64,000 bases of DNA. Origin: Myxococcota bacterium. GTDB lineage: Bacteria; Myxococcota_A; Bradymonadia; UBA7976; UBA1532. Positions 1 to 64,000 of the stretch are shown here, in pieces (positions within the stretch are counted from its first letter, which is position 1; every line of letters starts with the position of its first letter). The stretch is taken from positions 1 to 64,000 of the forward strand of contig JAYZEG010000095.1 of NCBI GenBank assembly GCA_036337435.1, written 5' to 3'. Made by a program: the position numbers and the translations under genes. Under the pieces are notes generated by a model. That model had not been told where the DNA came from, searched no databases, and saw only the letters and a program-made list of their open reading frames with translations.

Positions 1-2
1 CG

Positions 3-3000
3 CCTGTCTGCGTCAACGATGGTGACGGTGTTCGCTGTGTTGGCTGCCAGGTCGATGGGGATTGTAACGGGGGTCAGCAATGTGTCGCAGAGCAATGTCA
101 GCTCTGTGATGTGGCCGATAATGCAGGCTGCGGTGGGGATAAACCCATTTGCTTAGGTGGCACTGAGTGTGTGGCCTGTCTAGGTGACCAAGATTGTAAT
201 GGCACTCAATGCGTCAATAACGGCTGTGTGATCTGTGATGTGGCCGATAATGGCGGTTGCGGTGGTGACACGCCCATTTGTGTGGGCGGGACGGAGTGTG
301 TTGGCTGTGTGGCCGATGCCGATTGTAATGAGGCTGGCTTAGGTGAGTGTGTTGCTGGCAGTTGTCAGGTCTGTGATGTGGCCGATGGGGCTGGCTGCGG
401 CGGTGAGACCCCTGTGTGTGCCAATGTCGGCGGTGCTGCCGCCTGCGTTGAATGTACAGACAACGGCCAATGTAACCGACCGGGCCTAGGCGAGTGTGTG
501 GCCAATCAATGCCAACTCTGTGCCCTTGGCTCCAACGCCGGTTGCGGCGGGGATACCCCCATTTGCATAAACGACGGCGACGGTGTTCGCTGTGTCGGCT
601 GTCAGGGCGATGGTGATTGTAACGGTGGCCAATGTGTCGCCGAGCAATGCCAAGTCTGTGATCCGGCCGACGATGCGGGTTGTGGTGGAGAGACACCGGT
701 GTGTACAGCCGATGGCTCGCGCTGTGTGGGCTGCCTCGGTGATGGCGATTGCGCCGGTCAGCAATGTGTCGGTGAGCAATGTCAGCTCTGTGATGTGGCC
801 GACAATGCAGGCTGCGGTGGCGATGCCCCCGTCTGTGTCGGTGGCACGGAGTGTGTTGGTTGTGTCAATGATGGTGACTGTAACCAAGCTGGTCTAAGCG
901 AGTGCGTTGCCGGCAGCTGCGCTGTCTGTGATGTGGCGGACAACGCCGGCTGCGGTGGCGATACGCCATTTTGTGCAATTCAGGACGGCTTGCCCGTGTG
1001 CCAAGCGTGCCGTGATAGCGATGATTGTGACGGTGGTGATCTCGGCGAATGCGTCGCAGGTTCGTGTGCCGTTTGTAATCCTGAAGACAACGCTGGTTGT
1101 GGGGGGAATACACCCGTTTGCGTGGAGACCGATAATGGCTTTGCTTGCGCAGGCTGTGTCGACAATAACGATTGTGGGGACGACGCGCCAGAATGCGTAA
1201 ATGGAGTGTGTTCGGAATGTGATCCCAACCAGGCGGACACCTGTGCTGAGCCAACACCGTTCTGTGTTGATGTTGATGGACGCTTTGTTTGTGGCAGCTG
1301 TGGTGCTGATGCTGATTGTCCTGATGCCTGGAGCCCAGAATGTGTCAATGGCCAATGTTCTGCCTGTGATCCCGTGGACCATGCAGGTTGTAACGAATTC
1401 CAACCCTTGTGCCAGGCGGGTGAATTTGGAAATTGGTGTGTTGACTGTGTCATCGATGAACACTGCGCTGACCAAGGTGGTGGATTTTGCGATAGTGGCC
1501 AATGTCAAGTCTGTCAGGTAGGCACCAATGCCGGGTGTGACGACCCTGACCGTCCCTTCTGTGTAGACGGTGCCATGGGACGAACATGCGTTGAATGCAG
1601 TGGAAATGCCGACTGCGGAGATCCGGATAAACCTGTCTGTCAGGATGGTTCATGCGGCGCATGTGCCCTCTTCACCAATCAAGGCTGTGACGCCGCAAAT
1701 CCAGTTTGTTCTCAAGGCCAAAATGGAGAGACGGCATGTGGACCATGCGAACAGGATTGGCAATGTCCTTGGGGTCGTAATGAATGCGTCGATGGGGGCT
1801 GTGAAGTCTGTGATTTGGCCGATAATGCAGGCTGCGTGAACCAAGACCAACCCTTCTGCGTTGTGGGGCCGGACGGAAACGAATGTGCTGGTTGCCGAGA
1901 TGATGGCGACTGCGGACCGGAGGCACCGTCGTGTGTCGAAGGCACCTGCGTTTCCTGCGACCCTCAGACCAATGAAGGCTGTGGAGGCGGGACACCATTC
2001 TGTGTGATCGGAGAGTTGGCTGGCGAATGTGTCGAATGTGTCAACGACGGTCATTGCATGGGTCTAGAAGGGGAGTGTGTCACCGGCCAATGCGAAGTCT
2101 GTGATCTAGCTGATAATGCCGGCTGTGGTGGCGACCAGCCATTCTGTCGTGACTTGGGCCAAGGGCCAGAGTGCGCGGGCTGCCGTGATAATGCTGATTG
2201 TCTCAATCCAGATTTGCCGCTCTGTTCTGCAGGGCAATGTACTCAATGCGATGCCGAAGCTAACCAAGGCTGCGCAGGGAATACGCCAAACTGTCAGGCT
2301 AATCCGAATGGTAATGTTTGCGTAGATTGCCGCGATGATGATGATTGTGGGGAAGAGAACGCCGGACAATGTGTTGATACAGCCTGTGGACTTTGCGATC
2401 CAGCGGACCATGCTGGTTGCGGTGGTCAAACTCCATTCTGCGAGAATCGAGACGGCGTGTTGACGTGCGTTGGTTGTCGTGCAGATGGGGATTGTGACCC
2501 CGGAGTGCCCGTTTGTGTCGCTGACGTGTGTCAAGTTTGTAACCCCGATACCAATGACGGGTGTGGGGCAGACCAATTGTGTACAGCTGATGGTTCGTCT
2601 TGTGTTGAGTGTCTGGGTGATCAGGATTGTGATGGGGCTGAAGGTCAATGTGTTGGGGGAGTGTGCGAAACCTGCGATCTCGCCGACAATGCAGGCTGTC
2701 AGGTCGATGCGCCATTCTGTGTGACCAATAACGGTGTTCTTACCTGTATTGGGTGTCGGGAAAATCAAGATTGCCAAGATCCACAAGCACCTATTTGCAC
2801 AGACACCAATTGTGAATTCTGTGACCTGGATACCAATGAAGGTTGCGCTGGAGAAACGCCGGTCTGTGTCCTTGGTGATGGTGGTGTTCGAAGCTGCGTG
2901 CAATGCAATGGAGACGCCGATTGTGGCAATGGGGCTGCGGGTACATGCGTTGATCAGGTCTGCCAGGTTTGCGACCCGAGTAACGACAGGGGCTGTGGCG

Positions 3001-4050
3001 GAGATACGCCCTTGTGCAGTGATGTAGGCGGTCAAGCACGTTGTGTCGGCTGTCGTAATGATGGTGATTGTGGTGGAAATACTGGTGAGTGCGTCAATGA
3101 CACCTGTGAACGCTGTGATACCGCTGACAACAGTGGCTGTAACCCGGGTGACCAATGTGTCCAGCGCGAACAGGGGAATGTATGCTTGGAGTGCGTTATC
3201 GATGCTGATTGTGCGGATCCAAACGCATCACAATGCGTCGCGGGCGTATGCAGCACCTGCGATGAGGCTGATGATGCGGGTTGTCCTGGAGACAGCTTCT
3301 GCGTTTCAACCGACGGCGTCCTCAGCTGTGAGCAATGTCGTGACAACAATGACTGTGCCGATCCGGCAGCTCCTGCCTGTTCCAATGGTACGTGCCAGCG
3401 CTGCGACCTCGCGACCAGCGATGGGTGCGATGCTGCCGAGCCTTTCTGTCTAATCGATGAAGGCGAACGTCGGTGTGCGGCCTGTTCGAACGATGGCGAC
3501 TGCCAGGTGCCCGGTCAGGGTCAATGTCTCATCGACCAATGCGCTGTTTGCGACCCGGTGGACCACGCTGGGTGCGCAGGAGACACAGAATTCTGCGTTC
3601 AGCGGGGAGATGGCTTTACGTGCATCGGATGTCGTGACGACGGTGATTGTGCTGGCGTCGCTGGGCAATGCGTTGCCGACAACTGTGCGGTTTGTGATCC
3701 GGTGGACCATGCCGGCTGTGGCGGAGATACACCATTCTGTCAGCCGGGCGATAATGGTCAGAACACCTGTGTTGGGTGTCGGGACAACCAGGATTGTCCG
3801 GGCGACCGAAGCCAGTGTCTTGCCGGTGTGTGTGAAGTTTGCGAACCGGGTACGAATATAGGTTGCGCGGCAAATGCGCCATTCTGTGTCGCTGACGGCG
3901 CTGCCCGAGCGTGTAATGAATGTCGTGATGATGGCGACTGTATTGGCGGAGAGCCAGAGTGCGTTGACGGCAGCTGCGCACTCTGTGATCCCAACGATAA
4001 TGCCGGGTGTGGTCGAGGCACTGAATGTGTGGCGGCAGCGTGTCAGCCCA
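3..4050 (+). repeat. Tandem array of ~27 degenerate 44-50 aa repeats, consensus CDxxDNAGCGGxTPxC..CVxCxxDxDC..CVxGxCxx
   Basis: Counted by eye in the translation, 8 Cys per unit. The 5' units are also similar at DNA level (nt ~14-110 vs ~570-662). Confidence 0.9.
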
Positions 4051-6137
4051 TTGCGAGCTGCATTAATGGTGTCCAAGACCAAACGGAGAGCGACACCGAT
4101 TGTGGCGGGCTTTGTGCACCCTGCCTACTTGGGCAAACCTGTGTACAGGCATCGGATTGTGAGAGCGAACTTTGTTTGCAGGGGGTCTGTACAGCGGAGC
4201 CGACCTGTGACGATCAAATCGCCAATGGAAATGAAACCGACGTTGACTGTGGTGGACCGGATTGTGACCCATGTGCCGATGGGGCCAGCTGCCAGCAAGC
4301 ATCGGATTGTCTAGGGGGCGAGTGCGATCAAAACGGTCAATGTGTCGAAGGCAATCCGCGACCGGTTATCGAGCAAGCCAATGTCTATTATGATCCAGAG
4401 TCTGATGGACTCGGCATTGTCGTCAGCGGCCGAGACTTGGATATGAACGTGACTGATTTTGAGCTGGAATTACTCGATATAAACGGCAGTAATGTCCTCA
4501 ATCCGCAAGGCCCAGTCAGGCTCAATTTTGTCAGTTTGGCGCAGGCCGACGGGGTCTTCAATGGCTCGTATTCAATTCCGTACGCGGATCTCATGTTTGA
4601 GCAAAATCGATTCCTCGATCCAATGCCGACCTTTGTTGCTGCGCGCCTGAGGGTTTTTGATGGAGCAAACCAGGCGAGCGAAGTCAGCACGCCAGCCATT
4701 GACTTACCGCCATTTCAAGTACGAAATGCTGCCTGCGACCGCTTTGGCGGGCTCAATCGATGTGCCCCAGAAGATTTTTGCATGACCGCCAATGGGCAAG
4801 GTAATAATTTCCGCTGCTTCGATTCGACCATAGGTTGTCCCGATCCGAGGGTGAACTTGAATGACCGCCAAGTCGGCAGTGTCTGGACTGTGGAGGGCGA
4901 TACCAGTCGAAATGCGCCGACGAATATGACGGGCAGTTGTGACGGTGGTGAAGGATATAATGTCTACGAATTTACGGCGCCGGCCGCATCGACATACATC
5001 TTTACTGTCGTCAGTGCCGGCGACTTACCGCTGGCACCTGCCGCAGTCTATGTCCGAAGCATGTGTGGCATCGAGACGTCTGAGTTGGCCTGCAACACCG
5101 GTCAGTTCAATCGCGATGCCAGCGTCACAGTCGATTTGGAGGCAAATCAGCTGGTCTATGTATTCGTAGACGGTCAATCAAATCCCAATTTTGAGACAAC
5201 GGGTACCTATCGACTCGACGTGGCTGAGCTGGTGCGTCCTGAGGTTCAGTCGGCTGAGGCTTGGTTTAACCGCAATACGGGTTCGACGTCTGTCGACCTC
5301 ACTGGTGTTCGCGGACTCATTGGTCTAGATGGGCTCGAATTCTATTACTTTGATGCAGGCGGTCAACCGGTCAGCCTTTTGGGTTGGCCAGGTCCTTTTC
5401 GGACTGGGCTTGAGATCACAGAACAAGCGCGCGATGACGGCCGCTTTGATTTCTCGGGAACCACCAGCGTCAATCGCGACCCAGACGCGGCTCAAAGACA
5501 AATTATAGAGCAAATCAGCGTGGGTGTATTCGACCTTCAAAACATGGTCTCTAACCATCTTGTGGTCCCCTTACAAGAGCCTGTGCCGGTCGGGATTGAT
5601 GAAGAATGTGATTCGCAAAGTGCGCGTACCGTCTGTCCCGATGGTGCGGAATGCTTTATCACCAATCCTCTCATCGAGCAGGTGCCCCATTGTCATATGA
5701 CCGGGACAGCGTGTCCGCCTGAGTGGACTGCGGTCGACATGAACGGTCAGCAAGCAGGTCAAAATGTGTGGGAATATATGGGTGACCAAACCAGGCAAGA
5801 TAATCACTACGGCGAACATGGGCGTGGCACATGCGAACCATGGGGTCACACAGGCTGGAATGACCTGTATGAGTTTACCATCCCATCAGACGGCAATTAT
5901 ACGGTCTTCACCTATGCATTCGGCGCGACGGACACATTCATGTTCGTAAGAAGCGAATGCGGGGTTGAATCAGATGAGGCTGAACTTGCATGTAACGATG
6001 ATGAGCCTGGTATGCCTGACAGCGGGGCCTGGCTCTGGAACCAGAACCAGGGTGACAAAGTTTATATTTTCGTGGACTCGGCTGGGTTTGGCGGCCAAGG
6101 GCAATACGAGCTAGAAATTCGCAGAACAGGTCCATAG
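3..6137 (+). CDS. Giant acidic cysteine-rich repeat surface/secreted protein (5'-truncated by the window) with two C-terminal PPC-like modules
   Basis: Frame is open from nt 3 (PVCVNDGDGVRCVGC...), so the start lies upstream of the window. About 27 tandem 8-Cys repeats, then two 'CxNGxxDxxEtDxDCGG' repeats, then two similar ~300-aa modules each ending in a pre-peptidase-C-terminal-like domain (YEFTxP...ELACN...VYxFVD...GxYxLxx). Ends in TAG at 6135-6137. Confidence 0.85.
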   Translation, partial: PVCVNDGDGVRCVGCQVDGDCNGGQQCVAEQCQLCDVADNAGCGGDKPICLGGTECVACLGDQDCNGTQCVNNGCVICDVADNGGCGGDTPICVGGTECVGCVADADCNEAGLGECVAGSCQVCDVADGAGCGGETPVCANVGGAAACVECTDNGQCNRPGLGECVANQCQLCALGSNAGCGGDTPICINDGDGVRCVGCQGDGDCNGGQCVAEQCQVCDPADDAGCGGETPVCTADGSRCVGCLGDGDCAGQQCVGEQCQLCDVADNAGCGGDAPVCVGGTECVGCVNDGDCNQAGLSECVAGSCAVCDVADNAGCGGDTPFCAIQDGLPVCQACRDSDDCDGGDLGECVAGSCAVCNPEDNAGCGGNTPVCVETDNGFACAGCVDNNDCGDDAPECVNGVCSECDPNQADTCAEPTPFCVDVDGRFVCGSCGADADCPDAWSPECVNGQCSACDPVDHAGCNEFQPLCQAGEFGNWCVDCVIDEHCADQGGGFCDSGQCQVCQVGTNAGCDDPDRPFCVDGAMGRTCVECSGNADCGDPDKPVCQDGSCGACALFTNQGCDAANPVCSQGQNGETACGPCEQDWQCPWGRNECVDGGCEVCDLADNAGCVNQDQPFCVVGPDGNECAGCRDDGDCGPEAPSCVEGTCVSCDPQTNEGCGGGTPFCVIGELAGECVECVNDGHCMGLEGECVTGQCEVCDLADNAGCGGDQPFCRDLGQGPECAGCRDNADCLNPDLPLCSAGQCTQCDAEANQGCAGNTPNCQANPNGNVCVDCRDDDDCGEENAGQCVDTACGLCDPADHAGCGGQTPFCENRDGVLTCVGCRADGDCDPGVPVCVADVCQVCNPDTNDGCGADQLCTADGSSCVECLGDQDCDGAEGQCVGGVCETCDLADNAGCQVDAPFCVTNNGVLTCIGCRENQDCQDPQAPICTDTNCEFCDLDTNEGCAGETPVCVLGDGGVRSCVQCNGDADCGNGAAGTCVDQVCQVCDPSNDRGCGGDTPLCSDVGGQARCVGCRNDGDCGGNTGECVNDTCERCDTADNSGCNPGDQCVQREQGNVCLECVIDADCADPNASQCVAGVCSTCDEADDAGCPGDSFCVSTDGVLSCEQCRDNNDCADPAAPACSNGTCQRCDLATSDGCDAAEPFCLIDEGERRCAACSNDGDCQVPGQGQCLIDQCAVCDPVDHAGCAGDTEFCVQRGDGFTCIGCRDDGDCAGVAGQCVADNCAVCDPVDHAGCGGDTPFCQPGDNGQNTCVGCRDNQDCPGDRSQCLAGVCEVCEPGTNIGCAANAPFCVADGAARACNECRDDGDCIGGEPECVDGSCALCDPNDNAGCGRGTECVAAACQPIASCINGVQDQTESDTDCGGLCAPCLLGQTCVQASDCESELCLQGVCTAEPTCDDQIANGNETDVDCGGPDCDPCADGASCQQASDCLGGECDQNGQCVEGNPRPVIEQANVYYDPESDGLGIVVSGRDLDMNVTDFELELLDINGSNVLNPQGPVRLNFVSLAQADGVFNGSYSIPYADLMFEQNRFLDPMPTFVAARLRVFDGANQASEVSTPAIDLPPFQVRNAACDRFGGLNRCAPEDFCMTANGQGNNFRCFDSTIGCPDPRVNLNDRQVGSVWTVEGDTSRNAPTNMTGSCDGGEGYNVYEFTAPAASTYIFTVVSAGDLPLAPAAVYVRSMCGIETSELACNTGQFNRDASVTVDLEANQLVYVFVDGQSNPNFETTGTYRLDVAELVRPEVQSAEAWFNRNTGSTSVDLTGVRGLIGLDGLEFYYFDAGGQPVSLLGWPGPFRTGLEITEQARDDGRFDFSGTTSVNRDPDAAQRQIIEQISVGVFDLQNMVSNHLVVPLQEPVPVGIDEECDSQSARTVCPDGAECFITNPLIEQVPHCHMTGTACPPEWTAVDMNGQQAGQNVWEYMGDQTRQDNHYGEHGRGTCEPWGHTGWNDLYEFTIPSDGNYTVFTYAFGATDTFMFVRSECGVESDEAELACNDDEPGMPDSGAWLWNQNQGDKVYIFVDSAGFGGQGQYELEIRRTGP

Positions 6138-6299
6138 GGGCCATGCTTTCGTAGGCTGAAGACCGACTTTCAACCTGGCGTTGACCACATCCAGTTGCGA
6201 CCTACCATCGGCCTTCGTCTGTGAGGGTCGCTTGCGCCCAGACCCTGCGTCCAACACATTGAATTGCCCTTGGTCAATAAGCGCGTTAGATTTGTGGGT

Positions 6300-7415
6300 A
6301 TGGATATTAATCCCATAGGCGTGGCCGTCCCTTTCTTTCTTTTGCTGATAGGCATCGAATGGCTGGTTTTACGTAAGCAGAAAAAAGACGTCCGCATAAA
6401 CGATGCCATCACGGACATGAGTTGCGGTCTGGGCGATCAGACCATCTCACTCCTCGCCAAATCGACCGTCCTGATTCCCTACGTTGCGCTCCAAACTCAC
6501 TATGGGGCCGCCCGCTGGGCAATGGACTCGGTGTGGACATGGGTCATTGGCTTCATCGTCACAGATTTCTGTTTTTACTGGTATCATCGTTTCAGCCACA
6601 GGGTGAATCTCGGATGGGCAACTCACGCCGTTCACCACCAATCTGAAGAGTATAATTTAAGCGTCGCGCTTAGGCAGCCTTGGTTTAGCGTCTTCTACAA
6701 TTGGATTTTCTATCTGCCACTTGCATTTTTAGGCCTACCGGTCGAGGTCTACGCCACTTCATTGGCCTTTAACTTACTCTATCAATTCTGGATTCACACG
6801 GAGACCATTCGACGGCTTGGTGCTTTCGAATGGGTGTTTAACTCTCCGTCCCATCATCGCGTCCATCACGGCACCAATCCGGATTACATAGACAAAAACT
6901 ACGCAGGTGTGTTGATCATTTGGGACCGCCTTTTCGGGACCTTCCAAGATGAACATGAGCAAGTGCTCTACGGAACCCTCAAACCGTTGCGAAGCTGGAA
7001 CCCCATTTGGGCGAATGTGGGGCCGTGGGTCTACCTGTCAAAGTTATCTGCGTCGCAAGCGTCTTTCGTTGACGGGCTAAAAGTGTGGTTCATGCCACCG
7101 GAATGGACGCCAGACGGACCCATCGATCCAAAAACATTATTCGCAGGAGACGATCGCGGTTACAACGTGGACAAAGCATCCAAACTGCATGGCTACATTC
7201 TATTAAACTTGATCCTGACGGGCACCATCCTCGGGGTCTTGCTGACTTTTGAAAAGAGCATCGGTGTTCAGCATCAAATCGTCGGTGCTGTCTTTGTCGT
7301 CTTATCATTGAGTGTGTGGGCAGGTCTCTTTGAGGGCCGAAAGTGGGCTTGGCCACTGGAAGTGGTTCGCTTGATATACGGTGTGTGTGCTGCGAGCACA
7401 CTCTTTTTGATATAG
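6300..7415 (+). CDS. Sterol desaturase/fatty acid hydroxylase family protein, alkylglycerol monooxygenase (AGMO)-like
   Basis: His boxes YWYHRFSH, HAVHHQS, FWIH and HHRVHH; KNYAG..IIWDRLFGTF; extra C-terminal TM helices as in AGMO. ATG 6300 preferred over TTG 6264. Confidence 0.85.
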   Translation: MDINPIGVAVPFFLLLIGIEWLVLRKQKKDVRINDAITDMSCGLGDQTISLLAKSTVLIPYVALQTHYGAARWAMDSVWTWVIGFIVTDFCFYWYHRFSHRVNLGWATHAVHHQSEEYNLSVALRQPWFSVFYNWIFYLPLAFLGLPVEVYATSLAFNLLYQFWIHTETIRRLGAFEWVFNSPSHHRVHHGTNPDYIDKNYAGVLIIWDRLFGTFQDEHEQVLYGTLKPLRSWNPIWANVGPWVYLSKLSASQASFVDGLKVWFMPPEWTPDGPIDPKTLFAGDDRGYNVDKASKLHGYILLNLILTGTILGVLLTFEKSIGVQHQIVGAVFVVLSLSVWAGLFEGRKWAWPLEVVRLIYGVCAASTLFLI

Positions 7416-8135
7416 GTGCTTCTCTTGTTTGACGGGCACTCTTTTTTTACTGGGTCTAAGGCGAGGTTACTCCGCTTATCAAAGGCCAAACTGGGGCTAT
7501 GCTTCGGCGCACTGGTCCTGGCTGGTTGCGCGGCATCGTCTCAGCATGTTGTTTTATCACTGCAGGACATCAGTTGCTCGAGTTGCGGTGTACACAGCGT
7601 TGACGTACTTCGTGGTGCGAAGGGCGTTCGACGCGTCCAGTTCCATAAGGTCAAAGCTGAACTCTCGATTCATTACGAGACGGGAAAACAGACACCCGAT
7701 GCTCTACAGAGGTTGGTCAGTAGTCTAGGTTATGGCGTCACAGTGGGTGCTGGCCAGGGTCGGTACAAAAAGCCCGGGCTAGAGAAGACCGATAAAGATG
7801 TCAGAACCATTCGTAATCCAGGTAGAGAACTGGATGTCGCGCGCTTGGCTGTGTCTGGTAAAGCAACGATCGTCGACTTCTTTGCCATTTGGTGTGGCCC
7901 CTGTCGACAAGTAGACGAATACGTCATGGGCATTCTCCAAAATGAGCCGGACCTTGCCTATCGTCGAATCGATATTGGCGATTGGGATTCTGTGATTGCA
8001 AAGCGGTATTTGGGCCGTGTTCCAGAACTGCCATTTGTCATTGTCTACGACCGAAATCGAGTTGAAGTCGGCCGACTATCCGGACTCCAGTTTGGGGCGC
8101 TAGACGAACTCATCGATAAGGCACTGACACAATGA
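7416..8135 (+). CDS. Putative lipoprotein fusing a heavy-metal-associated (HMA) domain to a thioredoxin domain
   Basis: Lipobox-like LVLAGC; HMA motif ISCSSC..GVRRV; thioredoxin motif VDFFAIWCGPC and LPFV cis-Pro loop. Exact start is uncertain. Confidence 0.8.
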   Translation: MLLLFDGHSFFTGSKARLLRLSKAKLGLCFGALVLAGCAASSQHVVLSLQDISCSSCGVHSVDVLRGAKGVRRVQFHKVKAELSIHYETGKQTPDALQRLVSSLGYGVTVGAGQGRYKKPGLEKTDKDVRTIRNPGRELDVARLAVSGKATIVDFFAIWCGPCRQVDEYVMGILQNEPDLAYRRIDIGDWDSVIAKRYLGRVPELPFVIVYDRNRVEVGRLSGLQFGALDELIDKALTQ

Positions 8136-9163
8136 GCCGACTGTTCGTTAGCATGGTGATCGCCGGTAGTGTTATCGCCTTTTCGTTTCCTGGGGTTGCC
8201 CTCGGCGGTGCCTGAAGTGGCTGAACAAACCCAAATCTCGCCGGTGGCGGGGATCACGGTGGTTATGGATTGCATCTTGGCAAGCTCAGACTCACCATAT
8301 CGACAATGGGGGCCAGGGTACGGGTGAGTCACACTGTACCATCGAATCAGTATGAGCCAGGTGTTGCCCAAGAACAGCAAGCGATGACCCATGCTCAAAC
8401 CCTTGATTTATTGAACACAGACCTCACCGTTTCGTATGTTTTTACTCAGAGGGTCGAGCTGTCTTTAGCGATCCCGTTAAGGCTGGTCAGAAGTTCCGTG
8501 GATTTTCTCGACCAGGCAGGGCGTAAACTCAACGGATTTGAAAGTATCCATCATCGAAACGAGACCATCACAGGCGTCGATGATTTGCGTCTCGAGGTCC
8601 GTCATCGGCTGTTGACGCCGGCGTCGTTAGATACGCTTCGTTTGGATGTGAAATACGGCATCAGTTTTCCGGTTGCCGCCATAGAACCGGACCCATTTGA
8701 GTTAGGCCGACGAGGTCGGAGACATCAACATGTGTTCTTTGGCACCGGGACGTTTGACCCGCTGGCGGCGGTCCAAATCGAATACGGGTTCGGAGAATTC
8801 GTGCTTGGCGGTGAGACGGAATGGACGGGTTCACTCTACGCCAATCGATATGGATACCGTGGTCCTATCTCATTGACCCAACGCGTTGCGATTGGTTCGT
8901 CCTTCGGCACGACCACGTGGTTCCCTAGCTTGGGGACAGAACTCTTCAAAGAGTTTCCTGCCAGGTGGTCCAATGAGGTTGCCGAGAACAGTGGGCGTTT
9001 GGAAGTCAGCCCAATGGTGGCGTTGCGCGCCGCTGCGACACGTTGGGTGAGTGTGATGGCGTCAGTGAAAAAGCCGTTCATTCTGTCGGCTCAGTCGACG
9101 ACACTCCATGTGCCCTTGATCGTTATGCTGAGTGTGCAGACAGCAGTGGACACGCACCGCTAG
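8132..9163 (+). CDS. Candidate selenoprotein: signal peptide + UxxU motif + putative outer-membrane beta-barrel ('transporter'-like), 343 aa if both TGA are read through
   Basis: ATG 8132 overlaps the upstream stop (ATGA) and is in frame with the listed ORF 8270..9163. It reads MSRLFVSMVIAGSVIAFSFPGVALG-GA*SG*TNPNL with TGA at 8213 and 8222. Downstream are amphipathic beta-strands and the motifs GVDDLRL, GISFP and GTGTFDP. Confidence 0.75.
8228..8264 (+). promoter_or_regulatory. Putative bacterial SECIS element
   Basis: Hairpin CTCGCC-GGT-GGCGGG at 8237-8251 with a G-first apical loop, 18 nt after the second TGA and 27 nt after the first. Possible lower stem AACC(8228-31)/GGTT(8261-64). Confidence 0.6.
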
Positions 9164-9168
9164 GCCAA

Positions 9169-9228
9169 CACGGCCAAAAGACGCCCAGGGCACCAGCGGA
9201 CTGCTCGGTGGGCATCCTTGGCCCCGTG
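9169..9228. terminator. Imperfect long hairpin between convergent genes, possible terminator or stability element
   Basis: CACGG-CCAA pairs with TTGG-cc-CCGTG; inner CACC/GGTG and AGC/GCT. No U-tract. Confidence 0.3.
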
Positions 9229-9244
9229 CGGGCAAGATGGCGTG

Positions 9245-10237
9245 TTATTGGGCCGGTGTTGCCAGGGACGGCCGACGATGGGACTGACCGTCGAAGCGGC
9301 CGAACCCCTTCAAGTAGCGCAAGAAATCGTGATCGTCAGCTGAGAGAACGAGCCGCATTTTGCTGGAAAATGTCTTTGGAAAAAGGTCGAGACTTCGACT
9401 GAATGAGTAGAACTCTGAATCTTTACCGTATGCATCAGCATAAATCTTAAGCACTTCGGCATCAGCGGAGCCTCGAATCGTGGCGGCCGATGCGTATCCC
9501 TCTGACTCAATCTTTTCGAGGTCTTTTGCCATTTTACCTAAGATTTTCGCCTCTCGCTCGCGACCTTCCGATTCGTAGCGATTGGCGATACGGATTCGTT
9601 CGGACCGCATTCGTTCATAAATTTTTGGAATGACCGATTTGACATAGTTAAACGTCTTAATTTGTAGCCCGTTGATGGTGAATCCGTACTCGTCGACAGC
9701 CCCTGTACCCGCTCGAGTGAGAATCTCATTGGCGACCTTCTCACGGCCAACGGCGATTTTGACGTTTCGCGCCGCTTCGGCTTCTTCGAGTTCCTCTGAC
9801 TCATACTGCAGACGTCTTTGCGTATTTCTCAGCGCTTCATAGAGCCGATTTGCGGATATAACATTCTTAACCGAGGCTTCAACGACACCGTCCAAAACGC
9901 TTTGGCCGGCACTTTCGGTCCTCACAGCCTCATAGAAACGCCTCGGTTCTGTGACCTTCCAGCGGGCCCAGGTATTGACCTCGATGTTTTCCTTATCGAT
10001 GGTCAAAAGGTCACTCGGCTCGCCATCCCAATTCCGAAGGCGGCTGTCGATCATCGTCACTTCTTGAATGAATGGAATTTTAAACTTGAGGCCCGGCTCT
10101 TTGACTTCTTCGACCACCCGACCAAATTGAGTCACAATGGCAAACTCGTAGACGGGAACAACGTACATCGATGCTGCACCGACGGCTGTCGTCGCCAGTA
10201 TTGCAGCGGTCAGGGCAATCCATGCTTTGTTCTTCAT
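9245..10237 (-). CDS. hflC: FtsH protease modulator HflC (SPFH domain)
   Basis: N-terminal TM; AIVTQFG..EPGLKFKIPFIQ; IYERMRSER; IYADAYGKDSEFYSFSRSL. Overlaps hflK by ATGA. Confidence 0.95.
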   Translation of the reverse strand: MKNKAWIALTAAILATTAVGAASMYVVPVYEFAIVTQFGRVVEEVKEPGLKFKIPFIQEVTMIDSRLRNWDGEPSDLLTIDKENIEVNTWARWKVTEPRRFYEAVRTESAGQSVLDGVVEASVKNVISANRLYEALRNTQRRLQYESEELEEAEAARNVKIAVGREKVANEILTRAGTGAVDEYGFTINGLQIKTFNYVKSVIPKIYERMRSERIRIANRYESEGREREAKILGKMAKDLEKIESEGYASAATIRGSADAEVLKIYADAYGKDSEFYSFSRSLDLFPKTFSSKMRLVLSADDHDFLRYLKGFGRFDGQSHRRPSLATPAQ

Positions 10238-11259
10238 TTTGCTCCTCCCTTCTTGAGGTCCAGGAGTTTCAACACGCCGTTATCTTTGTCGTCGATGAGC
10301 ATGATGTCACCGACCTTGGGAAGCGATGCTTCCATCGCTTCTAGGTAGAGCCTGCGACGGGTGATGTCTTCCGCTTTCCGGTATTCAGCCAAGACGGCTA
10401 GGAATGCATCGGTCTCGCCCTTCGCGCGATTGACTCGGCCGATTTTGTAGCCCTCCGCTTCTTTGACGACACGTTCAGCTGCACCGCGTGCGGCAGGGAT
10501 CTTTTTGTTCCGCTCGCCCTCGGCTTCATTGACGATTCGAGCTCTCACTTGCATCGCTCTATTGACCCCACTGAAGGCGTCTCGAACTGCATCCGGTGGC
10601 GATGCACGGCCCAGGTTGATCTTAACGATTTGGATCCCACATTTCAGGGCGTCTAAGCCCTCTTGCATTTTCTGTTTCACGGCACTTTCGATAGCTGGGC
10701 GGTCCAAAGTGAGCGCCTCATCGACTGAGCGGTCTCCGATTTCAATGCGCATGACGGCTTCCGACACATCCCTCAGGGTTTGCTCAGGGTCTCGAACTTC
10801 AAACAGATAGTCCTTTAACTTGTTAATTTTGTAGCGGACCTCCCAGGTAATCATCACCAGGTTGAGGTCGCCGGTAAGCATCGATGCCTCGGCAACGACG
10901 CCTGGGCTGTTGTAGTCGAATTGACTCTTTACACCCGCACTGAGTGTCCGGTAGCCGAACTCGGCAGAGTGCACTGTTTTGACCGCGCGCTTGTGCACTT
11001 GGTCAATGCCGAACGGCAGTTTCCCGTGAAAACCAGGCCCATAGACATCATGGATTTTTCCTAAACGGAGGACGACAGCTTCTTCGTTTGCTTCGACCGT
11101 ATAATAGGCAGACGATCCGCCCCAGAGTAGGACGAGGACCAGCACAACCAACCAAAACAGCTTAAACATGCGTTCTGGATCGATGTTGATATGGAAATCA
11201 TCCGGTGTGCGCTGGCCGCCACCGCCTTGCATATTCTTTACCCAGTCAAACTCACTCAT
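10234..11259 (-). CDS. hflK: FtsH protease modulator HflK (SPFH domain)
   Basis: TM; EEAVVLRLGK; MLTGDLN; PPDAVRDAF; IPAARG; TRRRLYLEAME. GGAGG-type RBS upstream. Confidence 0.95.
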   Translation of the reverse strand: MSEFDWVKNMQGGGGQRTPDDFHINIDPERMFKLFWLVVLVLVLLWGGSSAYYTVEANEEAVVLRLGKIHDVYGPGFHGKLPFGIDQVHKRAVKTVHSAEFGYRTLSAGVKSQFDYNSPGVVAEASMLTGDLNLVMITWEVRYKINKLKDYLFEVRDPEQTLRDVSEAVMRIEIGDRSVDEALTLDRPAIESAVKQKMQEGLDALKCGIQIVKINLGRASPPDAVRDAFSGVNRAMQVRARIVNEAEGERNKKIPAARGAAERVVKEAEGYKIGRVNRAKGETDAFLAVLAEYRKAEDITRRRLYLEAMEASLPKVGDIMLIDDKDNGVLKLLDLKKGGAK

Positions 11260-11392
11260 CGAGAGCCTCCAAATAACTCATTACAACTCATCTACTGTGG
11301 ATCGCCCTTAAGTACAATGGACAATTAAAAGAAGTCACAGCCCAGGTGCATTTAATTCTGCCTCACAGGCGCACTCTCGCCAAGACAGCTCC

Positions 11393-11818
11393 TCACGAGC
11401 GCGGCTTTCGCCAGCGCCAGACAAACCACAAGACGGCCGCAATTATGATAGCCGCACTCACTTTTGGGTTACGGACAAAACGAACAAGGATCGGGGTCCC
11501 GATCACGATCAGGGCCCAATTGAGGAATCGTTGAATTCGCAGGGTCGTTGACTGCGCGGTTGGTTGCGTGCCCGCTGTCGAGAAAACACGTGTCGGATCA
11601 CGGTCGTAGCGCGCTCTTTGTTGCGGATTTGACAGGATCTCATAGGCTTCATTCAGCTCTTGGAGTTTTTCTTCTGCGAGCTCACGAAGCGCATTATCCT
11701 GGTGTTTATCCGGGTGATAGCGACTCACCAGGTCACGATACGCAGCCTGAATCTCTTTATCCGATGCCGTCGGTTTTACGCCGAGGATTCCATAATAATC
11801 TTTACCCAACCCAGACAT
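11393..11818 (-). CDS. Small J-domain protein with C-terminal membrane helices
   Basis: [11 protein letters not shown] motif, [14 protein letters not shown], then two hydrophobic segments. Confidence 0.9.
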
Positions 11819-11834
11819 CTTTGCCCTACCAAAC

Positions 11835-13262
11835 CTACGGCCGACGGATCGCCAAAAGCCGAATCTCGCTCATGTCATCCATGGAGTAACGAATCCCTTC
11901 GCGGCCTAAGCCGCTGTCTTTAACACCACCATACGGCATATGATCGACTCGCCAGCTCGGAATATCTCCGATGATAACACCACCGACATCAAGGGCATCC
12001 CATGCCTGCTGCGCTTTGTATAAATCCCTGGTAAATACCCCCGCTTGCAGGCCAAACCGGCTGTCGTTGACTTCGTTGATTGCATCTTCAAAATCGGAAA
12101 ATGGGGTCAGTAAAGCAACGGGTCCGAAGACCTCCTCTCGATATAAACGCACATGCCGAGGTACATTCTCCATGAAGGTTGCATTGACGAATGCGCCGTC
12201 TCTTTGTCCACCACAGAGCAGTCTGGCCCCCGCGTCTTGTGCCTCTGTAATCCAGCGTTCGACCCGAATGGCTTCATTCTCGGTGATCAAGGGGCCGATA
12301 CTGGTTGATTCATGACGTGGATCTCCTACCAGAAGTTGGTTTGCGCCATCGACCAATTTCGTTTTCAGTTCATGATAGATTTGTTCGTGAATCAAAACCC
12401 GCTGCACACCGATGCAGCTTTGCCCTGATTGATAAAATGCACCGCGTAGAATACGCGTGGCCGCGTCGTCCAGATCCCAGTCTCTGTCGACGATGCATGC
12501 GGCGTTGCCCCCGAGTTCGAGGATGACGCGTTTTTTTCCTGATTGACTTTTCAGCTGCCAACCGACGTCTGCCGAGCCTGTGAAGCTGAGCAGTTTGAGT
12601 CGGGGGTCTGTCGTGAATGCACCAGCGGACTCCCGGTCGCATGGCATGATTGAAAATGCGCCATCAGGGAGGCCTGTTTCTGCGAGGATTTCGCCGATCA
12701 ACAATGCGCCGATAGGTGTTAAACTTGCTGGTTTCAACACGAAAGGGCAGCCCATAGCGATGGCTGGCGCAATTTTGTGTGCCACCAGATTAAGAGGGAA
12801 ATTGAATGGCGTAATAAACGATACGGGCCCGATTGGGACACGCTTCCACAGACCGCTGTAGCCTGCTGTACGGGCTGAAATTTCCATATCCATGACCTGG
12901 CCTGTGGTCCGCACGGATTCAGCCGCAGCAAAGCGAAAGGTATCGATTAAGCGAGCCACTTCCCCTCGCGCATCGCGGATTGGTTTGCCGGCTTCCAAAC
13001 ACAGCGCATTAGCGAATTCTTCGGTTCGGTTTTCGAAGGCAGAGACACACTGATTGAGGATGTCTTGTCGCGCATAGCTGGGCAGCGCCTTCATGGCGTT
13101 CGCGGCATTTACAGACTCGGCAATGCCCCTTTGGATGTCGTCTGTCGATGCTTTTGAGACCGAGGTGATTCGTTGGCCGGTGTATTTGTCGAACACGTCG
13201 ATCCGAGCGTCGGTCTCAATGGCTTTCCCGCCAATGTAGAGGGGGTAGTGTGACTTTAGCAT
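11835..13262 (-). CDS. Aldehyde dehydrogenase family protein
   Basis: ITPFNFP, FTGS, LELGGNA, catalytic GQSC, EEVFGP and [14 protein letters not shown]. Confidence 0.95.
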
Positions 13263-13316
13263 CTTATCTATCCTGCATTGGTCTACTCTCGGCGCGAAGA
13301 CTTTGACGTGTTCCAG

Positions 13317-13889
13317 CTAACCGGTCCATTCATGCTTTAAAATAGAATAGCAGGCTGTTTCCCGCCGTGAGCCATCGACTGGGTTATATTGGTGCCGAAG
13401 TGTGCCCTCCCGGACCATCGAGTTCGATTCGGCGCAGCGAATGCTTGCAATGTTTTCTGCATTGCAACGCCAAGCTAGACGCACCCATGGCCAGTCGGTA
13501 AATCCCCAGTTGATGATGGCTCTTAGGGCTTTTCGGCCCAGACCGCGCCCTGCATGAACCTTATTTATCCACAAACCGATTTCCGCGCTCTGGGTTTTAA
13601 GCGGACCTTCCCTTAGATGAAAACCGCTGCCGCCGAGTAAGTTCGTCTCATCCTGATCCCAGATACTGAAGACGAAGTCGTCGTTGGCCTCGTAGGCGTC
13701 GATGAAATTCGCGATTAAATCTCGCGTCTCATCGACGGATTGTGATGCGGTAGCCCATGGCATGAACCGCTTTAAGTGGTGGTACGATTCGTAGGTCGCA
13801 TCCATCAGCGGTTGAGCATCCTCGATCCGATAGCAGCGGATAATCAAACCGTCTTCCATGGTTCGTTTGGGTGCCAAAAACGTGTTCAT
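13317..13889 (-). CDS. GNAT N-acetyltransferase, RimJ/RimL family
   Basis: HLKRFMPW, AEIGLWI...GRGLG, ENIASIR and EGTLR. ATG 13889 has a purine-rich RBS. Confidence 0.9.
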   Translation of the reverse strand: MNTFLAPKRTMEDGLIIRCYRIEDAQPLMDATYESYHHLKRFMPWATASQSVDETRDLIANFIDAYEANDDFVFSIWDQDETNLLGGSGFHLREGPLKTQSAEIGLWINKVHAGRGLGRKALRAIINWGFTDWPWVRLAWRCNAENIASIRCAESNSMVREGTLRHQYNPVDGSRRETACYSILKHEWTG

Positions 13890-13953
13890 GCCTCGGCCTT
13901 CGCGTTCTCTAACGGGCTTGATTATCGCACACAGTCGGTGGATGTCACGCACA

Positions 13954-14733
13954 TTAACCCCGAATGATTTGACTCACAAGGTCTAACCCGTCGGTGAGGG
14001 CCGCTGGCCCTGGCTGTAAAATGATACATGGATCGATTTCGTAGATGCGCTGTTTTTGCACGGCGGGAATGCCATGAAACCCAGCGCGGCTTTTGATCTG
14101 ATCAATATCCACAGGCTTTCCGCACCAAGACGCCAGTATGATATCTGGTTGAGCGGCGATGATTTGTTCAGACGTGACAACACGCTCCATCGCGCCTTTA
14201 CATTCTGCCAGATCGGAGAATACGTCTGTTCCACCGGCGACCTCGATGAGCTCGCTGACCCATTGAATTCCGCTGATCATCGGGTCATCCCACTCCTCGA
14301 AGTAAACTCGTGGGCGATAGCTGAGTTTGCGTCCGGCTGTCGCGATTTGGTCAAGACGTCGTCGGTATTGGTCCACCAGAGCATTGGCTTTGGCAGATGC
14401 ATCGACAATGCGGCCGAGGGTGCCGATCACCTCGAGGATTTCAGCGATGGTGCGCTGATTAAAAATCAAGACGGGCAGGTGGGCTTTGATCAACTTGGCA
14501 GCGAGTTCGCTTTGAATATCTGAGAAACCGACCACCAAATCCGGTTTCAGAGCCTTAATTTTTTGAACACTGCCATTGATGAAGGCGGATACGATAGGCT
14601 TTGTTTTCCTGATCTCCGGTGGGCGCACGGTATAGGCACTGATGCCGACAATCCGGTCTGCTTCTCCGAGCGCCCACAAGATTTCTGTCGGCTCTTCTGT
14701 TAGACAGACAATCTTGGTGGGGCCTCGTTTCAT
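13954..14733 (-). CDS. BtuF-like cobalamin/siderophore-type substrate-binding protein (no signal peptide seen)
   Basis: KIVCLTEEPTE, IVGIS, LKPDLV, RVYFEEWDDP and ILQPGP. ATG 14733 lies just after the upstream stop at 14741-14743, so the longer listed start is rejected. Confidence 0.85.
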   Translation of the reverse strand: MKRGPTKIVCLTEEPTEILWALGEADRIVGISAYTVRPPEIRKTKPIVSAFINGSVQKIKALKPDLVVGFSDIQSELAAKLIKAHLPVLIFNQRTIAEILEVIGTLGRIVDASAKANALVDQYRRRLDQIATAGRKLSYRPRVYFEEWDDPMISGIQWVSELIEVAGGTDVFSDLAECKGAMERVVTSEQIIAAQPDIILASWCGKPVDIDQIKSRAGFHGIPAVQKQRIYEIDPCIILQPGPAALTDGLDLVSQIIRG

Positions 14734-14740
14734 CGTGGGC

Positions 14741-16048
14741 TTACTGTCGGGCGGGGACGCAAGCCAATCCACCCGCGCCTGGAGGTGTTCGGCAAACGCC
14801 ATCAATTTGGCGTCCATCAATCTCAAATGAACACGCGTCCATGTCAGCTAGGCCCACACATGCGGCCACGGCTTCAGCCGGAGGCTCCATGCCGCCAGCC
14901 CCCATGCCACCAGGCTCTTGACCACCTGGTGCTTGTCCGTCGCCTGGCTGCATCGTATCTCCCGCCTCGACGACGCCGTGGTAGCACCCAAGCAGGTAGG
15001 GGAATGTGTTGGTCGCATGGTAGCGATATGTTCCATCCGGCCCGATACGCCCATTACATTCATCGAGCCAACCCTCGCCGGCTTGTTGTTGATAGGCATG
15101 GTTATCCCACGCATAGTCTTTGAAAACGCAAGCCGTGGTAACCACGCCATCGATGACCGCATTTGCGCACACATAACTGTTTTGATCGCTGCACGCTTGG
15201 CCGAGCGTGCACCCGACTGAATCCGCTTCGTAATTCGTTGATTCCCAACTGCTCTTGAACGTGATGACCTCTTGGCAGTCTGCGTCTGTGCACCCTCGCG
15301 GTCCGTACACGGGAAAGCCGTCGAGGGCAAAACCAAGAATCGGTGATGGCCCCTCGAGTGCCTCCATGGGCTCATCATCATACAGATTAGGGATGCCGTC
15401 ACCATCTGCATCAAGAAACGTTTGTTCAACAAACATGTGATAGTGATAATCAGCATTACCGCCCGTATGCCCCTGGGACTCGTCCATGACGTCATTGGCC
15501 ACAGGATCTCCGAATGGATCTGGCATGGGGCCTTCATTCGGTCCGTAGATTGGGATCCCGTTGATGGCGAAACCAACGGTCCCAAGAAGAGGAATTGTTG
15601 TTGTCTCCTCGCTGTACTCAGGCGATAGAGGAATCGTCCAAGAGTGGTTTTGTGCACTGAGTCCATTGGGCGTGGTCGACATGTAGGTATAATGTGGAAT
15701 CCCGTTTGTCGTCACGGTCATATCAGACTGTGTGCAGGTCACTTGGAGGGTTGGTGCTGGATAATTCGCGCCAGGTCCCTGGAATGCGGCCACGTCCAAA
15801 AAAACGTCATCAGGGCAATTGTCAGCGATGCCACCAGCACCGCCGGCACCCCCTTCGGCACCAGCACCGCCGGCACCCCCTTCGGCACCAGCACCGCCAG
15901 CACCTCCTTCGGCACCAGCACCGCCAGCACCGCCTTCGGCACCAGCACCGCCACTACCGCCAGCACTGCCAGTGGACTCGTTATCATCCCCACATCCGCT
16001 CAGCACAAGTGCGAAAGATGCAAGTACCGTAATCAATGCGTATCTCAT
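14741..16048 (-). CDS. YHYH-domain lipoprotein with Gly/Ala linker and C-terminal 4-Cys module
   Basis: Lipobox LVLSGC after a GGAGAGG RBS; GFAINGIPIY, DYHYH, GFALDGFPVYG, LDECNG and YRYHAT..FPY. Confidence 0.9.
   Translation of the reverse strand: MRYALITVLASFALVLSGCGDDNESTGSAGGSGGAGAEGGAGGAGAEGGAGGAGAEGGAGGAGAEGGAGGAGGIADNCPDDVFLDVAAFQGPGANYPAPTLQVTCTQSDMTVTTNGIPHYTYMSTTPNGLSAQNHSWTIPLSPEYSEETTTIPLLGTVGFAINGIPIYGPNEGPMPDPFGDPVANDVMDESQGHTGGNADYHYHMFVEQTFLDADGDGIPNLYDDEPMEALEGPSPILGFALDGFPVYGPRGCTDADCQEVITFKSSWESTNYEADSVGCTLGQACSDQNSYVCANAVIDGVVTTACVFKDYAWDNHAYQQQAGEGWLDECNGRIGPDGTYRYHATNTFPYLLGCYHGVVEAGDTMQPGDGQAPGGQEPGGMGAGGMEPPAEAVAACVGLADMDACSFEIDGRQIDGVCRTPPGAGGLACVPARQ
15832..15952 (-). 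repeat. 27-bp tandem repeat, 4 full copies plus a partial, encoding GGAGGAGAE
   Basis: Unit CACCAGCACCGCC(G/A)GCACC(C/T/G)CCTTCGG starts at 15832, 15859, 15886 and 15913. Confidence 0.95.
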
Positions 16049-16270
16049 ATCCTCTCCTGATTTGGATCGTGTCGACCAGGCGCATACACCCAATATGGCC
16101 TCCGTCTCGCCCGCGACGGTAGCCTATTCATTGACCCAACTGCAAGCCTACAAACACGGTTGAATCATCACGCTCATGGTGAGCATACAATGGCCAACAA
16201 GTCGTTTTAAGATTAGACTGATAGACGCCGGCTGCGGCCGGACAAATTGAGGATGAAAAGCGGAGGTTTC

Positions 16271-17161
16271 TTGAGCGAATCTTTAGCCAAATTAGTCGAT
16301 CTACTTTCAACTCAAACCAATGGGGAGAATCGGTTTTCTGGGGCGAGTCAAGACCTTGGTTGGGGGACAGTTTTTGGTGGCCAAGTTCTCGGGCAAGGTT
16401 TGATGTCAGCCGCTCTGACTGTGGTCGATGATCGACCTATCCACTCTCTTCATGCTTATTTTCTCAGAACGGGCTCTGTTGAGCATCCCGTCTCGTATGA
16501 GGTTGAGCGCACTCGAGACGGTCGGAGCTTTTCGACTCGCCGGGTCCAGGCATTCCAACGGCAAAAGGCCATTATGACCATGTCACTCTCCTTTCACCAA
16601 AACGAGGCAACTTTAGACAGACAATCTGAAATGCCGTCCGTCCCAGGGCCGCAGACCCTTCGTTCGTCCCAAGATTATGTCAACGAACTGGTTGATTCTG
16701 TGCCGCAAAAATATCGCATCTTGCTCTCGGCCGAACGACCCTTCGAAACTCGGCCTGTTGAGCCCGTCAATCCATTCGATCCAACCCCGGGACCAGCTCA
16801 TCAAATGTTCTGGTATCGAACGAGAGGGTCCTTGCCCGACCGGCACAGCTTGCACCGGGCTTTGCTCGCTTATGTATCCGACTTCAATTTTTTGACGACG
16901 GCCCTCAGGCCATTTGGGATGTCTTGGCCGACACCTGGGATCCGAATGACAAGTTTGGACCATGCCATCTGGTTTCACAGGCCTTTTCGTTGCGACCAAT
17001 GGCTGCTCCATACCATCGATTCACCGACCTGTTGCGGAGGGCGTGCACTCGTCCGAGGCCAATTTTTCGATCTCGATGGTCATTTGGTGGCATCGACGAC
17101 GCAAGAAGGCATGGTTAGATATCGACCACCCGAGGGGGCGCAGGCCAAATCAGTGAAATAA
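16271..17161 (+). CDS. tesB: Acyl-CoA thioesterase II
   Basis: VFGGQVLGQ, HSLHAYFLR, RDGRSFSTRRV, LAYVSD, SLDHAIWFH and QEG. TTG 16271 follows GGAGG. Confidence 0.92.
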   Translation: MSESLAKLVDLLSTQTNGENRFSGASQDLGWGTVFGGQVLGQGLMSAALTVVDDRPIHSLHAYFLRTGSVEHPVSYEVERTRDGRSFSTRRVQAFQRQKAIMTMSLSFHQNEATLDRQSEMPSVPGPQTLRSSQDYVNELVDSVPQKYRILLSAERPFETRPVEPVNPFDPTPGPAHQMFWYRTRGSLPDRHSLHRALLAYVSDFNFLTTALRPFGMSWPTPGIRMTSLDHAIWFHRPFRCDQWLLHTIDSPTCCGGRALVRGQFFDLDGHLVASTTQEGMVRYRPPEGAQAKSVK

Positions 17162-18526
17162 TCGACAGGTCGTAGACCGCCAGTCCAAGGCCGCTTCCAA
17201 TTGTGCGCTTAAGGCGAGAACCAGATGGTCAGCACCAGGATGACCAGCCACTTGAACACCGATGGGTAGACCGGACTGAGTCAGACCAGCTGGGAGACTA
17301 GCAGCGGGTCCATGGGTTAAGTTGAAGGGGGCCGTAAACGCGCCGAGTGGTGCAGATTTTTTGAACCACTGTTCAGGATCCGAATGGTCATCGAACTCTC
17401 CGATCAACGGAGCAGGAATCGGCACCGTCGGGCTGAGACATAGGTCGAATCCATCGAGCTGGTTATGGATTTTTTGTGCCATTGTTTGACGTCGTTGTTC
17501 CACCTGTTCGAAAGGCAGCTTTTTGCCTGATTCACGGAGCCATCTGGTCACTGGCATGAGCAGTCTTTCTGAGAGGGCAGGCACGCCGCTGACGGCAAAT
17601 TGCCAAACGGGTAAAAACTCATCTAGGTTTGCATCAGCCGGACGGACCGGTTCGATTATGTGGCCCATTTCTTCCAGTAATCGGGCTGTATTTTGAACGG
17701 CGTCCAAGATCTCTTCGTCGACGTCCCCGATGGTTGATTCTGTAAGCAGAGCGATCCTCAATGGGCCAACAGCTTGATCGCAAGCAGCCAAACACGAGTC
17801 GCCAGCCGATCGCCTGTTCGGACGGCGCGCCATCACATCGAGCATGCCAGCAGCATCGGCGACGTTATGGGCCAATGGACCCATAACGGAGAGGCCGAGT
17901 TGGTTGTATTTGCCGTGTAGATTGCCGAGTAATGATAGGGACGGCTTGAAACCAAATAAATGGCACAAAGCTGACGGGATCCGCACGGAGCCGCCCCCAT
18001 CAGACCCGTGGGCAATAGGGAGTAATCCAGCTGCGACTGCGGACCCTGAACCCCCGCTTGACCCCCCTGGTGTTCGAGCCTGATTCCATGGGTTTCGTGT
18101 GGGCGGATGGATCTCCGGCTCCGTGGTTGGCAAGACACCGAATTCCGAGGTTGTGAGCTTGCCCAGCGAGACAAAACCACCGTCATAGATAAAGCGTGCG
18201 ACGGCCCCATCGGAGGGGCCAATCATATATCGGTAGGCTCTCGACCCCAGCCGGGTTGGTTGCCCGCGTGTTGGGACCAAGTCTTTTATGCCGGTCGGCA
18301 CCCCTAGGAAGAGCGGACCTTCATTGGCCTCGAGTTTGCGAAGGGCTTTATCGGCGTTTCGAGCTTGCTTGAGTGCAGACCGCTTCGCGACATGCGAGAA
18401 TGCATGAAGTTGTGGGTTATAACGGTCGATTCGGTCAAAGTAGTGGCGGACCAATTCTTCGGAACTAAATTGGCCACCTCGCAGGGCTTGGGCTTGCTCT
18501 AACGCTGTGAGCTCATGCAGTCTCAT
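17150..18526 (-). CDS. Amidase signature family enzyme
   Basis: GVPTGIKDL, TRNPW, GGSSGGS, GSDGGGSVRIP and GLPIGVQ. Confidence 0.95.
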   Translation of the reverse strand: MRLHELTALEQAQALRGGQFSSEELVRHYFDRIDRYNPQLHAFSHVAKRSALKQARNADKALRKLEANEGPLFLGVPTGIKDLVPTRGQPTRLGSRAYRYMIGPSDGAVARFIYDGGFVSLGKLTTSEFGVLPTTEPEIHPPTRNPWNQARTPGGSSGGSGSAVAAGLLPIAHGSDGGGSVRIPSALCHLFGFKPSLSLLGNLHGKYNQLGLSVMGPLAHNVADAAGMLDVMARRPNRRSAGDSCLAACDQAVGPLRIALLTESTIGDVDEEILDAVQNTARLLEEMGHIIEPVRPADANLDEFLPVWQFAVSGVPALSERLLMPVTRWLRESGKKLPFEQVEQRRQTMAQKIHNQLDGFDLCLSPTVPIPAPLIGEFDDHSDPEQWFKKSAPLGAFTAPFNLTHGPAASLPAGLTQSGLPIGVQVAGHPGADHLVLALSAQLEAALDWRSTTCRLFH

Positions 18527-18558
18527 ACCGGTCCATTATCTTCGTTTCTCTGCGTGCT

Positions 18559-20070
18559 CTATCGGCAGGCATAATCCCGCCGAACACATTGCTTGGGAAT
18601 ATAGAATAGTTCAGGGTCGTCAACCAGCCGCGCGCAACGATATCCGTTGCCACACGCCGTATCATGTGTACACGCCACCCCACACATGCCGCCACCCCCG
18701 TAGCCCAGGCATAGATTTCCGCCAGCCCCACAATCGGCATCCTGAGTGCACGGGGTACATGCGACATCGGTACTGCCGTTCGGATTGAGTTGAGGATTGT
18801 TTGCAATTCCGTGGACACCATAATGGACGCTTTTGAATGCGGGTCGATTGACGCCTCTCAAAATCGCTTTCCAACTCAACGGTAGATGACGTCCTTCATC
18901 ATTGGTGAGAGTCATCCAATAAATAAATTCCCAAATGAGCTGAAAGCCTGCCGAAAACGGGGTTGTGTTGATGGTCGTGACAATATCGACATTCTCAAAG
19001 GTTTTCGTTGGATTGGCCATGATATCCCGGATGTATGTTCTGTAGGTCCGACATCCATCCATCAGATAGATTTGATATTTGTTCGCCATTGGAATCGACG
19101 CGAATTCCGATGCGCGAATCTCGTGTCGCGGTTGGTAATCCATAATAAAACCAGAGTTTTCCCCGGCATGTCCAGAATAGAGGACGATATCGCGTGTTGC
19201 CAAACTGGTCTTTATGGCATCGCTCAACAGGGCTTCATCGGCAGGTTCGACCATATCGGAATGAGAGATGTGCAGCTCCACTATGACCTGGCCGCCGTCA
19301 ATGTTGAGCGTCCTTTTGAACGGACCCGAGTCGATCTTCAAATCATCGAACTCTTTGACTGTGGGATGGGTCCAGTCCCCATCGACCAAAACACCCACCA
19401 GCCACTTCGCGGTCTCCAAGTCGAATCGCTCTTCATTGTAATCGCCGCCGAAGTGAATTCCGATATCGAGAACACCGTCCTCGAATAATTCTGCGTATCG
19501 TGGAAACGCATCTTTTGCTTCACTGCCTTTGACGTTTACGCCGATGGTCTCCGATACCCGTCCATTGTAATCGACGATATCGACCTCGAAGCGCCGTGTC
19601 TGTGCTCTGCCCGGCGCAAGCTTACTCATCAGGTAAACACTGCCGACAAAATCCAGCCGAAAGTCATATGCGATGCGGCCATCCGACCCGATTTCGAGGT
19701 TCTGGGATGACTGTGATTCACCGCGTCTAAAGTACGTAAAATAAGTTGCTTTCTCACCGGTCACACCGTTGTTGAACTCACTGAGGACAGCGTCGATGTG
19801 TTTTCGGACTGATCGCGACACGGTCATCAGGTGCCGATCGACACTTTTCTGGAGTGCTTGACCACGCGCTTCCCCGACCAGGTCATCAAAATTCTCCGGC
19901 AATTGGGCGTGTGCACGCCCCGTAATGGCATATTCGCGGGCGTTTGTGCTCACATAGTTATCGCCTCGTGCCTTCAGATCCGTCAGATCATGACCGTTGC
20001 TCTGATTCGTGTCTGGGAGTTGGTGACACCCAATCGTGAGCAACATGATGACCGTTATGAGTTTATGCAT
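18559..20070 (-). CDS. Hypothetical lipoprotein with C-terminal Cys-rich module
   Basis: Lipobox-like LLTIGC; central YSGHAG..MDGCRT; terminal 9-Cys region. ATG 20070 follows GGAG. Confidence 0.75.
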   Translation of the reverse strand: MHKLITVIMLLTIGCHQLPDTNQSNGHDLTDLKARGDNYVSTNAREYAITGRAHAQLPENFDDLVGEARGQALQKSVDRHLMTVSRSVRKHIDAVLSEFNNGVTGEKATYFTYFRRGESQSSQNLEIGSDGRIAYDFRLDFVGSVYLMSKLAPGRAQTRRFEVDIVDYNGRVSETIGVNVKGSEAKDAFPRYAELFEDGVLDIGIHFGGDYNEERFDLETAKWLVGVLVDGDWTHPTVKEFDDLKIDSGPFKRTLNIDGGQVIVELHISHSDMVEPADEALLSDAIKTSLATRDIVLYSGHAGENSGFIMDYQPRHEIRASEFASIPMANKYQIYLMDGCRTYRTYIRDIMANPTKTFENVDIVTTINTTPFSAGFQLIWEFIYWMTLTNDEGRHLPLSWKAILRGVNRPAFKSVHYGVHGIANNPQLNPNGSTDVACTPCTQDADCGAGGNLCLGYGGGGMCGVACTHDTACGNGYRCARLVDDPELFYIPKQCVRRDYACR

Positions 20071-20085
20071 TCTCGTCTCCACTGA

Positions 20086-20280
20086 ATACCCGTCGGCGTG
20101 GTTGTCCGGGGCTCGCGCGGGATGATATCACAGGTTCCACTTCGAAGGTGAAGTTTCCCTGGTCCGTGATGTGTAGAGCGCAGGCCAACCACGCTGTATC
20201 GCCGGCTGACCACACGCAGCTCTACATCACGTCAGGTCTCTCGTCGACCGCTTTGCGACCACCAACATGACTCGGGGTAT
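20086..20280. ncRNA. Candidate structured RNA (long imperfect hairpin) in an intergenic region
   Basis: CGTGAT-gt-GTAGAGC (20165-79) pairs with GCTCTACATCACG (20219-31). An inner 8-bp stem 20183-90/20204-11 pairs fully on the minus strand using G-U. Outer ATACCC/GGGTAT. Confidence 0.3.
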
Positions 20281-20308
20281 GGTCTCAAGGCTGACTCAGT
20301 GACTCTGG

Positions 20309-21811
20309 TTAAAGGCCAGAGCGTTTGTGGATCTCGGAATGGAAGTGTGCCAAAGGTGGGGCCAATGATGCTTCCAGGGCAAATTCCCAAGCCCAATGCC
20401 AGTGCTCAGTCAAATTGGGTTCCGCAAGCAAAGCCGTCAATTCGCCATCGGCATCGGAATAGGACTTACTCAATGAGAAAACATAGGCACGCGCGGCACA
20501 GCTCACCGCGACTGGAACCTTAAATGGCCCCGAGGTCAGCCGATTGATTTCAGACAGGTCGCCGTGCTCGACGGCGTGTCGAAACAATTGGCCCCACACA
20601 AAGTCGAGTGTTGGGTATACATCGAGATGCGCCCTGTAGAGCGCATGTATTTCCGCTTCGCTGTCTGCTGACGCAGCGTCTATCTGCAGTCGATAGAGTG
20701 CAAGCTCTGCGTCGTCATCGAGGTGCGAGAAAAGTGCTGATGCAGATTCGAAGTCTCCTTTTTCCATGTGCAGCCGGCACTCGATCTTCATGAGGTCATA
20801 GCGTTCTGGCCACGCTTCGCGGGCCTGCGCGACCATGCTCATCGCCTCATCTTGATGACCGTGTCTCGACATTAAGTCTGCCATTGCGATTTGCAGACTC
20901 AGAGAATCTGGCCACTGTTCTCTGTACTCTGCGAGCAGCTCGTATGTCATTTGAGGCCCCTCAGCGATCTCGACAAGCTGGCTCACGAAGTTTGCATGCA
21001 AACTGGTGCCTGCGACCAACCCATGGAGGGCATCCAACTGCTCTCGCGCCTGCGCTTGCTCTCCGCGCTGATGCGCGATGTGGAATAGCGCAAAGCGCCC
21101 ATAGAAGGAGCCTGGGTACAACGCCAGTGCCTGTTTAGCCGCGCTCTCCGCTGCCACCAAATCCGACGCAAAGACCGCATACATGGCCTCAACACCATGT
21201 AAGGTGTGACCTTGGGCGTTGAGGGCAATTTGTTCTCGGATTTTTGCACGTGCGGACGCGTAGTCGCCTGTATTTGCTATGGCTAAGGCCAAGTTGACAG
21301 AGCACGACCGTCGAGCCGGAAAGCGGTCGACCAATTCTTTCAACCGATGAACCTGCTCGGATGGACTCAATCGAGGATCCATGGCCGCTTCAGCGAGTAA
21401 ATCCGGATGCTCTGGGCTTAAATTGAGCCCGTCGTCTATCGCCTCGGTGGCTTTTGCCTCTTCACCTGCCAGTCCGAAGGCTGTGCTCAGAGCGAACCAA
21501 GCATAGCCACAACCGATGTCTGATTCGATTGCACTCTGGGCATATCGAATGGCATCGACGGCTTGATACCGGGCCTGTGCGATGTGAGAACGGACCGCCC
21601 AAAGCTCTGAATAATCACCATGGCTGAGCCCTTGTTGTGCCAGTTCATCGGCACCTGCATAATCACTCGTTTCCAAAAGCAATCTGGCGAGGGGACCATA
21701 GGCGGCCAGGAGACTGGGGTGCTCATCCACAATGGCAGAGTAAAGCACGACCGCTTGTCTAACCGCGTGTCTCTCATCGGCGGCATGCGCCGCTATCAGG
21801 CGTTCATCCAT
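20309..21811 (-). CDS. Tetratricopeptide-repeat protein
   Basis: Recurrent Ala/Leu-rich helical pairs ending in 'LxLxP'-type turns throughout 500 aa. Confidence 0.8.
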   Translation of the reverse strand: MDERLIAAHAADERHAVRQAVVLYSAIVDEHPSLLAAYGPLARLLLETSDYAGADELAQQGLSHGDYSELWAVRSHIAQARYQAVDAIRYAQSAIESDIGCGYAWFALSTAFGLAGEEAKATEAIDDGLNLSPEHPDLLAEAAMDPRLSPSEQVHRLKELVDRFPARRSCSVNLALAIANTGDYASARAKIREQIALNAQGHTLHGVEAMYAVFASDLVAAESAAKQALALYPGSFYGRFALFHIAHQRGEQAQAREQLDALHGLVAGTSLHANFVSQLVEIAEGPQMTYELLAEYREQWPDSLSLQIAMADLMSRHGHQDEAMSMVAQAREAWPERYDLMKIECRLHMEKGDFESASALFSHLDDDAELALYRLQIDAASADSEAEIHALYRAHLDVYPTLDFVWGQLFRHAVEHGDLSEINRLTSGPFKVPVAVSCAARAYVFSLSKSYSDADGELTALLAEPNLTEHWHWAWEFALEASLAPPLAHFHSEIHKRSGL

Positions 21812-21911
21812 AGGGGCTCGTCTGCTTTGTCGCTGGCGATGGAGGTGAGGATCAATCGTCTATGGCGTGAGCACACCCAATCGCTTTCACAGGGTGCTTT
21901 GACAATCACAA

Positions 21912-22541
21912 CTAGAGGTCGCAGAAGAAGGTCGAACCGGTTTCAATGGACACCGTGACCGATTCGTCGATGGGATTTCGAGGCGCTCCTTGTAGGTCTG
22001 TTTGAATGAGGTTTGAACAGGCGACATCGACGTTGAGTCGCGGTTCGTCATACGTGGTCGTTAGCGTGCATGTGCCGGTGTAATTGAACGGTTTCTCGCT
22101 ATCGACCTCTCGGTGCATTGCATAGCGATTCACTGAGGTTTCAGGGTCGGCTAGGGAAAGGGATACGCTGCATGAATCAAACTTATTTCCCACGGCGTCT
22201 TCAGCATTATCCGTGGCTTGTGTGCACGTGTAGGTGTTTGGCGTTGTTGAAAAGCCTTTCACTTTGATGTCGAGGGCGACACCGTTCGAACCGGTGAATC
22301 GGCCAGAAAAGAAGCCTGTATCAGAGTCGTTTTCGCATTCAGCCGCGGTCATAATGATCTCGCCGCCTTCACAGGGTGGGTTTTCTGCGTCACCGCATCC
22401 GGCTTCGTCTAGAGAAGACGCCACTTGCAACTTGACATATTCCACGACCGTTTCTGAGTTGCCCTCATCACCCAGTCCACATGCTGTGAAGCTGATCGCA
22501 GTTGTGCATAGAACAAGGAGGGGAATGCGTGTATTGATCAT
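21912..22541 (-). CDS. Hypothetical lipoprotein
   Basis: Hydrophobic N-terminus with SFTAC lipobox; beta-rich with several Cys; AAGGA RBS. Confidence 0.75.
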   Translation of the reverse strand: MINTRIPLLVLCTTAISFTACGLGDEGNSETVVEYVKLQVASSLDEAGCGDAENPPCEGGEIIMTAAECENDSDTGFFSGRFTGSNGVALDIKVKGFSTTPNTYTCTQATDNAEDAVGNKFDSCSVSLSLADPETSVNRYAMHREVDSEKPFNYTGTCTLTTTYDEPRLNVDVACSNLIQTDLQGAPRNPIDESVTVSIETGSTFFCDL

Positions 22542-22894
22542 TGTTTTGTTCCTTTGATTCTGTTCTCAGTATTTCGACCACGTGAGGATAGAAAGTTCCC
22601 GGAGCCTGATGCAAGTGTATTTCGCGCCATGTCGCTAAATGTGTCATCCCTTCGCGAGTCAATTCCATTCGGTTTGCGGTGGGGCACGGGTCGATTTGGA
22701 GCTGACGCTAAGATTTCTGGACCAATATGGGTATTACGACCACCCGTGGTCACATCACGCGTATAGGTCTGATCGAACACGAGTCTGATTATTTTTCTTC
22801 GATAGATGCATCCCGTCGTTGGTTTCGCTAATCTATGAATGCCTGCCCATGTGGCCTGGTCAATTTGATGAACGAATGTGTGGAGTAACGCTCG

Positions 22895-23419
22895 ATGGCA
22901 ACCGCGAGTCGACTGATCGAAATCCTAAAAGAAACCGCAAAACGGCTTGAATCCGGCGCGACCTACCGCTGGACGCACCAGGGCAGATGTAACTGTGGGC
23001 ATTTGGCGCAGACCATCACCGGTATGAGCCCCGATGATATCCATCAAATCGCCCTCACTGGAGAGGGAGAGTGGCGCGATCATGCGCAGACATTCTGTGA
23101 AAACAGCGGTCTGGCCGTCGATGACCTGATCACCCAACTCTTAAACGCGGGTTTGACCATCGAGGAGTTGGGTCACCTCGAGTGGCTATCCGACCCTGAG
23201 GTGCTCAGGTGGGTTCCAAGCGCACAGCTACCCCTCGACTACAAACGCCGATCTGACGTCGTGGCGTACTTCAAGACCTGGGCCAAAGTGCTTGCCGCCG
23301 AGGAAGAACTACGTCGAAATCCGGCAGCCAATGTGGAACTCAATGGCCGTCCCTATGTCCGCCGCTTCAGAGCGGAAACCGCGCTGGATGAAAATCCCGT
23401 CTCCGGCCGAGCCGCCTAG
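22895..23419 (+). CDS. Hypothetical protein with GxCNCGHLAQ motif
   Basis: 174-aa ORF with a GGAG RBS and protein-like composition; motif YRWTHQGRCNCGHLAQT. Confidence 0.75.
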   Translation: MATASRLIEILKETAKRLESGATYRWTHQGRCNCGHLAQTITGMSPDDIHQIALTGEGEWRDHAQTFCENSGLAVDDLITQLLNAGLTIEELGHLEWLSDPEVLRWVPSAQLPLDYKRRSDVVAYFKTWAKVLAAEEELRRNPAANVELNGRPYVRRFRAETALDENPVSGRAA

Positions 23420-23571
23420 CAGTTGCGTCACCCCGCCAGTCAACGAGCCGAGAGCTGACTTCGCAGTCCGAGTGACCGACACCAATAAGGTGCATTTGGG
23501 TTGAGCTTTCGTGGGTTTGTTGGACGAAGAGGTCTCGTTAAGGGTACTGTGTAGTCTCTTGGGGGTCCACG

Positions 23572-26500
23572 ATGGGGATGGTGCGCGTGTTGACGACGAA
23601 TGACTTGATTCGCTTACTGGGTTTGTGTGCGCTCCTGTTTTTTTGTGGCGCGTGCTCCCAGACATCCCGACATCAGACGGTCACCACACAGGATACCAAG
23701 ACAATTGTCGAGGGCACCAAGGAAGACAATTATCCAACGATTGGTGCATTGACGCTGTTGATGCCCGAAGACGACTACACCGGGAGCTTCTGCACCGGAA
23801 CCTTGATCGATCCACAGTGGGTGCTCACCGCTGCCCACTGCATCGAGGGGGGGTATGGCCGAATGGGCAATCGGCCTGGTGCCCCAGATGATACATGGTT
23901 CCATTTCTTTGTGGGGACGAGGGCAAACCGTCGAGCGACGGGTCGACTCCATCGGGTGGATGAGGTGTTCATCCACCCAGCCTATGGTCAGCGAGGCGGA
24001 AAACGTTTTTATGACATCGCTTTGATGAGGCTGGAAGAGCCCATCGACGATGTTCCAAGTTTTCCGATATTCCGCGACTCTCTTGTCGAGCACCAAGGTG
24101 CCGAGCTCTTTTATGCAGGCTTTGGCATGACCAATCCTGAAGACCCCGGTTCCAGCGAAGTGAAGTATTCTAAAACGCTCGTATTAGACGCGGTCTACAC
24201 AAGAACATACGTGACCCGACAGCAAAATGGTGGGGTGTGTTTCGGGGACTCGGGTGGCCCAGGCTTGCTGACCATCGACGGTGTTCAATACGTTGTAGGG
24301 GTCAATAGTGCGGCCATCGGTCAAGCTGTATGCCGAGGTTGGAGTAGCCAGATCCGTGTTGATGCCTTCAGAAGTTGGATCGACAGCGTCATGGAACGCG
24401 GCGAGTCATGCCTAGACCGGCCAGGCTTGTGTGAGTGCCAGGCTGCCTGTGGCAATGATGGTATCTGTGATAACGGCGTTTGCCTTGATACCACGTGTGG
24501 AGAGACTTTCGGCTGTTTACAAAATTGTGACTCGCCAGCATGCCAATTTGGGTGTTTTGCGCAATTGGACCGACTGGAATATTTCCTGTTTGAGCACTTC
24601 TATGCATGCATCGATGCAAACTGTCCTGGAGGGAATGATCAATGTGTTCGTTCGGCCTGTCGACGCGAATTGTTCGCTTGCCAAGTCGGCGTTGATAATG
24701 CTGTCGGAGATGGTGCATGCGATGATGTATACCGCTGTGTGAGTGGCTGTGATCGTCTGTCTTGTGTTGATGGCTGCTATCGAACTGGGACATTAAATGC
24801 CCAGGCGGCCTACGATCCCGTTGAAGATTGTTTACAGCAGGAGTGTGGAGATGCCGAGGGAGAAGACCTGCTCAGTCAATGTATCTCGCGGAACTGCCGC
24901 AATGAGCTGTTGTCCTGCATGCCAAATGATCGGTGTCGTCTGGTCGGTGGTGATTGCGATTCGGAGTCGGCCTGCGTACCCGATGTGTGGGGGGCGACCT
25001 ATTGCCGTCCAACCGAAGGCCGAGCCGTTGGTGCGCCCTGTGAAATTGGTTCGACGGTGTGCGCTGATGGCACCCTGTGTTTGGGCGGTCCTGATGGCAG
25101 TTTTTGCCATGAAATTTGTGTGACGCGAGGCGATTGTACCGACTCGCCGGGGCCATGCATGCGTTCGGTCAAACCCGGCGCCCCATTTCCCCTCGGCGTG
25201 TGTGAGGGAAGCTGTCTTGATACCGATGGTGACACGGCCTGTGATCCAGACGATTGCGACCCCTTAGACCCAGCCCGACATCCGGGTCATATGGAGGTTT
25301 GTGATAATGAAACCGACGACGATTGCGACGGCACCGTCGATGAAAACTGTGCTGTATGCGTCGATGGTGACGAGGACGGCGTATGTGCAGATGAAGACTG
25401 CGATGACAATAATGCGGAGTTAGGGCAAGCCAGTGATGAGGTCTGTGGGGACGACATCGACAATGATTGCAATGGCTTTGTAGACGAAACATGCCCGGGC
25501 CCAATCGTGCCCGACATGGCTGCGCCTGACATGGATATTAGACCTGATTCCGAGCCGGACGCGACGCCCGTGACCGTTGATCAAGCTGAAACCAAGAATT
25601 CAGGTGCGGGCTGTGCATGTAACGCATCGTCCGATGGTGGCCATACACCAGCCACCTTGGTCGGCCTACTGGTGATTCTCGCCGGATTTCGGCGACCGCA
25701 TCGACTGCGCTCTAAACAATTGGTTATCGGTGCGATCGTGGCCCTCTCATTCCTGAGTGGATGTATTCGAGAAGAGAACATTGATCGTTGGTTTGATTCA
25801 GGCGTTGAGGCTGACCTTACCGTTGACTCTGCGGCCGTTGATGCGTTTATAAGTCTCGATGGTGAGCCGACAGACGAAGACGTGATGCAGCCGGTGCCCT
25901 CCCTCGACATGACGGTCATGACGGACACCTCCCTGGACATGGAGCTCGATGCCGTTCCGCCTGCCGTTATAGATGCAGCCGGTATGGCCGATATGACCAC
26001 TGCGCCGCCGACCATTAAGAGAATTCAGCAAGGTCAAGTCCAGGTCCTCCAACAGATTTCTTTGACCGATGTCATTGTCGCGTCACCGATTTGGCGGGGC
26101 GGTTTTTTTATCAGTGACCAGACCGCTGAGGCATACAGTGGGTTATGGGTCCAGAATGATTCTCGGGTGAGCACAGGCACGTTAGCACCCGGACAGATGA
26201 TTACCCTGACGGGTTACGCCGAAGAATTTGCCGTCAACAACGGGGGCGAGATGGCCGACCCTGAGGCACAGCGGACCATCGACACCAGAACCCAATTTCA
26301 AATCGAATCGTTCGAAGTGCAAGACCCAGATGACCTCAATCCATTACCTGAACCCATCGAACTCACCTTAGGCGAGGTGTCTATTCCAGATATCGCAGAA
26401 CTGTATGAAGGGGTTCTGATCGCTCTCAACGATGTCTCCGTCACAGGCTTATCTAGGCCGATATTTGAACTCAACGGTGCCATCGATGTTGATCCACGAC

Positions 26501-27090
26501 ATATTGAAGGCACCGATGGATGGCTTGTTGATGGCGTCGAGTTTGACCGGATCGTGGGTATCCTTGACTTCGCGGCCAATTCTTATCGACTGGTGCCCCG
26601 GGCCGCCGATGATATGCCGCGACCACCCGTTGATCTCGATGGCTGCATCCCCATGGGTGAATTTTATGCCTTTTGCGCTGAGGGATTTGGGTGGAGACGA
26701 TGTATCGATGAGTGTCTGCGTCGGGGTGGCCGCTTGGTGGTCCTTGAAACTCCGGAAGAGAACACGCGCGTCGGCGAGTTAGTGAGCCAATGGCACGGTG
26801 GATCCTTTTGGATTGGCTTGGGCGACCAAATGACCGAAGGGGAATTCGTTTGGATCGATGGTCAACCGTTGGACTATTCCGGCTGGGCGGACAACGAACC
26901 CAATGATTATGGCAACGGTGAAGATTGCGCCGAAAGCAATTGGCGAGGCATCGGCGTATGGAATGATGGCCGTTGCGGTGGTCGCAGGCCGTTTGTTTGT
27001 GAGTTCGTCGATGGCGTTCCGCCTTGTCGGAACAATGAAGATTGCGGCGGCGCGCAATGCGACGATGGTCGATGCATACCCACTCCCTGA
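23572..27090 (+). CDS. Multidomain exported protein: S1 serine protease, Cys-rich and MopE-like repeats, internal MYXO-CTERM-like segment, beta-rich domain, C-type lectin
   Basis: Catalytic triad TAAHC / YDIAL / GDSGGP; DCD..EVC..DxDCxGxVDE repeats; GCAC..TM..RR at aa ~680-710; WIGL, EPN and WND lectin motifs. Confidence 0.9.
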   Translation: MGMVRVLTTNDLIRLLGLCALLFFCGACSQTSRHQTVTTQDTKTIVEGTKEDNYPTIGALTLLMPEDDYTGSFCTGTLIDPQWVLTAAHCIEGGYGRMGNRPGAPDDTWFHFFVGTRANRRATGRLHRVDEVFIHPAYGQRGGKRFYDIALMRLEEPIDDVPSFPIFRDSLVEHQGAELFYAGFGMTNPEDPGSSEVKYSKTLVLDAVYTRTYVTRQQNGGVCFGDSGGPGLLTIDGVQYVVGVNSAAIGQAVCRGWSSQIRVDAFRSWIDSVMERGESCLDRPGLCECQAACGNDGICDNGVCLDTTCGETFGCLQNCDSPACQFGCFAQLDRLEYFLFEHFYACIDANCPGGNDQCVRSACRRELFACQVGVDNAVGDGACDDVYRCVSGCDRLSCVDGCYRTGTLNAQAAYDPVEDCLQQECGDAEGEDLLSQCISRNCRNELLSCMPNDRCRLVGGDCDSESACVPDVWGATYCRPTEGRAVGAPCEIGSTVCADGTLCLGGPDGSFCHEICVTRGDCTDSPGPCMRSVKPGAPFPLGVCEGSCLDTDGDTACDPDDCDPLDPARHPGHMEVCDNETDDDCDGTVDENCAVCVDGDEDGVCADEDCDDNNAELGQASDEVCGDDIDNDCNGFVDETCPGPIVPDMAAPDMDIRPDSEPDATPVTVDQAETKNSGAGCACNASSDGGHTPATLVGLLVILAGFRRPHRLRSKQLVIGAIVALSFLSGCIREENIDRWFDSGVEADLTVDSAAVDAFISLDGEPTDEDVMQPVPSLDMTVMTDTSLDMELDAVPPAVIDAAGMADMTTAPPTIKRIQQGQVQVLQQISLTDVIVASPIWRGGFFISDQTAEAYSGLWVQNDSRVSTGTLAPGQMITLTGYAEEFAVNNGGEMADPEAQRTIDTRTQFQIESFEVQDPDDLNPLPEPIELTLGEVSIPDIAELYEGVLIALNDVSVTGLSRPIFELNGAIDVDPRHIEGTDGWLVDGVEFDRIVGILDFAANSYRLVPRAADDMPRPPVDLDGCIPMGEFYAFCAEGFGWRRCIDECLRRGGRLVVLETPEENTRVGELVSQWHGGSFWIGLGDQMTEGEFVWIDGQPLDYSGWADNEPNDYGNGEDCAESNWRGIGVWNDGRCGGRRPFVCEFVDGVPPCRNNEDCGGAQCDDGRCIPTP

Positions 27091-27195
27091 CGCACTCGTT
27101 TGAGTCGTGCGCATGAGATGCGGACGTCGTTTGCAGGGCAACGGCTTTGACCGGCTTGATGGGGTCACTGTCCGCAGGCATAGCCAGGATACCCA

Positions 27196-27992
27196 TTGCG
27201 GTCTGTTACTCGGGTCGATGGATTCTTGACTGCATTCGAACAGCACTGGCTTGAATTCATCTGTTCTTCATTGTCCTCAGTGGGCCCGGCGGGTGCGTCT
27301 CTGCATGAGACGTCGTCCCTTTTTTGTCGACGTGGCTTTTCTGAGATCCGGTCAGTGAGACACCTGTCCATTGGAAAACGACCATTCAGGCGGCATCGGA
27401 AGAGTCTGGACTAGGTGTGGTTTTAGCCCCGTGCTTTCAATGCCCGACTTTAGCTCACCGACCGACAGTGTCTTGTATGGTCTTGCCGCGACCAGTGGCT
27501 GTGCTGTCGTTGAAAGTGTCATCTTTTTCATCAACGCGTTCCAGAGCGAGGGCAGGCTGATTTGGTGAGAGACAGTCCGTCTGCGTCTGGGGCCTCCATT
27601 GTTATCCATGGCAGATGCACTGCCGGTGTGGGCTTGTACCTGGGTGTCAGTCATTGGGTGTCTGATCGGTGGTTGACCTTGGTTTTTTTCACAATCGGCT
27701 GGACCGTCGCAAAAGCGGCACAGTCGACTTGGACTGCTATACTGGAGACGAGCAGCATCGCCGTTCAGACAGGCTACACAGACTTGGCTTATCTGTTCTT
27801 AGTTTGTTTTTTGTCACCGGCATGACCCTGCTGATGCTGGCTGTTCAGTTCGCAGCGTCGTTCTTGAAACGAGAGCGTCTGGTGGACGTTAAAAGGGGAT
27901 CACATCGGTACAGTGGAACGTCTTTACAGGTCCCACCTCAAGACGGTCGCACCAATGGCTGCCAAAGAATGGGTCGAGAACCCGGATGGTAA
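27196..27992 (+). pseudogene. Possible decayed membrane-protein gene
   Basis: A 1.1-kb gap without a credible long ORF. Consecutive short hydrophobic + strand ORFs lie in different frames (27371-27568, 27562-27825, 27669-27992). Confidence 0.25.
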
Positions 27993-28192
27993 GGCGTACC
28001 CGCCATTTGGCCCAGGCAAGACGACGAACCCGCCGGACAGATGGTGGTGCCGATGAGTCCATTGAGATGCAGAGGGCGCAACTCTGAGCCACGAAAGAGC
28101 ATCAAGGTGCGAACAAACCGGAGTTTGTCTCGAGAACGGAGTCACCGTGCCTGTCGATAGAGTTGTATTGGTTAATGTAGTATAAGCCCCGT

Positions 28193-30649
28193 ATGGCGAA
28201 CACAAAGCATAAGATTCACGCTGCAAAAAGCGACTTTTACGCCCGTTGGGCTCGGTTGATTCTACGATATCGGTTCGCCGTCTTAGTTGTCCTGACTTGC
28301 TCCACACTGGGGCTCGCCTACTATGCGGCGACGCACTTGCGCGTTGACAACAGCGTCGAGTCTTTTGCGCCGCCCAACTCAATCGAAATTAAGGCACTTA
28401 AAGATTATCGGGCCACATTTGGTCGAGCAGACCCGTTTCTGATTCTGATCGAAGGCGCCGTGTTTGACTTAGATTTTCTCAAGCGACTCGACGCCTTACA
28501 CGGTGAGCTGCGAGCCCTCAAAGTCGATGTGAGACCGCCGACATCAGCACCCAAGATAGAGGAAGCACCGCCAACGGAGAACACCGAGTTTGGTTTTGAA
28601 GATGACGGCGATGACGGCTGGGGCGAAGAAGACGGTGGCGGCATATTTAGCCGGGTCACTTCGCTCATTAACGTCCGGCAAACGAGAGCGGTTGGCGATG
28701 GTATTCAGGTCGATAAGCTGATGACGCCGCTTCCAACCGAGGAACAAATAGCGGACAAAAAAAAGATGATCTTGGCCGATTCGTTTCTCGTTGGCCAAGT
28801 CGTCGATGAAGCCGGTCGTTTCGCCTTAGTCACCGCCTATCCCATCAATATGTATGACGGCGACCTCGAAAAAGTCACAACGGAGGTTTTAAAAATTGTC
28901 GAGTCTTATTCGCGCGATGGATTTCGAATTTACGTGACGGGGCCTCCAGCAATTGCATCTCTCATCAATCAAATGGTTATCTCCGACCTAACGCGTCTCG
29001 GCGGGTACTCATTGATCCTTGTCGTTTTGGTGCTTGCGGCTTTGTTTCGACATTGGATCGGGATTTTGGGTCCAGTTTTGGTGATCCTGGTGTCGGTCTT
29101 TTGGACCCTGGGCGCGATGGCACTCTTCGACTTGCCCGTCACAATTCTATCGGGGATTTTGCCGGCATTTTTGTTTTGTGTGGGTGTTTGTGATTCCATC
29201 CACATGCTGTCGATATACCGGTCGCTCAGGGTCGAAGGTGTCGAAAATAAACAGGCGATTATCGATGCGGTCGCGATTACCGGTCCACCTGTTTTCTTCA
29301 CGTCTTTGACGACAATATGCGGGCTTTTTAGTCTCAATTTTGCCTCCGTCACGGTCATTGCTGAAATGGGGATTGCTGGTGGTGTCGGCGTTGCGTTTGC
29401 CTGGTTTTTCTCACTGACTTTGCTGCCGATCATTCTCACGTTTAATGAAGCCTCAGTCCTGGGCGCGAGGGAGGAGAGCAAAGGCCTGACCATACGCTTT
29501 TTAGAATGGGCTGTCGGCTATCGCGACACTCAGCCACGACGGAGAGATGTGCGTGTGCTCATTTTGACAGCAGTCGTGGCCCTACTCTGTACCTGGGGGG
29601 TATCGCAGATTCGAGTCTATCATGATGACTTGGAAATTTTACCAGATGGCTCGATGGTCAAGGTTGCTGTTCGCGTGCTCGATGAAAATGTTGGTGGCGC
29701 GGCTCTAGCTGAACTGGTTTTGACACCGCAACAGGGCAGCTTGAAGGATATCGAGGTGCTTCGGGGCTTGTCCAAGGTCATTGATGACGTCCTCGCTTAT
29801 CGAGACCCAGTGACCAATGAACCCGTCGTGACGCATGCGCTTAGTTTGGTCGACGTGTTTAAGGAAACGAGGCGCGCCTTTAATGGCGGAGGCCAAGATG
29901 AATACCGGCTTCCGACCAGCCAGAATGAGGTTAACGATTATGCATTCGTTTTCGAAAATCAAAGTCCAGGAGAGTTGGGTAAATTGACCACTGTAGATTG
30001 GTCTAAGACCCATGTCTCCATGCGCGTTAAATGGCGGGAAGCGACCGATTACGGACCCCTACTGAGGTACATCGAAACGAGCCTGACCACGCATCTGGGT
30101 GACAAAGCCAAATGGGTTGGCACAGGACCGGTATATGTCGTGAATCGCCTTGTCAAAGTCATGCTGATGGATTTAGCCGTCAGTTTCGGGACCGCGTTTG
30201 CCTTCGTCACCTGCTTCATGCTCGTCATGCTCGGCAATGTGCGCATGGGCTTAATCGCGATTCTTCCGAACTTGTTTCCCATCATGTTGGTGCTTGGAAT
30301 GATGGGTCTCTTGGGCTTACCGTTGGATTTGAACTCCCTTCTCATCGCGTCTATCGCCCTTGGCATTGCCGTTGATGATACGGTGCATTTTCTCCATCAT
30401 TTCAAGACGGCCTATCGGGATTCTGACGATTGTCAATCGGCCCTGGAATCGGCCAGTTATCATGCAGGCCAGGCGATGATCACCACGTCCATCGTTTTGG
30501 TCGCGGGCTTCAGTGTCTTGTGTCTGGCGACCAATGCAGCTGTCTTTCGATTTGGGTTTCTTACGGCGTTGACTGTCTTGGCAGCCCTACTCACCGATTT
30601 GATCGCCTTGCCCTCAATTTTGCGAGTGATTTATAAGAAGCGAGCCTAG
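28193..30649 (+). CDS. MMPL/RND-superfamily exporter
   Basis: Two repeats of 1 TM + periplasmic domain + 5 TM; motifs GVCDSIH and GIAVDDTVHF. Confidence 0.92.
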   Translation: MANTKHKIHAAKSDFYARWARLILRYRFAVLVVLTCSTLGLAYYAATHLRVDNSVESFAPPNSIEIKALKDYRATFGRADPFLILIEGAVFDLDFLKRLDALHGELRALKVDVRPPTSAPKIEEAPPTENTEFGFEDDGDDGWGEEDGGGIFSRVTSLINVRQTRAVGDGIQVDKLMTPLPTEEQIADKKKMILADSFLVGQVVDEAGRFALVTAYPINMYDGDLEKVTTEVLKIVESYSRDGFRIYVTGPPAIASLINQMVISDLTRLGGYSLILVVLVLAALFRHWIGILGPVLVILVSVFWTLGAMALFDLPVTILSGILPAFLFCVGVCDSIHMLSIYRSLRVEGVENKQAIIDAVAITGPPVFFTSLTTICGLFSLNFASVTVIAEMGIAGGVGVAFAWFFSLTLLPIILTFNEASVLGAREESKGLTIRFLEWAVGYRDTQPRRRDVRVLILTAVVALLCTWGVSQIRVYHDDLEILPDGSMVKVAVRVLDENVGGAALAELVLTPQQGSLKDIEVLRGLSKVIDDVLAYRDPVTNEPVVTHALSLVDVFKETRRAFNGGGQDEYRLPTSQNEVNDYAFVFENQSPGELGKLTTVDWSKTHVSMRVKWREATDYGPLLRYIETSLTTHLGDKAKWVGTGPVYVVNRLVKVMLMDLAVSFGTAFAFVTCFMLVMLGNVRMGLIAILPNLFPIMLVLGMMGLLGLPLDLNSLLIASIALGIAVDDTVHFLHHFKTAYRDSDDCQSALESASYHAGQAMITTSIVLVAGFSVLCLATNAAVFRFGFLTALTVLAALLTDLIALPSILRVIYKKRA

Positions 30650-30743
30650 TGATTCGATAACATGTCGTACACGTTTGAGCGGCTTTGTGGTACAACACGC
30701 TGTCTTTAGCGGGGTGTATAGTGCCCGACAACGGGAGACTTAA

Positions 30744-31496
30744 ATGAGAAATGCGATTCTTTTAATGGCTTTTTTGCTCTGTATGGGCTGTTCATCTGAT
30801 GAGATCAGAGCACCAAGCAATACGACCGGATCAAATCAGTCGAGTGGCAAAACCGACAATGCTGTCGAAGGAGACGCCGGGCTTTACGATGATGCATATG
30901 TTTTCGATACAGCAGGCGATGGGGGTACATTTGAATCGGATGGTGACCTGATACCGACACCGGACGCGGAACCAGAGCCTGTCGTAGACCCCTTTGAGCA
31001 GGCATGGGATGTAACCATCCACCGCGTGGAATTTCCCGAAGGCACAGGGGCACCGGATTACAGACGCGCTGCGGGTGTATCAAGGTTTAGTCTAGGCGGC
31101 ACCGAGTTTTGGCAGAAGTGGCCTACCGGTCACAACCCAACCTACAGTTATTCGGAAGGGACTGAATTAGGACGCCGGTGCATGTTTGCCAGTGCACGTC
31201 GTTTCGAAGCGATTATGACAGACCCGCCCCAGGCCATCATTGATCTCGTTGAAAACAGTGACTGGAGAGGCAGTTTCTTTAACTGGAACGATGATTTCTC
31301 GGAATCTGAATGGGGTGATGGACGATCCGCGCGCCTTTGGGCCTGGCGGACGACTCTGGTCAAATGGATCAGTCAAACAAACGTCGATGGCAGTTGCTAT
31401 TTGCCGACCTACGAAATGGTTGAAGAACTCGCCGAGAGTTGTGCGATTCAAGCGGCGCGGCGGGAGGGTGAAATTCAGGGCTGCCGCGCTCCTTAG
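30744..31496 (+). CDS. Hypothetical lipoprotein
   Basis: GGGAG RBS; LLCMGC lipobox; GKTD motif, acidic linker and Trp-rich domain. Confidence 0.8.
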   Translation: MRNAILLMAFLLCMGCSSDEIRAPSNTTGSNQSSGKTDNAVEGDAGLYDDAYVFDTAGDGGTFESDGDLIPTPDAEPEPVVDPFEQAWDVTIHRVEFPEGTGAPDYRRAAGVSRFSLGGTEFWQKWPTGHNPTYSYSEGTELGRRCMFASARRFEAIMTDPPQAIIDLVENSDWRGSFFNWNDDFSESEWGDGRSARLWAWRTTLVKWISQTNVDGSCYLPTYEMVEELAESCAIQAARREGEIQGCRAP

Positions 31497-32293
31497 TCGA
31501 GAATTTTAACCGGGTCGCCCACGCGAATCGTTCCACGATTGACTGGAATTAAGTTCACTCCGAAAACAACACCACTCGAGGTGCGTTGATAATCTGAAAG
31601 GGTCTTGAGCGGCTCGCCATCAGTGCGCCTCTGGCCCGTCTGCGGATCCAGTACCGTCATCGCGCATCGGACGCACGCCCCACCTGACTTAAATTCGACT
31701 GCACCGATCCTCAAGGTATTCCATCCTAGTTCAGCAAAGGCCTTAGCGTCCTCAATGACGACATTTGGACGAAATGCACCCATTGAAACGGGGGTACTCA
31801 GTTTTTCATTCAGATGAGCGAGGCTCTCCCCATTGGTCAAAAGCAGGGGATAGCCATCCGCGTAGCTCACCTCATCACCCGGACTAGACTTTATTGGGCG
31901 CACGACATCCGTCGACATATACACAAGACGGCAGCCGATCCCGGTGAGATTTGACAGCCACTCATCGATTGAACTATCGAATGTCAGCCCGCTTGTCTGA
32001 CAACCCCAGATCTCGACATTCATGGTTTCTGTGCGTCCGGTGAGCTCGGCCTTAATTCGCCGGCCACTGTCGTCGCTGAGCTCCAATGTGCCATTGTCCC
32101 CAGGGGTCGCTCTGATGCGAAGTAACTGAGGGTGAGTTCGTGCTGTTAAAAAAACGCCATGGGTGTCAACCAGCATCCAGCGGCGGTCATTTTGTAGACC
32201 GCGGCGGACAACACGTGCGCTCTGTGCATTTATCCCACGGCCCGACTTAAGTGGGTAATAGACAAGCTCTGTGACAGAAATCTCCGTCCTCAT
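31493..32293 (-). CDS. MOSC-domain protein (YcbX/mARC-like molybdoenzyme)
   Basis: YYPLKS, DRRWMLVD, YADGYPLLL, FRPNVVI, CVRC and FGVNL. Confidence 0.93.
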   Translation of the reverse strand: MRTEISVTELVYYPLKSGRGINAQSARVVRRGLQNDRRWMLVDTHGVFLTARTHPQLLRIRATPGDNGTLELSDDSGRRIKAELTGRTETMNVEIWGCQTSGLTFDSSIDEWLSNLTGIGCRLVYMSTDVVRPIKSSPGDEVSYADGYPLLLTNGESLAHLNEKLSTPVSMGAFRPNVVIEDAKAFAELGWNTLRIGAVEFKSGGACVRCAMTVLDPQTGQRRTDGEPLKTLSDYQRTSSGVVFGVNLIPVNRGTIRVGDPVKILD

Positions 32294-34128
32294 TGGCCTG
32301 AGTTTACAACGAAACTGGCTTGAAGATAGGCGACTAAATCAGCCAATTCCTGATCTGTGAGTCCATCCCAAGCCGGCATGTTACCAACCCCGGTCAAAAG
32401 CAACCTAATCAAGTCTTGCTTAGTCCGGATTACGTTTCGTGTCGCCAGGTCGGGCCCATCGGTGGTGCCACTGCCATCTGAGCCGTGGCATGCGGTGCAG
32501 TAGGTCTCAAAAACCGTTGTTCCGGATTCGACCTCGTTCGACAGGTCATTGATGTCGAGAATCCGTTGGTTATATTTTTGCCGCTCCAGGTCATCGAAGT
32601 GACGAACCTCCGTAAGCATCAGTTGGCGTAAATTATCGACCCGCTGGGTTGTCCATAGGTAATCGGTCGGAAAGATTGTGCGCTGTTTCGTGCGCCCGTT
32701 GAGTGGATAGAGGGTCTCGTCTGAAATGATTCGATCGAGGTCGAGGGCATCGAGGCGCCCATCATTGTTCAAATCGAATGCAACCGTCGACCCTCCATGC
32801 TGATGACACCCAATACAATTGGTTCGTGCGTTACCTCGCCCATGTTCGATGTATGGGTTGCTTGCCCACGTCAGAGCACTCGATTGAACAGCCAATGCAT
32901 CTTGCAAGCTCGGAAACGCCTCCAAACCGCTCGTAACATCCGGATCCCGTTCCTCGTAGTCCACGACGACGGTCATTTTGTAGTTGTTCCACACGGAGTC
33001 GGCATTGCGAGTCAAGGACGCCGGTCGATCAGCGCCGAAATCTGACTCCGGCGTGTCGCTCCACCAGAGAGTGACCCAAACCCAATGCCTCAATTCTTTC
33101 GTCATGATGTGGAGACCGACGAGTCGGTATAGGTCTCCTGTACGGGTTCGGATCGTGTAAATCTCGTCAGCAGATGGTGTAGCACGCCGTGACGGTGTTG
33201 CCCAATGCGCACTTTTGTCGGGCCCAATGACACCTTGTAAACTCTCCGCATCTGTATCGAAGACATCGACAGCTCGACCGAAGTTCGCACGGGCCCACTG
33301 TGCTTTGATCAGAACTGACGAGATGGGGAATTCATCGCCCAGGCATGCTGTAAAGTTTAAGTCACTTGTCATCGATTGAGCATCGAGCGTCAACTCAGCC
33401 AACTCGGGCAAGCAATCCAGATTATTTTGGTAATTTTTGATCAAGTGTTTCAGTGTTGCGGGACTGTATGTGATGCGGGCGTTGCCGGTGGCAGCACCGC
33501 TGAAGTTGGATTGCAGGCTGCGCGCACAATCTGCGTCGCTCAAATCGGACTCACATTGAGCCAATTCAGAGACGTGTTTGAAGAAACGCTCCAATGGCCA
33601 GCGCGCGGAACGCTCCCGTGCCTTAACGTTCCAGTCTAATGCATCTTCGATGCTCGACTCGCTAAACGGGGCTCGACGTCTGCGTTCAGCATCGGTCAAC
33701 CCGTTGAAGAGCCGTCTAAATATCCGTCTGAAATCATCGACGCCATACCAGGTCTGCCATCGAGGGACTTCTGGTATACCGCCCTCAATTTCTAATGGTC
33801 GGCCCGGTTCGACCATTTCCAGTCCGAAGAGCGGAACATTTTCAAGAACACGCTCTGCAACGGCCCAGCCCAATTCCCGTCTCAGCTTCATGTCTCTCTG
33901 GAGTTCCGATTCGAACGAACTGACGTTTGGGTCAGCGGGGTAGGGGTCTGCGAGGCCGACTAGAGCTCGACCAAAGACATCAACTTTGCCATTTTCAGGG
34001 CCGGGGAAGGCGAGTTCATCAAGCGTCCGGCCATCGTCCGCCACAATTGGCGCATCACTGCATGCGATGGCCATCAGCATCAGAAGCCAAAGAACACGTC
34101 GTCGGTATGGGTGAGGCACCCGCTTCAT
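32290..34128 (-). CDS. Di-heme c-type cytochrome lipoprotein with C-terminal class I cytochrome c domain
   Basis: MAIAC lipobox; LVGLHIMTKE..WVWVTLWW; CIGCH; terminal CTACHGSDG..GPDL..MPAW. Confidence 0.85.
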   Translation of the reverse strand: MKRVPHPYRRRVLWLLMLMAIACSDAPIVADDGRTLDELAFPGPENGKVDVFGRALVGLADPYPADPNVSSFESELQRDMKLRRELGWAVAERVLENVPLFGLEMVEPGRPLEIEGGIPEVPRWQTWYGVDDFRRIFRRLFNGLTDAERRRRAPFSESSIEDALDWNVKARERSARWPLERFFKHVSELAQCESDLSDADCARSLQSNFSGAATGNARITYSPATLKHLIKNYQNNLDCLPELAELTLDAQSMTSDLNFTACLGDEFPISSVLIKAQWARANFGRAVDVFDTDAESLQGVIGPDKSAHWATPSRRATPSADEIYTIRTRTGDLYRLVGLHIMTKELRHWVWVTLWWSDTPESDFGADRPASLTRNADSVWNNYKMTVVVDYEERDPDVTSGLEAFPSLQDALAVQSSALTWASNPYIEHGRGNARTNCIGCHQHGGSTVAFDLNNDGRLDALDLDRIISDETLYPLNGRTKQRTIFPTDYLWTTQRVDNLRQLMLTEVRHFDDLERQKYNQRILDINDLSNEVESGTTVFETYCTACHGSDGSGTTDGPDLATRNVIRTKQDLIRLLLTGVGNMPAWDGLTDQELADLVAYLQASFVVNSGQ

Positions 34129-37100
34129 TCAGCTTGTCCACCTGCTTCGGCCAATTGAATGGCCAAATCACTGGCGACAACGTACTCGTCCTGTCCGTCA
34201 CGCAACAGAAAATACAACCAATTGTCGGAGCGAAAATGTGGAAACAAGGCTTTGGTGCCTTCCGGTACATCGGCGACAAGATGCTGTTCACCTGTCTTTA
34301 GGTCAACCATAATAATGACGCTCCTGTCTCCGGTGTATTGGTGGGTGGCGACGAAGCGCTCATCAAATGAAATGTTGGCTTTGGCACCAGGAATACATAA
34401 GCGTGCGACCACCTGACCGATGTCGATGTCGTAGCTGTCTGCCGTTCGAGTCGTGACCACCTTTCGGATCACATACCCTAGGCTGTCACCGTCTTCACCC
34501 CCAGCCAGTCGACTTACGACCAACTTACCCGACGGAGAGAGCACAGAGTCCCCCTCGAACGGAGAATCGACAATGACGCTTCTCAACTGTTCATACTGGC
34601 TGCCATTGAAGATCATGGGCGAGAACTTCATCGTTGCGTTGGCACCGAAATGCGCAACCGGATTGTTTGTGGTTCGATTACGCCCAGAATCGCTGGTAAA
34701 CTGAGAATTGATTACAAAATAATCGCCGCCGTTACTGCCGCGCGCAACATGTTGGTACAGGTTGATGTTGGTGCCGCGAATACAGCCCTCTTCTTCAAAT
34801 GTGATTTCTTCTGCCGTCTCTAAAATCGGCTGGGGGCAAATCCCTGTGCCTCCGCCCTGAAAGATGAAGCCGCTGTTGTCTGGGAAAAAGCTGGGGTCGT
34901 AACTGGCTTTTACTTTGATATCACGATTTCGAAGAAGGTCTGTCACCGTTGCGCCACCCTGAACACCGCCACCATTGGCAACGAAACGACCATCGGCAGA
35001 GCTCCTCGTCCAAAAACTAGTTTTGAATTGCAACTTGAGCACCTCTCTGAGCTGACCCTTGGCACTGCCCCAGTCAGACGAGCGGTCTAAATAGCCCGTT
35101 TGGAAACAATTGCGCGCACGCCCACCTTCGCACCCAAACATCCGAATGCCATTTTCCTGATTTACTGCCCCCCAACCTTCGAAGGCCATCTCGGAAATAT
35201 GAGCATTCACTGCTGCACCATCGATAAAGGGCTCACACGTCGTCGGGGCAGGTGGATCCTGGATGACCGAATCCAGGTCGGGCAGCTTTTGTTCGAACCA
35301 CTTCAAAACCACTGCATACTCGCGCTCATTGAGTGCCGAATAGGTTCCTTTTGGCATTCCAACTCGTCCTTTGAAAGAGACAAATTGCCTGAGCCACTCA
35401 GTCTCGCCATACGCTTTTTGAAAGAGCTTTCGAAAATAGCCATAGCGGGCGCCGGTGGTCAAAATGCCAATCTTGTCCGCTGCAAAAACCGATGCAGGGT
35501 CAGTACTGCGAGCGCGCATGCAGTGAACGCTTTCGAGTGCTTGTTGTTGGCTCATGTCCTCGGGGTCAACTTTCAACTCGCAGCGGTCGAGTGCTGTCTG
35601 CGTGAGCTCGAGCCAGTGCCTCAGGCCGCCTTTCGACACAGAGTGACATTCTGCGCAGCGTCTGGTTGCGCAATCACCGTTCTCTCCATCGCATCGTTCA
35701 TCACTTGTATCACTGACATTGGCGCCGAGAATCTTGAGAGCTTCTAGTGCCAGTTGGGGCCCTTCGAGCTCAACTTCTGGCAGCTCGCCGACGTCGATGA
35801 CCTGCTCTGTTGGTAGTTCTTCGAACTTACAGTCGTAGATAGGCCCGCTATCACCCGTTGGGTTACTCGGACGCGCGCAGGCTTGGATGAAGTCGAGGGC
35901 TTTGCCATATTCAGACTCAGCCCAGGTGCTTTCATCGAGATGATGCATCTCGGGCGGCATCCAAAAGCGCTTTTCAAATTTCATCCCCTCGTCGGTTAAT
36001 AGATTGTTCCAAAAAGTATCCGTCCCTTCTAGACGTCTGAGCCACGATTTTGCCCACCGGCCATCGGCCACGCGATGGCACTTGGTACATGCAGCAGTCT
36101 CGCTGCTGACCAAGTTCTTCGGCATTGTCCAGCCTTGTCCTTCGGCATCGACAATGCTGTAGGGGGCCTCATTAAATCCTAGAGTATATCCATCGTGCAC
36201 GCCCATCATCGGAATGACGGTATCCCCGTTTTCATCTTTTGCACCGTCGATCCACGGGGTATGGATGAAGGGGTCCGTCGAATGGCATTCGGCACATTGA
36301 ATGCCGCTGCCTAAACCGCCGTGAATCCCGTTCCATAACGAATTGGATGTCTGAGGCGATGCGGTCGATTCGAGGTCATCTGCCGGGTGTGGAATGTGAA
36401 CGCCATCGGTTTTCGAATAGAGCGCGTTTTGGAAATAACAGGTTTTCCCCGTGTAGGGGTTATGTCCGATCATTGCCACATCATTGTATTGACCCTCTTC
36501 CGTCAATGCTTTGCGACACAAAAGCACCCAGTATGTCCCCTGGTCATTGACGCGTCGTGCGACTCGCGGTCCATTGGTGCGGCCGTTGACTGCATTTGGT
36601 TCGCATGAATTGTAGATAAACTGGGGGTCGTCACATTTAGACTGGGTCGTCTCAGGAAATGTTTTTGTGCCGTCTTCCAGGGTGACTGTCATGGGGATAG
36701 GCACGGAATCGAGGCAGTTGTAGGTCGCGTAATCGTTCTCTGCAATTTTTTCGAAAAATGGGATTTCACCCAAGTTGTTGACACACGCTTGACCGTACGC
36801 AACCGTACTTCGGATGGCCTCATTCGCATCACCATACCCGTCGAATTTGCCGCTGCCCCTCTTGTCCAAAGCGCGCCTGATATCGAGCTCCGCCTTGCGG
36901 ACGACTTGATCGCCGTTCATCAAGCAAAGGTCGATTGTATAGATGCCAGCCAACGCGATATTGATCATGTCCAGGGTCGGCTCTTCGGCTTCGACGAAAG
37001 CTGTGTTGTATTGGTCCAGAAACATGTCTGCTCTGGCAAATGGACCCAGGAAGGTATCCCCCGACTCGGAGGCGGTCGGTTGTTCATCGATGCGGGGAAT

Positions 37101-37340
37101 CTCAGGGAGCATCTGCCCACATTCGAGAACGCCGCTGGCACCGTTACGAATCCGAGCGTGCAGGGTTTGCCCGGCCTTCAACGCTGGATAGACTGAGACT
37201 TTGAGTTGGTTCGTCATCTCGTCTAATTGTACTTCGAACAGCGGTGGCCCCTTATATTCGTCCATCGGTGCATCAGAACAGCCGACGAAAAGCAGCGTAA
37301 GAATGGCTATAGATCGCCCAAGTGGGCCAAATAAACGCAT
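34125..37340 (-). CDS. Large tri-heme c-type cytochrome lipoprotein with probable C-terminal beta-propeller
   Basis: LFVGC lipobox; CAECH, CTKCH and CAECH; TolB-like blades (SADGRFV, PSFFPDNSG, LSPSGK, SFDERFV). Confidence 0.8.
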   Translation of the reverse strand: MRLFGPLGRSIAILTLLFVGCSDAPMDEYKGPPLFEVQLDEMTNQLKVSVYPALKAGQTLHARIRNGASGVLECGQMLPEIPRIDEQPTASESGDTFLGPFARADMFLDQYNTAFVEAEEPTLDMINIALAGIYTIDLCLMNGDQVVRKAELDIRRALDKRGSGKFDGYGDANEAIRSTVAYGQACVNNLGEIPFFEKIAENDYATYNCLDSVPIPMTVTLEDGTKTFPETTQSKCDDPQFIYNSCEPNAVNGRTNGPRVARRVNDQGTYWVLLCRKALTEEGQYNDVAMIGHNPYTGKTCYFQNALYSKTDGVHIPHPADDLESTASPQTSNSLWNGIHGGLGSGIQCAECHSTDPFIHTPWIDGAKDENGDTVIPMMGVHDGYTLGFNEAPYSIVDAEGQGWTMPKNLVSSETAACTKCHRVADGRWAKSWLRRLEGTDTFWNNLLTDEGMKFEKRFWMPPEMHHLDESTWAESEYGKALDFIQACARPSNPTGDSGPIYDCKFEELPTEQVIDVGELPEVELEGPQLALEALKILGANVSDTSDERCDGENGDCATRRCAECHSVSKGGLRHWLELTQTALDRCELKVDPEDMSQQQALESVHCMRARSTDPASVFAADKIGILTTGARYGYFRKLFQKAYGETEWLRQFVSFKGRVGMPKGTYSALNEREYAVVLKWFEQKLPDLDSVIQDPPAPTTCEPFIDGAAVNAHISEMAFEGWGAVNQENGIRMFGCEGGRARNCFQTGYLDRSSDWGSAKGQLREVLKLQFKTSFWTRSSADGRFVANGGGVQGGATVTDLLRNRDIKVKASYDPSFFPDNSGFIFQGGGTGICPQPILETAEEITFEEEGCIRGTNINLYQHVARGSNGGDYFVINSQFTSDSGRNRTTNNPVAHFGANATMKFSPMIFNGSQYEQLRSVIVDSPFEGDSVLSPSGKLVVSRLAGGEDGDSLGYVIRKVVTTRTADSYDIDIGQVVARLCIPGAKANISFDERFVATHQYTGDRSVIIMVDLKTGEQHLVADVPEGTKALFPHFRSDNWLYFLLRDGQDEYVVASDLAIQLAEAGGQAE

Positions 37341-37478
37341 GACTCATCCCCCCAATGTGAAGGTAACCCCGGTAATACGACCAGCATGTCTCGAGACACG
37401 TACCCCCGACCGCGCGCGAATGATACGGCAAAAGGTCTTTGAAATCAAGCCTTAGGAGACCGCCGGTTCTTCCATTAA

Positions 37479-38387
37479 CTAGGGTTCTGAGCAGGTCAAA
37501 GTCGTTCCGGGGTGGGCGGTTTGACTGCCTTCGCAGACAGCGTCCCCAGAACATCCGCAGAAGCCGTCGATACACACATCGACAGGCCCGGTGGTGCATT
37601 CGCCATCGTTGCGGCAGCGGCAAAAGCCATCATCGCCACAGAGCGTGCCGTTGGTTTGGCATGAGTCAGCCGTACATTTACAGCGGCCCGACTCAACATC
37701 ACAGCTCGGATAATCCCCGAGGCAGTGACTGTCGTTGCCGCATGGAACAGCACAGTTGCCTGCGCCATCGCATGCCGCTCGGTCTTGCACGCATACGCGA
37801 ATGGCCCCAGTGCCGTCAGCGCGATTCAATTCCAATTCTGCCATTGTGAGGGTGTCACAACCGATAAAATCGTTCGGTATGATGGCGCAGGCGTTGAGTC
37901 CGTCGTAGTTGATGCACGCTTGGGTCCCATTCGTACCGCCAGGACAGTCGCTGTCTGTCTCACAGCTGTCTATCCAGGCCGAGAAAATGGCGATGCAATC
38001 TCGATCCGTTCCGCAATTTTGCGTACAGACGCCGTCATTACAGGTGTGGCCGTCCAAACAATCATCATCGGCCTCGCATCGCTCCTGGCACAATTGGTAG
38101 TCATCGGGCAACACGAGACCGCCCCCGCCGCCAGTGCCGCCGGTCCCAGCAGAACCACCGGACCCGCCCGTGGTACCCATGTCGCCATTTTCAGCGGTCG
38201 TGTCACCTGCATCAGACGATGCGTCGCCACCACCAGAGCCTCCGGTTCCACCAGAGCCTCCTTGCCCGGCATTACCGCCGGTTGCCATCATCGCTGGCCG
38301 ATCGTCTGAACTGGAGTCACAGCCCCACACGGTGAGGGAGAGAGCACAAAAAAGCGCGAGATAGGTTTCGGAACGTTTAATCCCCAT
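37479..38387 (-). CDS. Cysteine-rich lipoprotein with Gly/Ser/Thr linker
   Basis: TVWGC lipobox; AGGAG RBS; repeated CxxDxDC modules. Confidence 0.85.
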   Translation of the reverse strand: MGIKRSETYLALFCALSLTVWGCDSSSDDRPAMMATGGNAGQGGSGGTGGSGGGDASSDAGDTTAENGDMGTTGGSGGSAGTGGTGGGGGLVLPDDYQLCQERCEADDDCLDGHTCNDGVCTQNCGTDRDCIAIFSAWIDSCETDSDCPGGTNGTQACINYDGLNACAIIPNDFIGCDTLTMAELELNRADGTGAIRVCVQDRAACDGAGNCAVPCGNDSHCLGDYPSCDVESGRCKCTADSCQTNGTLCGDDGFCRCRNDGECTTGPVDVCIDGFCGCSGDAVCEGSQTAHPGTTLTCSEP

Positions 38388-38545
38388 AACAAGCTCCTAG
38401 AATGCGGGTTGAGTTGATCCGCCGACTAGCTAACACGGGTTTTGGCGATTTGCTAGGTTCATCATGGTGGTTTCCTGACTGTTGGAAAGGTTATTCTTGC
38501 TCTCGAAACAGTGCTACAGTCGGGGCCAGAGATCGGAGGTATGCA

Positions 38546-39529
38546 ATGAAACGCTTTGTTTGGATGAGTCTCTTTCTATTTTTTGGAGCGTGTGGTTCCG
38601 ATGAAGCTGACCAAGTATCGGATGGGGTTGACGAACCTGCCGTTATACCCCTCGCTCCACCGCCAGAAGGGGCCGGTTATCAATTGAACTTTGAGGCCGT
38701 CGCCCCGCCATTCTCAGAAGTGTGGCTCTGCAAAGTCGGACCTATGCCAAATCTTGAGCTGGCCAATGTGAATCGAGTTCAGGCTCAGCAGAACCCAGGC
38801 ACTCACCACCTGACCTTGTCTACATTGGGCTTAGCCCCATCAACACCCGTTGAGCATGGCGTTTACAATTGCGACGACCTCTACGGTGATTCAAGTCTCA
38901 TGCAGGATCAAATTATGTTCTATGGAAACCAAGGTGAGGCTGAACACGAATTGATCATGCCCGATGGCGTGGCTGCGGGCATTCCCCCTATGCTGGATGT
39001 CATTCATGAGGTCCATTACGTCAATACGACAGATCAACCGGTGAATCTCTACTCAAGAATCAACGCTTGGACGATGCCTGCCGCGGATGTCGTCGAAGGC
39101 ATTTGGGGGAGCCAAGTACGCGATGAAACCATCGAGATTCCCCCGCGTTCGACAAAAACGGAATGGAGCCGCTGCGTTTTCAACGAGGACGTAGAGATTA
39201 TTTTTATGGCGTCTCATACCCATAAACTCGGGAAAGAATTCACAATTGCGCCTTTTGATGGCCAGGAGACCGGAGAGATCATCTATCGAAATGATGATTG
39301 GCACACGCCCAAGATCGTGCCCTACGATCCACCACTTGTGGTCAAGGCAGGCGAGGGTTTTGAATGGGCATGCACCTTCGATAATCCGACTGATGAGGCC
39401 GTAGGTTACGGGTCCAGTGCCGATGATGAGATGTGTAATCCGACCTTTGTACACACGCCATTTAGCCTGTCGGCACGGTGTGAGGTTGTAGAGACCAGCG
39501 ACGGTGTCCTGTGGTCGCCAGACCAGTAA
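38546..39529 (+). CDS. Copper type II ascorbate-dependent monooxygenase-like (PHM/DBM fold) lipoprotein
   Basis: FFGAC lipobox after GGAGG; copper ligands GTHH, EVHY, SHTH and DEMC. Confidence 0.85.
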   Translation: MKRFVWMSLFLFFGACGSDEADQVSDGVDEPAVIPLAPPPEGAGYQLNFEAVAPPFSEVWLCKVGPMPNLELANVNRVQAQQNPGTHHLTLSTLGLAPSTPVEHGVYNCDDLYGDSSLMQDQIMFYGNQGEAEHELIMPDGVAAGIPPMLDVIHEVHYVNTTDQPVNLYSRINAWTMPAADVVEGIWGSQVRDETIEIPPRSTKTEWSRCVFNEDVEIIFMASHTHKLGKEFTIAPFDGQETGEIIYRNDDWHTPKIVPYDPPLVVKAGEGFEWACTFDNPTDEAVGYGSSADDEMCNPTFVHTPFSLSARCEVVETSDGVLWSPDQ

Positions 39530-39612
39530 GGGCAGCGTCTTTCTTACCTCGCGAATCGCTGCAATGAGCTGAACGCAGCTGCTGTGAACAGACGCTCTGA
39601 GTTGGAGGCAAA

Positions 39613-40551
39613 ATGGCCATTAACTGGTTTCCAGGTCACATGCACAAAGCGCGTAAAGAAATCGCGCAAATCATGCCAAAGGTCGATTTATTGATCGAGG
39701 TCGTCGATGCCCGGATTCCGTACTCAAGTGCGAACCCCTTGGTGGATGAATGGCGTCGGGACAAGCCGATGCTTAAGATTCTCAATAAGATCGACCTCGC
39801 TGACCCATCGATGACTCAAGATTGGATCGATGATTTCGAGCAAGATTCTGATATCCGGGCACTGACCCTCGATGCGCGCAACGCGCAGCACTGTCGCGAG
39901 TTGCTCAATCGCGGCCGTAAGCTCGTCCACGCGCCGAGGTCGCCTGGTAAGCCGCTCACAGCTATGATTCTCGGCATCCCCAATGTGGGGAAGTCCACCT
40001 TGATCAACGGCATGGCGGGGCGCTTGATCGCGAAGACCGGAAATGTGCCCGCCGTCACAAAAAAACAACAACGGATCCCGCTTGCACAGGATTTTGTGCT
40101 CTTGGATACACCGGGTTTTCTTTGGCCCAAGTTGTGGCCTGACGGCTGTGGCTACCGGTTGGCGATAACGGGCGCCATCAAAGATGCGGTTATCGATTAC
40201 GACGACATCGCTTATTTCGCCACCGACTTCTTCAGGCAACACTATCCGGATGCTCTTCTAGCCCGCTACCGTTTGGATTCGATCCCCGATACGACCATCG
40301 AACTGATGGAGGCCATTGCAGCCCGGCGTGGCTGCATCGGAAAAGGAGGTCTCATCCGCTTATCTCAAGTCTCGGAGCTTTTGATCCGTGAATACCGACA
40401 AGGCAAACTCGGCCGTGTCAGCCTTGAAACGCCACAGTTGATCCGAGCTGAGTTACGGGTGGCCGAGCGTGAAAAAGCCGAAAAAGACGCGGCCAAGCAG
40501 GCACGCCTAGAGATGCGGCAGCAGAACAAAAAGAAGACCAAGAGGCGATAG
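39613..40551 (+). CDS. rbgA: Ribosome biogenesis GTPase RbgA (YlqF)
   Basis: INWFPGHM, DARIP, NKID, GIPNVGKS and DTPG in circularly permuted order. Confidence 0.96.
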   Translation: MAINWFPGHMHKARKEIAQIMPKVDLLIEVVDARIPYSSANPLVDEWRRDKPMLKILNKIDLADPSMTQDWIDDFEQDSDIRALTLDARNAQHCRELLNRGRKLVHAPRSPGKPLTAMILGIPNVGKSTLINGMAGRLIAKTGNVPAVTKKQQRIPLAQDFVLLDTPGFLWPKLWPDGCGYRLAITGAIKDAVIDYDDIAYFATDFFRQHYPDALLARYRLDSIPDTTIELMEAIAARRGCIGKGGLIRLSQVSELLIREYRQGKLGRVSLETPQLIRAELRVAEREKAEKDAAKQARLEMRQQNKKKTKRR

Positions 40552-40555
40552 TGGT

Positions 40556-41035
40556 ATGGTGACGTACAATCTACGAGTCTGTCTCTTTTTGGCTGCTCTT
40601 TTTGGGTATGATTTAGGGCGTGCCCACGGTGAAACAAAGACGCTTGGCTTGGGTGTGCTACTTGGAGAACCGACGGGTCTAAGCGGCAAGCTATTCATGG
40701 ATGATGACCATGCAATCGCAGCGGGTCTTAGTTTCAGTTTTGTCGACGACAACTTGCACTTACATGCTGACTATTTGTTGCACTTCCGCGGTCGACTCAG
40801 TCAGCTAGAGGGGGGTAAATGGATTCCATACGTTGGAATCGGAGGTAAGTTTAGGGTCTGGGAAGACCAGGGAAGGGGCGATGATGGCCTCTCTGTTCGC
40901 GTTCCGGTCGGACTTGTTGTTCACCTCCATTCTACGCCACTCGATGTGTTTTTGGAATTCGTGCCCGGGATGAGAATTCTGCCTGCAACAGATGCTGATT
41001 TGGGGGCAGCTCTGGGCGTGAGATGGTATTTTTAA
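40556..41035 (+). CDS. Small outer-membrane beta-barrel protein (DUF3996-like)
   Basis: Signal peptide; [21 protein letters not shown]; terminal GVRWYF. Confidence 0.8.
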
Positions 41036-41171
41036 ACGCACCGTGCTCCAAATTCGCACCTTTCTTGGAACGGAGCTGTATCGCCTGACGGTTCTCGCGC
41101 ATCTTGCAGGGCTCGCAGCGGTTTGTGCTGCGGTGCGGTTTTATGACAGACGGACAAGGAGTCAAGTGACC

Positions 41172-41567
41172 ATGAGTACCAAAACAGACGCCGAGTGGTT
41201 AGCTCTGCTGGGACCCGAAGCATTTAGAGTCGCGCGACAAGCCGGCACGGAACGCCCGTTCTCAGGACGATATAACGCCCATTACGATGTCGGCACTTAC
41301 ACGTGTATCTGTTGTGGTCTGCCTCTGTTTAAGAGTGACTCAAAATTTAATTCAGGCTGTGGTTGGCCCAGCTTTTTTGAACCATTGGATGCCGCTCATT
41401 TAGTTGAAGTCCGCGACACCAGTCACGGCATGGTTCGAACGGAAATCCGGTGCACGGGCTGCGACGCCCATCTCGGGCATGTTTTCAACGATGGTCCGCC
41501 CCCCACCGGCATCCGTTATTGCATCAACTCAGTCTGCTTAGATTTCGATGAACAGGTCGCCAGCTGA
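41172..41567 (+). CDS. msrB: Peptide-methionine (R)-S-oxide reductase
   Basis: [32 protein letters not shown] and two Zn CxxC. ATG 41172 follows AAGGAG. Confidence 0.97.
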
Positions 41568-41685
41568 ACTCACCTGGCACCGGCCCTTCACCATGTCCAT
41601 TGAAGTCGGCAACACGTCGCGCGCATTCCCGCCTTTGCACCACCCCACATCCGTGTCATAACGGCAGCGATTTATTTGATCTGAG

Positions 41686-42747
41686 ATGATGATGGCGTCG
41701 CGTGTTTTGATCGTAGGTTGCGGAGGGATTGGCGGTGTGTTGACTGCGTCAGCAGCGCGGGCCCCCTTTGACTCTTGGACCGTGTCCAGAAACGATGCGG
41801 TCCGTGACCGGATTGCCAAAAACGGCCTCATATGCATTCGAGGACGCACTCGCCAGCGGTCTAAGCCACGGGTCGTCGACACCGTTGAGTCCATGACTTT
41901 TGATTTGGTGGTCTTGGCGACTCAGCCGACCGATGTCGAATCCGCAGCTAGACAATACGGGCCGCATCTGTCCGATGATGGTGAGATGCTAGTGTTACAA
42001 AATGGCCTGTGTGAAGAGCGGGTCGCGCGGGTATTGGAATCACCTGAAAGGGTGGTCGGGGGCGTTGTTGCATGGGGGGCGAGAACCCATGGTGTGGGTG
42101 TGGTCGAGCAGACATCGGAAGGACACGTTATCATTGGAACGCTCACCGGCCGCCGCCCACGCCAAATGTCGCTCATAAACGAGCTCTTCAACCCGATAGC
42201 GACAGTTAAGTGGACAGACAATCTTTTGGGCAGTCGTTGGAGCAAGCTCATTTTAAATTGTATCGTGTCGTCACTCGGCACGCTGAATGGAACCCACTTG
42301 GGGGCGGTCGTTCGCGCACTCAACGGGCGTCGTTTGGGCCTCAAAATCTTAGCAGAGGGGGTTGCTGCGGCCGATGCTCTCGGCATTGTCTTGGAACCTG
42401 TATCAGGCACCATTGACCTGCGCCAGCTCAGTCTTGCTGGCTCTACACCGAGGGGCAGTCGATGGCGCGTCATTTACGCGCATGGGATTCTGCTGGTGGT
42501 TGGTTTTAAGTATCGGAAATTGTATAGCTCGTTGCTCCGGGCCATCGAAGCTGGTCGACCGCCGGCTGTCGATTTCTTAAATGGTGAGTTGGTTCGGGCT
42601 GGTCGATCCGTTGGTCTACCTATGGTCGTCAACGCGGCGATTTGTGACAAAGTCCATGGGTTTGCCCGCGGGCAAATCGAACCCGGGCCACAGACCATCG
42701 ACAGGTTGTTGGAGACTGTCAGCTCCGTCGATAACGAGGTGCCATGA
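41686..42747 (+). CDS. Ketopantoate reductase (PanE/ApbA) family oxidoreductase
   Basis: GCGGIG Rossmann motif, LQNGL, WSKLILN and SSL..DFLNG. Confidence 0.85.
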   Translation: MMMASRVLIVGCGGIGGVLTASAARAPFDSWTVSRNDAVRDRIAKNGLICIRGRTRQRSKPRVVDTVESMTFDLVVLATQPTDVESAARQYGPHLSDDGEMLVLQNGLCEERVARVLESPERVVGGVVAWGARTHGVGVVEQTSEGHVIIGTLTGRRPRQMSLINELFNPIATVKWTDNLLGSRWSKLILNCIVSSLGTLNGTHLGAVVRALNGRRLGLKILAEGVAAADALGIVLEPVSGTIDLRQLSLAGSTPRGSRWRVIYAHGILLVVGFKYRKLYSSLLRAIEAGRPPAVDFLNGELVRAGRSVGLPMVVNAAICDKVHGFARGQIEPGPQTIDRLLETVSSVDNEVP

Positions 42748-42794
42748 GTCCGCAGAGATAGGCTCGAATTTGCCAAAATAAGGATGTAGAACCG

Positions 42795-43604
42795 ATGGGA
42801 AAACTTGCCTGGTTGACCGACCCGCATTTTGACATGTTGAGTGACCACGAATTTACCGCATTGCTCGATACGTGGTCAAAAATCGAGGTTGACGGTCTAG
42901 TCATCACCGGTGACATTGCCGATGGTGATACTTTATTCGCTGTTTTGACCGCTCTCGATGCCACTCTCCCATTCCCAATTTGGTTTGTTCTGGGCAACCA
43001 CGACTATTATGGCACAAGCATTGACGAACAACGTCTTGCTGTACGGCAATGGTGCCTCCAGGCGAAACGGACAACTTGGCTTGCTGATGTGAGGCATATC
43101 CATCTATCCAACGAAACGGCATTACTTGGACACGGTGGCTGGGCGGATGGTGGCTATGGTGATTTTCATGCATCGAATATCGTGCTGAACGATTACCGCC
43201 TCATCTCAGAACTTACAGGTCACCCAAAGCGTGAACTCGCTCGGCGTTTGGCTCATCTCGGTCGGGACGCGGCTGCTGTCATCGAGCGCCAACTTGTCGA
43301 CGCCTTTCGGACTCATAAGCATGTTATCCTCGCAACCCATGTTCCGCCCTTTGTCGAAGCGTGTTGGTATCAAGGGCAGGCGACTGTCAATGAATGGACA
43401 CCCCACTTTAGTTGTAAGGCGGTTGGAGATTGCCTACGAGACGTAGCAGCGACCTATCCTGAGCATACCATTCGAGTCTATTGCGGCCACACCCATTCGG
43501 GCGGCGTAGCGCAAATTGCCCCGAACCTACACGTCACAACCGGTGGGGCGACTTACGGGCAGCCAGGTCTTCAGGCCGGTATTCTCTGGAAAGACGAGGC
43601 CTAG
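42795..43604 (+). CDS. Calcineurin-like metallophosphoesterase (CpdA/Icc-like)
   Basis: TDPH, TGD, GNHD, THVPP and GHTH. Confidence 0.9.
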   Translation: MGKLAWLTDPHFDMLSDHEFTALLDTWSKIEVDGLVITGDIADGDTLFAVLTALDATLPFPIWFVLGNHDYYGTSIDEQRLAVRQWCLQAKRTTWLADVRHIHLSNETALLGHGGWADGGYGDFHASNIVLNDYRLISELTGHPKRELARRLAHLGRDAAAVIERQLVDAFRTHKHVILATHVPPFVEACWYQGQATVNEWTPHFSCKAVGDCLRDVAATYPEHTIRVYCGHTHSGGVAQIAPNLHVTTGGATYGQPGLQAGILWKDEA

Positions 43605-44140
43605 TCGTCCAGTTTTTCTACGACCGTTTGAAAGTTTTCCCCGTTACTTTCGATGAAGACCTCGCCATCAGTGCGGACAATAGACCATTCATTCGTCCTC
43701 TTAATCGATGCGCCAAGCCGACTTAAAACGTCCGGATCCAACGTGAAACATTGGACATATTCTTTTCGGTCGTAATCGAGTTTTTGAACGGTATCCAAAA
43801 GTCGGTTGACGGCGCGATAGGCGTAAATCGTCACGTGTTTGGCTATTTTTGTCGCTTTGTTGAGCCGATCAAGACTCGGGCAACCGATGTCAAACCAGTG
43901 GACAAAATCACCATTTATTTTACGCACGAACAGCGGCGGTTCACTTGGGTCGCCAAGGCCTGCACGCGAGAAATTTAAATGATCTTGCTGGTGCAACGCG
44001 TAAATGAGTATCCGAGTGGCCAAGAATGACTCGGTTTCCGATGGATGCTGTGCCAGTCTCAGCTCGACAGTATCGAAGTAATTTCGGTCGACGTCTGAGA
44101 TGGATATATCGAACCGGCGCATGATTGATGGTCTGGCCAT
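43601..44140 (-). CDS. yaeQ: YaeQ family protein
   Basis: ISDVDRNY, LAQHPSET, EPPL and W.DIG.P. ATG 44140 follows GAGGA. Confidence 0.9.
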   Translation of the reverse strand: MARPSIMRRFDISISDVDRNYFDTVELRLAQHPSETESFLATRILIYALHQQDHLNFSRAGLGDPSEPPLFVRKINGDFVHWFDIGCPSLDRLNKATKIAKHVTIYAYRAVNRLLDTVQKLDYDRKEYVQCFTLDPDVLSRLGASIKRTNEWSIVRTDGEVFIESNGENFQTVVEKLDD

Positions 44141-44410
44141 AATGTCTGAGTCCTCATATTTGTCTGGCAACGCGCGCACCATCTGAGCTTGGCGAGAAAG
44201 GGTGGTCAAGTCCGAAATCAGCCCGCTATGAAAAATGGTCTTCTTCGGGACCGGAACACCTCATTTGCCATGCGTAATGGCCGAACAAACGAAACATAAT
44301 CGGGCGTCGGTCTGGCTGTTGCCACCGATTTCTCAAGCAATAGTCTTGCGTTTAATTCAATGCTGGCACCTAATTAGACTGCTAGGACCAGATGGGACGC
44401 GTGTGTATTA

Positions 44411-45703
44411 ATGTCAGCAACCCCAAACGAGTTAATCAAATTTATCGACTCGAGCCCGAGTCCGTATCATTGCGTTCAATCGGTCGTCGAAAGACTCTCG
44501 AACGCCGGTTTTACGGAACTCAATTCCGAATTGATTTGGCCCAAATTGAGTGTCGGTGACGGCCATTTTATTCGTCGGAATGGCACATTGATCGCTTGGA
44601 GAAACGGCACGGGTGCACCTGCTGGGTCAGGATTTCGTATCATTGGTGCACACACTGACAGTCCTAATCTCAGATTAAAGCCGACTCCGGAATATCTGAG
44701 TCATGGACTCACCCAGTGGGGCGTTCAAGTCTACGGGGGCGTTCTTCTCTACACGTGGTTTGACCGAGACCTCGGTCTCAGTGGTAGGGTCTTTACCAAA
44801 AGTGGGGATGGGCTCATTGAACACTTGGTCAATGTCAGTCGACCCATCGCACGAATTCCAAGCCTCGCAATTCATTTCAACCGGAGTGTTTCGGAGTCTG
44901 GATTCAAACCCAATAAGCAAGACCATCTGCCTCCGCTCGTTGCCTTGGACTGGGCTCATGAGCAGGGCGTGCTCGACCATCTGGTGTCCGAGTCAATCGG
45001 GCTCGAACCAGACCAGATCGTTGGCCATGACCTCATGCTTCATCCGCTCGCCCCCAGCGCCTTGGGTGGGGTGGACGAGGAATTTATTTTTGCACCACGC
45101 ATAGACAATCAAGCCTCGTGTTACACGGCGTTAGAAGGCTTGCTCGGCGCACCGCTTGGTGACCCCACCGCGCTGATTGCGCTTTTCGACCATGAAGAAT
45201 GTGGCAGTGGCTCTGCCCATGGAGGCGATGGGGCCCTCATTGAGCATGTGCTTCGTCGTATTGTTGGTCGGCACGAAGTGCAAGCGGAAGGCGGCTTTGA
45301 AAGAGCTGCAGCCAATAGTTATATGATCAGTGCTGATATGGCCCATGGTGTTCACCCCAACTATTCTGCATACCATGACGGACATCACAAGCCGCTCCTC
45401 GGCGGGGGGCCGGTCATCAAGACTCATACAAATCAGCGCTATGCGACCGATGGCGAGACCGCTGCGCGTTTTAGATCGGCGTGTGCGGCCTTGGATATCC
45501 CAGTGCAGGAATTTGTGATTCGCACCGATTTGCGTTGCGGGTCGACGATCGGACCGATCACCTCATCCAACTTAGGGATAAGAACGGTCGATGTCGGTTG
45601 TTCGATGCTGTCTATGCACAGCATTCGCGAGCAAGCTGCATCGGCGGATGTGTCGATGATGGCAGCTGTCAAAGCCCACGTACTTGGCGGTGCCAATTCG
45701 TGA
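44411..45703 (+). CDS. M18 family aspartyl aminopeptidase
   Basis: SPSPYH, GAHTDSP, RIDN, FDHEE, SADMAHGVHPNY, CGSTIGP and LSMHSIRE. Confidence 0.95.
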   Translation: MSATPNELIKFIDSSPSPYHCVQSVVERLSNAGFTELNSELIWPKLSVGDGHFIRRNGTLIAWRNGTGAPAGSGFRIIGAHTDSPNLRLKPTPEYLSHGLTQWGVQVYGGVLLYTWFDRDLGLSGRVFTKSGDGLIEHLVNVSRPIARIPSLAIHFNRSVSESGFKPNKQDHLPPLVALDWAHEQGVLDHLVSESIGLEPDQIVGHDLMLHPLAPSALGGVDEEFIFAPRIDNQASCYTALEGLLGAPLGDPTALIALFDHEECGSGSAHGGDGALIEHVLRRIVGRHEVQAEGGFERAAANSYMISADMAHGVHPNYSAYHDGHHKPLLGGGPVIKTHTNQRYATDGETAARFRSACAALDIPVQEFVIRTDLRCGSTIGPITSSNLGIRTVDVGCSMLSMHSIREQAASADVSMMAAVKAHVLGGANS

Positions 45704-45896
45704 GCAAGACAACGGACATCATCTGCAGACTGACGGGCATCGGTCTCAGGTTGTGATGGGCATTTGGGGCTGGCTGAGATCCATTTGAGCTGCCTGTTAA
45801 TGGGACCGTCTCTAGAATTTCACGCCAGAACTTGCGCTCTTCGCATCGGCCTCCGTATCCTGCGTCTAGATTGGTCATCAGCACTGAGCACTCAGC

Positions 45897-47237
45897 ATGG
45901 TTCGTAAAATTAAAAAACGCCGTAAACCTGGTCGAAAGGGGCAACGAAACGCAGTTGATACGCGGGCAAGTAACCGGCCGATCAAAACACCTCCCGTCAT
46001 GTCTTCTTCGCCGTCCAAGCCTCAACTCCCTGATCGGCGTGACCAATTCTCAATTTCGCTTTGTATGATCGTCAAGAATGAATCTCGTCTGATCGCCGAA
46101 TGCCTGCGCCGAGCGCGGTCCATTTGTCGCCAGATGGTCGTCGTTGATACAGGGTCTGAGGACAATACGGCCGACCTAGCTGAAGCGGAGGGTGCTGAGG
46201 TTTATCATCATCCATGGCCGGGTCACTTCTCTGCGGCGCGTAATCTTTCATTAGAGTATGCAAAAGAAGAGTGGATTCTGATCTTGGATGGGGACGAGTT
46301 ACTCGAGCCGGAATCCCTCGCTGCACTTACGCAAGCTGACCTGACAGGCTTGGCACAGGCGGCAGTTGAATTTGAAATCGTCAATTTCCTATCCGATGAA
46401 GCCCAGCCGTCCAATGCCCATTTCCAGAAGCAGATCCGACTGTTCAGACGGAGAGCAAATCACCGGTACGAGGGGTTGATCCACAACCAGCTTATCGATA
46501 CGGAGACAGGCGGTCCATTGAGCTCCGTTTTCAGGCGAATCCAAGTCCTTCACTATGGTTATACGCCCACAGTCTGGGACGCTCAGAACAAAGCCCAGCG
46601 ACTCGGCATGCTGGAAAAGGCTCTGGTTGAGAATCCAGACTCACTCTTTTGTCATTACAACTTGGCCAACCATCTGAAAATTCTGGAACAGTTTGAGCGG
46701 GCAGTGTTTCACTATGAAAAGTGCTTTGAGGGAGATCTTGGACAAGAGTGGGTCAAAATAGCACACTTCAGTGCCGCCTTTTGTGCAAACCAGCTTGGGC
46801 GATTTGAGCGGTCCATCGAAATCTGTGAGCGTCTATTGGCTCGAGAACCCTACGTGGCTGACGCACTGTTGAGGTGGGCTGAAGCGCAATTGGGTTTGGG
46901 ATTACCTGAAAATGTAGTGGCGACCATCGCCCCCGTGATTAGCCATCCCTCTCTCATGGCCTACAAGCAACAGGCGCTCGAATTTGCGCTTCCCTACAGA
47001 CTGGGTCGAGCTCATTTTGAATTGAATCAGCATCGGGACGCGTTACCTATTTTCGAGGGACTAGCCGAGTTTAGCCGCGACCCGACAGTATTTACTCATC
47101 TTTGTCTGTGCGCGCTGCATTGCGGCCAAGTTCAATTGGCAAGAAAGGCTTATTTGCGAGGGGTAGAGCTCGCACCCGATGACCCGGATTGGCCCGGGCT
47201 TAAATCTGTTTTCGATGCCAACAATATTCCCATTTAG
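45897..47237 (+). CDS. Family 2 glycosyltransferase with TPR repeats
   Basis: ISLCMIVKNE, VDTGSEDNT, FSAARN, LDGDE and HYGY, followed by TPR helices. Confidence 0.92.
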   Translation: MVRKIKKRRKPGRKGQRNAVDTRASNRPIKTPPVMSSSPSKPQLPDRRDQFSISLCMIVKNESRLIAECLRRARSICRQMVVVDTGSEDNTADLAEAEGAEVYHHPWPGHFSAARNLSLEYAKEEWILILDGDELLEPESLAALTQADLTGLAQAAVEFEIVNFLSDEAQPSNAHFQKQIRLFRRRANHRYEGLIHNQLIDTETGGPLSSVFRRIQVLHYGYTPTVWDAQNKAQRLGMLEKALVENPDSLFCHYNLANHLKILEQFERAVFHYEKCFEGDLGQEWVKIAHFSAAFCANQLGRFERSIEICERLLAREPYVADALLRWAEAQLGLGLPENVVATIAPVISHPSLMAYKQQALEFALPYRLGRAHFELNQHRDALPIFEGLAEFSRDPTVFTHLCLCALHCGQVQLARKAYLRGVELAPDDPDWPGLKSVFDANNIPI

Positions 47238-47258
47238 CGACCCATCTGACGAGGCGTC

Positions 47259-48437
47259 TTAAAGGTCGACGATATCGATTTCAGCAATCGCAGCGTCGAC
47301 CAGTGCGTCTATCTTGAGCGGGCTCTCCGCAGACTCTAGCACGGGCTGCTGACCGCGGGTTGCTGGGTGTTTTGGAACGAAGAGTGAGCAACAGTCATCA
47401 TAGGGGAGGGTTGAGGTCTCTAAGGTATCGATTTTTCGGGCCAGTTTAACGATCTCTGCTTTGTCGTACGTCACCAGTGGCCTCAAGGTCATCATGTTCG
47501 TGGCCGAGTCGACCATGTGTAGATTTTCTAATGTTTGACTGGCGACTTGAGCAAGGCTCTCGCCTGTACACAGTGCATAACAATCAGCCTGCTTGGCCAC
47601 TTTTGCTGCGATTCGGTACATGAACCGTCGGTAAAGGAGCACCGTCAGTTTTGGGTCGCATTCGTCTCGGATTGCCTTTTGGATCTGTGTAAACGGGACC
47701 ACATGGAGACGCATGCCGCCCTGTCGCATGGCAAGACGGCGCGCGAGTTCTTCTACTTTCTCGCGGCTGGCCTCGCTGATGAATGGCGGTGAGTGAAAGT
47801 AAATTGCGTTTAGCCTACAGCCTCGTTTCTGCGCGAGAAAACCTGCGACAGGCGAATCGATTCCTCCGCTCAACAGCAGCATGACTTCGCCCGTTGCACC
47901 GATTGGCATCCCGCCCACGCCTTCAATGGACTCGATCCAGAGATGGGCGATATCCCGTTTGTAGGAGATATTCATCACCACTTGGGGGGCTTTCAAGTCA
48001 ACTTTTAAGTCGAGCGCGTCTAGAATTCCTGCAGCGACGTGTTGATTCATCTCCGGTGATGTCATTATGCAGCGTTTATCGGCCCGTTTCGATTTCACAG
48101 CAAAGGTCAGTTGCTGCCCCTGCCAGGCTCTGACAGCGAGCTGGGTGGCTGTATCTCGAATCAGGTCGGGATCAGTGTTGACTCTGACCACTGGACTACA
48201 GCTGGTCAGCCCCGGCGTGCTGGCACAGATATCGAGCGCGGTCTCCAGTTGGTGACTTGATTCCAGATGAATGAAGAGTTGTCCTCGCGTTTCTGTGATT
48301 TTGCACGGGCCAACGGCGTCGTGTAGGTTTGCTTTAAGATTGCTTCGAAGCTTTTTGACGAACCAACTCTGATTTTGCCCCTTGAGGAAGAGTTCTCCCA
48401 TTCGTGCGAGAATCAGCTTACTTTCGAGAGCCATCAT
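47259..48437 (-). CDS. thiI: tRNA 4-thiouridine synthase ThiI (short form, no rhodanese domain)
   Basis: GELFLKG, THUMP region, LLSGGIDSPVA, GESLAQVASQT, LRPL and DCC. Confidence 0.95.
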   Translation of the reverse strand: MMALESKLILARMGELFLKGQNQSWFVKKLRSNLKANLHDAVGPCKITETRGQLFIHLESSHQLETALDICASTPGLTSCSPVVRVNTDPDLIRDTATQLAVRAWQGQQLTFAVKSKRADKRCIMTSPEMNQHVAAGILDALDLKVDLKAPQVVMNISYKRDIAHLWIESIEGVGGMPIGATGEVMLLLSGGIDSPVAGFLAQKRGCRLNAIYFHSPPFISEASREKVEELARRLAMRQGGMRLHVVPFTQIQKAIRDECDPKLTVLLYRRFMYRIAAKVAKQADCYALCTGESLAQVASQTLENLHMVDSATNMMTLRPLVTYDKAEIVKLARKIDTLETSTLPYDDCCSLFVPKHPATRGQQPVLESAESPLKIDALVDAAIAEIDIVDL

Positions 48438-48459
48438 GCCGACAATTTTATCCTCTGGT

Positions 48460-49590
48460 TCATAGGTAGACAGAACGCAGCTCTTGGACTACGGCCGCTA
48501 ATTTGTCAACGACGATGGGAATTTCCTCCCTTCGGTTGAAGCGTCCAAGGGTCAACCGCAAATACGCTCCGTCTTCGGGTCGTCGCCCAAGAGCGTGGAG
48601 TACGGCACTAAAGCGCCCAGAACTGCATGCGCTACCGCCACTCACGAAAACGCCAGCGGAACTCAACGCATTGATGACTGGCTCCGTGGGTAGGCCGGGA
48701 ATGCAGATGTGAATATTGTTGTAGATTCGTGTTGGTCCGAAGGGGCATCCAGTCAAGGTGATGTCCGGGAGCGTCGCACTCAGTGACCGCCAGAGTTCAT
48801 CTCGGAGGGCTTCGATCTTTGCAGCATCGTGCTTTTGACGTTCATGGGCCTCGGCCAGTGCCCACGCATGCGCGAGGGATGGCGTGCCCCCTCGACGTCC
48901 AAACTCTTGCCCACCGCCCTTTGCAATGGGTTGGAGCTCATGCCGGGACCAAAGTGCGCCACATCCCTTTGGCCCATGCAGCTTGTGCGCTGCGATGGCG
49001 ACGCAATCGGCACCAAGCTGCGCTGTTTTAAATGGAATTTTTCCAAAGCCTTGGACAGCATCAACCACCAATCTGGCCCTCGGCGCACAGCTCCGGACGA
49101 CTCGGCTGATCGAGCTAATGTCATTGATGCTGCCGATCTCGTTGTTTACCATCATGGTTGCAACGATTCGTGTTTCCTCGTTTAAAGTGGCTCGCAAGGT
49201 GCTCTCGGTCACGAGTCCGTGACCGTCAACTGGTATTTCGTCAATGACCCAATTGAATTTTTCCTTTAGCCAGCGCGCTGACTCCTTGACCGCTGAATGC
49301 TCGATCTGTGAATAGGCGATTCGACCCGGTCGGTCGCCAGCACTCCCGATAATGGCCAGTGTGATCGCCTCCGTCCCCCCGCCAGTGAATGTGACCTCGC
49401 GTGCTTTCGCGCCAAATGCTTGCGCCAATTTTTGTCGAGAACTCTCGAGCTTCTTACGGGCGTCTATGCCCAATTGATGAGCTGAGCTGGTGTTGCCATA
49501 GTACGCTGTCTGGAGAGCGACCATTCCACTCAATATCTCTGGGTCAGGTGGGGTCGTTGCGCCGTTATCGAGGTATATAGAATCAAGCAT
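48460..49590 (-). CDS. iscS: Cysteine desulfurase (IscS/NifS family)
   Basis: IYLDNGATT, GGTEA, NNEIG, DAVQ, AHKLHGPKG and GSACSS; directly upstream of thiI. Confidence 0.9.
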   Translation of the reverse strand: MLDSIYLDNGATTPPDPEILSGMVALQTAYYGNTSSAHQLGIDARKKLESSRQKLAQAFGAKAREVTFTGGGTEAITLAIIGSAGDRPGRIAYSQIEHSAVKESARWLKEKFNWVIDEIPVDGHGLVTESTLRATLNEETRIVATMMVNNEIGSINDISSISRVVRSCAPRARLVVDAVQGFGKIPFKTAQLGADCVAIAAHKLHGPKGCGALWSRHELQPIAKGGGQEFGRRGGTPSLAHAWALAEAHERQKHDAAKIEALRDELWRSLSATLPDITLTGCPFGPTRIYNNIHICIPGLPTEPVINALSSAGVFVSGGSACSSGRFSAVLHALGRRPEDGAYLRLTLGRFNRREEIPIVVDKLAAVVQELRSVYL

Positions 49591-49711
49591 TGTGTACTAA
49601 AATCACCGTCATTGGTCGTTTTTCATCCAAATCGATTCTGTAATCCTACTATGTTATCGCCAGAAGGTCATCGCTTGTTGAGGCCCGTCAATCGATGGAG
49701 ACCATTTCGCC

Positions 49712-50842
49712 GTGTCATTTGGCATTTACGTCCATTATCCCTACTGCGCAAGGGTTTGTCCGTATTGTGACTTTAATGTGGTCGCCCGCCACAGCATCCC
49801 ACACCAGCGTTACGCCGATGCGATATTGACGGAGCTCGATTCGAGAGCCCTCGAATTCACCGATCGAGGTGACGTGGTGTCCATCTATTTTGGCGGTGGA
49901 ACACCCGGGTTATGGCCAGCGGATCAAATCGGACGAGTACTCGATGGCATACGCGTCCATTTCTCTCTCGCATCAGATGCTGAAATCACGATCGAGCTCA
50001 ACCCAGAAGATGCAACCGAAGACGGTTTTCGAGACCTGTCTGAAATAGGTGTGAACCGAATGAGTCTAGGTGCCCAATCATTTCAGCCGGCGTTATTGCA
50101 AAAACTGGGTCGGCAACATACTCAAGACGACATTGTAAATGCCATTCGATGGGCTCGACTCGCGTCGATCAACAACATCAGTGTTGACCTTCTTTATGGC
50201 CATATAGGCCATGGGCTGGAGAGCTCTCTGGAGGATGTCAAACGTGCCGTCGGGCTGGGAGCGAAACACATCAGCACCTACCAGCTCACCATCGAAGACA
50301 AAACGCTCTTTGGTCGGGAATTTGAGATGGGGATCAATCGTCTTGAACCTGAATCTCATCTCCTCGACATGTTTCGCTCGATTCGTCGTTTCCTCGTCGA
50401 TGCGGGTTATTCGACCTATGAAATTAGCTCTGCCGCTCGGCCGGGTTATCGGTCTCAGCATAATCTCGTCTACTGGACGGGCCGTGATTATTTGGCACTG
50501 GGTGCTGGGGCACATGGGTTCTACCGAACGGATTCTGGTGAGGGGATTCGTTGGGGCAATATTTGTTCGCCTGAGCGATACATGGATGCGGTTGAAGCCG
50601 GTCGTCCGACGGAGCAATTCAAGCAGACGTCGACTGGGCAAGACCTGCAAGAAGAACTGCTCATGATGGGATTGAGAATGGAGGAAGGGCTCTTGGTCAC
50701 CGAGCCCATGAAAGCCTATTTCGCCGACAACGCTGATCGTTGCGCGCGACTCGGACTCATCGTGATAGAAGGGGGTCGGTGGCGCGTGAGCGCGCGGGGC
50801 CAAGAAATTCTTGACGCTGTTACATTGGAGATGATCAGCTGA
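49712..50842 (+). CDS. hemW: Radical SAM heme chaperone HemW
   Basis: YVHYPYCARVCPYCDF, YFGGGTP, YEIS and HNLVYW. Confidence 0.93.
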   Translation: MSFGIYVHYPYCARVCPYCDFNVVARHSIPHQRYADAILTELDSRALEFTDRGDVVSIYFGGGTPGLWPADQIGRVLDGIRVHFSLASDAEITIELNPEDATEDGFRDLSEIGVNRMSLGAQSFQPALLQKLGRQHTQDDIVNAIRWARLASINNISVDLLYGHIGHGLESSLEDVKRAVGLGAKHISTYQLTIEDKTLFGREFEMGINRLEPESHLLDMFRSIRRFLVDAGYSTYEISSAARPGYRSQHNLVYWTGRDYLALGAGAHGFYRTDSGEGIRWGNICSPERYMDAVEAGRPTEQFKQTSTGQDLQEELLMMGLRMEEGLLVTEPMKAYFADNADRCARLGLIVIEGGRWRVSARGQEILDAVTLEMIS

Positions 50843-51130
50843 TGCCCTCCGCTGTTTATGGGGAATTCGGCACCTTTCCAGGAACGGCTGAACCATGGCG
50901 GGACCGATGGGCTTATGGATTGGTCAATGGATGGGTCTCAATCTGGTCGCCGAGACAGATTAAAAAAATCCTCGTTCGGGTTGTCATAGTCAAAACCGTG
51001 TACATTATTGCCGAGCAAGGTCAGCGCGGGCGTTTTTTTCGTTCAGAAGCCATCGGATCGGTGACTATCGGTTGACCGCAGCGTCGATTTGTAGAAGAGA
51101 AGTACAAAACAACGACAGCAGAGAACGACT

Positions 51131-51790
51131 ATGTCAGAGAACGAAGTATCAAATGTCGAGGATGAGGTGTCCACTGAGGAGGCCAATGAAGACGCCGATG
51201 CAGCCGTAGACGCGACTGCAGCCGATGAGATTAATCTAAACGAAGTGACGACCGATGATCCGAAAACCGAACGGATCAACGAACTCGAACTGGCTGTCGA
51301 AGACTGGCGGACTCGTGCCTATCGGTCTGCAGCCGACTTAGAGAATCTTCGCAAACGCTTCAACAGAGAGCGCGATGAACTCAAAAAATTCGGCGTTGAA
51401 GGCTTACTTAAGGACATTTTAGGTGCCATCGACAATCTTGAACGAGCGCTTGGACATGCCGAGCCAGACAACAGCCTCGCCGAGGGCGTTCAGATGGTTC
51501 TGCGTCAGTTTGTCCAAATGGCAGCCAAATATGGCGCCGAGCCATTTGAAGCGGCTGGACAGCCATTCGACCCACAAATTCACGAAGCGATGACCCAGAT
51601 CCCCACCAACGAAGCGGAGCCTGGAACGGTGATGGATGTTTTCCAACGAGGGTGGACGTTGCATGGGCGATTGGTCCGACCTGCAATGGTTACCGTCGCA
51701 GCCGCAATGCCGCAATCAGCCGTTCAAGAATCGGACGCTGCTGGAAATCCTGAGCAAGAAGCGTCGAATGATGTAGACGCGGAGGGCTAG
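51131..51790 (+). CDS. grpE: Nucleotide exchange factor GrpE
   Basis: ADLENLRKR, DNLERAL, FDPQIHEAM and GRLVRPAMV. Confidence 0.97.
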   Translation: MSENEVSNVEDEVSTEEANEDADAAVDATAADEINLNEVTTDDPKTERINELELAVEDWRTRAYRSAADLENLRKRFNRERDELKKFGVEGLLKDILGAIDNLERALGHAEPDNSLAEGVQMVLRQFVQMAAKYGAEPFEAAGQPFDPQIHEAMTQIPTNEAEPGTVMDVFQRGWTLHGRLVRPAMVTVAAAMPQSAVQESDAAGNPEQEASNDVDAEG

Positions 51791-51891
51791 GCTGGAGACA
51801 ATAGGAACAGTAACGTCTAACATACGGGCTCTGTCGTCGTTTGAATACGTTCAGAATGCCCTTAGAACGGCGCTTTGGGGGACAATAGGCA

Positions 51892-53733
51892 ATGATCATT
51901 GGTATCGATTTAGGCACAACCAACTCCTGCGTATCATACATCGAGGGGGGGGATCCGGTTGTTATTCCGAATGCGGAAGGCAGTAGAACGACGCCCTCTA
52001 TGGTTGCGATCACTGAAAGTGGCGAACGTCTCGTAGGACAGATCGCGAAGCGCCAAGCCATCACGAATCCCGAACACACAGTCTTTGCGTCCAAACGCTT
52101 GATCGGCCGTAAGGTAGAGAGTCCGGAACTCGCCGACCAAATCGACCGTTTCCCCTATGAAATCGTCAAGGCAGACAACGGCGATGCGTGGGTCAAATTG
52201 CGAGACCAGGGGTATAGCCCCGCAGAGATCGCGAGTTTCATACTCACCAAAATGAAGCAAACGGCAGAAGACTATCTTGGGCAAGAGGTGACTGAGGCGG
52301 TCGTGACCGTCCCAGCATACTTCAATGATGCACAGCGGCAGGCCACCAAAGATGCCGGTAAAATCGCCGGCTTAGAGGTGAGACGGATCATCAACGAGCC
52401 GACTGCGGCCGCTCTCGCCTATGGACTCGAGCGTGAGGCGGGTCAGCGAGTGGCTGTCTACGACCTCGGCGGGGGCACCTTCGATATCTCTGTACTCGAA
52501 TTATCCGATGGTGTCTTTGAGGTCTGTTCGACCAGTGGTGACACCTATTTGGGCGGTGAAGACTTCGACTTTCGCCTGGTAGAGTACTTGCTCGAGGAGT
52601 TCGAGAAATCCGATGGCATTGATCTCAAAGGCGACAAAATGGCGTTGCAGCGTCTGAAGGAAGCCGCCGAAAAGGCAAAGCATGAGCTGAGTTCAGCACT
52701 TGAGACGGATGTGAATTTACCATTTATCACTGCAGACGCCAGTGGACCCAAACATCTCAACTTAAAAATTACTCGGACTCGGTTTGAATCGATGGTAAGC
52801 GATCTGATCGAGCGAACCTTGGAACCATGCCGGATCGCGTTGGAAGATGCATCTGTTACCAACGACGAAATTGACACGGTTCTTCTCGTTGGCGGAATGA
52901 CTCGGATGCCGCTCATTCAGCAACGGGTTGGAGAATTCTTTGGCAAGACGCCGAGTAAGGGCTTAAATCCAGACGAGGTTGTCGCGGTCGGTGCCGCCAT
53001 CCAAGGCGGCGTCCTGACCGGTGAGGTTGAGGACGTCATTCTCCTTGATGTTACGCCACTGTCTCTGGGTGTTGAAACACAGGGCGGCGTTTTTACGCGC
53101 ATCATAGAGAAGAACACAACAATTCCGTATAGCCGAGCTCAAGTCTTTAGCACGGCAGTCGATAATCAGCCCATGGTATCGGTCCACGTACTTCAAGGTG
53201 AACGTGAACTGGCAAAAGACAATCGGTCCTTAGCCCGATTTGACTTGGTGGGTTTGCCACCGGCACCCCGTGGTGTGCCCCAGATCGAAGTATCTTTCGA
53301 GATTGATGCTGATGGCATCTTGCATGTCAATGCAAAGGACCTTGGAACGGGTCGGGGCCAGCAGGTTGAAGTTCGTCCATCCAGTGGGCTCTCCGAAAAC
53401 GAGATCGATCGGATGGTCACCGAGGCTGAGAGGCATAGGGAAGTTGATGAAGAACGCCGAATGCTCATCGAGTTGCGAAATTCAGCTGAGGGCTTAGTCC
53501 TCACCACCGAACGTTCTCTGCATGAGTACGGAGACCTGTTGACCCCGCTGGATATTGAAGACATTCGCACTGATATCCAGACACTGAACGACACACTCGA
53601 CACCGTTGACCCTGAGGAGTTGCGCCTCGCGATTCAAAATCTCGAGCAGTCTGCTTATCGGATCGCGGACGCCATGTACGATGATGCAACCGGCGATGAA
53701 CCGGATGAGGATGAGGTTGACCCGGAGGAATAA
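51892..53733 (+). CDS. dnaK: Chaperone DnaK (Hsp70)
   Basis: [38 protein letters not shown] and GVPQIEV. Confidence 0.98.
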
Positions 53734-53808
53734 GTGGCGCGTGCGCCGATGTTGAGCGCGTGTTGGACGGCACACTGGCCCGTCCGCTGATATGATGTGA
53801 GCTAGACC

Positions 53809-54927
53809 GTGTCCACCAAAAGAGATTATTACGAGATCCTCTCCGTTCCACGTGATATCGATGCTGCGGGTCTAAAGCAGGCCTTTCGTAAGCTGGCCCT
53901 CAAATACCATCCAGACCGCAATTCGGACCCAGATGCAGATCGTCTCTTCAAGGAAGTCAATGAGGCGTATGCCGTTCTCTCTGATACCGAACGGCGAGCC
54001 AATTACGATCGATTTGGGCATGCGGCCGAAAATGGAATGGGCGACCCATTTTCTGGTGGTTTTCGCCAGGATGATTTTCGGGATATTTTCGGAGGTGATG
54101 TCTTCGAGCAGCTCTTTGGGCAATTCTTTCGGCGTAGTGGGACTCAACACGGGCGCGATCTGCAAATCACCCTTGGCATTTCACTCGAGACGGTGGCCTT
54201 TGGCGATGATTATCAGCTGTCCTATCGACGAAATGCACCCTGTGAGACCTGCAATGGGTCTGGATGTCGTCCTGGAACACAACCCGTTCGCTGTGAAACC
54301 TGTAACGGGATGGGTCAGGTTCGCGTTTCACGTGGTTTTTTCGCATTAGCCCAATCGTGCCAAGCATGTTCGGGGACAGGCTTGACGATTCCGAATCCAT
54401 GTCCGGCATGTTCGGGTCAAGGCGTGGCATCGCAAGAAGTGACTATTGAAGTCCCGGTGCCCAGCGGTATCTCGACCGGTCAAAAATTAAGACTCGATGG
54501 TGAGGGCCATCACGGCATGCAAGGCGGTGAACCCGGAGACCTTTACGTCCTCATCAACGTAGAAGACCATCCATTTTTTCATCGTGATGGTGACAATTTG
54601 ATTTGTGAGGTGCCCATTTCATTTGCCCAAGCGGCATTGGGAACCACAATCGATGTTCCAACCCTAAAAGGACGCGCTAAGGTAAAGGTGCCGGCGGGGA
54701 CGCAGTCAGGTAAAGCGCTTCGTTTGAGGGGAAAGGGCTTGCCCAACATTGGTCGGGCGGGTTTTGGCGACCAGCACATTCGACTCCAAGTTGAAACACC
54801 CACAAAATTGAATCATGAGCAGCGCGCCTATCTTGACCAATTTGAGTCAATTTTTGGTACGGCCACGGGCAGTGCTGAACCCAGGCGCAGTTCATTTTTG
54901 CAAAAGTTGAAAGAGTTCTTTGATTGA
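53809..54927 (+). CDS. dnaJ: Chaperone DnaJ
   Basis: J-domain with HPD, G/F region, four CxxCxGxG repeats and a C-terminal domain. Confidence 0.97.
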   Translation: MSTKRDYYEILSVPRDIDAAGLKQAFRKLALKYHPDRNSDPDADRLFKEVNEAYAVLSDTERRANYDRFGHAAENGMGDPFSGGFRQDDFRDIFGGDVFEQLFGQFFRRSGTQHGRDLQITLGISLETVAFGDDYQLSYRRNAPCETCNGSGCRPGTQPVRCETCNGMGQVRVSRGFFALAQSCQACSGTGLTIPNPCPACSGQGVASQEVTIEVPVPSGISTGQKLRLDGEGHHGMQGGEPGDLYVLINVEDHPFFHRDGDNLICEVPISFAQAALGTTIDVPTLKGRAKVKVPAGTQSGKALRLRGKGLPNIGRAGFGDQHIRLQVETPTKLNHEQRAYLDQFESIFGTATGSAEPRRSSFLQKLKEFFD

Positions 54928-55727
54928 GTCGTTTGATTTTACCCCAGGCCGTTAGGGGGTTTATTGCTTGCGTGGGTGGGCGAGGGTTTGATGAAAAAAA
55001 AAACGTGGCCGATCCCGTTCTTCGTTGTTTTCAAGCCGCTTATCCTGATGCGCTGACATACTTCGCGGCGACACGCGTCGATGGAGACCAGACTGAAGAG
55101 CCAAGTCTGGTCATTGATGATGGGCTTGTGAAGTCCAGGGAACAGCTTTTTGAGACGCCAGATTTACAAGACACCTTGCATTGGGCATACCCGATTAAAA
55201 AAAGCATTGCACCGCCTCCGGATGGGGCCGATCCTGGACGCATTCGCCATATGGGTTTACTGAAATTTTTGTATGGTGCCGACAGGAAGGCCGTTCGTAA
55301 ACATCTCGTCGACGTGCGGTGGCTGCCCGGCTTGTCTCAGCGGGTCATCAAATTTAACGGACGCCATGGGGCGGCTGCTGCCCTGCAGAGCGTCAGTGAC
55401 GAACTTGCACAGTTACCGCGCAAATTCCATAAGTACATATTGAAAACCAACGGCACATTTAACTGGAGATATATCAAGGGAACCACGCGTCTGAGTGCCC
55501 ATGCCTTTGCAATCGCTATCGATCTCGATATCCGTCATACGGATTATTGGCGTTGGGCCAGGGACAAGCAGGGGCGATTTAAGTTTAGGAATCGGATCCC
55601 AATTGAAATCGTCGAGGTTTTCGAAAAAAACGGTTTCATATGGGGCGGACGCTGGTGGCATTTCGATACGATGCATTTTGAGTATCGTCCCGAATTTTTC
55701 GAATCTGAATGCATGGCAAAGCGTTGA
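54924..55727 (+). CDS. M15 family peptidoglycan metallopeptidase
   Basis: FNWR, SAHAFAIAID, GFIWGGRW and DTMHFEYRPE. Start is uncertain. Confidence 0.88.
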   Translation: MSRLILPQAVRGFIACVGGRGFDEKKNVADPVLRCFQAAYPDALTYFAATRVDGDQTEEPSLVIDDGLVKSREQLFETPDLQDTLHWAYPIKKSIAPPPDGADPGRIRHMGLLKFLYGADRKAVRKHLVDVRWLPGLSQRVIKFNGRHGAAAALQSVSDELAQLPRKFHKYILKTNGTFNWRYIKGTTRLSAHAFAIAIDLDIRHTDYWRWARDKQGRFKFRNRIPIEIVEVFEKNGFIWGGRWWHFDTMHFEYRPEFFESECMAKR

Positions 55728-55728
55728 C

Positions 55729-57153
55729 CTAGGAAGGTGACTTCGCCGCGCCATTTGCGTCTCCGCTCAGTCCGGTCATGTTCCAACGATTGAGATAATA
55801 CAAAAGAATCATACCGGGACCAGCGACCAGCGTTGTCGCTCCGAAATAAAATGCCCATCCAATGGCTGTTGGAGTGCCGATGGACTCGAGTGGTAACGCT
55901 GCGGCCAGCGCTTTGAAGTATTCGACCGCGTGACCCGCAAATGCCGCTAAACCAACCTTAACGAGACCTGAAGCGGACATCAGCATAGCGTAGTGCGTGG
56001 CTCCGTAGGACCTCGAACACAGCGCACTGAGATAGGCAACGAAGGCAGCAGCGGCGATACCAACCGTAAATTTTTCAAGGAAGATTGTCACGATCAGGGC
56101 CCATATATTATCGCCGATCAGTGCTTGAGCGGAGAACGCCAGATTGAGAAACATTTGCCCCAATCCACCAAGCCATAGCGCCCGAATAACGCCTAGGCTC
56201 TTGACCATAGAGCCACCGACAAAAATGCCCGCAATGGTCGCTGCGATCCCAAAACTTTTGACGACATTCGCGATCTCAAGTTTGCTAAACCCAATCTCGC
56301 GCATGAACGGATTTGTCATGGTGCTCAGTAGGGCTTCGCCGAGTGTAAAAAGCATAATAAATGTGATGAAAAGAAATGAGCCATGGCGACGGAGCATTTC
56401 AACGTAGGGTAGAATTGCGCCTTCGACGAAGCTGCGCCACAGAAAACCTGGAATGGCCTCGTCTGCTCTCTTTCGCAGGTGTTCACCGGACCCTTCAGGC
56501 TCTTCGGCGTATAAACTAGCCGCGAGGCTTGGCAGTAGAAATACACCCATAACAAGATAAGCGGCATTCCAACCAAATGGACTCGTATAGTCCGCTGCTT
56601 GAGTACAAAAGCCGCCAACGGAGCCGAAATAATGCGCAAAGTAGAGCGCACCAGCCCCTGAGACGATCATCCCCATTCGATAACCAAGGACGGCCACAGC
56701 TGAGCCTGCACCCTGTTCATTTGGGTCTAAGAGTTCGACACGATAGCCATCTACGATGATGTCGTGGGTCGCTGAGACGACGGCGAGAGCGGTGGCCCAA
56801 GCGATGCATTGCCATAAGTCATTTTGGGGGTCTGTCATGCCCAGAGCGAGGATGGTTCCGAGCAAGGCCAATTGTGTGAGAATGAGCCAGCCCCGACGAA
56901 GACCAAAGACGGGTATGGGTAACCGGTCGACAAGCGGTGCCCAGAGAAATTTGAGCTTGTAGGGTAATAGAACTGTTGATGCAACGCCTATGGTTTTCAG
57001 GCTAATACCCAGCTCGAGCATCCACAGTGATAGTGTGGAGAAGACAAGCATAATCGGTAGACCGCTGGAGAAGCCCAAACCCAGTAGGATGAGCATACGG
57101 CGATCCTTGTAGACGGCTAGGGACCTCTGCATGTATTGGATAAGTGGGGTCAC
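55729..57153 (-). CDS. ampG: AmpG-family muropeptide MFS transporter
   Basis: LGFSSGLP, KFLWAPLVD, GLRRGW, SATHDIIVDGYR and GYRMG. Confidence 0.93.
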   Translation of the reverse strand: MTPLIQYMQRSLAVYKDRRMLILLGLGFSSGLPIMLVFSTLSLWMLELGISLKTIGVASTVLLPYKLKFLWAPLVDRLPIPVFGLRRGWLILTQLALLGTILALGMTDPQNDLWQCIAWATALAVVSATHDIIVDGYRVELLDPNEQGAGSAVAVLGYRMGMIVSGAGALYFAHYFGSVGGFCTQAADYTSPFGWNAAYLVMGVFLLPSLAASLYAEEPEGSGEHLRKRADEAIPGFLWRSFVEGAILPYVEMLRRHGSFLFITFIMLFTLGEALLSTMTNPFMREIGFSKLEIANVVKSFGIAATIAGIFVGGSMVKSLGVIRALWLGGLGQMFLNLAFSAQALIGDNIWALIVTIFLEKFTVGIAAAAFVAYLSALCSRSYGATHYAMLMSASGLVKVGLAAFAGHAVEYFKALAAALPLESIGTPTAIGWAFYFGATTLVAGPGMILLYYLNRWNMTGLSGDANGAAKSPS

Positions 57154-57323
57154 ATTTTTCTCTTACACTATGCGACTTAAACCTACACATTAATGGGGGC
57201 TTGCGACACTGAAATCGAAACTATTTTAGGGACTGCTGTACCTGGCGGTCGGTCGAAGAAGGAGGGAAACAAAGGCGTGCGGGCCGTCTCGCAATCCTCA
57301 AATTTGAGTGGTTTAGGGTGGGT

Positions 57324-58304
57324 TTAAAGCGGTGTTTCCACCATGTTAACCACATCACGAATAATCCGCTCACTTTCATCGGTGCTGCCCAGGGCACCTG
57401 TGACCTGATTGCATTTGATCCGGTGTGCCAGAGTTGGGACTGCGAGTTGTTTGACATCATCAGGAATCACATAATCACGCCCTTGAACCAAAGCATACGC
57501 TCTGGCCGCTCGTTGAAATGCCACGGCAGCGCGGGTGCTGATGCCAAGTCGTAATTCGGGATGATGCCGAGTCGCGGTTACGAGCTTGACGATATAATGG
57601 CGCAGCGGGTCGCTCACCTTGACTTGGTCAACCAACTGGCAAGCGCTCAATACGAAAGTGTCATCGGACACGGGGCGCAAGTCTGTAATTTGGTCAGCCT
57701 GGCCGTCAGATTTGAGAATGGCGTATTCGGTTTCCGGGTCTGGGTACCCCACTTTCAATCGAAACATGAAGCGGTCCAACTGGCTCTCAGGCAGTGGGTA
57801 GGTTCCTTGAAAATCAGTCGGATTTTGAGTTGCAATCACCGTAAAGGGATTCGGCAACTCATGGGTTTCCCGATAAACCGAGACCGTTTTCTCGTTCATC
57901 GCTTCGAGTAAGCTTGACTGAGTTTTCGGTGTCGTCCGATTGATCTCATCGGCGAGAACGAGTTGCGCAAAAATTGGGCCTTGCTCAAAGGAGAAGGCCT
58001 CCGATGAACGGCGGTATACTTGCACGCCAACAATGTCGCTGGGTAGCAGGTCACTGGTAAATTGAATCCGGCTGAAACTCAGATTGAGAACCCGGGCTAA
58101 TGTTTTTGCCAACGTGGTTTTTCCCACCCCCGGTACGTCTTCGAGCAGTACATGCCCGCCAGCGAAGATAGCCGTCAGAATTTTTTTGATAACCGAGTCT
58201 TTTCCCTGAATGACTTGGCTAACCTGTGCCGAAATTTGTGTGATGTTAGCCTGGACTTCGGCGAATTTTTCGTGAGTTGGGTCTTTTTCTAGGTCGGATT
58301 TCAT
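57324..58304 (-). CDS. moxR: MoxR-family AAA+ ATPase
   Basis: HVLLEDVPGVGKT, RIQFTSDLLPSD, ADEINR, ATQNP and LPESQLDRF. Confidence 0.95.
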   Translation of the reverse strand: MKSDLEKDPTHEKFAEVQANITQISAQVSQVIQGKDSVIKKILTAIFAGGHVLLEDVPGVGKTTLAKTLARVLNLSFSRIQFTSDLLPSDIVGVQVYRRSSEAFSFEQGPIFAQLVLADEINRTTPKTQSSLLEAMNEKTVSVYRETHELPNPFTVIATQNPTDFQGTYPLPESQLDRFMFRLKVGYPDPETEYAILKSDGQADQITDLRPVSDDTFVLSACQLVDQVKVSDPLRHYIVKLVTATRHHPELRLGISTRAAVAFQRAARAYALVQGRDYVIPDDVKQLAVPTLAHRIKCNQVTGALGSTDESERIIRDVVNMVETPL

Positions 58305-58494
58305 ATCAATTTTCCGAGTGATATTGAGTCAAACGTTGTTTCGTTTGTAACCAAGTTTAAGCGTCTTTCGTCTGACCGATACAAACCAGAATGGCCGCGC
58401 CCCTACAAATAAAAATGACTAGGGGGCTTGATCCCGTGGCATTTAGTGTTAAGTCTTCAGGCGCGAAAAGCCAGCAATTTGATTGGAGCGACAA

Positions 58495-61095
58495 ATGACA
58501 GAGAGTTCTGCGGCCGCCACGAACGCACTTGTCATTGTGGAATCACCCACAAAGGCCAAGACCATCCGACGATACCTAGGCGATGGGTTTACCGTTGAAG
58601 CTTCCATGGGGCACGTCCGTGATTTACCGTCATCTGCAGCAGACTTGCCTGCCGCAGCGCGAGGCCAACCTTGGGCCCGCTTGGCTGTCGATGTCGCCAA
58701 CGGCTTTCAGCCACTGTACGTGGTACCAAGTGATAAGAAAAAAATCGTGTCCGAGCTCAGAAAAGCTCTCAAAGGCAAGGATGTTCTCTACCTCGCAACC
58801 GATGAAGACCGCGAAGGCGAAGCCATTGGCTGGCATCTTGTTCAGTTGCTTAAGCCCAAAGTTCCCACCCATCGACTCGTTTTCCATGAGATCACCAAAG
58901 ACGCCATCAAAAGAGCCATCGACACACCGCGTGAGCTCAACGAGCATGTTGTGCAAGCCCAGGAAGCACGCCGTGTCCTCGACCGACTGGTCGGTTATGA
59001 AATTTCACCACTTCTGTGGAAAAAAGTCGCACCGGGCTTGTCAGCAGGACGTGTCCAAAGCGTAGCGGTCCGTCTCCTGGTGCTCCGAGAACGTGAACGT
59101 CAGCGGTTCGTGACCAGCACGTGGTGGGATCTTCGAGCGAAGTTTGCCGCCGATAACAAGGTCTTTGATAGCAACCTGGTCGCGGTCAACGACCTTCCGA
59201 TCGCCACCGGTCGGTCCTTCGATGAGACGACAGGCGAACTGAAGACTGGTCTCAATGTGCGGTTGTTGGCAGAGTCCGACGCGCAAGCACTCAAGGCGCG
59301 CATCTTGAAGCAACCCTTCGCCGTGAGCGATATTGAGCGCAAAGTACAGGCGCGACGCCCGTATCCACCGTTTACAACGTCGACGCTACAGCAAGAGGCC
59401 AATCGGAAGCTTGGATTTGGTGCAAAACGAACGATGCAAGTTGCACAGCGCCTTTATGAAAATGGACATATCACGTACATGCGAACCGACTCCGTGAACT
59501 TGTCGGAAGAGGCGATTAGCGCCGTGAGAAGCATGGTGAGTCGCCGCTACGGTGATGAACTCCTTTCGCCAAAGCCAAGACGCTTCACGACCAAAGCGAA
59601 GGGAGCCCAAGAAGCGCATGAGGCTATCCGGCCGGCGGGTACATCGATGGCGACCTCGAAAGAGCTTCAGCTGGCCAGCGATGAGGGCAAGCTGTACGAC
59701 CTGATTTGGAAGCGCACTGTATCGACGCAAATGGCCGATGCGAAGATCGCATTGACCACCGCAAAAATCAGCGTGACTGACCCCGAAACCAAGCAGCAAT
59801 TGACGTTCAGGGCATCAGGCCGTGAGGTTGTCTTCCCGGGTTTCTTCAGAGCCTACGTTGAAGGGTCGGACGATCCAGATGCAGTGTTGGAAGATAAAGA
59901 CCAGCCACTGCCAACACTGACTGTCGGACAGGGGTTAGATTGCCGCGACCTCGATGCCCATGGGCATGAAACCCGTCCTCCGTCGCGATACTCTGTCGCA
60001 TCTCTTGTCAAGGCACTGGAGACCCAAGGGATCGGGCGTCCGAGCACCTACGCCAGTATCATTGAGACCATTCAAAAACGTGGATATGTTCGGGATGAAC
60101 GAAAGCAATTAATCCCCACGTTCACGGCGATTGCCGTCACCCAATTACTCGAGGAAACACTCGGCCAGGTCATTGATGTCGAATTCACAGCGTCAATGGA
60201 GGCGTGGCTTGATGAGGTAGCCATTGGCAAAGACGCGCAGGAGTATTTAGGGGCCTTCTACCATGAACAGCTGCTCAATTGCATTGAACAGGGCAAAGAG
60301 ATTGACCCGCGTTCTGTATGCACACTTCGAAATGAGCGGATACAGCCCTATCGAATTCGGGTTGGTAAGTTTGGCCCATTCATCGAGTACGATGTTGAGG
60401 GAGAAGAGAAGGCGCGCATTGTCAATCTACCTGATGACGCGGCCCCAGCCGATGTGAATTTGGAGTTCATCGAACAACTTCGAGCGGATGCTTTGAAGGC
60501 TGAGCAGCCCATCGGTATCGATCCCGAAACCGGACTCAATGTGTATGTTCGCAAAGGTCGCTTTGGGCCCTATGTGCAACTGGGTGAACAGGGCGAAGGC
60601 AAGGAAAAGCCGCGTCGAGCCAGTTTATTGCCCGGGCTGACACCTGCCGATATCGACCTGGAATTGGGTCTGAAGCTGCTTACGCTCCCGCGCGAGGTTG
60701 GGCGCCATCCCGATGATAACGAGCCCATTATGGCCAACGTCGGCCGATATGGACCCTACGTGCAACACTTGCGGACATTTGCGTCTGTCAAAGCGCCGGA
60801 GTCGATTCTCGAGATTGGCTTGGATAGGGCACTGGTGCTTTTAGCCGAACGGGCCAAACAGACCAAAAAAGCAGAGCCCCTGCGCACCCTAGGCGTCCAT
60901 CCCGATGATGAAACACCAGTTGTGGTGATGGATGGTCGATATGGACCTTACGTCAAACACAAACGAACCAATGCTACACTGCCCGACGGGGTTGGTATCG
61001 ATGCGGTGACCTTAGAACAGGCCCTTGAGCTTCTTGCCGCGAAGGCTAAAAAAGGCCGCTCAAAGGGCGGCCGTCGTCGCGCAAAAAAATCGTAG
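58495..61095 (+). CDS. topA: DNA topoisomerase I (type IA)
   Basis: IVESPTKAKTI, ATDEDREGE, SAGRVQS, ITYMRTDS, AHEAIRP and C-terminal GR(F/Y)GPY repeats. ATG 58495 follows GGAG. Confidence 0.98.
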   Translation: MTESSAAATNALVIVESPTKAKTIRRYLGDGFTVEASMGHVRDLPSSAADLPAAARGQPWARLAVDVANGFQPLYVVPSDKKKIVSELRKALKGKDVLYLATDEDREGEAIGWHLVQLLKPKVPTHRLVFHEITKDAIKRAIDTPRELNEHVVQAQEARRVLDRLVGYEISPLLWKKVAPGLSAGRVQSVAVRLLVLRERERQRFVTSTWWDLRAKFAADNKVFDSNLVAVNDLPIATGRSFDETTGELKTGLNVRLLAESDAQALKARILKQPFAVSDIERKVQARRPYPPFTTSTLQQEANRKLGFGAKRTMQVAQRLYENGHITYMRTDSVNLSEEAISAVRSMVSRRYGDELLSPKPRRFTTKAKGAQEAHEAIRPAGTSMATSKELQLASDEGKLYDLIWKRTVSTQMADAKIALTTAKISVTDPETKQQLTFRASGREVVFPGFFRAYVEGSDDPDAVLEDKDQPLPTLTVGQGLDCRDLDAHGHETRPPSRYSVASLVKALETQGIGRPSTYASIIETIQKRGYVRDERKQLIPTFTAIAVTQLLEETLGQVIDVEFTASMEAWLDEVAIGKDAQEYLGAFYHEQLLNCIEQGKEIDPRSVCTLRNERIQPYRIRVGKFGPFIEYDVEGEEKARIVNLPDDAAPADVNLEFIEQLRADALKAEQPIGIDPETGLNVYVRKGRFGPYVQLGEQGEGKEKPRRASLLPGLTPADIDLELGLKLLTLPREVGRHPDDNEPIMANVGRYGPYVQHLRTFASVKAPESILEIGLDRALVLLAERAKQTKKAEPLRTLGVHPDDETPVVVMDGRYGPYVKHKRTNATLPDGVGIDAVTLEQALELLAAKAKKGRSKGGRRRAKKS

Positions 61096-62766
61096 GCTCA
61101 CTGACTCCGAGGTCCCGCTCACTTGAACTCGGCTGTCTTGGAGCGGACAGAGAACGCTGAGCAGTCGAAAGGGCAGCGTGATGAAGTGGGACCCATCGTC
61201 ACTCTGCACGTCGTCTTGCCAATAAGTCCTGACAGAGGCCAGCGCGTCTTTGTCTACAGTTGGGCCCGATATGGTCAGACGAATTTCAGTTTCATCCGGT
61301 TCATCAATCACCTTGATCTGCACTGTTCCGCCCGTGAGACAGTCTCTGAGTACACCCATGCATAACGCGAGTGCTCTCGCGGTTTGCGTAGCGTCGATGG
61401 TGAGCCGATTTGCATCCGGGTCACCCGTTGCATCCTGGGTGTTAATCACGACGCTGATTCGACCGAGGGGATCGTCTCTATATTGCTCCTTAAGCATGCT
61501 GAGGACAGCATTGACAGAGCACGCTCTGATCCGTAGAGCAGCCACATCTGAATGAACGGCCAAATCCTTACGAGTTCCGTCCAATTTAGATAGGTCAAGA
61601 AGGGCCAGTATAAACCTGAGAAGCGTGTCGCCCCGATGCCAAATTTCAAGAATTTCTTTGCGTTGAGTTTCATTTATTGGGCCTTCAATTTCGTTCACCA
61701 ACAACTCAGAGAATCCTAGGATGCTGTTCAGGGGGCTTTTCAGTTCGTGGCTGATATGCGCTAAAAATCGGTTTTTTTGAGTCTCAGCTTCCCGGCGTTT
61801 TTTCGCTGCGCTTGCGATCTGGTTTTGCTGCCGTCTAAAGCCATCGGCCGCCCTCTCAAAATCAGAAAAGATCTCTGCACATTCTTTGAGACCTACGGAG
61901 GTTTTCCGAGCATCAACCGGGGCGGGCTGCTCCACTCTCGCCAAAGCTGCTGTGATGGCTTTCAAGTCAGTGGCGACATCGTCCGCGATGGCTCGGCATG
62001 TGCGGTATGAGAAGAAGAGAATGCCGAGCACCAACAAGAACGCTGTCGAGTCGAAAGATGACGACTCCAAACCGCTGACCAATGGCACGGACTGTTGAGG
62101 CATTTGGATTCGGACATTGGCAGCCAGTTCTTTTTCCGCGCGTCGCGCAACGGTTGCATGCATTGTCCTAAACGTTGTTTCTATCTCTTCGACACTGTTG
62201 GTGTCGCTCAAATGCTGAACGAGAACCATGCCGAGCCCACACATGACGACGGGCAGCTGTATCACAAAGACCATGCGCATTCGAATGGTCTGCCGCACCC
62301 CACCCAGTGTACGTGTTCCAGGTTGGCCCTGTGTCATGGGACGCAATAGTCGTCGGAGCCAAAGGTAGAGCAACAGATTGGGTAAGGTTGTGATGAGGTA
62401 GGTGAGGACACCCGTTGCGATTGCCTCACCAAGGTCTCTTGACCTCATGGATTGAAGCACGGTGATGAGAATTGCCGCGACCAAGGCACCAACGAAACAG
62501 AAACGCATCACGCTGAACGGATAAGAATACGCGGCGGCGCGGCTGGCATTGGAGTCTGCCCCTGACTCGAGACCCGTTTTTTGGGGAGTGGTCCAGACGA
62601 TGAGAAGTAGTGCCGCGAAAAAACCAAAGCCGCACAACGCAAATTGTGTTGTCGCGTCGAATTGGTCTCCTGGTACGACATAACCCAAAATCATGGAGGT
62701 CAGGGTGACGGAGACGGAGATCCAGGTGAAAATCCATAATCGCAATGTGGTCATGGACCGATTCAT
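61060..62766 (-). CDS. Membrane sensor histidine kinase-like protein with intact H-box and degenerate ATPase domain
   Basis: About 6 TM helices; FLAHISHELKSPLNSILGF; no N, G1 or G2 boxes in the C-terminal domain. Confidence 0.85.
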   Translation of the reverse strand: MNRSMTTLRLWIFTWISVSVTLTSMILGYVVPGDQFDATTQFALCGFGFFAALLLIVWTTPQKTGLESGADSNASRAAAYSYPFSVMRFCFVGALVAAILITVLQSMRSRDLGEAIATGVLTYLITTLPNLLLYLWLRRLLRPMTQGQPGTRTLGGVRQTIRMRMVFVIQLPVVMCGLGMVLVQHLSDTNSVEEIETTFRTMHATVARRAEKELAANVRIQMPQQSVPLVSGLESSSFDSTAFLLVLGILFFSYRTCRAIADDVATDLKAITAALARVEQPAPVDARKTSVGLKECAEIFSDFERAADGFRRQQNQIASAAKKRREAETQKNRFLAHISHELKSPLNSILGFSELLVNEIEGPINETQRKEILEIWHRGDTLLRFILALLDLSKLDGTRKDLAVHSDVAALRIRACSVNAVLSMLKEQYRDDPLGRISVVINTQDATGDPDANRLTIDATQTARALALCMGVLRDCLTGGTVQIKVIDEPDETEIRLTISGPTVDKDALASVRTYWQDDVQSDDGSHFITLPFRLLSVLCPLQDSRVQVSGTSESVSLRFFCATTAAL

Positions 62767-63998
62767 GCCGTGCCTCCCGAACCGGGTTCGAGCGGTAAAA
62801 GTAGATGAAAATTACTGCCTTCCCCCTCAACGGAGACGACCCATAATTTGCCATCGTGGCGATCCACTAAGCGCTTAGCAATTGCCAATCCTAACCCCGT
62901 GCCAGGTCGATCTCTTTGCTCGCTCACGCGATAGAATTCGTCGAAGATTGTTTCCTGTTCGGCCGAGGGGATACCCGGTCCGCTATCCCAAACCGAAACA
63001 TGGACGGCCGCACGCCCATCGTCGAAATGATCTCTAATGGTGGTGACTCGAACGTATCCGGAATCTGTATACTTGAAGGCATTTTCAATGAGGTTACTCA
63101 AGACTTGAGTAATTCGTTTTCGATCTGCATGGACCAATGGAACATCATCTGCCGCTGCGATTTCGGCCTTGATTGTTGGCTTTGCGCGGTCTGCCAAGCG
63201 GGTCATCACCTCTGTTGCTAATTCATTCATGTCAAAGGCATTGATATCCAATGGGATATCCTGCCAGTGATCGAGTTCCGATAGCATGAGAATGTCTCGG
63301 ACGTGATCGTTTAATTGTTCAGCCGCTTGGTCTATGACCGCCAAATCGTTTAGTTGATCTTGATTGAGGGTTTGAGCCGCGAGCTCCGTGCAGCTCTGCC
63401 GAATCGACCGGAGTGGTTCTTGTAATTCATCGCTTGCCGAGCGCAGAAAAATATTTTGAGCTTCATTGCTCTGAGCGGCCAAGTTTAATTCTCTGAGCAG
63501 GGCGCGTTGAACCGTTGTGTGGACCTGCATTCTATCGTTTAGATGCGTGGCGAGGTCGCCGGCCTCATCGTTTCCGGGTATCGGAATTCCACCCATGCTG
63601 CCTCCGTATCGCACGGGTGTGCCCGACGACGCCGGCACCGAGACATTACCTAGACGCTTAAGACCATCTGAGATCGACCGAAGTGTGTTGCGGATTTCAA
63701 GGGCTGCAAGCCAAGCCGCGAGCGGTGAGCCGAAGAGCAGGGCTATCAAAAACACCAGCGAGAATGCAAACTCTGGTGCTGTCGCCGGTGGTGACAGCGT
63801 GCCGGAGACGCCAAGCCAAAGAACCGCATCTTGATAGGGTCTTGTGACAATATGCCATCGACTCCCATCAGGGCTTAGTGCATAAAAGCCATAGGCGGTT
63901 GGCTCCATTCTATCGCTGGCACCGAGCCAACTCGGGACGTCGTTATTTTTGACCAGTTCGGGAAAGATGAATTCTGTTCGGCGCCAGATGGAGAGAAT
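62763..63998 (-). CDS. Membrane sensor histidine kinase-like protein (5'-truncated) with intact ATPase domain but no phospho-acceptor His
   Basis: Frame stays open from 63908 to the window end. TM and HAMP-like linker; H-box reads SASDELQEPL; NLIENAFKY, DSGPGI, IFDEF and GTGLGL are present. Confidence 0.88.
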   Translation of the reverse strand: MLSIWRRTEFIFPELVKNNDVPSWLGASDRMEPTAYGFYALSPDGSRWHIVTRPYQDAVLWLGVSGTLSPPATAPEFAFSLVFLIALLFGSPLAAWLAALEIRNTLRSISDGLKRLGNVSVPASSGTPVRYGGSMGGIPIPGNDEAGDLATHLNDRMQVHTTVQRALLRELNLAAQSNEAQNIFLRSASDELQEPLRSIRQSCTELAAQTLNQDQLNDLAVIDQAAEQLNDHVRDILMLSELDHWQDIPLDINAFDMNELATEVMTRLADRAKPTIKAEIAAADDVPLVHADRKRITQVLSNLIENAFKYTDSGYVRVTTIRDHFDDGRAAVHVSVWDSGPGIPSAEQETIFDEFYRVSEQRDRPGTGLGLAIAKRLVDRHDGKLWVVSVEGEGSNFHLLLPLEPGSGGTA

Positions 63999-64000
63999 CC

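Follow-up and report, generated by a model that had tools for sequence, protein, structure and literature searches.

Two overlapping sensor kinase genes with complementary catalytic defects: a candidate hetero-oligomeric histidine kinase in an uncultured marine bacterium

Two adjoining sensor kinase genes, HK-A followed by HK-B, lie on the minus strand at one end of the window, which is the whole 64,000-nucleotide stretch of DNA from an uncultured marine bacterium that was analyzed. HK-A occupies positions 62763..64000 (minus strand; open reading frame list and contig reading) and is truncated by the window edge. The sequence past 64000, to which the first-pass annotation had pointed, was inspected and carries the HK-A frame on to an ATG at contig position 64652, giving a protein of 629 aa, with a TTG at 64745 as the start of the longest open reading frame. 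HK-B (61060..62766, minus strand) encodes 568 aa and was delimited by its open reading frame, Pfam, hydropathy and family alignments. The ATGA read at 62766-62763 on the minus strand means that the HK-A stop codon and the HK-B start codon overlap, an arrangement typical of translational coupling. Both reading frames are open and full length, and an RNA-library contig of at least 99% identity bridges the junction by covering 62693-62929, the uncovered parts of the stretch carrying no information either way. Genome-wide, 25 REC matches to receiver domains were found, none of them on the 97.6-kb contig that carries the two genes, and the absence of a response regulator noted earlier for the window therefore extends to the whole contig.

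HK-A consists of a multi-TM N-terminus like that of HK-B, a sensor segment of ~110 aa, a HAMP-like linker, and DHp and CA domains. A look-up of its N-terminus in the ESM Atlas returned generic 'TM, sensor, HAMP' clusters only, which serve as leads. The DHp domain (Pfam HisKA, E 3e-07; residues 399-462 of P0001; 63267..63458, minus strand) is His-less, as the sequence reading of its H-box, SASDELQEPL, places a GAT codon at 63431-63429 (minus strand), and thus Asp408, at the phospho-acceptor His position. The CA domain (Pfam HATPase_c, PF02518, E 1e-28; residues 510-622 of P0001; 62787..63125, minus strand) has its N, G1, F and G2 boxes intact in 23/23 sequences and in 23/23 species genomes. Compared with an active class I (HisKA-type) kinase, HK-A therefore has the HATPase_c domain with all four boxes and lacks the H-box His. 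Its CA domain shares 95% amino acid identity with the same-genus orthologue (pN 0.049 vs pS 0.74), and a second histidine, His450 on DHp helix 2, is found in at least 90% of the 23 sequences. Judged by its residues, the HK-A DHp domain appears to be degenerate as a phosphotransfer surface.

HK-B begins with ~5 TM helices and a linker, continues with a HisKA DHp domain that carries His340, and ends in a pseudo-CA domain. Ahead of the DHp domain lie 300 residues, with five hydrophobic segments in the hydropathy profile, and the N-terminal membrane/sensor region was assigned to residues 1-260 (61987..62766, minus strand) by hydropathy and hhalign. The DHp domain (residues 330-396; 61579..61779, minus strand), which was defined by Pfam (HisKA, PF00512, E 4.3e-13) and by alignments, carries the H-box ISHELKSPL, in which a CAC codon at 61749-61747 (minus strand; sequence reading) encodes His340, the proposed phospho-acceptor. 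This His is invariant in two alignments of relatives (22/22 and 39/39), and helix alpha-1 reads SHELKSPLN[ST]ILGF in all 39 relatives, with the His and 14 of its neighbours invariant.

The pseudo-CA domain of HK-B (residues 410-568; 61063..61539, minus strand) is a predicted alpha/beta sandwich devoid of the N, G1 and G2 residues. Pfam returned no HATPase_c (PF02518) match in HK-B even at E<=1, and 0/22 members of the HK-B family gave such a match at E<=0.01. When motifs were mapped by hhalign, the HK-A N box VLSNLIENAFKYT paired with ALALCMGVLRDCL in HK-B, DSGPG at G1 lay opposite GPTVD, and GTGLGL at G2 lay opposite FITLPF; other residues replace the Mg-binding Asn, the Asp of G1 and the glycines of G2, and the length of the domain is retained. 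The fold itself was predicted by AF2 with a pLDDT of ~80-92, and Foldseek aligned ~250 columns of the HK-B model to the DHp and CA domains of GacS, ZraS, RetS, HK853 and DivL. As a class I (HisKA-type) kinase, HK-B thus has the acceptor His and is devoid of a HATPase_c domain with its boxes. Within the genus, the pseudo-CA domain shows 63% amino acid identity (pN 0.23 vs pS 0.65). These readings bear out the first-pass annotation, which had described two membrane kinase-like genes coupled by ATGA, the upstream one with Asp in place of His at 63429-31 and intact N, G1, F and G2 boxes, and the downstream one with a canonical SHELKSPL His at 61747-49 and a catalytic domain that lacks the ATP motifs while keeping its length.

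Direct BLASTP comparison of HK-A with HK-B recovered a DHp-core stretch only, at 23% identity and with an E value far from significant; any paralogy was thus invisible to BLASTP, and profile comparison was needed. Aligning the two family alignments with hhalign gave a probability of 99.1 and an E value of 1e-18 over 536 columns that include the TM region, the alignment beginning at residue 16 and showing ~15% identity. By these profiles, HK-A and HK-B are ancient full-length paralogues with homologous sensor regions. Full-length paralogues are the usual origin of heteromers.

Within one family of the class, 23 of 28 genomes contain both genes (these genomes are related, so that counts across them, here and below, are non-independent samples), and the pair was found in 0/85 genomes of other families of the class. 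The five family genomes devoid of HK-B are also devoid of a full-length HK-A. HK-A stands directly upstream of HK-B in 19/19 loci and 23/23 genomes, and the junction is ATGA or GTGA, a 4-base overlap, in 19/19 related loci. This adjacency, taken alone, is weak evidence because a whole block of ~12 kb is syntenic across the family, comprising HK-C, ThiL, two CNNM genes, HK-A, HK-B, topA and MoxR. The HK-C of this block is a soluble protein with intact HisKA and HATPase_c domains, and in most of the 19 loci its gene lies ~5 kb upstream. Orthologues of the pair were compared at 27-83% identity, and pN was far below pS in all parts of HK-A and HK-B; since dS is saturated even within the genus (pS 0.64-0.74), omega values are rough and only the finding that pN is far below pS was relied on. 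Both the adjacency and the purifying selection that had been anticipated were thereby found in orthologues. Recent decay, by which HK-A and/or HK-B would be pseudogenes, could call on the fact that each protein lacks a residue or motif defining an active histidine kinase, but it keeps next to no credibility and is refuted by the open frames, the same defects in orthologues, an HK-B defect that recurs in 22/22 relatives and is as old as the family, the presence of the pair in 23/28 genomes and the low pN. Altogether, both genes are evidently under purifying selection, and the pair is conserved, translationally coupled and co-inherited.

Among the 23 HK-A sequences, the H-box His column holds H in 15 and D, D, Q, Q, Q, Q, S and Y in the other 8. 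Counted by genome, the His is retained in 16/23 and replaced in 7/23, the latter belonging to 3/13 genera: g1 (D, D, Q and S), to which the present source organism belongs, g8 (Y and Y) and g14 (Q). One HK-A of genus g1, L004, has its His shifted by +1 from the canonical position (SSHL). On a quick tree these losses amount to at least two changes, with L020_Q placed inside a His-bearing clade (SH-aLRT 99). The AU test of all His-less HK-A as a single clade gave p 0.0497, a borderline result for a group defined after inspection of the tree, and independence of the losses is thus only marginally supported; our claim goes no further than two or more changes on that quick tree, spread over three genera. 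In the g1 clade, positions +7, +8, +11 and +12 after the His, which we take to be the regulator-specificity positions, have drifted as well (RSQS, RQRT, EQTL, VDSE, TDDE and VEEN). The His, Glu, Thr and helix-1 surface are gone from HK-A in this genus, and its CA domain is still 95% identical within the genus. At the same four positions HK-B resembles most of the His-bearing HK-A sequences, and an argument for a shared regulator built on them was dropped because these residues are near the general HisKA consensus and those of HK-C are similar.

Because the HK-B defect is family-wide and the HK-A His has been lost in only 3/13 genera, the dead CA domain of HK-B is ancestral and the loss of the HK-A His secondary. 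The reciprocal defects of the first-pass annotation are thus real and complementary, but they do not represent a shared ancestral state, and conservation in orthologues holds for the HK-B defect (22/22) and not for the His loss of HK-A. The retention of this His in 16/23 genomes also means that the pair was not an obligate reciprocal heterodimer at its start, as had been proposed.

The interpretation towards which we lean, with some reserve, is that HK-A and HK-B are tandem paralogues that share out the two halves of an autokinase, forming a hetero-oligomer in which the CA domain of HK-A would phosphorylate His340 of HK-B in trans. One ancestral membrane sensor kinase would have given rise to both genes, with HK-A supplying the ATP-binding CA domain, in this genus without an acceptor His, and HK-B supplying an acceptor His that does not vary, set in a frozen DHp helix next to a CA-shaped domain that is presumably unable to bind ATP. 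The proteins would be co-produced from the overlapping genes and would assemble through their homologous DHp and TM regions, in the simplest form as an A:B heterodimer that has one active site, after which HK-B~P would hand its phosphoryl group to a response regulator whose gene lies elsewhere. For a direct DHp-DHp contact of the RetS-GacS kind, the full-length paralogy and the 4-base overlap of the genes give support of an indirect sort. The loss of the HK-A His with the ATP boxes kept, alongside the invariance of the HK-B His, is the pattern that would be expected if the HK-A CA domain serves the HK-B His, and the complementary defects kept across the family suggest that the two proteins may work only together.

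A stricter version is that the pair constitutes a natural, obligately asymmetric heterodimeric kinase in which a subunit that only catalyzes and another that only accepts share one active site, and which arose by duplication and stepwise complementary loss (the HK-B CA domain first, then the HK-A His at least twice). We put this version forward tentatively and hold it somewhat less likely than not. Instead of a physical heterodimer, there may be two homodimers between which phosphorylation takes place, or phosphotransfer may be absent altogether, and since HK-A with its His, as present in 16/23 genomes, would be able to signal alone, the existence of the pair does not require trans-phosphorylation. 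Integration of two inputs by the associated sensor regions is likewise something we infer from the proposed assembly, and the two-input AND-gate logic suggested by the first-pass annotation is conjecture; the homologous sensor regions of HK-A and HK-B could equally form one pseudo-symmetric sensor.

Of the competing explanations, the one that survives best, though we hold it unlikely, would make HK-B a membrane-anchored phosphotransferase or phosphatase homodimer of the ChpT/Spo0B type that exchanges with receivers phosphorylated by other kinases, such as HK-C, and would make HK-A a DivL-like, ATP-binding pseudokinase that regulates by contact. A conserved-His DHp domain followed by a Bergerat-like domain without ATP motifs fits this explanation, as ChpT is laid out alike and does not autophosphorylate (PMC3433190), and so do the conservation of an intact HK-C nearby, the Tyr at the His position of g8 HK-A and the occurrence of a DivL structure among the Foldseek matches of the HK-B model. 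The His kept by HK-A in most genomes would also allow HK-A to be the kinase, and HK-B the phosphatase, for one regulator. However, ChpT and Spo0B are small and soluble, while HK-B has a full multi-TM sensor region homologous to that of HK-A, and a receiver-domain gene linked to the pair is missing from the 97.6-kb contig. Additionally, if HK-A were purely regulatory, the persistence of all ATP boxes in 23/23 genomes, with the CA domain as its most constrained part, would be unexpected after the loss of the His, Glu, Thr and helix-1 surface.

It is improbable that HK-A and HK-B in this genus both act as non-catalytic scaffolds or sensors, with phosphotransfer abandoned and only contacts remaining. 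Taken singly, each protein has an incomplete autokinase site, and pseudokinase versions of histidine kinases can function independently of the His (PMC9491836), but an HK-B His invariant together with 14 neighbours in 39/39 relatives and HK-A ATP boxes invariant in 23/23 argue otherwise, as does a pN that is minimal precisely in the parts required by catalysis. We give still less credit to HK-A as an autonomous autokinase with another acceptor, either His450, which from hairpin geometry is estimated to lie at about the height of position 408, or the His of L004, one residue past the canonical position. His450 is equally conserved in HK-A proteins that retain the canonical His and is thus not a replacement for it, the +1 His occurs in only 1/8 His-less HK-A sequences, and the regulator-facing surface of helix 1 has drifted in genus g1.

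The textbook histidine kinase is a homodimer, and few natural heteromers are known. The best-studied heteromer, RetS-GacS, is inhibitory (PMC8498467). A natural pair with one His-less partner and one partner lacking the ATP site was not found in the open literature, nor was the phrase 'heterodimeric histidine kinase' in the part of it that was searched, most subscription journals lying outside. If HK-A does phosphorylate HK-B, the pair would be nature's version of the mutant-mixing experiments by which trans-phosphorylation was established, a worked case of subfunctionalization within one catalytic cycle, and a simple in-vitro system, requiring no more than two soluble domains and one labelled band, for kinase control by asymmetry and by two sensor inputs. 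If the asymmetric heterodimer is true, it would represent a genome-fixed form of the half-of-sites asymmetry that is transient in homodimeric kinases, with two diverged sensor regions controlling one phosphorylation event. Orthologous pairs with and without the HK-A His offer a ready comparison on whether trans-phosphorylation preceded the loss of this His.

Among known systems, the paralogous kinases ChrS and HrrS of Corynebacterium glutamicum heterodimerize in two-hybrid assays, and a laboratory-evolved ChrS variant with a frameshifted CA domain still contributes to signalling, does not need its His and showed no detected heterodimerization (PMC9491836). Unlike HK-A and HK-B, both natural proteins in that case are complete kinases, and the pseudokinase was born in the laboratory. 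DivL of Caulobacter is a histidine-kinase homologue in which the His is replaced by Tyr, and it binds DivK~P and controls CckA. The replacement of the His, by Tyr in g8, likens HK-A to this protein, which has been termed a pseudokinase (PMC12471899). The likeness is one of the common kinase core, and unlike DivL, HK-A is paired with a dead-CA paralogue that keeps its His.

In ChpT (Caulobacter) and Spo0B (Bacillus), a four-helix DHp bundle whose His can be phosphorylated is followed by a C-terminal Bergerat-like domain; these proteins do not bind ATP or autophosphorylate, and they receive phosphate from receiver domains and not from a CA domain (PMC3433190). The cytoplasmic half of HK-B has the same composition, a His-bearing DHp domain and a Bergerat-like domain without an ATP site. 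In contrast to these soluble, sensorless and receiver-fed proteins, HK-B retains a full multi-TM sensor region, and the paralogue to which it is coupled has an orphan CA domain that is predicted to be active. In the RetS-GacS system of Pseudomonas aeruginosa, two distinct membrane histidine kinases bind each other by a DHp-DHp interface resembling that of the homodimer, which it mimics, and the binding of RetS blocks GacS autophosphorylation (PMC8498467). Foldseek placed chains of the RetS kinase region among its best matches to the HK-B model, but RetS-GacS is inhibitory and its genes are not adjacent paralogues, whereas the HK-A and HK-B genes overlap, their halves are complementary and the proposed heteromer would be productive.

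The HK1/HK2-TcrA system of Mycobacterium tuberculosis (Rv0600c/Rv0601c) combines two kinase polypeptides with one regulator (PMC3544749, PMC9321153). HK-A and HK-B differ from it in that both are full-length sensors with a degenerate copy of the lost part, and in that their regulator is not linked. HK1 and HK2 are the products of a split gene, each piece simply being without the other domain, and their regulator is adjacent; HK1, the ATP-binding part, is said to phosphorylate HK2, the His carrier, a result ascribed to Shrivastava et al. in 2007. When EnvZ or NtrB subunits lacking the His are mixed in vitro with subunits lacking the ATP site, the resulting heterodimers restore phosphorylation. 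The natural HK-A/HK-B pair has the same combination of genotypes as these mutant mixtures, but instead of engineered alleles of one gene it consists of two diverged, naturally occurring genes that are conserved across one bacterial family.

HK-A and HK-B, the upstream and downstream genes of the kinase-like pair, lie on the minus strand, where their key codons were read directly. The HK-B ORF occupies 61060-62766 and encodes 568 aa, including His340 (CAC, 61749-61747) in ISHELKSPL. HK-A stops at 62763, within an ATGA junction shared with the HK-B start (62766-62763), and carries Asp408 (GAT, 63431-63429) in SASDELQEPL. Pfam assigned HisKA (3e-07) and HATPase_c (1e-28) to HK-A and HisKA alone (4.3e-13) to HK-B, and about five hydrophobic segments are found at the N-terminus of each protein. 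The coordinates, overlap, Asp and His codons and the loss of ATP motifs in HK-B described in the first-pass annotation were borne out by direct reading, Pfam and profile alignment. Its account of HK-A was right in the motifs and too short in extent, as the gene runs past the window end to an ATG at contig position 64652 and encodes 629 aa; this model agrees in length and N-terminus with the nearest relative, P0112, and the longest possible ORF begins at a TTG at 64745. The length of HK-A is the one correction to that observation. The source contig (97,605 bp), of which the window is positions 1-64000, belongs to a 4.38-Mb, 95-contig genome with a completeness of 87% and a contamination of 1.5%.

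BLASTP detected almost no similarity between HK-A and HK-B. When the profiles of the two families were compared, 536 columns aligned, running from TM helix 1 through to the C-terminus, with a probability of 99.1%, an E-value of 1e-18 and an identity of 15%, which indicates that the two are ancient paralogues over their full length. In this alignment the N box VLSNLIENAFKYT of HK-A falls on ALALCMGVLRDCL in HK-B, G1 DSGPG on GPTVD, and G2 GTGLGL on FITLPF; HK-B has therefore retained the length of a CA domain and none of its ATP/Mg ligands. The AlphaFold2 model of HK-B, built with 22 sequences, had a mean pLDDT of 71.9, with residues 410-568 modelled as a confident alpha/beta sandwich (block pLDDT about 80-92). 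About 250 columns of this model were matched by Foldseek to the DHp and CA cores of GacS, ZraS, RetS, HK853, WalK and DivL (probability 1.0). The C-terminus of HK-B is a CA-shaped pseudo-domain.

The extent of the HK-B family was delimited by an exhaustive profile search over 1.84 billion cluster representatives. Some two dozen full-length representatives and a handful of fragments scored 320-703 bits, above a sharp gap; past the gap, scores reached at most 207 bits, short fragments coming first and ordinary kinases and the HK-A family entering from about 163 bits. The family is small. An index of 5.8 billion proteins contained 21 full-length relatives (26-79% identity), for all of which the precomputed Pfam annotation was HisKA and nothing else. 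A fresh Pfam scan of the family found HisKA in 22/22 and a HATPase_c match at E<=0.01 in 0/22. In the enlarged alignment, 39/39 sequences share His340 together with the helix around it, SHELKSPLN[ST]ILGF.

The same index held three full-length relatives of HK-A, at 83, 52 and 45% identity, with D, Q and Q in place of the H-box His. Further orthologues recovered from 19 related loci brought the set to 23 sequences, in which the H-box column reads H in 15, Q in 4, D in 2, and S and Y in one each, and every sequence has intact N, G1, F and G2 boxes (23/23). By species-representative genome, HK-A is His-less in 7/23: all four of genus g1, to which the window belongs (D, D, Q and S), both of genus g8 (Y and Y) and the single genome of g14 (Q). 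The His is present in the remaining 16 genomes, from ten genera of the same family. Within the g1 clade, the Glu following the His position is absent from three of six sequences and the Thr at +4 (HELRT) from all six, and the four positions downstream of the His, which we take to be the regulator-specificity positions, all deviate from the family norm.

Several orthologues differ in the details of this helix. In one g1 genome (G108; L004:4118-5995) the H-box reads TASSHLQRPL, with Ser at the canonical position and a His one residue on; the acceptor may have shifted, or the His may be there by chance. The g8 loci L010 and L094/L096 read ASYELRTPL, where Tyr replaces His and the other helix 1 residues are unchanged; this resembles the His-to-Tyr change of DivL and may be the youngest His loss in HK-A. 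Loci L013 and L014 (genus g10) and L005 (g11) keep the His, have lost its consensus neighbours (SHALK.PL, SHELHAPL) and also lack the usual helix-1 residues, and may represent intermediates toward His loss. Two further HK-A residues reach at least 90% conservation across the 23 sequences and have no counterparts in HK-B: Cys421 (window about 63390-63392), 13 residues past the His position, and His450 on DHp helix 2 (about 63303-63305). A role in redox control or in active-site contact is possible for them.

The timing of the losses was examined in a quick maximum-likelihood tree built from HK-A and HK-B joined end to end, with the H-box columns taken out. The g1 sequences and the g8 group lie on one side of this tree, and the g14 sequence is nested within a His-bearing clade as sister to g10 (SH-aLRT 99), which implies at least two changes at the H-box. 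Constraining the His-less HK-A sequences to one clade cost 22.7 log-likelihood units with an AU p of 0.0497, a borderline value for a group picked after the tree had been seen. The HK-B defect is common to the whole family, and the HK-A His loss is later and lineage-specific. The order of events is therefore a duplication, after which HK-B lost ATP binding at an early stage and HK-A lost its His in certain lineages.

Within the genus (G000 versus G107), amino acid identity was 95% for the HK-A CA domain, 87% for the DHp domains of both HK-A and HK-B, 83% for the HK-B sensor region and 63% for the HK-B pseudo-CA. By domain, pN was 0.05-0.23 against a pS of 0.64-0.74, ratios that are usable for direction alone because dS is saturated. 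These comparisons show purifying selection on all parts of both proteins, with the greatest constraint on the HK-A CA domain and the least, yet real, on the HK-B pseudo-CA. The expectation that both defects would be conserved in orthologues under such selection was therefore upheld for HK-B (22/22 without HATPase_c) and for selection on both genes; the HK-A defect is confined to the 7/23 genomes.

HK-B was found in 23 of 113 species genomes of the class, namely the window's genome and 22/27 others of its family, and in 0/85 genomes of the eight other families. The proposed conservation of adjacency held throughout: an HK-A relative lies directly upstream of an HK-B relative on the same strand in 19/19 public loci, and HK-A adjoins HK-B in 23/23 genomes, all of them related to each other. 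The five HK-B-less genomes of the family, one of which has a completeness of 99%, contained no full-length HK-A, the best match (225 bits) covering the common kinase core only. The junction is ATGA in 13 and GTGA in 6 of the 19 loci, and the HK-B frame begins at the junction codon in 17/19, the exceptions, L017 and L019, being seemingly frameshifted or misassembled. In G095, the genome of L017, HK-B lies in two adjoining pieces in different frames (L103/L106; profile positions 7-220 and 217-575), either through a frameshift or through a MAG assembly error; a frame offset at the junction is also seen in L019.

Adjacency alone says little, since an entire block is collinear across the family: HK-C (an intact soluble kinase), ThiL-like, CNNM, CNNM, HK-A, HK-B, convergent topA and MoxR. 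The informative evidence on the pair is the conserved 4-base overlap together with the paralogy. Upstream of the window end, the conserved same-strand block covers contig positions 64639-69848 (L002:4639-9848). There, the gene for a 240-aa zinc-ribbon/TM protein overlaps that of HK-C (424 aa, HisKA and HATPase_c intact), which is followed by the genes for a ThiL-like protein of the AIRS type and for two membrane proteins of the CNNM/CBS class (CorC-type), and then by HK-A. The end of the last CNNM gene and the start of HK-A share 14 bases. On the other side, topA (58483-61095, plus strand) overlaps the 3' end of HK-B tail to tail by 36 bases (61060-61095); several related loci likewise have a convergent topA downstream of HK-B, 2-3 kb off in some. 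Beyond topA lies a gene for a MoxR-type AAA+ ATPase (57324-58304; AAA_3, E 1.9e-63), found within the same neighbourhood in most related loci.

Four marine or seawater runs, each from a different study, contained RNA-library contigs of 151-237 nt with at least 99% identity to 61060-63998, and one such contig crosses the junction (62693-62929); as contaminating DNA is possible in such contigs, they are weak evidence of expression. The source is apparently a bacterium of marine plankton or sediment, represented in metagenomes only, and public records of its class are labelled Bradymonadia or Myxococcales. The absence of a visible response regulator from the window extends to the whole 97.6-kb contig, which carries none of the 25 receiver-domain matches in the genome.

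The proposal of a reciprocally defective pair acting as a functional unit stands in part, as regards complementary defects under selection; its obligate heterodimer is putative, and its two-input AND gate conjectural. In the mechanism we favour, with moderate confidence, the CA domain of HK-A would phosphorylate His340 of HK-B in trans within a hetero-oligomer, and HK-B~P would serve a response regulator encoded elsewhere in the genome. The simplest form would be an A:B heterodimer, since paralogues derived from homodimers often retain the interface. As the HK-A CA domain is intact and most strongly constrained, and its own His and transfer surface are gone, it would need a substrate; the obvious one would be the invariant His of its co-translated paralogue, whose own CA is predicted to be unable to bind ATP. 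At least two losses of the HK-A His would fit with a His that was already dispensable, HK-B being phosphorylated in trans by then.

A different division of labour, with HK-B as a phosphotransferase or phosphatase and HK-A as a DivL-like regulator, is a minor but serious possibility: the cytoplasmic layout of HK-B is that of ChpT and Spo0B (PMC3433190), and g8 has Tyr at the His position, set against the full sensor region kept in HK-B, the ATP ligands all retained in HK-A and the lack of a linked receiver gene. That the pair performs no phosphotransfer at all seems improbable, being contradicted by the invariance of residues that catalysis would need. More doubtful still is another acceptor within HK-A; His450 and the His shifted by one in the g1 genome are candidates, but His450 is kept with or without the canonical His. 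Recent decay of the genes is refuted by the presence of the defects in orthologues and by purifying selection.

The pair belongs with the two-component kinases and their heteromers. In M. tuberculosis, ATP binding is reportedly contributed by HK1 and the His by HK2 (Shrivastava et al. 2007), and the classical mixing experiments with EnvZ and NtrB offer a further comparison for the pair. Amongst open-access papers and preprints we found no natural full-length sensor-kinase pair with reciprocal, conserved defects; a description in a subscription journal is possible. Published work describes one M. tuberculosis system that combines two kinase polypeptides with a single regulator (PMC3544749, PMC9321153), inhibitory heteromeric pairing of RetS and GacS through DHp (PMC8498467), complexes formed by LovK, SkaH and SpdS (PMC6530869), and interaction of the paralogues ChrS and HrrS in two-hybrid assays, together with a laboratory-evolved ChrS that is still active with a frameshifted CA and does not need its His (PMC9491836). 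ChpT and Spo0B obtain their phosphate from receiver domains and are unable to use ATP (PMC3433190). The cytoplasmic half of HK-B has the same layout as these two proteins, from which HK-B differs in having a full sensor region.
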